A stretch of DNA of 64,000 nucleotides, from the NCBI GenBank assembly GCA_964016885.1, contig OZ024742.1, positions 145,142,001 to 145,206,000 on the forward strand. The letters run 5' to 3'. The DNA comes from Eledone cirrhosa. Taxonomy: Eukaryota. The position numbers were made by a program, and so were the translations under genes. Under the pieces are notes generated by a model. It worked only from the letters and a program-made list of their open reading frames with translations. It searched no databases and was not told the origin of the DNA. This document shows positions 1 to 64,000 of this stretch, in pieces; the first letter of the stretch is position 1, and the number at the start of each line of letters is the position of its first letter.

Positions 1-290
1 CTCCGTCATAGGATACATGATATTATTTTGTTATATTTTATCTGTAAAAGAATTATAATAAAAAAAATTTTATAATAAAAGGTTAAACTAAATTAAAAAA
101 TTATAATAAAAGGTTAAAATAGGTTAAAATTAATCTATAAATTAAATTACTGAATATATATTAGTAATATTTAAAGGTTTTTCAAAATTAATGATTACAT
201 AATATTTTCTCATCTGTAATAAAATATTAATTAAATTAAATTTATAGGTTAACTAACATTTAAATTAAATTAAATTCTAGAATAATGTTA

Positions 291-2732
291 TTAATTAGGT
301 TTATAATATTTAAATGTTTTTTTTAGTTTATGATTACACGATATAATTAATTCCTGTCTTTTATTTAATAAGATATCCCTAGACTTCATTATTTCAAATA
401 GTTCTTGGGAACATAATCTACATTCCTTTCTATTATTTTGATAAGGGGTGGCTCTTTTGAGCACACTCCAGGTCAAATCATATTTTATATTTTTATTTTT
501 ATAACTATTGATTTTTTCTGCTAGAGATGTTGTATTAGCCAGTGCGGCATTTTTAAAGCTATGTTTGTGGGTATTATACCTTGTCTTAAAATTGTTAGAG
601 GTAGCTCCTATATATGAGCAAATAGAATCTTTAGTTTTAACATTACATTTATAGACTATGTTGTTAACAAGACAATTCCCTTTTAATGGGCAGTTTGTTT
701 TGTTTCTACAGTTACATCCTTTCGTTAATTCTGTATTTGAGGAGATATTATTGTTAATTTGATGTACTGGTGGTATACTTATAGTTTTCTTACATTTATA
801 TGCATTATATGCACTTATATTTTGTTTTATGTTATTTGTTGTAGAATATGAGAATTTAACTGTAGACCTATTTAAGATTTGATGGTATTTGTGGTTTGGC
901 GGGAAGTTTTTCTCAAGGATATAAAAAAATTTTTTAGCAATATTATCCTTAACTTGTAAATTAAAAGGAGCATTATACCAAGTAACTCGTCTATTACGGT
1001 TTCTATGTTGTTTATTATTTTTATTATTTTTATATGTTGTATCATGATTTTTACTAGGAGGAATAATGTTAATGATCTCACCACAACTATTTTTAGTTAT
1101 ATTTGTAGATTTAGGTGTTTTATCTTTTTTATTAGGAGTTTTATTATTAATATTTATTATAGTCTTATGATGAGTAGTTTTTTGAGGGTTACTATACTTT
1201 ATATTAGAAGATTTAGTATTTTGGGGTATACTGTGGGTGGCATTTAGGTGTGTACCTTTCATTTGGTGTTTGTTGGTAATATTATGCTGTATGTTTTCAG
1301 TATTTTTAGTAGAGGTTATATACTCTAATCTATTTTTGTGGCCACTTCTATCTAGAGCTTCATTATAAAAGGTCGCATTTTTATCAAATACATCTTGGTT
1401 AGAAGAAAGGTTAGAAATTCTAAGTGATATATTATATGCAAGGTTTTTAAGGATAGATTTAGGGTGATTAGATTGTGAGTGTATGTAATGTAAGTTTAGG
1501 TTAGGTTTATGGTAAGGTTGGTATATACCCGTAGCTAAATCTAAAGTTATATCTAGGAAATTTACCACTTTACTTGTTTTTTCAAAAGTAATATTAAGAT
1601 TATAATAGTCCTTAAGGAAAGTTCTAATATGCTTTTTGTTTTTTTCGATTTCTGAAAGGCTAAGGTTGTTAGAAAGAAGAAGACAGTCATCACGATATAA
1701 ACCACCTTTGAGGTGGGGAAAAGAGGCATTTATGTTGAAAAGGAGAAAGAGGCCCACAAGATCAGTAATTTGGGCAGAATCGCTTGAACCCATAGTAATA
1801 TCAAAAAGATTACTATAAGTGTTTCTGGTCCAGTATTCATTCTGAAATTCAATAAGTGTTTGTCTAGCATGTGTAATAATGTTAATGTCATCCGAAGTTA
1901 AATTAGATCTATTTTTAGCAAATATTAATGCTTTGTTCAGGAGTATGGGTGATATAGAAGAATAATAGTTATCTATATCAAACTGTAGGAAAGAAGCAGA
2001 AGATTTACACCTAATATTTTTAAACCAATTAATTACCTGGGAGGTGTTTTCCCAGAGTGGTAAAATAACGTATTTTCTTATTTGTGGGATGACTCTATCT
2101 AAAATTTTTTTGCTAATTATTCCAATATCTGATTTGGAGGGACATATAAGTCTAATAGAAGGATTAGAGTTAAAGTTAGATTTGTGATCTTTCAGGTTGA
2201 AATGTGGACTTCTCAATGCCAAAGGTTCAGTTCTATCTTCAATATTTAGTTTTTTTACTATGTTGTGTGTTTTGTTGTTGATATTGGTGAGTGACGCATT
2301 ATTAGATTTTTTATAACTTTTTCTGAGTTCTTTATATATGAACTCATTATAATGTTCAATATCCATATGATACAAGTTACCAGTTTTGTCCGAGTGGACA
2401 TGGATTTTTTTAGACTTTTTTAGGTCCAATAGGGTAGAATCAAGGTCCTTTTGAAAGACGGATTTATACTTTTTAAATTTGAGATGTTTAATTAAATTAA
2501 AAAGGTCTTTCTCGAAGTCTTCAAGTAAAAAGTTGTGTGGTGGATTCTTGTAAGTGTTGAAATCATACATATATTTCCGATCTGCTTGTTTAGATTTTCT
2601 ATCAAAGTGGTAGGCTCTCCATCTAACCCTTCTGATAAAATTATTAGTTTTCTGAATCATAAGGAGTAAGAAGTCGTCCTTGGAAGGTATTGGTATGTTT
2701 TTTAAGGAGGTTCCTAAATATTGTTTTTCCAT
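291..2732 (-). CDS. Penelope-like element polyprotein (reverse transcriptase + C-terminal GIY-YIG endonuclease), Naiad-type
   Basis: Uninterrupted ORF. The track starts it at TTG 2753; the first ATG is at 2732. Motifs: N-terminal SLKNIPIPS..FIRRVRWRA; RT motifs LKDHKSNF..PSIRLICP, QFDIDNYYSSI, FDITMGSSDSAQITDLVGLF, catalytic GLYRDD, VNFLDITLDL, YIHSQSNHP; TWYNAPF; Cys linker CNCRNKTNCPLKGNC; GIY-YIG IVYKC..SYIGAT..FKTRYNTH; C-terminal CRLC..E..LLNKRQE..CNH. Clade call is from motif recall. Confidence 0.92.
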   Translation of the reverse strand: MEKQYLGTSLKNIPIPSKDDFLLLMIQKTNNFIRRVRWRAYHFDRKSKQADRKYMYDFNTYKNPPHNFLLEDFEKDLFNLIKHLKFKKYKSVFQKDLDSTLLDLKKSKKIHVHSDKTGNLYHMDIEHYNEFIYKELRKSYKKSNNASLTNINNKTHNIVKKLNIEDRTEPLALRSPHFNLKDHKSNFNSNPSIRLICPSKSDIGIISKKILDRVIPQIRKYVILPLWENTSQVINWFKNIRCKSSASFLQFDIDNYYSSISPILLNKALIFAKNRSNLTSDDINIITHARQTLIEFQNEYWTRNTYSNLFDITMGSSDSAQITDLVGLFLLFNINASFPHLKGGLYRDDCLLLSNNLSLSEIEKNKKHIRTFLKDYYNLNITFEKTSKVVNFLDITLDLATGIYQPYHKPNLNLHYIHSQSNHPKSILKNLAYNISLRISNLSSNQDVFDKNATFYNEALDRSGHKNRLEYITSTKNTENIQHNITNKHQMKGTHLNATHSIPQNTKSSNIKYSNPQKTTHHKTIININNKTPNKKDKTPKSTNITKNSCGEIINIIPPSKNHDTTYKNNKNNKQHRNRNRRVTWYNAPFNLQVKDNIAKKFFYILEKNFPPNHKYHQILNRSTVKFSYSTTNNIKQNISAYNAYKCKKTISIPPVHQINNNISSNTELTKGCNCRNKTNCPLKGNCLVNNIVYKCNVKTKDSICSYIGATSNNFKTRYNTHKHSFKNAALANTTSLAEKINSYKNKNIKYDLTWSVLKRATPYQNNRKECRLCSQELFEIMKSRDILLNKRQELIISCNHKLKKTFKYYKPN

Positions 2733-3075
2733 TGTGATATGGATGATGGACAATTGAAAGAGCTCAACTAAATGTATATGGGTTTACAAAATCATACATA
2801 TATATATGTATATACATAAATATAAAATTAATACACACATACAGTACAAAAATACGAATATTTCCGTGAAAATAGGAGCAAAATTATGTAGATAAATCTA
2901 CCAAGAGTTTACGGTAGTGTCCAATCCGTATGAAGAACTCAATGTATTCCGGATATCATGGAAAGAAGAGATGTAATGAAAATCCAATTTCGGTGAAAGA
3001 TAAACGGTATACAGAGTCAAGATAAAATATTAAACAAATAATGAACAAACAATTCCTTATATTAAACAAAAAAAG

Positions 3076-3230
3076 TTCACTATTTAACGATCGTTTCTAG
3101 GGTATATATGTGCTATAATTGGTATGCATATTTAACAGATCTATGTACAAAATTATACAAAATTATACAAATTATCAAGATTAGATATACATACCTAACA
3201 CATATATACGCCGTCTTCAGAAATAATGAA
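3076..3230 (-). ncRNA. Hammerhead ribozyme motif (type I, PLE-associated) with extended stem II
   Basis: Minus strand reads UUCAUUAUUU-CUGAAGA-[116 nt hairpin]-GAAA-CGAUCG-UU-AAAUAGUGAA. Stem I is 10 bp, stem III is palindromic, and the motif is on the same strand as the ORF and upstream of it. Confidence 0.75.
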
Positions 3231-3819
3231 GTATATTTATTGATAATAACAACAATTCAAAATATCAGTTCAAAATTGACCAATGAAAACACAAAGGGTT
3301 AAAAAGCAGTTTGGTGTGTGTATATACATGTAAAACCCCACACACATTTTACAATAATGTGTGTATAATATGTATGTGCATACTAAAAAGATGGATGCAA
3401 ATAAAAAATTTCAAGGTTAATATCTCTGTAAGCTTAATGCGCTGATAAGAAACGCAATGATACTTATGTAGTCAAGCATATAAATATATTTTTTTCATAC
3501 TCACACATATCAGTATAATCACACATACATGTGCGCATATATATAAATATACACATAACCACGAACACACAAACACACACACACCCCCCACTCACATTTA
3601 TATATGTGGATATAAAATCATAAGCAAATAGAAATTAAGTCACTCACATAAACACACTGGTACACACATTTCAAGATCAAGATACAGAAATTAGGTGGGA
3701 GGGGGGGGGAGGGGTCAGTATTAGGTTGTCAGACAGACAGCCTAATATAAATGTATCTATAAATTATGAAAAATAAAAAAATAAAAACAATAAAATATAT
3801 TACATATAATATAATGTAC

Positions 3820-4006
3820 ATACGCATACAGATATACATACACATACGTACATGTACGCGCACATAGAGATATCTACACATACATACATACACACATACC
3901 TATACTGTCATACACACACATACATTTACACGAACATACACATACACATATAAAAAAATAAAAAGATAAAAATACGGACACACACACACGCAACACATAC
4001 ACACAT

Positions 4007-4053
<47 letters not shown>

Positions 4054-4171
4054 TATACACACACACACATAGACTCATATATATATACACATACACATAC
4101 ATATACTTATACATAAACATATATATCCCACACTCATACCACCATGAAAACACATACAAACATCCAGATGC

Positions 4172-4214
<43 letters not shown>

Positions 4215-4311
4215 AACATACACACACGTACACATATATGCATATATACATACATATATACACACATACACATATATATATATATACACACACACATAAA
4301 ATACAGACATG

Positions 4312-4342
<31 letters not shown>

Positions 4343-4438
4343 TTCATTACCCTTATATATACACATAGTACATATACATACACAACCTCACTTATACACA
4401 TATACACATAAGTTATATTACAATAATAATAAAGAATA

Positions 4439-4469
<31 letters not shown>

Positions 4470-4608
4470 TATACACACATATACACATATACATACATAC
4501 ACATACATATACATACATACATACACATACATACATACACCTAAATATAAACATATATAAATACACACATACGAATAAAGACATATATTCACACATAGAC
4601 ACCTATAT

Positions 4609-4667
<59 letters not shown>

Positions 4668-4742
4668 TACACATACATACACATATACATATACATACAC
4701 ATATATACACACGCACACACATACAGACACACATACACACTC

Positions 4743-4780
<38 letters not shown>

Positions 4781-5170
4781 GAGTGTGCGCAAATACATAC
4801 ATATATATACACACACACATACAAACACACACAAACACATACATATGCATACATGCACACACACACACATATATCACATAGATACGAAGATAAACATATA
4901 AATAGAGAGACATACAAATATATACAGAACCCATATACACATACATGCAAACACGCATATACATATATACATATATACACACATATATATTCCTATATAC
5001 AAGCATACACATACGCACACATATATACATATACCTACACATATATATACCACACATTCACATACACGTACATATATAAATACATATATATACATACATA
5101 TACATACATATGTATGTACAATCATATATACACACTCAATCTTACATTCATATTTACATGCTCATATATG
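3820..5170. repeat. Compound (CA/TA/CATA)n microsatellite-like tract inside the PLE non-coding region (mirrored at ~8590-9940)
   Basis: Direct reading. The irregular pattern is reproduced in both arms. Confidence 0.9.
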
Positions 5171-6172
5171 TATTTTTATATCTAGAAATAAATACCAAAA
5201 AAACTATATAGACACCCATCTACCCAAATTCATACATATACACTTACAAAAACAGATGATAATAGTATGGGGGAAAGGGGGGGGTTTGGAGAAGGGGATC
5301 AAAGTAAATATATGTTTCAAGAAACCTATAATATTTTCCATATCTTAATTCAATGTATGTTCCTACATATTTTCAATGCTAGGAAATACGAAATCTATGC
5401 ATCACAAAATAAAAAAGTATACCATTAATCATATGTCAACTAAACCAAAGATAGTCAACATATTGATTTCCAAGGTGTAAATTAGTTAGGTTTATAATAT
5501 TTGAAGCAGAATTATGAAGTCAAACAGTAGTAGATTATTAATTACATTATAACTAAATTAAAGTTAATAATAGGGAAAAGAAACCCAAATAAAAATAAAA
5601 TAAAGTATTACATCGGTAGTAGCATATAAATTATATGTTAACTAAGTTAAAAATTATATATTTATTTCAATAGTATATGTTAATTAGTATATGTTAATTA
5701 GGTATACAATACATAAAGCAGATATTGTATTTCATCAATAGCATAATATAATTATATGCAAATAAAAATCAAAATTAATACGCATACACATACATATACA
5801 TACACATACACATACATATACATATACATACACATATATATATATATATATACATATATATACACACATACATACATATATAGTCACATAAATATACATA
5901 CAGATACACATACAATACACACATATACATATACATATAGATATACATATCTTTTTCAAAAAATTTGCACAGAATATATTAACTAGGTATATATCCAAAA
6001 ACACCTCCCATTCTATGATTACATGAAATTCTGCAATTCGTCTGTACAAGGATACTAATTTTAAGCAAATTAAAATTAAAATTAAAGTTTTAGGTTGATT
6101 AAAGCTAAAACCAAATAATAAATATATTTCCAAAATGTATATTAATTAGGTCAATAATACTAAAAATTCTTT

Positions 6173-6959
6173 CTCCGTCATAGGATACATGATATTATTT
6201 TGTTATATTTTATCTGTAAAAGAATTATAATAAAAAAAATTTTATAATAAAAGGTTAAACTAAATTAAAAAATTATAATAAAAGGTTAAAATAGGTTAAA
6301 ATTAATCTATAAATTAAATTACTGAATATATATTAGTAATATTTAAAGGTTTTTCAAAATTAATGATTACATAATATTTTCTCATCTGTAATAAAATATT
6401 AATTAAATTAAATTTATAGGTTAACTAACATTTAAATTAAATTAAATTCTAGAATAATGTTATTAATTAGGTTTATAATATTTAAATGTTTTTTTTAGTT
6501 TATGATTACACGATATAATTAATTCCTGTCTTTTATTTAATAAGATATCCCTAGACTTCATTATTTCAAATAGTTCTTGGGAACATAATCTACATTCCTT
6601 TCTATTATTTTGATAAGGGGTGGCTCTTTTGAGCACACTCCAGGTCAAATCATATTTTATATTTTTATTTTTATAACTATTGATTTTTTCTGCTAGAGAT
6701 GTTGTATTAGCCAGTGCGGCATTTTTAAAGCTATGTTTGTGGGTATTATACCTTGTCTTAAAATTGTTAGAGGTAGCTCCTATATATGAGCAAATAGAAT
6801 CTTTAGTTTTAACATTACATTTATAGACTATGTTGTTAACAAGACAATTCCCTTTTAATGGGCAGTTTGTTTTGTTTCTACAGTTACATCCTTTCGTTAA
6901 TTCTGTATTTGAGGAGATATTATTGTTAATTTGATGTACTGGTGGTATACTTATAGTTT
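6173..6959 (-). repeat. Direct repeat of 1-787 (GIY-YIG end of the PLE ORF plus start of 3' UTR); 5'-truncated upstream tandem unit
   Basis: Identical start ctccgtcataggatacatga. The last ~165 aa of ORF 6463-7077 match the end of ORF 291-2753. Confidence 0.95.
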
Positions 6960-8977
6960 CTATTTGCTCATATATAGGAGCTACCTCTAACAATTTTAAG
7001 ACAAGGTATAATACCCACAAACATAGCTTTAAAAATGCCGCACTGGCTAATACAACATCTCTAGCAGAAAAAATCAATAGTTATAAAAATAAAAATATAA
7101 AATATGATTTGACCTGGAGTGTGCTCAAAAGAGCCACCCCTTATCAAAATAATAGAAAGGAATGTAGATTATGTTCCCAAGAACTATTTGAAATAATGAA
7201 GTCTAGGGATATCTTATTAAATAAAAGACAGGAATTAATTATATCGTGTAATCATAAACTTAAAAAAAACATTTAAATATTATAAACCTAATTAATAACA
7301 TTATTCTAGAATTTAATTTAATTTAAATGTTAGTTAACCTATAAATTTAATTTAATTAATATTTTATTACAGATGAGAAAATATTATGTAATCATTAATT
7401 TTGAAAAACCTTTAAATATTACTAATATATATTCAGTAATTTAATTTATAGATTAATTTTAACCTATTTTAACCTTTTATTATAATTTTTTAATTTAGTT
7501 TAACCTTTTATTATAAAATTTTTTTTATTATAATTCTTTTACAGATAAAATATAACAAAATAATATCATGTATCCTATGACGGAGAAAGAATTTTTAGTA
7601 TTATTGACCTAATTAATATACATTTTGGAAATATATTTATTATTTGGTTTTAGCTTTAATCAACCTAAAACTTTAATTTTAATTTTAATTTGCTTAAAAT
7701 TAGTATCCTTGTACAGACGAATTGCAGAATTTCATGTAATCATAGAATGGGAGGTGTTTTTGGATATATACCTAGTTAATATATTCTGTGCAAATTTTTT
7801 GAAAAAGATATGTATATCTATATGTATATGTATATGTGTGTATTGTATGTGTATCTGTATGTATATTTATGTGACTATATATGTATGTATGTGTGTATAT
7901 ATATGTATATATATATATATATATGTGTATGTATATGTATATGTATGTGTATGTGTATGTATATGTATGTGTATGCGTATTAATTTTGATTTTTATTTGC
8001 ATATAATTATATTATGCTATTGATGAAATACAATATCTGCTTTATGTATTGTATACCTAATTAACATATACTAATTAACATATACTATTGAAATAAATAT
8101 ATAATTTTTAACTTAGTTAACATATAATTTATATGCTACTACCGATGTAATACTTTATTTTATTTTTATTTGGGTTTCTTTTCCCTATTATTAACTTTAA
8201 TTTAGTTATAATGTAATTAATAATCTACTACTGTTTGACTTCATAATTCTGCTTCAAATATTATAAACCTAACTAATTTACACCTTGGAAATCAATATGT
8301 TGACTATCTTTGGTTTAGTTGACATATGATTAATGGTATACTTTTTTATTTTGTGATGCATAGATTTCGTATTTCCTAGCATTGAAAATATGTAGGAACA
8401 TACATTGAATTAAGATATGGAAAATATTATAGGTTTCTTGAAACATATATTTACTTTGATCCCCTTCTCCAAACCCCCCCCTTTCCCCCATACTATTATC
8501 ATCTGTTTTTGTAAGTGTATATGTATGAATTTGGGTAGATGGGTGTCTATATAGTTTTTTTGGTATTTATTTCTAGATATAAAAATACATATATGAGCAT
8601 GTAAATATGAATGTAAGATTGAGTGTGTATATATGATTGTACATACATATGTATGTATATGTATGTATATATATGTATTTATATATGTATGTGTATGTGA
8701 ATGTGTGGTATATATATGTGTAGGTATATGTATATATGTGTGCGTATGTGTATGCTTGTATATAGGAATATATATGTGTGTATATATGTATATATGTATA
8801 TGCGTGTTTGCATGTATGTGTATATGGGTTCTGTATATATTTGTATGTCTCTCTATTTATATGTTTATCTTCGTATCTATGTGATATATGTGTGTGTGTG
8901 TGCATGTATGCATATGTATGTGTTTGTGTGTGTTTGTATGTGTGTGTGTATATATATGTATGTATTTGCGCACACTC

Positions 8978-9015
<38 letters not shown>

Positions 9016-9090
9016 GAGTGTGTATGTGTGTCTGTATGTGTGTGCGTGTGTATATATGTGTATGTATATGTATATGTGTATGTATGTGTA

Positions 9091-9149
<59 letters not shown>

Positions 9150-9288
9150 ATATAGGTGTCTATGTGTGAATATATGTCTTTATTCGTATGTGTGTATTTA
9201 TATATGTTTATATTTAGGTGTATGTATGTATGTGTATGTATGTATGTATATGTATGTGTATGTATGTATATGTGTATATGTGTGTATA

Positions 9289-9319
<31 letters not shown>

Positions 9320-9415
9320 TATTCTTTATTATTATTGTAATATAACTTATGTGTATATGTGTATAAGTGAGGTTGTGTATGTATATGTACTATGTGTATA
9401 TATAAGGGTAATGAA

Positions 9416-9446
<31 letters not shown>

Positions 9447-9543
9447 CATGTCTGTATTTTATGTGTGTGTGTATATATATATATATGTGTATGTGTGTAT
9501 ATATGTATGTATATATGCATATATGTGTACGTGTGTGTATGTT

Positions 9544-9586
<43 letters not shown>

Positions 9587-9704
9587 GCATCTGGATGTTT
9601 GTATGTGTTTTCATGGTGGTATGAGTGTGGGATATATATGTTTATGTATAAGTATATGTATGTGTATGTGTATATATATATGAGTCTATGTGTGTGTGTG
9701 TATA

Positions 9705-9751
<47 letters not shown>

Positions 9752-10737
9752 ATGTGTGTATGTGTTTGCGTGTGTGTGTGTCCGTATTTTTATCTTTTTA
9801 TTTTTTTATATGTGTATGTGTATGTTCGTGTAAATGTATGTGTGTGTATGACAGTATAGGTATGTGTGTATGTATGTATGTGTAGATATCTCTATGTGCG
9901 CGTACATGTACGTATGTGTATGTATATCTGTATGCGTATGTACATTATATTATATGTAATATATTTTATTGTTTTTATTTTTTTATTTTTCATAATTTAT
10001 AGATACATTTATATTAGGCTGTCTGTCTGACAACCTAATACTGACCCCTCCCCCCCCCTCCCACCTAATTTCTGTATCTTGATCTTGAAATGTGTGTACC
10101 AGTGTGTTTATGTGAGTGACTTAATTTCTATTTGCTTATGATTTTATATCCACATATATAAATGTGAGTGGGGGGTGTGTGTGTGTTTGTGTGTTCGTGG
10201 TTATGTGTATATTTATATATATGCGCACATGTATGTGTGATTATACTGATATGTGTGAGTATGAAAAAAATATATTTATATGCTTGACTACATAAGTATC
10301 ATTGCGTTTCTTATCAGCGCATTAAGCTTACAGAGATATTAACCTTGAAATTTTTTATTTGCATCCATCTTTTTAGTATGCACATACATATTATACACAC
10401 ATTATTGTAAAATGTGTGTGGGGTTTTACATGTATATACACACACCAAACTGCTTTTTAACCCTTTGTGTTTTCATTGGTCAATTTTGAACTGATATTTT
10501 GAATTGTTGTTATTATCAATAAATATACTTCATTATTTCTGAAGACGGCGTATATATGTGTTAGGTATGTATATTTAATCTTGATAATTTGTATAATTTT
10601 GTATAATTTTGTACATAGATCTGTTAAATATGCATACCAATTATAGCACATATATACCCTAGAAACGATCGTTAAATAGTGAACTTTTTTTGTTTAATAT
10701 AAGGAATTGTTTGTTCATTATTTGTTTAATATTTTAT
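6958..10737 (+). repeat. Inverted copy (~3.78 kb) of 3022-6799
   Basis: Mirror ORF pairs: 5735-6133/7625-8023, 4413-5057/8701-9345, 3108-3302/10457-10651. Coordinate sums stay at 13757-13759. Only a few differences seen (near 3184/10575, 3991/9767, 5068/8690, and an extra T at ~7260). Confidence 0.95.
10529..10683 (+). ncRNA. Second copy of the same hammerhead motif, in the inverted arm
   Basis: ttcattattt CTGAAGA (10539-10545) ... GAAA (10662-10665) cgatcg tt aaatagtgaa. Predicted cleavage after 10673; the arm ends 64 nt later. Confidence 0.75.
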
Positions 10738-10932
10738 ATGTATATATATATATGTATATATATGTATATATATATGTATATATATGTATATATATGTATA
10801 TATATATGTATATATATGTATATATATATGTATATATGTATATATATGTATATATATGTGTATATATATATGTATATATGTATATATATGTATATATATG
10901 TATATATATATATGTATATATATGTATATATA
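10738..10932. repeat. (TA)n/(TATG)n microsatellite
   Basis: Direct reading. Confidence 0.95.
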
Positions 10933-11790
10933 GTATTAGTTATACTATTTATGGTTATGTAAACACAAAACCTTAAGCAGTTGTAAGTATTTTACACACA
11001 CCCTAAATAGTGGTAGGCAGTAATGTATTACTACCTTATTACCAGTAAGTTAAGTAGCTCAATGTAAAAACATCAGATGATTTACAGAGCAGTTATATGA
11101 AATATAAGAATCAAAGAACTGTTCAAAACATTATTGTGCTTACAGCTGTTTCCTCCAAACCGAGGTTTGGATTCTTCGGAGCAATTTATTAATGCATGGA
11201 CAGTTATATGACCTCCTTTTCAGCCGAGAGACATACCAATACATATTCAAACATTGATACATATTCAAACATTGTGGGTCAACATTCATTACAGAATTTA
11301 GAGTGGCAGTACACACTTCGAGATTACATTTATATTAATAGGTACAATCAAAAAAATCAAAGATATAGGTTAAAGTACAACATGAAGGTAAGTGGTTATA
11401 TAGTGCAAATGTTATGTGTGTGGCACGCATGTGCGTCTTGTTTATATAGTGTGGCAGAGAGATATGTGTGGTAGAGGCACTTAGGTAGGTAAATAAGAGT
11501 GTTAGGTTGGTAGATCTGGTGGCAAAGTCTTTATATGATTGATATAGTCTGTGTGTGGAGAAATATTATAAGCATTAAAGATAGTGCAAGCATTAAAAGT
11601 GTTATAAGTATTGGAGATGCACAGCGCAGTGGTGTCAAGTAATTCATGTACTTCGGTATTTTCATGGTCAAGGGAGTGTATATTTCGATTATATGCCTTT
11701 CACATAATCCACGACAATCCAGTTAGAGATCGTAGTGTGGTGCTCTTTAGTTCGATACAGGTGGTTGTTACGTTTCGAGAGACGCCATTT
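10933..11790 (-). mobile_element. Non-coding insert in the microsatellite bearing an HHR motif; probable PLE 3' fragment or solo pseudo-LTR
   Basis: Complex sequence flanked on both sides by (TA)n. HHR-like motif at 11137-11183, ~200 nt from the minus-strand 3' end. No recognisable ORF. Confidence 0.55.
11137..11183 (-). ncRNA. Minimal hammerhead motif, variant core (CCGAAGA)
   Basis: Minus strand reads UGCU-CCGAAGA-A-UCCAAAC-CUCG-GUUUGGA-G-GAAA-CAGCUG-UA-AGCA. Stem III is palindromic. U4C change and a mismatched stem II closing pair. Confidence 0.65.
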
Positions 11791-12470
<680 letters not shown>

Positions 12471-12694
12471 TTTCGTTTCTGAATTTGTTTAGCAAGATTC
12501 TTTATCTGAAATCGTGTGTTGAAACCGATATTGTTATACTTTGGGAGGGTCATGTTGCCAATAAGAAACACACGCACCAGTTGCTTTCACTTCAATTTAA
12601 TTTATTAAATATTTATAAGTTTACAAATTTATAAATTTATAAATTTCTGGTTGGTTGGTTGGTTCCACAACCAGATAGTTGTTTATATATATAT

Positions 12695-12739
12695 AGTCAT
12701 AGTTCTTTCGTCACACACTCTGTGACCTCTTCAGTGACT
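12695..12739 (-). ncRNA. Minimal hammerhead ribozyme motif
   Basis: Minus strand reads AGUCA-CUGAAGA-G-GUCACA-GAGUG-UGUGAC-GAAA-GAAC-UA-UGACU. The core is intact. It lies ~290 nt downstream of the GIY-YIG stop on the same strand. Confidence 0.8.
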
Positions 12740-13029
12740 GGGGATTTCTTTCTTCGTTTCTGTGCCTTTCCTTTCTTCTATCCTACGCCATTTTGTTTGT
12801 GTGTGGGTTGCGTGCTCAGTTTGCGCATGCGCCACATCCGGGTGTCTGTGTGTGTGTTTGTGTTCATTTTTCTATTTTTCTATTTATATTTTTCTATTTG
12901 TTTGTTTATTTATTTATTTATTGTTGGTTGGTTGTTTGTTCTATGTGTGTGTGTGTTTTCATTTTGTCTTGTGTGTGTTTTCAATTGTAAGTTGTTTGTT
13001 CTATGTGTGTGTGTGTTTTCATTTTGTCC

Positions 13030-13580
13030 TTAATTGTAAGTTGTGATGTTGCTGTTCCACTCATATTTTCTATTTAATTTTGGTTTTAATTCTTTTATGC
13101 TTACTGCCTCTGTAATTTGCCTAAACATTGCGTCTTTCTTGTGTGTGGATTCTATTTTTATTTCTATGCTCTCTAATTTACCCCTGTGTTCTATCTTAGC
13201 ATGTTGGTAGAGCACAGATGATTCTTTACTATCTTGGAGGTCTCGCCAGTGTTCATTTATTCGTTCCCCTATACTACGAGCTGTCTCACCTATGTACACT
13301 ATATTTTTGTTTCTACATTGTCCTTCAGTATATCTTATGCTATATACTACATTTCTAGTTTTACAGTTGATATGGGGGCTTATTTTACAGGTTATACATT
13401 TCTTATCTATACATGAGGGTCTTTGGAACGGGTATGTCTTGCTAATAAGTGTTTTTACGGAGGTACCAGGTCTTTCTACTATCTTAATATTGAGATTATG
13501 TTTCTTTAGGGCCCTTCTAAATTTGTAGGCTAGTTCGCCTCTAGGGTTGTATTGATGAACATTACACTCTGGTATTTTAT
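13030..13580 (-). pseudogene. PLE linker + GIY-YIG endonuclease fragment (Neptune-like)
   Basis: Manual translation: KYQSVMFIN (frameshift) [121 protein letters not shown]. Confidence 0.85.
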
Positions 13581-13657
13581 TGCTATCATACCATGTTGCT
13601 GTTGTGATGTTGCTGTTCCACTTATGAGTGGAACAGCAACATCACAACTTACAATTA

Positions 13658-20433
<6,776 letters not shown>

Positions 20434-21575
20434 GTAATAATATAAAATTGAAGACTAAAATCCAGAGAGGACTCGATAAGGAAAATATATATCAATGTAT
20501 AAGAACCGAAGAGCAATATTTATTAAAATAACAGATTCAAAGTTTAAGCAAAGAATCGCTGCTTTCACCCTTAACGGGATCTTCTGAAACTAACAAAGTC
20601 AATCTGTAAACGCAGAACTGGATATTTCAAAAAACGTTGCAACCGGAGGAAGACAGAAAACGATACTTTGGTTCATGGTGACGTTCGCTGGCAAAGAACG
20701 GGAAAAAACGAATAATACGTCATTAATAGGAGCGGTGAAAAACAAAACGTGCAAGGACAGAACCACGTTTATGGTATAAAAGAGGTCGTAGACTAATGTT
20801 CTCTAAGTGGTGCATAGAGACGTTCTCTGGCAATGAACGAAAAAACGAAGATAATAAGTCATATGTGGAACGTGGAGAACAATAGCGTGCAAAGACAAAA
20901 CCACGTAAATGGTATAGCAGAAGTTGTAGACTAAAATTCTAACTAGGAGACCGAATGAATCTCCGCTACAGAGTTAAGAACAAAGTAAATAAATACAATA
21001 CAGAAGTAATAGAAATAAATAAATACATACACGCAAACAGATACGTACATACACAAGCATACGCAAAACCTTACCATAGGTATACAAAACCACGCACTTA
21101 TAAATATGTGTATGTGTGTATGCTTGTGTACAAATAAATAAATAATTATATAAACGTATATAAGTAAATAAATGCGTATATAACAAGCGCACACACATAC
21201 CTACAAATAAATACAAGAAGGTTCGGAGACGTAAGTCAACAAAAACAAGAAGTACACATATACACACACCCACCATACGTACGAACCTGCATACTCACGC
21301 AGACGCAAAACTCCCAAATACACATAACCAAGCCCTAAATACCAGAATATGTAAAAATTATACGCTATCTCAAAATTATTTTGAAAAGCATTTAGAAATG
21401 CGCAACCGGTAAAAACTTAAAAACTTAAAACCACAACTGAATACTAACCCATACAATCACTAATACTCTTTTATTCCTAATTAAACCATTTTTCAACTGT
21501 GAACAATTTGTCAGCATTTTCTATTCCGTTTACCAATATATAATAACTTGTGTGTTACACCTCTATTCTTTTAAC
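20434..21575 (-). mobile_element. Non-coding insert in the microsatellite with a degenerate HHR motif; probable PLE 3' fragment or solo pseudo-LTR
   Basis: Flanked by (TA)n. HHR-like motif at 20541-20591. Internal diverged ~140-bp direct repeat at ~20686-20945. Confidence 0.5.
20541..20591 (-). ncRNA. Hammerhead-like motif, variant core (CAGAAGA)
   Basis: Minus strand reads AGUUU-CAGAAGA-U-CCC-GUUAA-GGG-U-GAAA-GCAG-CGAUUCU-UUGC-UU-AAACU. All three stems can form. U4A change. Confidence 0.55.
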
Positions 21576-24136
<2,561 letters not shown>

Positions 24137-24560
24137 TTGTGTCAGGCAAAAGTACCACAGACGCTCTTTTCATTGTACGACAACTACAGGAGAAGTACCT
24201 AGCTAAAAGTAAACCCCTATACTTAGCTTTTGTCGACTTGGAGAAAGCCTTCGACAGAGTCCCCCGTTCCATTATCTGGTGGTCTCTTAGAAAACTAGGT
24301 GTTGACGAATGGCTTGTGAGAGCTATACAAGCCATGTATAAAGAAACAGTCAGTAAGGTTAGAATTAACAACGAATATAGTGAAGAGTTTAGCGTAAAAG
24401 TTGGTGTCCATCAGGGCTCTGTACTTAGCCCCCTACTATTTATTATTGCCCTTCAGGCTATAACAGAGGAGTTCAAGACCGGCTGCCCATGGAACTCCTA
24501 TACGCAGATGATCTAACGCTCATAGCTGAATCAATGACCGAACTAGAGAAGAAATTCCAA
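24137..24560 (+). mobile_element. RTE-clade LINE RT fragment, cut off by the assembly gap
   Basis: [44 protein letters not shown]. Same start point and near-identical sequence to 26285-26709. Confidence 0.9.
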
Positions 24561-24761
24561 ANNNNNNNNNNNNNNNNNNNNNNNNNNNNNNNNNNNNNNN
24601 NNNNNNNNNNNNNNNNNNNNNNNNNNNNNNNNNNNNNNNNNNNNNNNNNNNNNNNNNNNNNNNNNNNNNNNNNNNNNNNNNNNNNNNNNNNNNNNNNNNN
24701 NNNNNNNNNNNNNNNNNNNNNNNNNNNNNNNNNNNNNNNNNNNNNNNNNNNNNNNNNNNNN
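24561..24761. other. Assembly gap (N run)
   Basis: Run of n characters. Confidence 1.
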
Positions 24762-26284
<1,523 letters not shown>

Positions 26285-28104
26285 TTGTGTCAGGCAAAAG
26301 TACCACAGACGCTCTTTTCATTGTACGACAACTACAGGAGAAGTACCTAGCTAAAAGTAAACCCCTATACTTAGCTTTTGTCGACTTGGAGAAAGCCTTC
26401 GACAGAGTCCCCCGTTCCATTATCTGGTGGTCTCTTAGAAAACTAGGTGTTGACGAATGGCTTGTGAGAGCTATACAAGCCATGTATAAAGAAACAGTCA
26501 GTAAGGTTAGAATTAACAACGAATATAGTGAAGAGTTTAGCGTAAAAGTTGGTGTCCATCAGGGCTCTGTACTTAGCCCCCTACTATTTATTATTGCCCT
26601 TCAGGCTATAACAGAGGAGTTCAAGACCGGCTGCCCATGGGAACTCCTATACGCAGATGATCTAACGCTCATAGCTGAATCAATGACCGAACTAGAGAAG
26701 AAATTCCAAACTTGGAAGCACGGCCTAGAATCAAAAGGCCTTAAAATTAACCTGGCTAAGACTAAAGTTCTAGTTTGTAGGAAAGAAAATAAGGCGGCGG
26801 TCCCATCGGGGAAATGGCCATGCTCAGTGTGTAGGAAAGGCGTAGGTAGAAACTCCATTTTATGTCCCAAATGCAAAGTATGGGTGTATAAAAGATGTAG
26901 TGGATCACAGGTAAGCTAACTAAGAACATAGATTTTACATGTGGCCGGTGCTCTGGTGCAATAAGTAGCAGCAAGTGCCCACAAAATACTAGCTCCTTCA
27001 ACTGCGCAGAGGGTTCTATAGAAATAGTGGACAGCTTCCGTTATCTGGGTGACAAAATCAGCAGTGGGGGAGGGTGCTCTGAAAGTACAGTAGCTAGAGT
27101 CAGAACTGGATGGAAAAAGTTCAGAGAGCTTATACCACTATTAGCCGCTAGAGGGTTCTCCCTAAAAATGAAAGGCAGGTTATACGATGCCTGCATACGA
27201 ACAGCAATGCTGCATGGCAGTGAGACCTGGGCATTGTGTGCAGAGGATATACGCAGACTAGAGAGGAACGAAGCTTGCATGCTCCGCTGGATGTGCAATA
27301 GTAATATACGTAAACGGCAAAGCATAAACGAACTAAGAAAAAAATTAGAAATAAGAGGGATCAGATGTTGTTTACTCGAGAGAAGGCTACGTTGGTACGG
27401 TCACGTGATGCGCATGAAAGACGACAGCTGTATAACAAAGTGCAGGGCAATAAAGATAGACGGTAGCCACGGAGTAGGCAGACCCAGAAAAACATGGAAC
27501 GAGCTGATAAATTCCGTCCTCACACGCTTACACCTCTCCAAGACAATGTCACTGGACCGAGACCTTTGGCGGTACTCAGTAATAGAGAAGACCCGCCTTA
27601 CCTAAATACAAAGTAAAAACCTACTACAGTCAGTAGGCACCTCTATCAAAACACACCCCCGTCCCACCACCTCCACACCGCCCCTTTCAATGTAAAGTTA
27701 TGTTGGTCCCACAACATCCAGGCCGAAACAAATGAGATCGTGTAGGTGTCACGACAAAAAACACACAGTCCACGCTGTAAATGTGGCCGTGTAGGCAACA
27801 CGGTAAAAACCTCCCAGCCCCACACTGTAAATGTGGTTGGTGTTAGGAAGGGCATCCAGCTGTAGAAAACCCGCCAGACAGTCCACGCTGTAATGTGGCC
27901 GTGTAGGCAACACGGTAAAAACCTCCCAGCCCCACACTGTAAATGTGGTTGGTGTTAGGAAGGGCATCCAACTGTAGAAAACCCGCCAGACAGTCCTATG
28001 CGAGCAAGACAACCACTCTTGCCTCAAGTGGGAAAACCCCCGTCCAAACCCATGCAAGCGTGGAACACGGACGCTAAACCTGATGATGATGATGATGATG
28101 ATGA

Positions 28105-28105
<1 letters not shown>
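26285..28105 (+). mobile_element. 5'-truncated RTE-clade LINE (RT C-half, PHD-like Cys finger, 3' UTR, (GAT)n tail)
   Basis: RT motifs [56 protein letters not shown]. Frameshift at ~26903, stop at 27605, tail tgatgatgat at 28081-28105. (TA)n on both sides. Confidence 0.93.
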
Positions 28106-30365
<2,260 letters not shown>

Positions 30366-31729
30366 AGAGTGTGCATGTGTAAATAGAATCTCGATGCCTG
30401 AATATGACGCGATGGAAGAGACTTTAATCAACTGAGATTAACCTCACAATTTCAAGACCAAAGCACCCTTTAGGGGTGTCAGATAATGAGAAGAAAGCAA
30501 GGGAGAGAACTGATGTTCTTGCCTTACATTTTGTTGAGAGAGACAGAGAGACACTATATAATTGCTTTTCACATTTCTTTTTTTCTATTATTTTATCCTG
30601 TGATGTTATTTTCCTATAAGTAAACCTAATTAAAAATATATATTTGCTTATTTGTAGAATAATTTTCTATACCATTAATGTTAAAACAACTATTTCTCTC
30701 CAAAAATTCACTTCACTTTACTACATCTTTAAGTAGGACAGAAGCAGGAGAAAAAAAAAAAAGGTACTGCTATGCAAGAAATCTTCCAGGTTTGTTGCTC
30801 TGCCACTGAATCTGTTGCAGATGCAGTATCAAAGCAAACTATATATTTATATATATATATACATAAAAAAAAAATGAAACTGTAGGTTAGATAAAATATG
30901 GTTGTGATATTTGTGGAACTTCAAAGAAGGTCTTCTACAATTTAAGGGATTTTCTCAAAAGCTTATAGCTTTATTTTAGTAGAGTTCTATAGAATTTCTT
31001 TGACTCAATAATAAAATACTAGAAAACTTCATTAGTTTATTTTTCTATTGCTTTATGCAGAAGAAAAATTTAAGAAAATCCTTCCTTATCATTGTACTTT
31101 AGAAATCGTCACATAAAACAGCCCACTCACAATAATTATTCTTTTCTCTATTCCTGCATTCCTTCTATGGTCTAATCTTTGAGTGAGGTAACTCCTTCAA
31201 TGACAGTTCCTTTTTCTCCATTGTCTATGATTCCCCCACCCTTTATCAATATTTACGGAAATTATATTCCTTGAATAACTGCAGCCTACCGGCATTTCAC
31301 AGGTTTAGGCAAGGATTGTGGAATTGTTCTGTAAAGTTAACAATCCCTGACTCAACTTATTGATGACTCCTTTTATGTGTTTTCTGAAAGAGCATTAGCA
31401 GTGGCAGCAGCAGTAGTAGTTTTAGTTGCAGCGGCAGCATATCAGCTGCATGAAGGGAGGGGGCAGTAGAAGTAGCAGTGTCATCAAGCTTCTGTGACTG
31501 GAGCCAGCAGCCCAGCAAGTCATGGTCTCTTTACACACTTTACTGCTATCCCCTCCACACATACAGCTTGCACTCAGTAATGTTCGGTTTGGTTGGGAAT
31601 TCCATGCATGCTGCTAGACTACGGAGAATCTAAAGGTCTGCAAGTCGACGCTCTGTTGATAGATTGGGGGGGGAAACAAAAACTAAAATCTATATAAATG
31701 ACTCACTTTATTTATTATCACCAATATGG

Positions 31730-31756
31730 ATGGAAATAGTGATTCCATTTAATAAG
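31730..31756 (+). other. End of a candidate host exon (possible ATG, MEIVIPFNK) with consensus donor AAG|GTAAGT
   Basis: Perfect donor at 31757. Preceded by a non-repetitive, more GC-rich, CAG-rich stretch from ~31380. No homology recognised. Confidence 0.35.
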
Positions 31757-32251
31757 GTAAGTTCATGCAATGTTTACTAACAAACTCTAATCTATTAGCA
31801 CTGTTATTGTTGATGTTTTTGTTGTTGTTGTTGTCAAGGAAAGAGATTTGTCCAAATATTTTTATGGGATTTTGATTCTTGATTATCATTTATTGTTAGT
31901 TTTAGTAATCTTTTCCATTAATTGAACCTTTAGCATTAAAATAATTAATAAAATATAACCTCACTTCACTCATATGAATCTCGTCTGTTGATTACTGGCC
32001 TGGTTCATATATAACACTACGGCTCTATTCTATTATCTAAAATGGTTATAAACAATTTATCAATATTCTTGAATAATTTATGTGTTTATGTTTGTGTAGC
32101 ATATAATTCTAGATCCTTTAGCACTAAAATAATATATGGATCCAGCGTATATGATAATTTCCAAAGGGAAAGATATGGGTATAAATAACAATTACATTAG
32201 AGTATATGATTGGAACCATCACTATTTCTTTTATTTTTTTTATTTCTTCAG

Positions 32252-32294
32252 GCATATTTGTTATTAGAAACCCATTCTGCAATTTCTGACGGAT
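32252..32294 (+). other. Candidate 43-nt host exon
   Basis: Long polypyrimidine tract + CAG acceptor at 32251, donor GAT|GTAAGC. Open in phase 0 (AYLLLETHSAISDG). Confidence 0.4.
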
Positions 32295-33436
32295 GTAAGC
32301 AATTTTTTTTTTCTTTTATTTATACTGAAAAACCTGATGCATAAAGTTTGTACTCCAATAGCTGTTTGTTCATTCTCCTTTAATATTAGTATAATTAGTA
32401 TTCATTTAATTACATTTCTTGATTACAATTCTAATATAGGAATATAGGAAGGATAATCGTAAATAGTATTTTCATGCAGAAATATAAATTTGCAAAAATA
32501 ATTAAAAATGCCAGAAAGAAAAATAAAAAAAAAAAATGTATATATATATATATATCAACAGAATATCTAACTCTATTGCTACATGTGGTTTTCCATTAAT
32601 GGAATGCCGCTATGATTTTTCTGTTGGAACACGTGCCGTTTACTACTACTGTCCAGCCAGGTGTTTATAATATTTAGCCCAGCATATGAGAGAAAAACAT
32701 GCAATATACAGATTAAAGTTATCTGTTTTGTTTTGTCTGAAAATATTCATTGAATTAGTCAGTCTTCTTTTATCTTTCTACTTTCATTTTTATTTGTTTT
32801 TTTTTTCCCTCTTGTTTTTATAAAATCCTGACTCATAGTTCTGTTGTATATTCCTCCTCCTCCTCCTCCTCCATCACCACCACCACTGCTACCATTCTTC
32901 AATGAATTCTCTGACAGAGTATCCATACAGATAACATAGTAGCTGGATCCATGCTTCTTAATATATTCATAGAACAATTTATTATCAGATTTTGATATAT
33001 AAGAGAATAATTAGCAAAGTTCAACTAATAATAGGAAATATTGCTACAATGATATTTTTGAATTTTTATAGTATATATATATATATATATGTTGCATGGC
33101 AGTAATAAATGTGGGGTGGGTAGTAAAGCTAATCATTAATGTAATGTAAGAAATCTTTATTTCTAGCCTTGACTAATTAGTTAATGGGAATCTTTACAAA
33201 GAATAAAAGAAAATGACACTAACAGTGATGGTGATGATAAATTCTCTGTATTCATCATCATTATCCTCATAAGCTTAATATCCATTTAGTAATGTTGGCA
33301 TAAATAAGTTCTGAAAACAGGATTTACTGAACTATTTCTTCATAAGTACTTTATCTATTATTTTATACAAATGTACTGAAAAAAAATTCAAGTCTAACCC
33401 ATTTTCAGCATATTATTAAATATACACCCTTTTGAT

Positions 33437-33555
33437 TTGAGTTCAAATCCCGCTGAGGTTAACTTTGCCTTTCATTCTTATGGGGGTGGATAAAATAAAG
33501 TACCAGTAATCCACTGGTGTAATTGCTGGCCTTGTGCCAAAAAATAGAAACAATT
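33437..33555 (+). mobile_element. SINE fragment (family with core gagttcaaat..ctttgcctttcat..gataaaataagtaccag)
   Basis: B-box-like gagttcaaatcc. The same core recurs at ~34365, ~39625, ~52795, ~58630 and ~59710. Confidence 0.7.
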
Positions 33556-33914
33556 ATTAAATATACACAGTAAACCTTGCTAGAGTCACTCCCTGGGGTA
33601 TAGCAAAAGAGGAGTGTACAAGGGAAGCAGTTGCCTCTGGGCGTGGGTGTGAAGAGATGCAACATTTCCTCTGTCCTTTAGACCCTCATAAATGAAAATG
33701 ATGAATATTGATCTGTATCACTAAGATTTTCCACCCAAACACACTTGGTATACTCACCACTTAGCCTTTTATCACAGACCTTATACTGAATACTTATCCA
33801 TCCATTCTTTTTTTTAAATATTTCTCTAAAATTTTCTTTCTGACCATGTCTTTCCTCTTATTACAAATTTGCAAGAATTAAAATTAAATGGAATAAACCT
33901 CCATTGTTTTCAAT

Positions 33915-34125
33915 TATGACTGTTCCAGTTGTTCAGTCAACAAAGCAGCTTACTTATGAAATGAGTATTTTATAAACCTATGTATCCTAAATGTAGTTCT
34001 ATCCATCTGACAGTCTTCCAAGCAGTTTCCATCTATCTAATGTCATTCAGAAGGCATGGGTCAACCCAAAGCTATGATAAATGGCATTTGCTCAAGATGC
34101 CATACAGTGGGATCGAACCAAGGAC
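33915..34125. mobile_element. Degenerate SINE pieces
   Basis: tgactgttccagttg..caac..agcag matches 61888ff and the reverse complement of 46985-47015. cagtttccatcta..gggatcgaacc matches the reverse complement of 46740-46840. Confidence 0.5.
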
Positions 34126-34364
34126 CTAATATTTAGCTAACTAGTCCTATCATTAAAATACACCCCTCAACAATTTCCACTTTGAACAGACAGGGATTGT
34201 TTTTCATCAGTGCCAAAAGTTACTTTAAGCTTAATATTTGGTAACCCTTATAAATAAAAACAAAATTTGTTAAGTAACACTTTTGTTTACTATGCATAGA
34301 AAAAGTCCATTTATTGACAAACCTTCCCTAATTGAAATCCCTTGATTTTTATTATTTCTACAAG

Positions 34365-34560
34365 GGCAGTGGATTGGCAATATTGGTAGAGTGTCAGAAA
34401 AAATACTTTGCAGCATTTAATCATGGCCCTCTATGTTCCGAGCTCAGATCCTACGGAAATCAACTTTGCCTTTCGTCATTCTGAGATCGATAAAATAAAG
34501 TACTAATTACATACTGGGGTTGATATCAACTTTCCCCTTTCTCCAAATTACTGGCCTTTA
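34365..34560 (+). mobile_element. tRNA-related SINE copy
   Basis: ggcagtggattggcaatattggtagagtgtc head followed by the shared core actttgcctttc..gataaaataaagtact..ctggcctt. Confidence 0.7.
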
Positions 34561-36112
34561 TGTAATTTATGTAATTTTTTAACTCTTTGGAATCTACCTC
34601 AACACAGCTGTAACATCTTATGGCAGTTAACTATTTACTTCTTCCAATGTGTTTTGTATTGAAGTCTATGACCATTTAAGGCTATGGTTGTCTTCATTAT
34701 GGAACTCCCTGTTTAATTATTCTAATTACTAAGTCTTAACCATGCAAATGGTCAAATATTTTTGTAAAGTAAATATCTCCTAACTCCTAAGGGGCTCTTC
34801 AGAGAAGGTACTTAGTTCTGGTTTTATTTTATTAAGTAAAGAAGCAATACTCTCCTCCCCATTAGGTAAGGCATTAGTCTATCATCAGGGGTAATATTCC
34901 TCACACAATCTGATGTCTATTCCTGCCAGATAGGTGAACTGAGGCAATGTAGAAATATAACAAATGCCTATAGCAGATATAAACTAATGATCCATGAGGT
35001 AGTCCAGTACTGCATACTTTTGGTTCCTTTACTTCTAGTAACAAATTTAAAACTGTCTTCTGAATATTAAGCCTGTAGAAAAGACAAACATATTTTACTC
35101 TGTTTAACAACAAACAGATATTTTAAATGTTTACATTAGGACTCTATAATTTTTATCTGATATTCTTATTCTAATGTTGACATACAAATGCCTAATTGAT
35201 CTGTCTCAGGAAAAAGGCATATGTAAATTCTTGTCGGAGACTTGGAATTTTCTCCTAATGTCTTCCAGTTTCATATTGGTAATGAATGCTATCAATTAGA
35301 ATAATGTCATAGATATTTTAGAGGTGTGTAATGTCATTTCAACAACAAGGAATTATGTACAAAAATATATATTTCCATTGAGATAGTCTACATGCATGAA
35401 AATGTATTTATGCAAAATATGCATTATCAAGAAAGTTGTAAAGAAAAAAAGTTAGGTAGAGGACACAAAACTGCAGTTAAGCTATCTATCATTTTTTTTA
35501 TATTTAAAAGGCAAAACTATGATGAGTTATAGCTATAATTATGGTGAACGAAAATAAAACCATGGAAAAAAAAACACATTTTTGACCCAGAAAAAAAGGT
35601 TCAAACAAGAATTTAAGTGTTTTCAGCATTTTTTTTTTCATATCTTTATAGATAAATTTACACTGTTTTAAATAAATTTACCTTTTCCATAGTATTTACA
35701 AAAACTGTCTTTGGTTCTATGATATAAAACTGTTTGTTTTAAATTATTTATCTAAAGATTTTCCATAATATTTTTCATAATATTATGTAAAAGTCTCTTT
35801 TAAGTTATGCTTCAAACACCAGCTTAATAATGATAACATTAGTTATGTTGCTAAATCTCTCTAAACACTTGAATATTTTCAAAAATAATTTGAAACCACA
35901 AAGAGTGTATTTTATGAGAAATATAATGATGAAAGGGTTTAATGTAACTTTTTCTCCTCTGGTTTTTCTGGATACATAATTATTAGTGTGGTGGGGATTA
36001 ATAAAAAAGACAAAATTTCTTCCTTCATTTTCAATGTGTATCAATATCAAATGAATGGCTTTTCTATTGTAGAACCTTCAATGAATTTACATTGAATAGG
36101 CACTGTTTAAAA

Positions 36113-36177
36113 GTATATATATATATATTTATTTATATATATATATTTATTTATATATATATATTTATATATATATT

Positions 36178-36208
<31 letters not shown>

Positions 36209-36318
36209 TTATATATAATATATATATATTTATATATTTATATATATATATTTATATTTATATATTTATATATATATATTTATATATATTTATATTTATA
36301 TATTTATATATATATATT

Positions 36319-36349
<31 letters not shown>

Positions 36350-36410
36350 ATTTATATATATATATATTTATATATATATATATTTATATATATATATATT
36401 TATATATATT

Positions 36411-36441
<31 letters not shown>

Positions 36442-36580
36442 ATTTATATATATATATATTTATATATATATATATTTATATATATATATATATATTTATA
36501 TATATTTATATTTATATATATATATATTTATATATATATATATTTATATATATTTATATATATATATATTTATATATATA
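36113..36580. repeat. (TA)n/(TATT)n microsatellite
   Basis: Direct reading. T-interrupted variant, unlike the G-interrupted tracts further left. Confidence 0.95.
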
Positions 36581-36990
36581 TAATTCAATATAAAGAGATA
36601 TAAACACAGATATATACATATATGTGTTCAAATCATAAGGGACCAGATTTGAACACACATATATATATATATATCTGTGTTTATCTCTCTTTATTATATT
36701 GAATTATATTACACGGGGCGGAAACATTTTTTCCATTGAGCTATTTTAATTGTAAGGGACTACTTTGAGTTTCTAACTCAATATATACTTTTGTTATATA
36801 TATATATATATGAATTTTTATTAGCTGTAAACACTTCATTACAATCTCTAAAAACATTTTTTTGTTTTCTACTTGAAAATGTAAATTGGTTATGTTGCAC
36901 ATTTGATTTGATTTGATTTGAAACAAACATGCCTACTTTAGTTTTCAGTAGTTTGATATTCCTTTGCCCAAATGATTAGATCCATTACTA

Positions 36991-38160
36991 CGAGGGGGGA
37001 TCAAAAAGTTCGCGGAATTTTTCAGAAAATATTCTATTTTTCAAAAAATATGATTTACCTTCAATTTATTTTTCTACATAGTTGCCATCCAGGTCAATAC
37101 ACTTCACAAGGCGATGCTTCCAGCTTCGTAAGCCGTCTCTAAACAAAGTTGAAGGCCTTGTTCGAAGCCATGTGTTGGCAGTGTTTTTAGCTTCTTCAAC
37201 ACCACTAAAACGGGTTCCTTTTAGCATTTCTTTGAGTTTTGGAAAGAGGAAAAAGTCTGATGGGGCTAAATCTGGACTATAAGGTGGGTGAGGAAGCACT
37301 TCCCATCGAAATTCTCGAAGAACTTCTTTTGCAGCCCGCGCAGAATGCGCTGGTGTATTGTCATGGTCAAACAAGATCCCACCATGAAGTTTACCTTTTC
37401 ATTTCTTGACTAATGCCTCTTTCAGTTTCCTTAAAACATTTGCATAGTAAGCTCCTGTCACAGTTCTTTGACCTTCAAGATAATCTATTAGTATCACCCA
37501 ATCTGAATCCCAGAAAATGGTGGCCATCACTTTTTTATCCGACTTTTGAGATTTGAACTTGATTGGCGCCGATAATCCACGTGGAAGCCACTGTTTTGAC
37601 TGGTTTGGATTCAAGATCATACTGGTAGATCCAGGTTTCATCTCCGGTGATGATTCTGGTCAGGAAATGCTCTTCATCAACTTCAATTTTGTTTAATATC
37701 GCCAAAGACAGATCACTTCGAAGAATCAGCTGATCAGGGTGCAACGCTTTTGGGACCCATCGCACTGAAAGCTTGCTTAGTCCCAAATTATCATGCAGAA
37801 TTGAATTTGCCGAACCATATGAAATGTCTAGGGCCTTAGCTAACTGATTAACCCGTTATTCTTCGATCTTCTTCAATTAAAGTCTGAGCAGCCTCAACGT
37901 TTGGTCATTTTTTTGATGTTCCTAGTCTTCCACTGGTCGTCTTCAAGGTCGTCTCTCCCTTGTTTGAATCGCTGAATCCACTTGTAGACAGCAGTTTTCT
38001 TTGGAGCAGTAGTACCGTAAACTTTAACTAAAGTTTCCATAATCTGTGTCCCTTTCCATTTGAGTTTCACCAGAAACTTGATATTCGATCTTATCTCAAA
38101 ATAACTATTTTCCATTGTTCCAAAAAGAGGTTTTTTTAAAGTGTGTCAGAACTGTACAAT
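36991..38160 (-). mobile_element. Mariner (DD34D) transposon relic with a frameshifted transposase at 37066-38115
   Basis: Four ORF pieces: EIRSNIKFL..VYKWIQRFKQG, RWVPKAL, IITGDETW, KVMATIFWD, HDNTPAH-x-HPPYSPDLAPSDF (34 residues between the Ds). TA + TIR-like cgagggggga tcaaaaagtt at 36989-37010. The opposite TIR was not found. Confidence 0.92.
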
Positions 38161-39224
38161 AGTCCACGCATAACTGACTACAAGTGACTAATAGCAAGGT
38201 AAACACCCAGTGACAATGTTCTGACATGTTTAATATTGTTTTAACCTATTTTTTTCAATGCATTGATGAAAGGGACACAAATGGCAATATGCTTTTCAGA
38301 ATGTGTGTCTTGTATTTGTTACTGCTACTTGTGTTAGTGATGTCAAGCAATGACAGATCAAAGGCATAACATACTAGTCCAACATTGCTCCAACACAGTT
38401 TTTCAAACATTTTGTCTTTTAGATCAGAAAAATTTTTGCAATCCATCACACATTGTTGCCTTCACTGGGGCTAAATTGTATGAGCCTGAGCTACTTCATT
38501 AAATGTGGTTCATATAACATTAGTATGAACAGCAAAGTTTATTTAAGCTACCATTTTAAGTTATAAAGCTGTAACAAAGTTATATTCCTTGAAAGTTGTG
38601 AATTTGAGATCATAAGGATTATTCTTAATAGTTTGTGTGGAAATTTGACTTGAGGTTTTAATAGAATGATGTTCAAAAGCTTGTTTGTCATGCTCATAAA
38701 ATTGAAACTGAGTTAACCTTAATAGCCTTACTATGAACAGCAAACTTTATTAAGACCAACATTTTAAGTCATAAAGTTGGAAGAAAGAAGTTATATTCAT
38801 TGAAGAATAGTAAATTAAAACCATTTGAGACTTTTTTATTCTTCATTTTCAAGGCAAAAATTTGTCAGCTCAAATCATGCCTTTGGGCCAGAAAAAGTAT
38901 TACAAGTCAAGAATGAACGTACTGTTCTGGGACCTTTCATGTTGGTTTAAAATATAGACTTTAAAGTTACAGAACTCAAGCTCAGCCCAAGTAGCCTGAG
39001 TGCTGGAGTCACCACTAATACATAGAGAAATGGGAAAAGTTCACACATATATATGTTGTTAATCTACTATCTAGGGACTGTCAATTATATGTGTACTGTC
39101 CCAGTTTCCATGGACTATGTGATTGTTTCTGTAAGCTTTTGAAGACAACTATATTCAATACAACTTTAAGGTTGTCAAACACATTCTTATTGTGTTTCTT
39201 TATTATTATTGTTGTTGTTTAGCC

Positions 39225-39595
39225 CCAATGCAGCCCAGAGGTTGAGAAAACTTGTGATCAAAAGTATTTTGTCCATGAGCATCTTGTCATTTTTTCTTGG
39301 CATAGAATACCCCAAACCACATTATCCAATGTGTCCATCTTTTCTAAGGTGGAAGGGTGTTATTTGAGGGAGATTTGACTGCTATTTCTTGCAAGTTGAG
39401 TGACCACCTACTACTTTGAGCAGACATGAACAAAAACATTGCAACTATGTGACCATCTCATCTTTTTTCGGTACAGTGTTCTCAGACCCAAATTATTCAA
39501 TGTGTCTATCTTGTGTAAGATGGTAGGGTGTAATTTGAGGGAAATTTAGCTGTTATTTCTGGCAAGTTAAATGATCACATGAAAACCACCTCATT
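39225..39595 (+). mobile_element. Two adjacent degenerate copies of a SINE-like repeat
   Basis: attatccaatgtgtc..agggtgt.atttgaggg..attt..ctg.tatttct..caagtt appears twice (39320-39405, 39493-39580). A related reverse copy lies at ~57345-57500. Confidence 0.55.
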
Positions 39596-39624
39596 TCTTT
39601 ATGGTACATGTCCATAAAAATGTT

Positions 39625-39795
39625 GTCGATTGGCAAAATCGTTAGAGTATCGGGCAAAATGCTTTACAGTATTTGCTGCTGCTTTTTACATTCTAAGTTA
39701 AAATCGCACTAAGGTCAACATTGCCTTTCACCCTGGGGTTGATATATTCGACTGTTCCTCTTTTGCCAGATTTCTGGCCTTGTATCTGTGTTAAA
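39625..39795 (+). mobile_element. SINE copy (same family as 34365)
   Basis: gattggcaaaatcgttagagt head; aggtcaacattgcctttca..ctggccttgt. Confidence 0.65.
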
Positions 39796-42700
39796 AACAC
39801 TTATAATAAAAGTTATTATAATTAGAGTGCTCTCCATTTTGATTGTGAGACACTGCAATGGAAACCTATATTGTGACACCATTTAAAGACAAGATTTCAA
39901 CACTTCATCAGGTTTTCGTCTCATCTTCACTGTCATTTCTTGTCTTGAATATTTCTGAAGGACCAAAATGTTTGGACAAAGTTTTATTTCTAATTAAAAC
40001 CCTGTTAGAAGACTTCAAAAATTGATTTTCTGTAAAAGCATAACAGAAATACACTCACCCATCCCCACTAATCTAGCTGACATCTCATTCTACTGAAAAA
40101 CGGATCATAACGCTGCTACTTCAAATCTAACAAACTCTAAAAAGAAAAATGTAAAAGCAACAATATTTGATTAAGAAAACATCCTATTGTTGTTTTTGTC
40201 TTTGTTATATTGTCTTTTGTTTAATTTGAAGTTTGTTGAAGTGAATTAAATGAATTGGAGAAATTTAGAAGATTAAAGTTTGAAAATGAGAAAGAAAATA
40301 TAAAAAGGAAAATTATTAGAGCATGAAGAAGAATTAAAATCAAAGCTAACCCAAGTGTTTTTTCTCCAATGAAAGTAATGTTTTTTTATGATATAAAGTT
40401 ATATGCATGACTTTATTTTAGACACTCCACCTTGAAGTGTTTTTATGACGATGGATTATTAGGATTATTATTTTCTCATTTAGTGTTTTTATAGGGAGTT
40501 GTTTTGCTTTTGTTTCCTATTGCATTTGTACCTCTAGAATATGAGTGAAGACTCTTAACCCTCTACAAATTTTATAGAAAAACAAAATCATGATTTTTTT
40601 TTTCTTCTTACAATTGTTAAGAGATAACATGATTGCATAAATAAAGAACTGAACTATCTAATCATAGGTGTTGACTTCAAAACTATTGTGGTTTTTTTCT
40701 ATGTATTCATTGAATGCATATAATCCTAAATGATTTGACTCACTTGACATAGACTACCACCCTACATAGAAAGAGACTTATCCCTCATCTACATTATATG
40801 ATGAAAACAGACCCTAGCTTAGCAATGATCTCTTTAAATTTTTGGAAGGATGTTAGCCATTTTAATATGTTTGCATATGTATGATGATCATGCAGTTTTT
40901 CTTAAAGAACATTACCAATATAAAATGAAATGGCTATCATGTCTATGAACTTACAGCACTAACATTAAATATCTGGAATAGATATCCATTATAGTATAAA
41001 TAAATTCAATCTTCAAATAGATGGATATGGAGGTTATCTATCTTTCAGTTAGAGAAATGTAAATTGATTCATTCCATTTCAGAATTATGGAAGTGTAAAT
41101 TTATGAGCTTTTGGTCAATATTGTTATACTTTAACTCCTCTGTGTGTGTATGCATGTCATCCTAAACTTCTATTACATAGAAACAAGCATTGTTATCAAT
41201 TATTCTATTGGATATGTGTGATAACCTAAACAAGCATTTATCTCCAGTTCCATTAGTTGTTACAGCAGAGGTTTAACAAAATAACCCTGCAGTCTTTGGA
41301 TGTTTCTCACTTCAGTAATTCAGAGAAATTGATCAACATTGATTTAATCCATTCTTTTAAATCTCCTTTTATAAAATATAGCAAGAGCATAAGGCTTTAA
41401 TTTTTTCTCTCCGTTTTTCCTCAAGGCTTATCAGCTATCAAATTTATTTATTTATTTATTTATTTATTTTGCCGTCTGCAACATTGATTTTCAAGTACTT
41501 TCACAAAATAACATAATTTACATTTTAAAAAAAATTATTCTTGGATGCAATTTAAAGTTTGTAAGCAATACATCATTTTTTTAATGTAACTTATATTTCG
41601 TTAGTATTGGTTTTGCAATTTACTGGTCTCTGAGATGGAAGAAGACCATAGTTTACTGTAAACATTTACTGATGCATGTAGCGTTTGTTTTTATGCTGTG
41701 GAAACAGCTTTACATAAATGTGATTATATCTTGGTATGTGTGATTAAGCTCAAATCTTTTTTTATTTTATATTTTATATATTTCATTTTGCAATATTTTT
41801 GTTTACAAATTGGTTTTCGATGGTATCTTAAATGTTTTGATTATTTGGGATCATTTCAAAAACAAGTTAAATGATTCAAATGGGCAATTACTATTGGCAG
41901 TTTAGTGATACAGTTCCTTATTTTAAGGCTCCATTGTTGCTGTAAATCAGCAGGCAATATTATCAATTCAAAACTAAAAGTAATTAAGAATAAAGGTCCA
42001 TTCTGGTTGAATGGGAGGCAGCAATCTTTTATGGGAAGTTCAACACACACAAATTTTATTACTCATCTACTGATTTGTTCTAACTGCCTGGTAGATGAAA
42101 ACAATAAATTCATGGAAATAATAATTTAAAACTAAAAAACACTTATATATATTTATTTATCTATTTATTCAATGTAAACGTCCGTAGAGAGCAGTATTGA
42201 GTACTCCTTACAGTTGGTAATCAAAAAGAGCTAGTGAAACAAGTAATAAATAAAAAGAATTTAAGGGAAAAAAAAAATAAATAAATAAAAATAAGATTGA
42301 AGGCCAATGGTAGTCAGATTATGTTTCAAAAGTGAGAAAGTCCAGTTGGTTTGTTTTAATTTTAAAATTTTATATCAGTATATTGTAAATGCTAAAAAAG
42401 CATTTGCTATTGTAACAAATATTTGTTAATTGTATGCCTTGAACTAGATTCTATAACAAGTTTCTTCAATAAAATATTGTTGCTGCTGTTGCAATAACAT
42501 CTCCACATTATTATGTAATTTACCTACTTAAGATTATAATTGTTTAATATATGATATTCTTCAGAATAGATAAACTAAGATTTGATTTAGCTGAATAATT
42601 CATGAATTATTGACACCTGGAGGTGAAGTGTAATGAGAGATATATGGGATAAAATCTTTTCAGCTGTGATTGATCTTAGATGCAATGATTATCTGATTAG

Positions 42701-44689
42701 ATTTTATTGATTATTCTTGGTAGTTATTTCACAAACTTAGAGAGAAATAAATAAAACTGAAATAAGTTGAATTTTTTTCATTGGCACTCAGACTCTCATA
42801 TTTTCAGTGAAGCAATTTATCTAATGCACTAATTCTTATAAATTAACATTTATAAAACATTGATGCAATAGGTGAAGCAGTCAGTCAAAGCACCATATAA
42901 ACTCTTAATGTCCTGTACCACATGAAACCGCATTAGTGAGACATTCTTAAAAAGTACAAAATAGCACTATAACTACATCATATAAAAATTAAAGTCTTAA
43001 TTATTGCAAATTTTCACAATCTATTCGGTAGTAAAAAATACTATAAACGTTTGTATTAACAAGAAATTTTTTGCTAAATCATTACAGGATGTTAAGAGTT
43101 AATTACAATTCTAAATCTTTCCCTGAATATTATCTACTAACGATTTCTTAATGTCTGTACTTTGGTACAGATATAGTTGTGTGGTAAAAAAAGTTTGCTT
43201 TATAACTGCATTGATTTGAGTTCAATTCTACTGCATGGTATTTTGGGGGAAAATGCCTTCTTCCGTAGCTTTGGGATTGACTAGTCTTGTGACTGAAATT
43301 TGACCAACAGAAACTTTCTGGAAGCATTTTGGATGGACCATTACTATTTTGAGGGAGTAGACTTAGTTTGTGACCTAGTTGAACACCACCATCTGGTCCT
43401 TTAGTGATTTTAGTGGAGTCTGTTGCAAACATTTGAGCTATGTCTTTAGTTTAAGGATAACCTCCTCTTGAAGGTCATGAAAAAGACCTTTGACCAAGCA
43501 ATAAATCAACACTATAAAAAAGAAAAAGAGTCATACATTTTAAAAACTATATACCTTTAAAAACTATATACCTTATTTCAAATTTGATATAACCACATCT
43601 TCACAGCTCACAAATACGTTTTAATTTTTATTCCTTTTAGATATGTAATTTAATGGGTTACAGACACAAAACTTTATCTTTTAAAATAAAAAGAAATACA
43701 AAGTAGTATATTTTAATTTGATAGAACTTAGGGCAGAGCTTTGAGAACATGAAATGGTTTAATTAGCTTAAATTTGCCCTTGAAATATGTGAACTTTTGG
43801 TATCAGCAGTATTTTGTGAGATTTCTCAAAACTAAAAAAAAACAGATAAAGTTGTTTCTTTAATTATATATGTTATGTATTGTTTAGTATTTTCATTGTA
43901 ATGTCTTTATTGCTCTGATACATTTTAAAATGCAGTCGGACAAGTTTAAAGTCATAATGTTGCGAAAAGAAATGCTTTAAAGCTATTGTAACCTAAACAG
44001 TTTGTGGATCTTATCTATACAAAATACTTAAAACCATAGTAACAAAACATTCTTGAAAGATATATAAAATAGCAGTATAATTGTATTGCATTATATATTA
44101 GTCTTTAATTGCCTGTAAATCTTTACAACCAACTGCCTATTATTAAAGATATTATAAACATTCGAATTAACAAACCTGCTTTTATATATTTTCTGCTAAA
44201 TCATTGCAGGGCGTTAAAAGTTAACATTGCTTATCTTAAATATATCATTGTTAAATTCAAGTATTTTGTTTGGGTAAAGATGTTTATCTTTCCTTCAATA
44301 ACTGATAACGTGAAAAGTAAAGTTGAGTGATGACCTTCTCTTCTTTACTTTTTTATTTGCTCAGGAAGTGAAAATAGGATATTGTAATTTACCAATCTTT
44401 TAATGAAATTTGAAGTCTTGTGATTCTGATAAGCATATATTTATATTTGTATATTTCGCATTATTTTTTTTCTGTATCTTGGTAGGAAAACACACATTGA
44501 TATTAAAAAATGAAAAGATGACCAGATAGACAGATATACAGACATTTATATATAATATGTGATTAATAAGTTTGCTTCACAACCTATATTCTGCTGCTTT
44601 GCACTTTGGACAAGTGTCTTTTATTATAGTTTCAGGTTCACCAATGCTTTAGTAGATTAAAACTGAAAGGAAGCCCATCATATTACATC

Positions 44690-45056
44690 ATTTTCCATGC
44701 TTTCATTGGCTAGATGACTTCTCTTTAGTACAACTTCTAGCCTTTGTGTTTTTAGCATCCTGAGGGCAACTTTGACCACTTCTAACTATGTTTTACTTGT
44801 TTTTCTCTTCTTTGGCTTCCTACCACTTGGAAATTCCAACATTTCTTCACCCAATGATCATCATTCAGATACACTACGTGTCCATACCAGCACAATGTTC
44901 TCTTCTATACAATGCATCAGATTTTTCTTATGTCCAGGTTTTCTCTCAACTCTTCTAAGCTTTGTCATTCATGCACACTAACATTACACATCCAATAGAG
45001 TATGCTTGATTCATTTCTCTCTAACTTTCATATATCTTCTGTATTCAGAGCCCATG
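44690..45056 (-). pseudogene. Old RTE LINE 3' remnant
   Basis: Reverse complement aligns by eye with the RTE C-terminus (catgggctctgaatacagaagat..gaaatgaatcaagcatactctattggatgtgtaat..ctggtatggacacgt..gcatggaaaa). Confidence 0.65.
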
Positions 45057-45556
45057 CCTAATTATTAATTGGTTTTCAATTCTAATTGGACCCGCATCAG
45101 AAGGCATGTATATAATCTGATCAACCACAAGGAAACATGCCTATATATGCATATGCAGTTATACACATTGGTGCAGTCTCAGTTAAACATTTTGATTTAT
45201 ACAGTTATAATGTTATCATCCATTTCTGTTGCTAGCACATTTCTTAATATTCTGTTAAATGCCTTCTTCTGATAAAAAAAAAAGAAGCTAAATGTAGTGG
45301 CTTGTGTTTTGCTAAGAATCTCTTCTACAATGATGTATGTAAGGGAAGGAATTTTCTGTTAAGGATGAAAATCGTTTAGATTATGAGTTATGAATTGAAA
45401 TTTTTATTATTATAATTATTACAAAATGGAAAGAAGAGGAGAAGGTTCAGATTACTATATACAATACATCTGCAAAGGATAGAAATCATTTAGATTATGA
45501 ATGGAATTTTTTTATTATTACAAAACAGGATGAGAGAGAGAAACAGATTACTATAG

Positions 45557-45808
45557 AGTGGAATCGATCGACGACTCCCAAATCCCATTTGCTTACTGAG
45601 TAGGTTGGAACTTCTCAATCAGACAAAAGAAACACTTTTTCCATTGGTCTTTCCATTGCTGATACTTTCTACCAGTCACAACTCCTGGCAGAAAGCACTA
45701 CATGAAAATAAGTCTTCCTGAAAGACATAAATGTTCAGGAATCAAACTCGTAACCTCATGATTGCAAATCCAATTCTCTAACCACTAAGCAATGCACCTT
45801 TACTGTGA
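45557..45808 (-). mobile_element. tRNA-derived SINE with a 12-bp target-site duplication
   Basis: agattactatag at 45545-45556 and 45809-45820. Minus-strand A-box-like tgcttagtggtt and B-box-like gagtttgattcc. Confidence 0.7.
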
Positions 45809-46484
45809 AGATTACTATAGGTGAATCACTTTATGTAGTAAATCAGAAAATGTGAGCAAAAAGGACAGTTCAAGCTTGCTGCAAGCACCAGTGGGAAGTA
45901 AGTAGAGCAAAATTATCAGTTAATTGTGATATAAATGTATAAAGTAGCTGTATCACTATTGCTATCCAAATCACATGAATATAGCAAAATAGATATTAAA
46001 ATCATTATAATGATTGTAATGAGTCATTAATGAGTCATCTTAGTCATGTGGCAGTATTATTATTATTATTTTTCGCTAATTTGCCGTAGAGATTTTGACC
46101 CGCAAAAGAAATTGAATACATTTGTTGATCATCACCAACAGCAGCAGAAGTAATTACAGTAGATAAAGCATTACTGAGATTAGATCTACAAATTTGAGTT
46201 TATTATTTTTTCTTAACATCACTGTCATTATAATTATCATCATCAGCATCATAATTATCATCATCAGCATCATTATAATTATCATCCTCAATAATCCCAT
46301 TGGCAACAAAAGAGTAAAACTGATGTGGTAATCACAGAATAATAGTTCTATGACTACCATTGGTAATACTTCCTCCCTAATTACCATCAGTAATATGCTC
46401 TTCTACAACTAAAATATTCCTCCCTTCTCACTGACATTTGTAAATCTCCATAGATTAATATTCATAATTCTACCAGCATCTAGA

Positions 46485-47045
46485 CATATGGCCTAGTGGT
46501 TAGGATGTTATTTATCATCATGATATTGTGGTTTCAAATCCTGGACCAGGTTGTGCATTGTGTAATTGAGCAAAGCACTTTATTTGTTCCAGTACACTCA
46601 GCAGAAAATGAGTACCGGTAGTAGCTAGGGGTTAACCTCCAGGATTTGGAGAGACTATAACATTTTTTAAAACTAACATTGATACCTTGGATACAGCATG
46701 ATTGAATGGTTAAGGAATTAGATTTGCAATCTTTAGGTCCCAGGTTCGATCCCACTGTGTGGTATCTTAGATATGTGTTATTTACCATAGCTTTAAGTTG
46801 ACTCATGCTATGTGAGGGAAACTGGGTAGATGAAAACTGTTTTGAAGCCTGTTGGATGGGCTATACCTGTAAAGTAAAGGGCCATCAATAACACACATTG
46901 CATCATGTTGAATCTCCCTGAGTATTACATTAATGGTACACGTGTCTGTGGAATGCTCAACCACATACATGTTCATTTCATGAGCAAGCTGTTCCATTGA
47001 CTGAACAACTGGAACACTCATCATTGTAAATGGTGGAGATTCATT
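46485..47045. mobile_element. Cluster of three SINE pieces (two tRNA-headed on +, one body fragment on -)
   Basis: tggcctagtggttagg..gtttcaaatcctg (46488); gaatggttaagg..ggttcgatccc (46705); 46875-47040 is the reverse complement of the 61875-62040 repeat. Confidence 0.65.
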
Positions 47046-47077
47046 CCAATATTGCTGCCAGAAATAATCCACTTTAT

Positions 47078-47270
47078 TACCACCAGTAATGTAATATACC
47101 TCAACAGTAATATAATATACCTGTCACTACCACCAGTAATATAATATACCTGTCACTACCACCAGTAATATAACTCACCTGAAACTAACACCAGTAATAT
47201 TTCAGTTGCTACCACTATTAATACAACTGCTGTCACTACCACCAGTAATACACCTGCCATTAATACCAGT
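47078..47270. repeat. Degenerate ~29-bp minisatellite
   Basis: Unit caccagtaatataatatacctgtcactac, about 6 decaying copies. Confidence 0.75.
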
Positions 47271-47786
47271 ACTACTTCAGTTACAATCACTATTAGTACA
47301 ACTTATGTCACGACCACAAACAAGCAATACATTTGTCACACACCATGGAATATTCCTATCACAATTATATAGAAATACAATTATCACTATCACAGCCATT
47401 ACACAGCCATATCACTATGCCATCTGTAATCTTATTGCTTACTCTTATTATACAACTACCTAAGCTATTCTCCCATTATTGTTTTTATCTTTACCTAAAC
47501 TACACTACCTCTCACTCATGTCATATTTTACATAACACTTCATAACTTGGTATTCATCTTTGACTTAAATGCACCATATACTCTGCTTTAAAGGTTAAAC
47601 TTGAGCACTTACTTACATTATGATTAGTATGGCTAGAATTTCAAGTGATTCTCATAGATAAAAACTGACCAATCATTTCTCTGAAATACAGCTGCAGGAT
47701 AGAAAGTCATAACAAGTCAGCAGATGGCACTGGAGATCTTGGTTTAAATTAAATGTTATTGCAATATATGTGTGTGTCTATGTGTG

Positions 47787-47858
<72 letters not shown>

Positions 47859-47861
<3 letters not shown>

Positions 47862-48066
47862 TCATCAGCATCATCATCTTTGTTTAACGTCCGTTTTCCA
47901 CGCTAGCATGGGTTAGACGGGAGTTGTCCCACTTGAGGAAAGGCTGGTCGGGTGACCGTGTCTTGCTCATATAGGACTATCTGGCAGGTTTTCTATGGCT
48001 GGATGCCCTTCCTAACACCAACCACATTTACAGTGTGGAACTGGGAACTTTTTACCGTATTACCTA
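47859..48066 (-). mobile_element. Short 3'-end fragment of a related RTE, opposite orientation
   Basis: (CAT)n tail followed by a diverged reverse complement of the RTE 3' UTR (ggatgcccttcctaacaccaaccacatttacagtgtgg). Flanked by (TA)n. Confidence 0.85.
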
Positions 48067-48092
<26 letters not shown>

Positions 48093-48100
<8 letters not shown>

Positions 48101-50237
48101 ACTTAACGATGATGGCATACTTGCCATCACCGACGCTGATAAGAAGGTAGCTTGGAAGTGTCACTATGAAAGGCTACTAAATGAGGAGAATAAATGGGAG
48201 AAAGACAGTCTCCCCCATATCGACCCAATAGAGGGACCAGCAGTGTTAGTCGAGGGGAGTATAATAAGTAAGGCAATCAAGGATATGAAGACGGGTAAGG
48301 CGGCTGGGCCTTCGGAAATAGTTGCTGAGATGCTGAAGGCATCTGGCACGGTGGGACACACCATGGTCACCCGCATAGTTAACCAAGTCGTACAGAATGG
48401 GGTTGTTCCGAAGGACTGGCATAGCAGCATCATCGTTAACTGTTATAAGGGTAAAGGAGACGCCCTAGATAGGAGTAACTATAGAGGCATTAAATTAATC
48501 AACCAGGTCATGGTCACGGAAAAAGTAATAGCGCAACTAATCAGAGAGAGAATTGACCTAGATGAAATGCAGTTCGGGTTTGTGTCAGGCAAAAGTACCA
48601 CAGACGCTCTTTTCATTGTACGACAACTACAGGAGAAGTACCTAGCTAAAGGTAAACCCCTCTACTTAGCTTTTGTCGACTGGGAGAAAGCCTTCGACAG
48701 AGTCCCCCGCTCCATTATCTGGTGGGCTCTTAGAAAACTAGGCATTGACGAATGGCTTGTGAGGGCTATACAAGCCATGTATAAAGAAACAGTCAGCAAG
48801 GTTAGAATTAACAACGAATATAGTGAAGAGTTTAGCGTAAAAGTTGGCGTCCATCAGGGCTCTGTTCTCAGCCCCCTACTATTTATTATTGCCCTTCAGG
48901 CTATAACAGAGGAGTTCAAGACCGGCTGCCCATGGGAACTCCTATACGCAGACGACCTGACACTCATAGCGGAATCAATGGCCGAGCTAGAGAAGAAATT
49001 CCAAACATGGAAGCACGGCCTAGAATCAAAAGGACTTAAAATTAACCTGGCTAAGACTAAAGTTCTAGTTTGTAGGAAAGAAAATAAGGCGGCGGTCCCT
49101 TCTGGGAAATGGTCGTGCTCGGTGTGTAGGAAAGGCGTAGGTAGAAACTCCATTTTATGTCCTAAATGCAAAGTATGGGTGCATAAAAGATGTAGTGGGA
49201 TCACAGGTAAGCTAACTAAGAACATAGATTTTACATGTGGCCGGTGCTCTGGTGCAATAAGTAGCAGCAAGTGCCCACAAAATACTAGCTCTTTCAATTG
49301 CGCAGAGGGTTCTATAGAAATAGTGGACAGCTTCCGTTACCTGGGCGATAAAATCAGCAGTGGGGGAGGGTGCTCTGAAAGTACAGTAGCTAGAGTCAGA
49401 ACTGGTTGGAAAAAGTTCAGAGAGCTTATACCACTATTAGCTGCTAAAGGGTTCTCCCTAAAAATGAAAGGCAGGTTGTACGATGCCTGCATACGAACAG
49501 CAATGTTGCATGGCAGTGAGACCTGGGCATTGTGTAACAGTAATATACGTGAACGGCAAAGCATAAATGAACTAAGGAAAAAATTAGAAATAAGAGGGAT
49601 CAGATGTTGTTTACTCGAGAGAAGGCTACGTTGGTATGGACACGTGATGCGCATGAAAGTCGATAGCTGTATAACAAAGTGCAGGGCAATAAAGATAGAC
49701 GGTAGCCACGGAATAGGCAGACCTAGAAAAACCTGGGACGAGCTGATAAACTCCGACCTCACACACTTACACCTCTCCAAGACAATGTCACTGGACCGAG
49801 ACCTTTGGCGGTACTCAGTAACAGAGAAGACCCGCCTTACCTAAATACATAGTAAAACCTACTACAGCCAGTAGGCATCTCTAACAAAATACACCCCGTC
49901 CCACCACCACCACCCCCACCCCATCCACACCACCCCGTTCTATGTAAAGTTATGTTGGTGCCGCGCCATCCAGGCCGAAACAAATGAGATCGTGTAGGTG
50001 TCACGACAAAAAAACACACAGTCCACGCTGTAATGTGGCCGTGTAGGCAACACGGTAAAAACCTCCCAGACCCACACTGTAAATGTGGTTGGTGTTAGGA
50101 AGGGCATCCAATTGTAGAAAACCTGCCAGATAGTCCTATGCGAGCAAGACAATCACTCTTGCCTCAAGTGGGACTACCCCCGTCCAAACCCATGCAAGCG
50201 TGGAACACGGACGTTAAACGTTGATGATGATGATGAT
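48093..50237 (+). mobile_element. 5'-truncated RTE-clade LINE; RT reading frame open to 49844; no endonuclease domain; (GAT)n tail
   Basis: [72 protein letters not shown]. Same family as 26285-28105. Confidence 0.93.
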
Positions 50238-50700
50238 ATATGTTTATCCCGGGTTCAATATATATATATATGTGTTTGCAAGCAGGGAAGAGCGGACGTA
50301 AAATGATGATGATGATGATAGAGAGAGAGAGAAATGGATATATATATATAATTGAATTAATAGATATTTCTATGGGGATGAGAGCATATATATATATGCT
50401 CTCTTCTCCATAGAAATATCCAACCTGCTTTCAGAAATGGAGGATTTGAATCTTAAAGTTAAGGCCATTACTATTTCTTAGTCTATTTAACTTTTCATCT
50501 ATTTATTATGATAGTTAGCTATCTATCTCTTTCAGATGCTGTTTCTGCGTCCCTTTCACCCACCCCTTTCCACCACCTTATAACTAACTGTTTTGCACTC
50601 TTGCCTTTTGCTTACTCATTCACTCACACACACATGCACACACACTCTTACAGCACCAAGGACAATTTGTTACACTGTGAACAATTTAATGACTGCAGGG

Positions 50701-50915
50701 CAGACATGGACTCTGTAAGCTGTAGTGAAGGCAACCCACCTAGGAGAGCAGTAACTCTGATTAAAAACAATTACATGCAGCAGATGTAGACTCCATAAGC
50801 TGGAGTGAAGGCAACCCATCTAGGAGTGCAGTGACTCTGAATTAAAAAACAACTGCACGAGGCAGACATGAGCTCTGTAAACCATAGAGAAGGCTACTCA
50901 TTTAGGAGAGTAAAC
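50701..50915 (+). repeat. ~80-bp tandem repeat, about 2.7 copies
   Basis: Unit cagacatggactctgtaagctgtagtgaaggcaacccacctaggagagcagtaactctgattaaaaacaa starts at 50701, 50781 and 50863. Confidence 0.8.
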
Positions 50916-51717
50916 ATAACAAATATGAAAAGCACGATTAATATGGTTCTCACTAATTGCATACACAGAGCTAACACTAGTCATGTTAGTGCTGCTCATG
51001 GTAGTGGAGTGGCTAGAGTAGCCGTGTGTGAGAACCCTTTGACCGTCATCAAGCAATCACACAACCACTTTCCCTTTCAGCTACATAGAACCTCTAACCA
51101 AGGAAGTAACAACAACTGTCAAGTTACAAATCTCAGGACTGCCTCAAATTAGTAACCCACATAGTCAATCAAGTAATACATGATGGAACATACCCAATGA
51201 TTGGCACACTACTGTTCATTATACCGTATATGACAGCATTCAAGTCAATCCGGCGCATTGGTCGACCTTTAAAATTCTGAGGTGTAATTCAGGTTTAGGC
51301 TTATATTTGCCAGATAAGATGACCCAAAAAGATAAGGCAATTGCAAGGGAAATAATGCAAACAATTTAGTGCCGCACTTCTTCTAAAACACTTCAGCACA
51401 AGTGACTTCTAGCTCACTCAATAAACTAGCCTAGGCTAACTTTAAAGAATCTATGATAACTTACCCTATGAGTTACGGCAAGTCGTTGATATTATTGTAA
51501 TCTCTACATTAAATAGCATTAACAAATATGAGATTCAGTAGGAAATAATTGTGGTGGGCTGCCAGAGCTATGGTAAGTGGTGTACAACAAGTGTTAGGCA
51601 GGCAGTTTGACTGTTTACCCCTTAGTGGTAAAGGTTCACATTCAGTGGGCAAGTCAACCCCTGGTTTTGGAGAGATATTTTTAGGCTCCAAATGTTGACT
51701 TGTATGCCAGCATATAT

Positions 51718-52745
51718 GGTAGTTCTCCAGGCCATAATAGAGGAGTTTAAAATAGGCTGCCTGTGGGAACTTCTCTATGCAGATGATTTGGTCTTTATAT
51801 CTGAAACCATAAAAGAACTAGAAAATAAGTTCCGCCTATGGAATCAGAATTTGGAATTAAAAGGTCTGAGAGTAATGTTAGCCAAAACTAAAGTGCTAGT
51901 GAGTAGGAAAGAAGATAAGACTCTGATTCCTTCAGGGAAGTGACCCTGCTCAATATGTAGAAAAGAAGTAGGCATTAAACTCCATATGATGTACACAATG
52001 TAAATCTTGGGTACACAAAAGATGTCGCAGAATAGCGAGTAGACTAATGGTATGTAGATTGCACAGGAATAATCAAGAGGAAGAGTGCCGGTGATATAAA
52101 CCTTTGCCAGTCACAGGAAGGAGCCATTGAAGTGATTGATAGCTTCTACTATCTAGGTGCCTTAATTGGCAGTGGAGGAGGGTGCGCTGAAAATATAATA
52201 GCTAGAGTATATAATAGTTAAAATAAGGATAGGATGCTTAAAGAGCTACTCCCACTGTTAACAACAAAAGGTTTCTCCGTATGCCCAAAAGGATGACTGT
52301 ATGACGTCTGTGTGTGGTGTGCGATGTTACATAGTATGAAACATGGGTTGTGACTGCAGAGAACGTACGTAGACGGAAGAGAAACAAAACAACCATGCTT
52401 CGTTGGATATGCAATGTAAGTATGAGAAAAAGGCAGAGTTTGGATGAGCTGAGGGAGAAGCTGGGTTTTAAAGGAATCCAAGGTGGCATGCAGGAGAGAA
52501 GATTGCGTTGGAATGGACATGGACAGTGAACACTGGGTGAAGAAATGCTAGGAAATCCCAGTGGAAGGAAGCCGCAGTAGAGGTCGACCAAGAAAGACCT
52601 GGGTAGAGGTTGTGAAATCTGACTTCAAATCGTAATGACTGGCAGAGGAGTGTTGAAGCAACACAATGAGTGGAGAGATGCCATGTTGAGAAGGACCCAT
52701 CCAACCCATACAAGCATGGAAAAACGGCTGTAAAAATGATGAAAT
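51718..52745 (+). pseudogene. Older degenerate RTE LINE copy (RT C-terminal half)
   Basis: [38 protein letters not shown], with stops and frameshifts. GRPRKTW-coding ggtcgaccaagaaagacctgg. RTE-type end caagcatggaaaaacggctgtaaaaatgatga. Confidence 0.85.
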
Positions 52746-52794
52746 ATATATATGTATGTATGTATATATATATAAATATATATATATCATTATA

Positions 52795-52915
52795 ATTGTT
52801 TCTACTTTAGGTACAAGGCCAGCAATTACCCAGTGCATTACTGGTACTTTATTTTATCGACCCCGTAAGGATGAAAGGCAAAGTAAACCTCGGCGGGATT
52901 TGAACTCAGACCGTA
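52795..52915 (-). mobile_element. SINE fragment (33437 family)
   Basis: ctggtactttattttatcgacccc..atgaaaggcaaagt..cctcggcgggatttgaactca is the reverse complement of the shared core. Confidence 0.75.
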
Positions 52916-53012
52916 AAGGGACATAACTATATCATTATAATGATGATGATGATATATATATATATATACAGAGAGAGAGAGGGGGCTAGGTGAATGTATG
53001 TATGATATATGT

Positions 53013-53043
<31 letters not shown>

Positions 53044-53396
53044 TATATATATATATACCAGCATCATTTACAGCCATTTTCCACATGCATAGATATATCA
53101 TCATCATCATTTTAGAGCTGTTTTCCCTATTTACATGCATATATGTGCTTAGAAGTGTTTGCTGCCATTGATAGCAATACTTTAATGAAAACATGACCTA
53201 TGGTATATACACATATGGACAACCTCTTTGTCTCTGTCTTTCTTTTGCACCCTTCCTCATTCTCCTCACATTTTCTCTGTTTCTCTCTCTTTCTCACTCA
53301 CAGTCTGACACATATCAAGATTTACCTCCACTTTCCAACACCCATAAACATGTCACACACATACATATCATAAATGCATAAAGCTTTATGCCTTTA

Positions 53397-53777
53397 CTCT
53401 CAGGTCCCAAATAATAGGGGTGGGGTTAGAATGGGGGGGGGATAAGAGAGGTGATGGAATATGTGTGTGTGGGGAGGGGGGGGGGGGCAACCGGTAATTT
53501 TTGAAGGTTGTCTCTGTTGATTTAAAAAAAAACAAAACAGAATTATTTTATAATGTATAGGATTTGTAGTAATGTACATTTTTGTCATGTATAATGTTTT
53601 TTAATGTATAAAGAAAATCAATTGTCACAGGAATGCTACCACTTAAAATAAAATTTGACTGGAGATAAATTAGCAAAATTTAATAAGTAGTGGGGTTAGA
53701 ATAAGAATGGGGAGGTTAGAGAAAAATCTGAAAAATTACAAGCGAGGGGGGGAAGATGATTATTCGAGACCCGAGAG
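53397..53777. mobile_element. MITE with ~19-bp TIRs and TA target duplication
   Basis: ta|ctctcaggtcccaaataat ... attattcgagacccgagag|ta. Internal direct repeat gtggggttagaat. Confidence 0.7.
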
Positions 53778-54156
53778 TATGTATTATATTGAGATGTATA
53801 GGTCTTCTTATGTATGTGCATGCTCAATCAATAATACATGTGTGTATACACGTATGTGTGTATATGTGAATGTTTTATGTTTTACAGCAAATACTGTGAT
53901 TTACTTATGGCTTTTTTTTTATTATTCCAGTTGTAATTTACAGATAATCATATTTAAAACAGACCTTGTCTGAATTTCAATAAAAATAAATAGCTGTTTC
54001 AAAGATTCTGGTCATGGTGGTGCACCAGCATGGCCACAGTCTAATGACTAAAATTACTAAAAGAGTAAAACTCTTGAGTATTGTACTAATTTACATTGTT
54101 TAGTATTAGACTTTAACATTGTAAAATTGGACTAGTTTTCTAGTGGTTTGTGCATA

Positions 54157-55017
54157 CAAGGGAAAGTCAAAAGGTTTCCGAACTAGCTCTTTATTTAAAA
54201 AAGAACTTTAATTACATAAGTTTACACACCATGTCCTTTGAAATAATCCCCTTATACAGCAATGTACTGATCTCAGTGTTTCTGCCACTCCTGGAATGCA
54301 ACCTCAAAATCATCTTTTCTAAGCTTGTTGAGAACCTTCTGCAATTCATACTGGATCTCAGCAATATGATTTTCATCTTCAGGAAAAGGAAGAAGTCCGC
54401 AGGTGTAGAAGTGATGGCATGTTAGGCTTGGTGAGTAACTCATGGAGGATGACTGCTTGGTGACAGGGTGTATTACCGTTATGGAGAATCCAGTTCTTCA
54501 CGCGCCACAGATCCGGTTGCTTTCACCAAATTTTTTTCCTCAAATACCTCAGAATTTTACAGAAAAACTCTTTTTTGATGATCTGGCTCCAGGGGACGAA
54601 TTCTCAATGAACAATACCACAGATGTCGAAAAAGACGATGAGTATGCTCTTGATTGAACTGAAGCTGTCTTGCCTTCTTTGGTCATGGAGATGATGGACT
54701 CTTTCATTGTGTTGACTGCTACTTCGTCTCTGAAGCATGTTCAACGTCTCTGTGACTGATTTCCGAAGTTTAATGTAAAATTTCACATTGGTCCTTTGTT
54801 CCAATTTGATGTCCATGATGTAATCACAGACTTGCACATGGACATGATCTGAAAAACACCAGTTTAACAACTCATGATGTAAACATAATGATGTCACTTG
54901 GTACACTGACTTATGACAGTTACAGTTATCACTGCACATGCAAACCTATACTGCCATCTGTTGGCGCACTACAGAGATAGTCCAGAAACGTCACCTCGTA
55001 TACTGGATGCCACCTCG
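54157..55017 (-). mobile_element. Internally deleted, degenerate mariner element
   Basis: MDIKLEQRTNVKFYIKLRKSVTETLNMLQ joined to SSIKSILIVFFDICGIVH. Ends ta|caagggaaagtcaaaaggtttccg and ..ggatgccacctcg|ta; mariner-type ctgccatctgttggc motif. Confidence 0.75.
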
Positions 55018-55034
55018 TATACTGGAACAACACT

Positions 55035-55235
55035 GAAGCTACCAGTTATTTGTTTTGTGGACTTTGTGGCAGCCTTTGATTTTATCTACCACAGCACAAT
55101 CTGGGGCATCATGGTTGCTTATGAAGCTGCTGAACATAATGAAAGCATACCACAGTTCCACATGAGCAAAGTTTTGCTATTATATTGAAGAATCTGTTTC
55201 CTTTGAAATCTGTTCAGATATTCAGCAGGGCTGGT
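55035..55235 (+). pseudogene. Very degenerate LINE RT remnant
   Basis: PVICFVDFVAAFDFIYHSTIWGIM followed by ..SDIQQG.., resembling FVDFxKAFD and GVxQG. Confidence 0.5.
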
Positions 55236-58200
55236 GTAGGTTATCCCCTTCACTCCACTGAAATCAATAAAATAAGTATAAGTACTGCAGATAATTCAAT
55301 TAGGTATATATTACCCTCTTCAGAAATTGGCCCTGTGTCTAATTAAAACAAACCAATATTAATCTAGCTTTTTGTATTTTCATAGATGATGTTAACAATA
55401 CTTATTAATTATTCAATTCTTTTCAAATGGTCTATTTCTGTTCTGAATACCAAAATATGGTTTGATGTGAATGTTATTAATTCATTTGATAAAAGTGCTA
55501 GGTTTAACTCCAGTTCTTTACCAACAATTTTACATATCTCAGATTACTTTATTAATGCAATATGAAATAAATTAATGTTCTTGTGTTATCTAGACTTCTG
55601 ATATCTTTATGCTTTCATGTCTATGAGGAATAACAGCTTCATTATGGTAAATTATAGGAGAGGATCTTGCTAAAATGTTTTTTTTTTACAAGATCAATAG
55701 CATGTGAAAAACTGTAATAACAAGGAGTAAGTTTTCATTTCTTAATGATTGCAACACGTTACAACAACCTTATTTTGGTTCCTTTAAGTCTAGTTAACAT
55801 CCACAACAGAGCCATACCATGAACAACCAAATGATTAAGTCTTTTTGATATTCATAGTATCATGGCAGATAATGGGCCTATTACCTAAAAGTTCTAGAGA
55901 ATGAAAGTTTTATCTTTAATAACAGGTTTCTTTTGTAAATATTAAAATAATCATTACTTGGTGGAATAAGTTTTCACCATCAAAAAATCTGTTCAATTAA
56001 AAAAAGGATATTGCAAGAATAAAAGATGAGTTGAAAGAATTGGGGAGTTTAGAGAGAATTCTGTTTATTTAAAAACATATATATTTAATGGTGTTTCATG
56101 TAAGCATGATGTAAAAAATTGTAAGAACAAATATGCTTCCTTCCTGGACTTAATATGCTGATTTAACCGAGCATTGAAGTCCCATAAAAAGTAATGAAAC
56201 AGAAAAAAAAGGAAGTTCTTAATTATTGAAAAATATTTTGGCATATTCAGTCTTTATAATAATGCAAAATGTTTTCTAAAAAAAAAATAATAATTGTCAA
56301 GTGTTAATAGAAATTTATTTATTAAAAAAAATTGATTAGTATGATGACATTTTTTCCCATACAATTATGGAAACTTTAATTACATTAGACATTTTTTCTG
56401 ATTTATTTTTATTAATTTACTTATCTTTTTCATTATTTTCTTTTTTCTTATTTTCATTTTTAATGAAAATTTCATTTCCTTTAGATTCGTTTGGCTTTTT
56501 CTTTTTACTCAGCAACATTATGAAAATATTCTTTAGTTTTGCTAATATTAGATTTAATAAGTATGCACAGTTTTTCACATTTTATTTCACATAACTTGTA
56601 TTATTCTCTGTTCACCCTCTTTTCTTTATTTTCCTCTCTTTTTCTTCTTTTTTCCAATGTTTTTTCTTTTTTCTTCCAGTCATAATAGCTTGAAATTTCT
56701 TTGAAACACACTGATATAGGTAGGAGGACACTCCATCATTCACTATTAACATAAGTTGAATGTCTATTTATTTTACATTATATATTAAAATAAGGAAGTT
56801 TAGACCAGTATATAACTAAAGCCTGTTGTTGATAATAGATGAACCTTATAATATGGTAATAATGTATACAACATTCATCACTGTTTAATTTAATTATTCA
56901 AATTCATGTCAATGGTGTATTAGAATTATTTCCCTTAGCTTGTTATATTTTTTTAATTATGCAAATTATACTGGCCCAAAATTATTTATGTCTTTTTCTA
57001 TATGTAACAAGAAATATGTCAGTTGATCAAGCAGGCTTGAGTCCTGTGCTGATGAAGCTTAATGAATTGCAATATGTCCATAGCTGTCCCATGCATACAC
57101 CAAACTTCCTTTCCATTAAGCATGAAATTAATTGTAAGAGATTAATACCTAATTTCTTGAAATTATATTCCCTTTTCTTTGAGACTTGCTAACAATTGCT
57201 GCTAGGTGTTTCTTTTTCTTTTTGTAACTAAGATGGAAATTTCATTTAATTGGGGATATTTTTTGCAAATAGTTTTCAGTATATCATTCCTTAATTTATT
57301 ATCATATGAGCTCATTGGACAGCCTCTATACTGATGCTTTACCCTCTAGAAATAGCAATCATATTTTCCTCCATTAAATTACAACCTACCTACCTTTAAA
57401 ACATGGACATATGTAGTCTTTGATGTTTTATGCCGGAAAATGAAAAAGATAGGATGTTCACAACAGTGATACCTTTGATCATAGATCTACTCTATCAGAG
57501 TTTACTTGCGGCTAAATAACAATCACTACCAATATACATATGACAGGACAAGACATCAGACTTGTCGTCTATCTCTGATCTTCCATTTGTGCCTAGTTTT
57601 TTTCTTTCTGGAACCTTGAGCCTAGATATTTCACACACACACACACACACACACCTCTGTGTGGTTAAGATATTTTCTTTACAGCAACATACTTCTAGGT
57701 TTAATCTTACTGCGCGGCACATTTGACAAATGTCTTTTACCTTGTGTCTAGAATTTGATAGATGAAAACTGTGCAAAAGCCTATCATACCCCCCCCCCCC
57801 TCTCTCTCTCTCTCTCTCTGATACTTATGTATACTGCATAATACATCTAGAAAGAAAGGCAGAAAAGAAAGAAGTCTAAAATATCTCTCAGATCCTTAGT
57901 TATGTATCTTCTATTCTCTTCCCTTACTTTCTCTCTCACCCTCCTCTCTCTTTGATTTACAATGAAACATTCATATTTACTCTAAGAACCTTATTTTCTT
58001 CCACTGATGACAATAAAGAGAAAAAATAATGAAAAAAAACCCACAGAATCATAAGGTTTCTTCTAAATTCTTCCTTTCATATCTCCGTTCACCTACTTAC
58101 CTGGATTCTATCTCTCGCTACTTCATATATGATGAAAACCTAGATATAAAATATGTAATCAACTTCCTATCGACCTGCTTATGCTGATTATACATATCAA

Positions 58201-58629
58201 CGTTGAAACTAACATTTGTCAGTGGAGACAAAAGTTAGAGAAATATAAAATTAAATTAAATTCAATGTATAAACATAATTTTTCAGTTATTTGAAGAACA
58301 AGGACAACAATTAATAAGAGAAAGAAATATGTTGTTCTGTATACTTGATAATTTCATGTACACACAAAAAGAAGATAGATTAAAAACCAATCAGAGACAT
58401 GTATTTATATTGTATAATGTTGTATGAAATACATATTCTTTATTTTTGTTCCATGCTGTACTGCTTATTGATCTCTTTATCGACAATTCTCGTAGAATAT
58501 CAAGGAAAGCTCCTAGTTCCTCACTCAACTCTTCTTCATTCTTGGGGTTGATTTTAAGAAAGGGCAGGGGATGTGATCAACCTTAGTATCTAACTGGTAA
58601 TTTATTTAGTACCTCCAAAAAAGGATTTT

Positions 58630-58830
58630 TGATTTAGGCACAAGACCAAAAATTTTTGGGAAAGGGCAAGTCGATTAAATCGACCCCAGTACATTACTGG
58701 TGCTTTATTTTATCAACCCCGTAAGGATAAAAGGCAAAGCTAACCTCAGCAGAATTTGAAATCAGAATGCCAAGGGTCTTAACTATGCCACAAAGCATGG
58801 TGTCTGACACTCTACTGATACTACCAATCC
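58630..58830 (-). mobile_element. SINE copy (33437/34365 family)
   Basis: gtcgattaaatcgaccccagt..ctggtgctttattttatcaacccc..aaaggcaaagctaacctcagcagaatttgaa. Confidence 0.72.
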
Positions 58831-61800
58831 ACCTCCCTAGTCACCTCCAAAATAATGACAGCCTTATTGATTTAGGCAAATACTGCAAGCCTAACAACCC
58901 TATCACAAATGTAGGACATTTAAAAAAATGTTTTAAACGAAAATATCACTGCAAATAGATGTTACTTTTGAAGTTGGAAATGTTATAGTCAGCTACCTTT
59001 TATCTGATTGTCAGTCTTTTGTTAAATACCTTGAGCTGTTCATATATGAGCAAGTAGTTCAAACAGATATTACAGGTTTCTGGTAAGACATAAATTCTAA
59101 ATCCTGTCCTACAAAATGATATTAAAAGATTTTTTTAGTTCTTTTCTTTTATTTGCTAAATTAAATGTTTGTTCATTTGAAAAGAAAAAAAAGAGAATTC
59201 TTTTGTCCCACTAGACATTTATTTCCCGTCTAACCTCTTGAGATACACAAATAAGTACCGGTGCTGCCAGGAAATATTTCAGCTGCAGGCTGTTTTCCTA
59301 ATGTTAGTATATATAATCTAATTTTCTCATATATCCAAAGCAGGACTAACTTAACTAAATTATAGTACCCCTAAATATTCATACACAATGTATAGATTAC
59401 AGTAATTTGTCTGTCAGTGAGTTTGAATTTAGTATACTGATAGACCTAAGATTCCAACCAAGGGAGTCAAATCTTTTTCATGCAGATCAATTTAAGTTTC
59501 AGCATTCGTATTTTCATGTTATTGTTTCCTTATAAAATATTTTTAATAATGTAAAAGTAAAGGCCCCTTAAATATGGAGTTGTAAGGGTTTCATTCTGAC
59601 ACCCAGCATGTCTTAGACATTTAAAATCTGGTGAAGCCCATTCCTCTCCAGGTCAGAGCTTAGCCAATTTCTTCCTGAGAAAGAAAGAGAAAAAACACAG
59701 AGGAAGAATTGACCCCAGTACTAGACTGGTACTCTATTTATTGACCATAAAAGTTGATCTCCTTGGCAGGAATTGAACTCAGAGTGTAGTGTGGTGGTTA
59801 TCCTGTTCAATACTAAATTGCTTCATTTCTCATCAAAACTGTTCTTTCATCATAATTAAAGTATAGCTCAGAATTCAGTTTGGTGAAAGATAACTTCACT
59901 CCAGTCAATCAAATCAAACCATATTTCATGTTCATTTACTGTGAAAGACATTCTAAAATTTGTAAGCATTCAAATGAGGTTTGGGATCTAGTCGATCAGA
60001 GTGAGAGAACAAAAATAATAAATCAAGTGCAATGATTTTTGTCCCTCACACAATTTGATAACACAAAGCTATAATATAATACTAATTGAAGAAATCATAA
60101 CATTGGTTTCAAATATAGATATAGTTTATCTCAGACTATGTTATCTAGTTTACTCTATTAGCGAAAGGAAAATAGTTAATACTAATAGGCTTCCAGTAAA
60201 ACTTTCATTTCATCAAACCTTTAGCATTTACATTATTCTATATTTACTATTATATATTCATGGTAAAGGCTTTATCTCACATAATATTGAATCTGAGATT
60301 TTGATATTATTTATTTTGAGAACAATACCCTTACATCAGTATGAGTGGCCAGTTACATCCGGTTTGAACAGAAAGAAGTGAGAGAATTCTGGCCAGAGGG
60401 ATTGCCTCTGCATCTGATACTAAACCTCTTTCAAGAGTTCATTATCGTTTCCATGCTGGTGCACATTAGGCAGGACTTTTTGAGGCAATGTTTTACAGCC
60501 ACTTAATCACTTCTTACAACACTTCTTACAACATGTAGTAATACAGTGTATCTATTCTAATCAAGATACAAATAATAAAATACCCTTCATCAATTTATCT
60601 AAGGCTTGTTAGGTTTCAAATAGCAGTTTAATAATGACAAAATTAGTTATTGAATCCCTCTGAATTCTTCTTCTTCTCCTCCTCCTTCCTACTTATTCCT
60701 GAGAAGGTCGTAGATGGGAGATGTGGGATGGATGCACAAAGATTGCATATCCTGAGACCCCAAACAACAGAGCAAACCATGACCATACATTTTTTACTGT
60801 TTTCAATATTAATTGAAACACATTTTGTAAGCCCAACACTCTTACCACTAAGCCACGCACCTTCACATATTAATTGTTTACTAGGTTACATTATCATTAA
60901 CTGTATACTGGACTACATTATCATTTATTTGAGAATTATTCAATTCAATATATAGTTCATGACATTGGAACCTATTTCTGAATGGACATTGAAAGTCAAT
61001 AAAACTGTAAATTAATTTACTCCTAATTTCAAGTTCAGATGTTTGATGTTTTGCATTACGTATGTATAGTAATATCAAGTGTGTTAATCTCCTTAAATAG
61101 TGTGCTGCATACTATTGCTTTGATTTGTGTTGTTCGATGTCAGTATTACTTAGACATAAGAGGATAATTGTTTTATTTTGACTTATCTTTGTTATCTAAT
61201 ATTAATAGAAATTAAGCCAGTGTTCACATTGACTCTGAACAATTTCTATTTGTTTGAATTTTGTTATTGTCCATCTATAATCACTTCTTACTGCTGGGGT
61301 TAACTTTATTTTATTCTATTTTTGTCTCTCAACAAACACCAAAATAAAATGAAGTGTTTTATCTTTTATAGAGTTATCTTTTAATAATTTTTTTTCTGCT
61401 AAGTTAACTTGTGTATCCCAGTTTTTAGAACAGATACACAATATCCCTATTTGTTGTAAAAGGTGAAAGGTGACTAAAATGGTTGGTATGAGGAATAGCA
61501 TCTGGTCATAAAACATTACCTCAAAATATCCAGTTCAACCCATGTCAGCTTGACAAAGCAGATGTAAAATGAAATGCGATGGTGAAATTATCTAAATATT
61601 TGAAATTATGAGATGGGGATAGATAATATTTTAGTGGTACCTCTGTATATTTGATGATATATTTCCCAGAGGTTTCATTGTATAAAAACAAATCAAAATC
61701 ATAAAAGAATACCACTTAAGTATTTTTCAGATGTGTTGTGACATTTTACAGTATCATTGTTGGTGACGTGGTAAAATGTCACAAAGATTGTCAGATTTAC

Positions 61801-61874
61801 AATACTAAGCCATAACATGAGACTTCAGTAAGTTCACTTGCTTTGAGGAGTGCGGAAGTGGAATGGACCTCTGT

Positions 61875-62112
61875 TGGTTTTCAACGATGACTGTTCCAGT
61901 TGTTTTATCAATAGAAAGAGCCTGCTCTTGAAATTAACTTGTAAGTGGTTGAGTATTCCACAGATGCATTTACCATTAATGTAATTCCTCAGGAGATTCA
62001 GGGTAATAGTTTGACAAGACAGGCTCTGTGAATTATAGGTGCAGTCCATCCAATAGACTTTCAAACAATTTCTGTCTACACAGTTTCTATCACAAGATAT
62101 AGGTCAACTTGT
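61875..62112 (+). mobile_element. SINE body fragment
   Basis: tgactgttccagttg..gcctgctcttgaaattaacttgtaagtggttgagtattccacaga..ggagattca. Reverse-complement match at 46875-47040. Confidence 0.65.
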
Positions 62113-63541
62113 CACATTCTCTTTATAGAACTCTTCTCTTGACTAATTAATGCTGATACAAGCCATTACCAATTTTCTCGCTTTCCAGAATTAAGCCATT
62201 TTAGTCTTCTATTAAGCCATTATAGATGTGATAAATAAAGATAAGTGTAGACATGTTACAAATTAAGATGCTATTTCAGAGTGTCATTATTGAAAGTGAA
62301 AAAAGTGTTGAGAAACTGAAATAATAAATTGGTAATTATTTTTATGTAGATATTCTCTGATTCTTACTTTTTATCAATTGGTGAACTAGCTCTCTTATAC
62401 TTAACTATATTAGCTAGATATCTTCACAGATGTTAAATATAACTGAATTTTACTTTGATAAATTAATTTAACAAATTATACGACAGTAGATTATGAACCT
62501 CACTCAAATTAACTAACTGGAAATATGGAGCTTCATATACAAATGCTGCTAAATATATCAGTACTTACAAATATCAATAATAGAAGCAGAAATAGACACA
62601 AAAGGGTTCAAATCATACAACACTGTACCATTGATAGACAACCTAATGCAACAGATACAAACACATTTAATCAAAGATTATTTTTAGTAAAATATACATT
62701 ATTCATGACAAAAACTATTCAAACAGCAATAGGTTCAAGGCCTAATGATAATTTATATCACAATACACCAATAAGCAGAAAAATTAAGGAAAATTACTCC
62801 AAATGGAATAAATACTTAAACAACATTTATATTGACTAATAGGAAAAGGAACAAAAATACTTAGAAATTGGGGAGAGATTGATGTCAATGTACAATTGGT
62901 GAGGATTTCAGAATGATATATGCTGTGGAAACATTCACATAATTGAAACAATCCAAATATATATTTATATAAATTGTACTTCTGTAACAAAGAAAGTATT
63001 CATCCCAGTAGGAATGTATTGCATTTGTATACAGAAAAAGATTTGGGGACATCAATAAAGAAAGGGGCATGGGAGAATACAGTATCACTAACAGCAGAAC
63101 ATATTAAAGAAAAATATCAAAGGAAAGAGTAATCAATATAAATGTCAATTCAACCTTCACCAGCACCAGCACCACCACCACCATCATCATGTGTATTAGA
63201 TAGCATACCTGTAGTAAACAATAAAGTCAACATTAGCAAACTAATTTACATGGTCACAATCAAATATTTTAGTGTGGTAGGATGTAAATATGTCCAAAAC
63301 TGAATTTTGTTTAATGTTTGCATAGTTGTAGTTTATATCTGTTGGCTAATTGTGTCATGTGACACAAATATTTGTTATTCTCTTCAGTAATGTCCCAAGC
63401 CTTTGTGGCAATCAAATGCTAAATCGTTTGGCACTGAACTGGTGAAATAATTGATAAGTAAGTTGGTAGATTTCAATTCAGGGGTCAAATACTGTTGTGG
63501 CAAAATTAAACTGGAGGAAAATGATGGCAAAAAAGGCTATA

Positions 63542-63836
63542 CAATGGAACCTCGGTTCACAAACTTAATTCATTCCAAAAGGCCGTTCGTCATCTGAAAT
63601 GTTTGTAAACGAAATTATTTTTCCCATACAAAATGTTGAGAGAGAGAAAGAGAGTGCATGAAAAACAGATAGATATCAGCAAGTGATTCTTTCTAACTGA
63701 TACTCCAAATCGTTGTTGCTGACTTGCGTGTTCATTACTCGAGACACAGTTCATCAACCAAGACATTTTATGTTCAGAAAAATTGTTTGTGAACCAATTT
63801 GTTCATGTCGAGAGGCATTCGTGAACCGAGGTTACT
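63542..63836. mobile_element. Tigger/pogo-like MITE
   Basis: ta|caatggaacctcggttcacaaac ... ttcgtgaaccgaggtt. Inverted termini (outer part of the right TIR decayed) and internal gttcgt/gtttgtgaac sub-repeats. Confidence 0.7.
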
Positions 63837-64000
63837 TCAGATATTTAAAATCTTAAGATGGCTTTAACATTTTTTTTCTTTTATGCCAGTTCTCAAACTA
63901 TTAAGCAATCAACTTTTCTTATTATTATTTATAAATTGTTCTTCTATTGCCACAAAAGTGGAGACTATAGTTAACTGAATTAACAGCTAGTGCATACTTG

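Follow-up and report, generated by a model that had tools for sequence, protein, structure and literature searches.

Penelope-like elements (PLEs) of the Hydra clade carry a reverse transcriptase (RT) followed by a C-terminal GIY-YIG endonuclease, with the motifs RW[K/R], DKT, CxCx5C and CxxC/CxH, no CCHH, a type I hammerhead ribozyme near the 3′ end and (TA)n as target (PMC8557442, section 11). In Naiads the endonuclease is N-terminal, and CxC, DKA, IFD, CCHH and, within the endonuclease, Cx2-5CxxC are present, but a canonical hammerhead is absent (PMC8557442). The norm published for PLEs is a full copy with a partial tandem and an inverted 5′-truncated copy in (TA)n (PMC8557442, Fig. 2 legend), and the mechanism of tandem and inverted insertion is stated there as an open question (section 15). 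The Hydra family Penelope-13_HM likewise has an inverted 5′ copy, of 966 nt. Direct plus inverted pseudo-LTRs (pLTRs) are also found in the Pen elements of Adineta vaga, where Pen2a-4 have N-rich inserts and Pen1 has a 0.9–1.5-kb spacer, apparently host DNA that was captured, ahead of the 3′ pLTR (PMC3846280). In vitro, the Poseidon protein of an anole cuts both strands and extends each of them, using the same internal RT start sites; ribozyme cleavage is not required (PMC11167929).

The window analysed here is a 64,000-nt stretch of the Eledone cirrhosa genome (OZ024742.1, positions 145,142,001 to 145,206,000). Self-alignment and an open 813-aa frame confirmed that it contains an intact PLE with a partial tandem and an inverted copy, as the original prediction had proposed. 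The window also holds a gap of 200 N with a duplicated 411-nt stretch at its flanks. The features of the element are as follows.

1–290, minus strand: opening 290 nt of the full-length copy's 3′ UTR, which continues beyond the window; identical to 6173–6462
291–2732, minus strand: single intact ORF of 813 aa, by open frame
2733–3085, minus strand: 5′ leader; 354 nt separate the ATG from the predicted ribozyme cleavage site
2885–3021, minus strand: 137 nt separating two ends that abut (TA)n, candidate long "tail"
3022–6799, minus strand: left arm, part of the 5′-truncated direct copy, by arm alignment
3076–3230, minus strand: predicted type I hammerhead, left copy, mirror of 10529–10683
3231–6172, minus strand: remainder of the 3377-nt 3′ UTR
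6173–6959, minus strand: exact direct repeat of 1–787, with a 5′-truncated ORF end (aa 649–813)
6800–6957, no strand: inter-arm spacer of 158 nt, ORF sequence found only in the direct copies, by arm alignment
6958–6959, no strand: strand-switch junction with TT microhomology and imperfect 6/8 pairing
6958–10737, plus strand: right arm, the inverted 5′-truncated copy with its 3′ end outward, by arm alignment
10529–10683, plus strand: predicted type I hammerhead, right copy (fold z = −6.95)
10738–10934, no strand: (TA)n/TATG microsatellite, the target, adjoining the right end

Motif search of the 813-aa ORF located the RT motifs RWR (aa37), DKT (aa115) and YRDD (aa346–349), and a thumb follows. 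An N/K/T-rich disordered insert (aa ~482–572), comparable to the N-rich inserts of Adineta, precedes a CxCx5C linker at aa673 and, at the C-terminus, the GIY-YIG endonuclease (YIG aa707, CxxC aa771, CxH aa799). The endonuclease was identified by motif rather than by a Pfam or fold match, and its residues R718, H722, E777 and N790 are conserved in a 79-sequence alignment. Pfam had no family matching the ORF at E ≤ 0.1, and the PDB sequence search gave a weak match to a retron RT alone (E = 0.0016). Judged from the predicted protein model (pLDDT 85.5), the RT is telomerase-related; the top 8 Foldseek matches were TERTs (best E = 7e-9).

The original prediction labelled the element a Naiad. A (TA)n target and a tandem/inverted layout are indeed common to Naiads, in which partial tandems and inverted 5′ copies also occur. 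However, YIG (aa707) follows YRDD (aa346), which places the endonuclease at the C-terminus; the RT motif is DKT and not DKA; CCHH and an upstream KR/CxC block are absent; and a type I hammerhead is predicted (z = −6.95). The Naiad label therefore has practically no chance of being right, and by its sequence the element is an intact PLE of the Hydra clade. It shares with this clade the order of RT and C-terminal endonuclease, with no N-terminal CxC. RWR stands for RWK (K/R varies among homologs; there is no GxKF/Y match), and DKT stands in place of DKG (DK[T/S] in 108/116 homologs). The CxCx5C linker is present, CxxC and CxH flank E and N, a hammerhead is predicted near the 3′ end, and the insertion lies in (TA)n. 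The general PLE characters were also found, namely a telomerase-related RT in a single ORF, a GIY-YIG domain (by motif) and a partial tandem/pseudo-LTR organisation. The Cx2-5CxxC linker and CCHH of Neptune and Nematis were absent. Among the 116 homologs, RT precedes the endonuclease in 51/51 that carry both motifs. In an RT tree, built from homologs, none of them Naiads, in place of the named Naiad, Neptune, Poseidon and Nematis references, the element fell together with 15 homologs that carry Hydra motifs and was separated from 5 Neptune/Nematis-like RTs (100/100). Inspected by eye, its N-terminal sequence runs colinear with that of Hydra-1_Obim; Naiad_Obim instead begins with the endonuclease. 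Hydra-1_Obim differs in its hammerhead and its N-terminus, and the present element therefore belongs to another family.

The predicted hammerhead has a 10-bp stem I, a CUGAAGA core, a 116-nt helix II and a palindromic 3-bp stem III. The predicted cleavage site follows GUU (3086, minus strand), and lies after 10673 in the right copy. This ribozyme was called by motif search and folding; the 150 of 171 Rfam matches listed for positions 1–13700 contained no hammerhead model, only sub-gathering, microsatellite-driven miRNA matches. With its long helix II and 3-bp stem III, the predicted ribozyme is directly assayable. Helix II is 10–25 nt in related ribozymes, and the distance from stop codon to ribozyme is 3242 nt here versus 48–462 nt in 44 related loci. 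The 3′ UTR contains blocks rich in TA/CA microsatellite (~3790–5150 and ~5780–5950) and (TA)8+ tracts, and its composition resembles host DNA. As a spacer it is 2–3 times longer than that of Adineta Pen1, and the Adineta Pen elements belong to a different PLE clade. The unit of 6172 nt compares with 2084–2729 nt in complete Hydra families and a maximum of 3045 nt in 27 listed; a size under 3 kb is a descriptive, non-diagnostic character of the clade, and the present element doubles the known size range. The tandem/inverted layout, which had been presented as notable, is real but was overstated, being the published norm (PMC8557442). The architecture is not new; the size of the unit, the UTR and the ribozyme is the unusual part.

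The direct repeat 1–787 = 6173–6959 is identical at 787/787 positions and gives a period of 6172. The palindrome arms (3022–6799, 3778 nt; 6958–10737, 3780 nt) showed 4 differences in pairwise alignment: two substitutions (3184/10575 and 5068/8690) and two 1-nt indels (3991/9767 and 6496/7261). A repeat of 3.78 kb with 99.9% identity cannot have arisen by chance. The predicted arms, 158-nt spacer and scarcity of differences were all found, and the TT at 6958–6959 is common to the direct and inverted copies, as expected for the strand switch placed at ~6958. The palindrome owes its length to that of the 3′ UTR, since no inverted copy can extend into the ORF without being longer than 3.4 kb. The insertion is likely very young, and the earlier view of a recent event was judged right from the near-identical copies. 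An A-to-I origin of the two arm substitutions was rejected, given n = 2, one of them a CpG transition, and a direction that mismatches sense-RNA editing.

The second copy might also have been placed beside the first by an independent insertion of its own or by a rearrangement that came later. In the sequencing runs the family is highly abundant and inserts into (TA)n, and the UTR itself carries (TA)8+ tracts, but the junction lies in ORF sequence and not in (TA)n, without a target remnant. Moreover, the arms are 99.9% identical, whereas copies of the family from other runs diverge by 1–10%. We regard this origin as very unlikely.

The last base of the right arm, 10737, directly abuts the TA/TATG microsatellite and lies 64 nt past the predicted cleavage site, as had been claimed, and the visible (right) outward end is an element 3′ end. 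The 64-nt offset falls inside the 32–140 nt range of 11 hand-picked (TA)n-abutting ends from 9 related loci. Window positions 1–3790 were compared with 4 of 16 sequencing runs, which come from related animals carrying other subfamilies. X14 is RAD-seq, in which depth follows restriction sites, and depth was left out as a measure of copy number. Two ends were common to many diverged family copies. The (TA)n-abutting end at 3022 is that of the inverted copy here, and the one at 2885 is that of family copies in runs X14, X4 and X5. The end at 2885 is the best-supported (TA)n end in family reads, and 3022 was absent among the 24 of 685 loose ends listed. The 3022 end could mark a start site of minor use or a position at which the DNA was cut, and the left end of the insertion may be of the 2885 type instead of the 3022 type.

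With moderate confidence, we propose that the locus arose in one recent insertion of a long-UTR Hydra element into (TA)n, in which both cut strands were primed and two cDNAs were joined head-to-head. The GIY-YIG domain would nick both strands of (TA)n, and each 3′-OH would prime RT at a fixed internal site directly downstream of the ribozyme. The original prediction inferred a 6172-nt unit RNA. The period of 6172 was confirmed, but such an RNA would not simply be the template; since 64 nt separate the cleavage site from the 3′ end downstream of it, the template must have crossed the ribozyme uncut or re-ligated, either by multimeric read-through or as a circle. The left cDNA would be ~10.1 kb (1.6 units), with its left end 3150 or 3287 nt ahead of window position 1, and the right cDNA would stop after 3.78 kb. 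The 3′ ends of the cDNAs would then anneal at TT (6/8 pairing), followed by fill-in. In L1 twin priming, opposing cDNAs are likewise joined through short microhomology, but the inverted part derives from upstream of the 3′ end, whereas here it repeats the 3′ end. The Anolis PAc Poseidon provides a model for priming on both strands, initiation downstream of the hammerhead and a tail between two start sites (PMC11167929). Its tail is 30–40 nt and inside the ORF, whereas here 137 nt separate the candidate ends, which lie within a 354-nt leader.

The junction sequence itself fits a fold-back equally well. In that case a single event would also have occurred, but the 3′ end of the first cDNA would have self-primed at 6799 and been copied back to 3022, where the copy was cut or joined to the target. 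The junction pairing extends imperfectly to 6/8, at a distance of 158 nt (chance 0.107 for 2 nt and 0.012 for 2 nt plus ≥6/8), self-priming has been proposed for Penelope inverted junctions (PMC3846280), and the lack of 3022 among the listed family ends also agrees with it. On the other hand, this route requires the copy to have ended precisely at an element-type end on (TA)n, short of the leader and the ORF. The 6496 allele is common to both direct copies and missing from the arm, and at 3184 the family allele is in the arm and not in the left copy; each is a single site that could be a later mutation or error. A fold-back origin is rather unlikely in our view, with two-primer joining the preferred reading.

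An artefact of sequencing or assembly could also produce an inverted arm. The 787/627 strand switch was outside the 10 listed joints of the 4 runs, and the nearby assembly is imperfect at the gap with its flanking duplication. Nearly all reads differ from the window at many sites, which indicates that those animals are without the window's subfamily. A fold-back read would mirror on past 3022, but positions 3021 to 1 are not mirrored, and the arm ends at the element end on microsatellite, followed by unrelated DNA. The arms also differ at 4 sites, one of which is a family allele, and the layout is a known PLE layout. We consider an artefact distinctly improbable. Among 78 metagenome loci, a short inverted match (31–188 nt) was found in 7 and a kilobase-long inverted copy in none, but short-read contigs break at repeats of this kind.

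It is also conceivable, though improbable, that the element represents a giant Hydra lineage in which a 3.4-kb (UA)n-rich 3′ UTR and a 116-nt ribozyme hairpin are conserved working parts, with two priming sites 137 nt apart. If so, the locus would preserve, as a frozen record, proof of two-template, both-strand priming on uncut or circular RNA, and this record would be readable through allele sharing among the three UTR copies. A near-perfect insertion with three long UTR copies is in any case a natural test, as shared private mutations separate one template from two.

The earlier suggestion of a kilobase-scale dsRNA hairpin formed by read-through needs to be restricted. Because the arms are head-to-head, the element's own sense transcripts would point outward, and a hairpin would be possible only from an outside transcript. 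The palindrome may be a source of small RNA, an idea overstated as novel, since siRNAs from inverted Penelope copies have already been reported in Drosophila (PMC3681739).

The insertion is a real, intact Penelope-like element (PLE) of the Hydra clade, with a known layout and an outsized 3′ UTR and ribozyme helix. Self-comparison bore out the original prediction for the element (1–10737), its arms (3022–6799 and, inverted, 6958–10737), the 158-nt spacer and the strand switch at 6958–6959, where the TT microhomology is common to both orientations. The arms differ at 4 positions (2 substitutions and 2 one-base indels), and 6173–6959 is an exact direct repeat of 1–787. At the junction 6 of 8 bases pair, which 1.2% of random position pairs in the same region reach. 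The right arm adjoins a TA/TATG microsatellite at 10738, beyond which the DNA has no relation to the left side, and no further copy of the element was found elsewhere in the window. An assembly artefact is improbable: the mirror stops at an element end, and at site 3184 it is the right arm that has the family allele (227/227 reads of X14, a RAD-seq run of related animals). On the other side, the junction was not seen in the sequencing runs, whose animals carry other subfamilies, and at 24.5 kb the assembly is interrupted by a gap whose flank is duplicated. The insertion is likely young. Its age would be roughly 0.1 Myr or less, because the arms differ by 2 substitutions in 3778 nt (0.053%, a tiny count), if the octopus calibration in the available part of PMC13282606 (distance 0.09 = 25 Myr) applies here.

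The 813-aa ORF (2732–291, minus strand) had no match in a Pfam search, and its predicted structure (pLDDT 85.5) best matched telomerase RTs. Motif search of the ORF showed no GxKF/Y; its motifs and the second PLE of the window are as follows:
aa 37 of the ORF, RWR
aa 115 of the ORF, DKT
aa 346 of the ORF, YRDD
aa 673 of the ORF, CxCx5C
aa 707 of the ORF, YIG
aa 771 of the ORF, CxxC
aa 799 of the ORF, CxH
12471–13660, minus strand, second, unrelated, 5′-truncated PLE with thumb and C-terminal GIY-YIG (Pfam E 5e-4)

The same RWR/DKT/CxCx5C/YIG/CxxC/CxH set, a hammerhead and (TA)n targets define Hydra in the accessible text of Craig et al. 2021 (PMC8557442), so the element is assigned to Hydra. 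It had been labelled Naiad; that clade is defined there by an N-terminal endonuclease (EN) without a canonical hammerhead, whereas here the RT precedes the EN and a hammerhead is present. Regular expressions applied to 116 homologs (31–48% identity) placed the RT before the EN in all 51 with both catalytic motifs. A tree of 21 RT regions set the ORF and 15 homologs apart from 5 RTs related to the second PLE (100/100). Since this tree contains neither named references nor Naiad, Hydra membership rests on the motifs and by-eye colinearity with Hydra-1_Obim. The structure model has an N/K/T-rich disordered insert after the thumb (aa ~482–572), and some aligned homologs have inserts at the equivalent position.

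No hammerhead was among the matches listed by the Rfam scan; by motif search, both arms contain one. The unconstrained fold of 10529–10684 is predicted to be a type I hammerhead with a 10-bp stem I, an open core, a 116-nt helix II and a palindromic 3-bp stem III (z = −6.95; equally stable shuffles 0/200). Motifs with a short palindromic stem III are likely dimer-dependent, according to the part of PMC4209133 available. Approximately 56 X14 reads skip 85–87 nt in the helix II region (3112–3198), which suggests that the family possibly includes a compact ribozyme variant.

The layout is not unusual, but the sizes are. In PLEs a truncated tandem copy typically precedes a full copy, often adjoining an inverted 5′-truncated copy; Penelope-13_HM, a Hydra family, has such an inverted copy of 966 nt, and the 27 Hydra families listed measure at most 3045 nt each (PMC8557442, in part). 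Rotifer Penelopes share the layout (PMC3846280, in part). Of 78 related metagenome loci, 46 had a downstream hammerhead according to a script. Two of these were dropped because their helix II calls did not convince: in L054 the call lay 2797 nt downstream and gave a helix II of 64 nt, and L067 was misparsed. In the remaining 44, several of which are the same family, the stop-to-core distance was 48–462 nt (median 110) versus 3242 in the element, and helix II was 10–25 nt versus 116. The 32 loci without a hammerhead match mostly have short flanks, and long UTRs could go unnoticed in a few whose flank measures 1.7–2.4 kb. No paper on long-UTR Hydra elements was among those that literature searches listed; supplements of a 2026 Octopus vulgaris repeat paper may contain the family. 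One related Hydra element (L018:1–5083) is a full tandem, 99.9% identical, whose period is 2427 nt and whose hammerheads lie at 205 and 2632.

The UTR (3377 nt) is similar to host DNA in alternating-repeat share (28% vs 26%) and GC (24% vs 27%), and in this compares with the captured spacers of rotifer Pen1 (PMC3846280, available part). Both its ends (1–290 and 3303–3790) are present in many diverged copies in the organism A and B runs, and none of the 10 joints listed there links the two directly. The family thus seems to share a UTR of ~1 kb or more, the comparison covering 1–3790.

The right end lies 64 nt past the predicted cleavage site, inside the 32–140 nt range of 11 hand-picked (TA)n-abutting ends from 9 related loci. 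The clearest such end in the runs is 2885, 137 nt beyond 3022 (655 X14 reads, three X4 contigs and one X5 contig starting there); of 685 loose ends, the 24 listed do not include 3022. These two ends, the runs representing other subfamilies, recall the anole PLE "tail" between two RT start sites (PMC11167929, in part). A perfect 6-bp hairpin (2885–2902), just upstream of the 2885 end in element sense, is a candidate RT-start signal. In X1 and X4, summed contig depth at 2795–3300, which is not copy number, exceeded that of the ORF several-fold to ten-fold; short 5′-truncated or non-autonomous copies would be expected to produce this.

Because the 3′ end is downstream of the cleavage site, cDNA made from a linear cleaved monomer would be no longer than 64 nt; the template would have crossed the ribozyme in uncut or re-ligated form. 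Both target strands are cut and extended by the anole protein in vitro, with extension starting from the same internal RNA sites and mainly on uncut RNA (PMC11167929, as far as available). We therefore lean towards a model in which a single cut in (TA)n would have primed two opposing cDNAs that were then joined at TT. Fold-back copying is a less probable source of the inverted arm, and placement of the copies by separate events is very unlikely. A 3.78-kb RNA hairpin would need an outside transcript across both arms. In transgenic Drosophila, siRNAs that match inverted Penelope regions are reported (PMC3681739, in part).

Two strand-switch joints inside the element, 3021/3147 (X14, 72 reads, one start) and 1890/3335 (X1, one contig), are other inverted insertions of the family. 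The second PLE has a Neptune/Nematis-like Cx4CxxC linker, a separate compact hammerhead whose core is at 12734 and whose helix II is 18 nt, and (TA)n at both ends. Its segment 13030–13065 is repeated inverted at 13623–13658 (36 nt), and the junction carries a palindrome of 48 nt; this inverted 5′ end is a miniature of the element's kind. A 411-nt LINE fragment duplicated at 99.8% (24151–24561 and 26299–26710) flanks a 200-N gap (24562–24761) and is likely an uncollapsed assembly overlap. Two 5′-truncated LINE copies on the plus strand (26300–27620 and 47937–49857), which we take to be RTE-like, are ~95% identical, adjoin (TA)n tracts and encode RVT_1 and a PHD-like Cys cluster.
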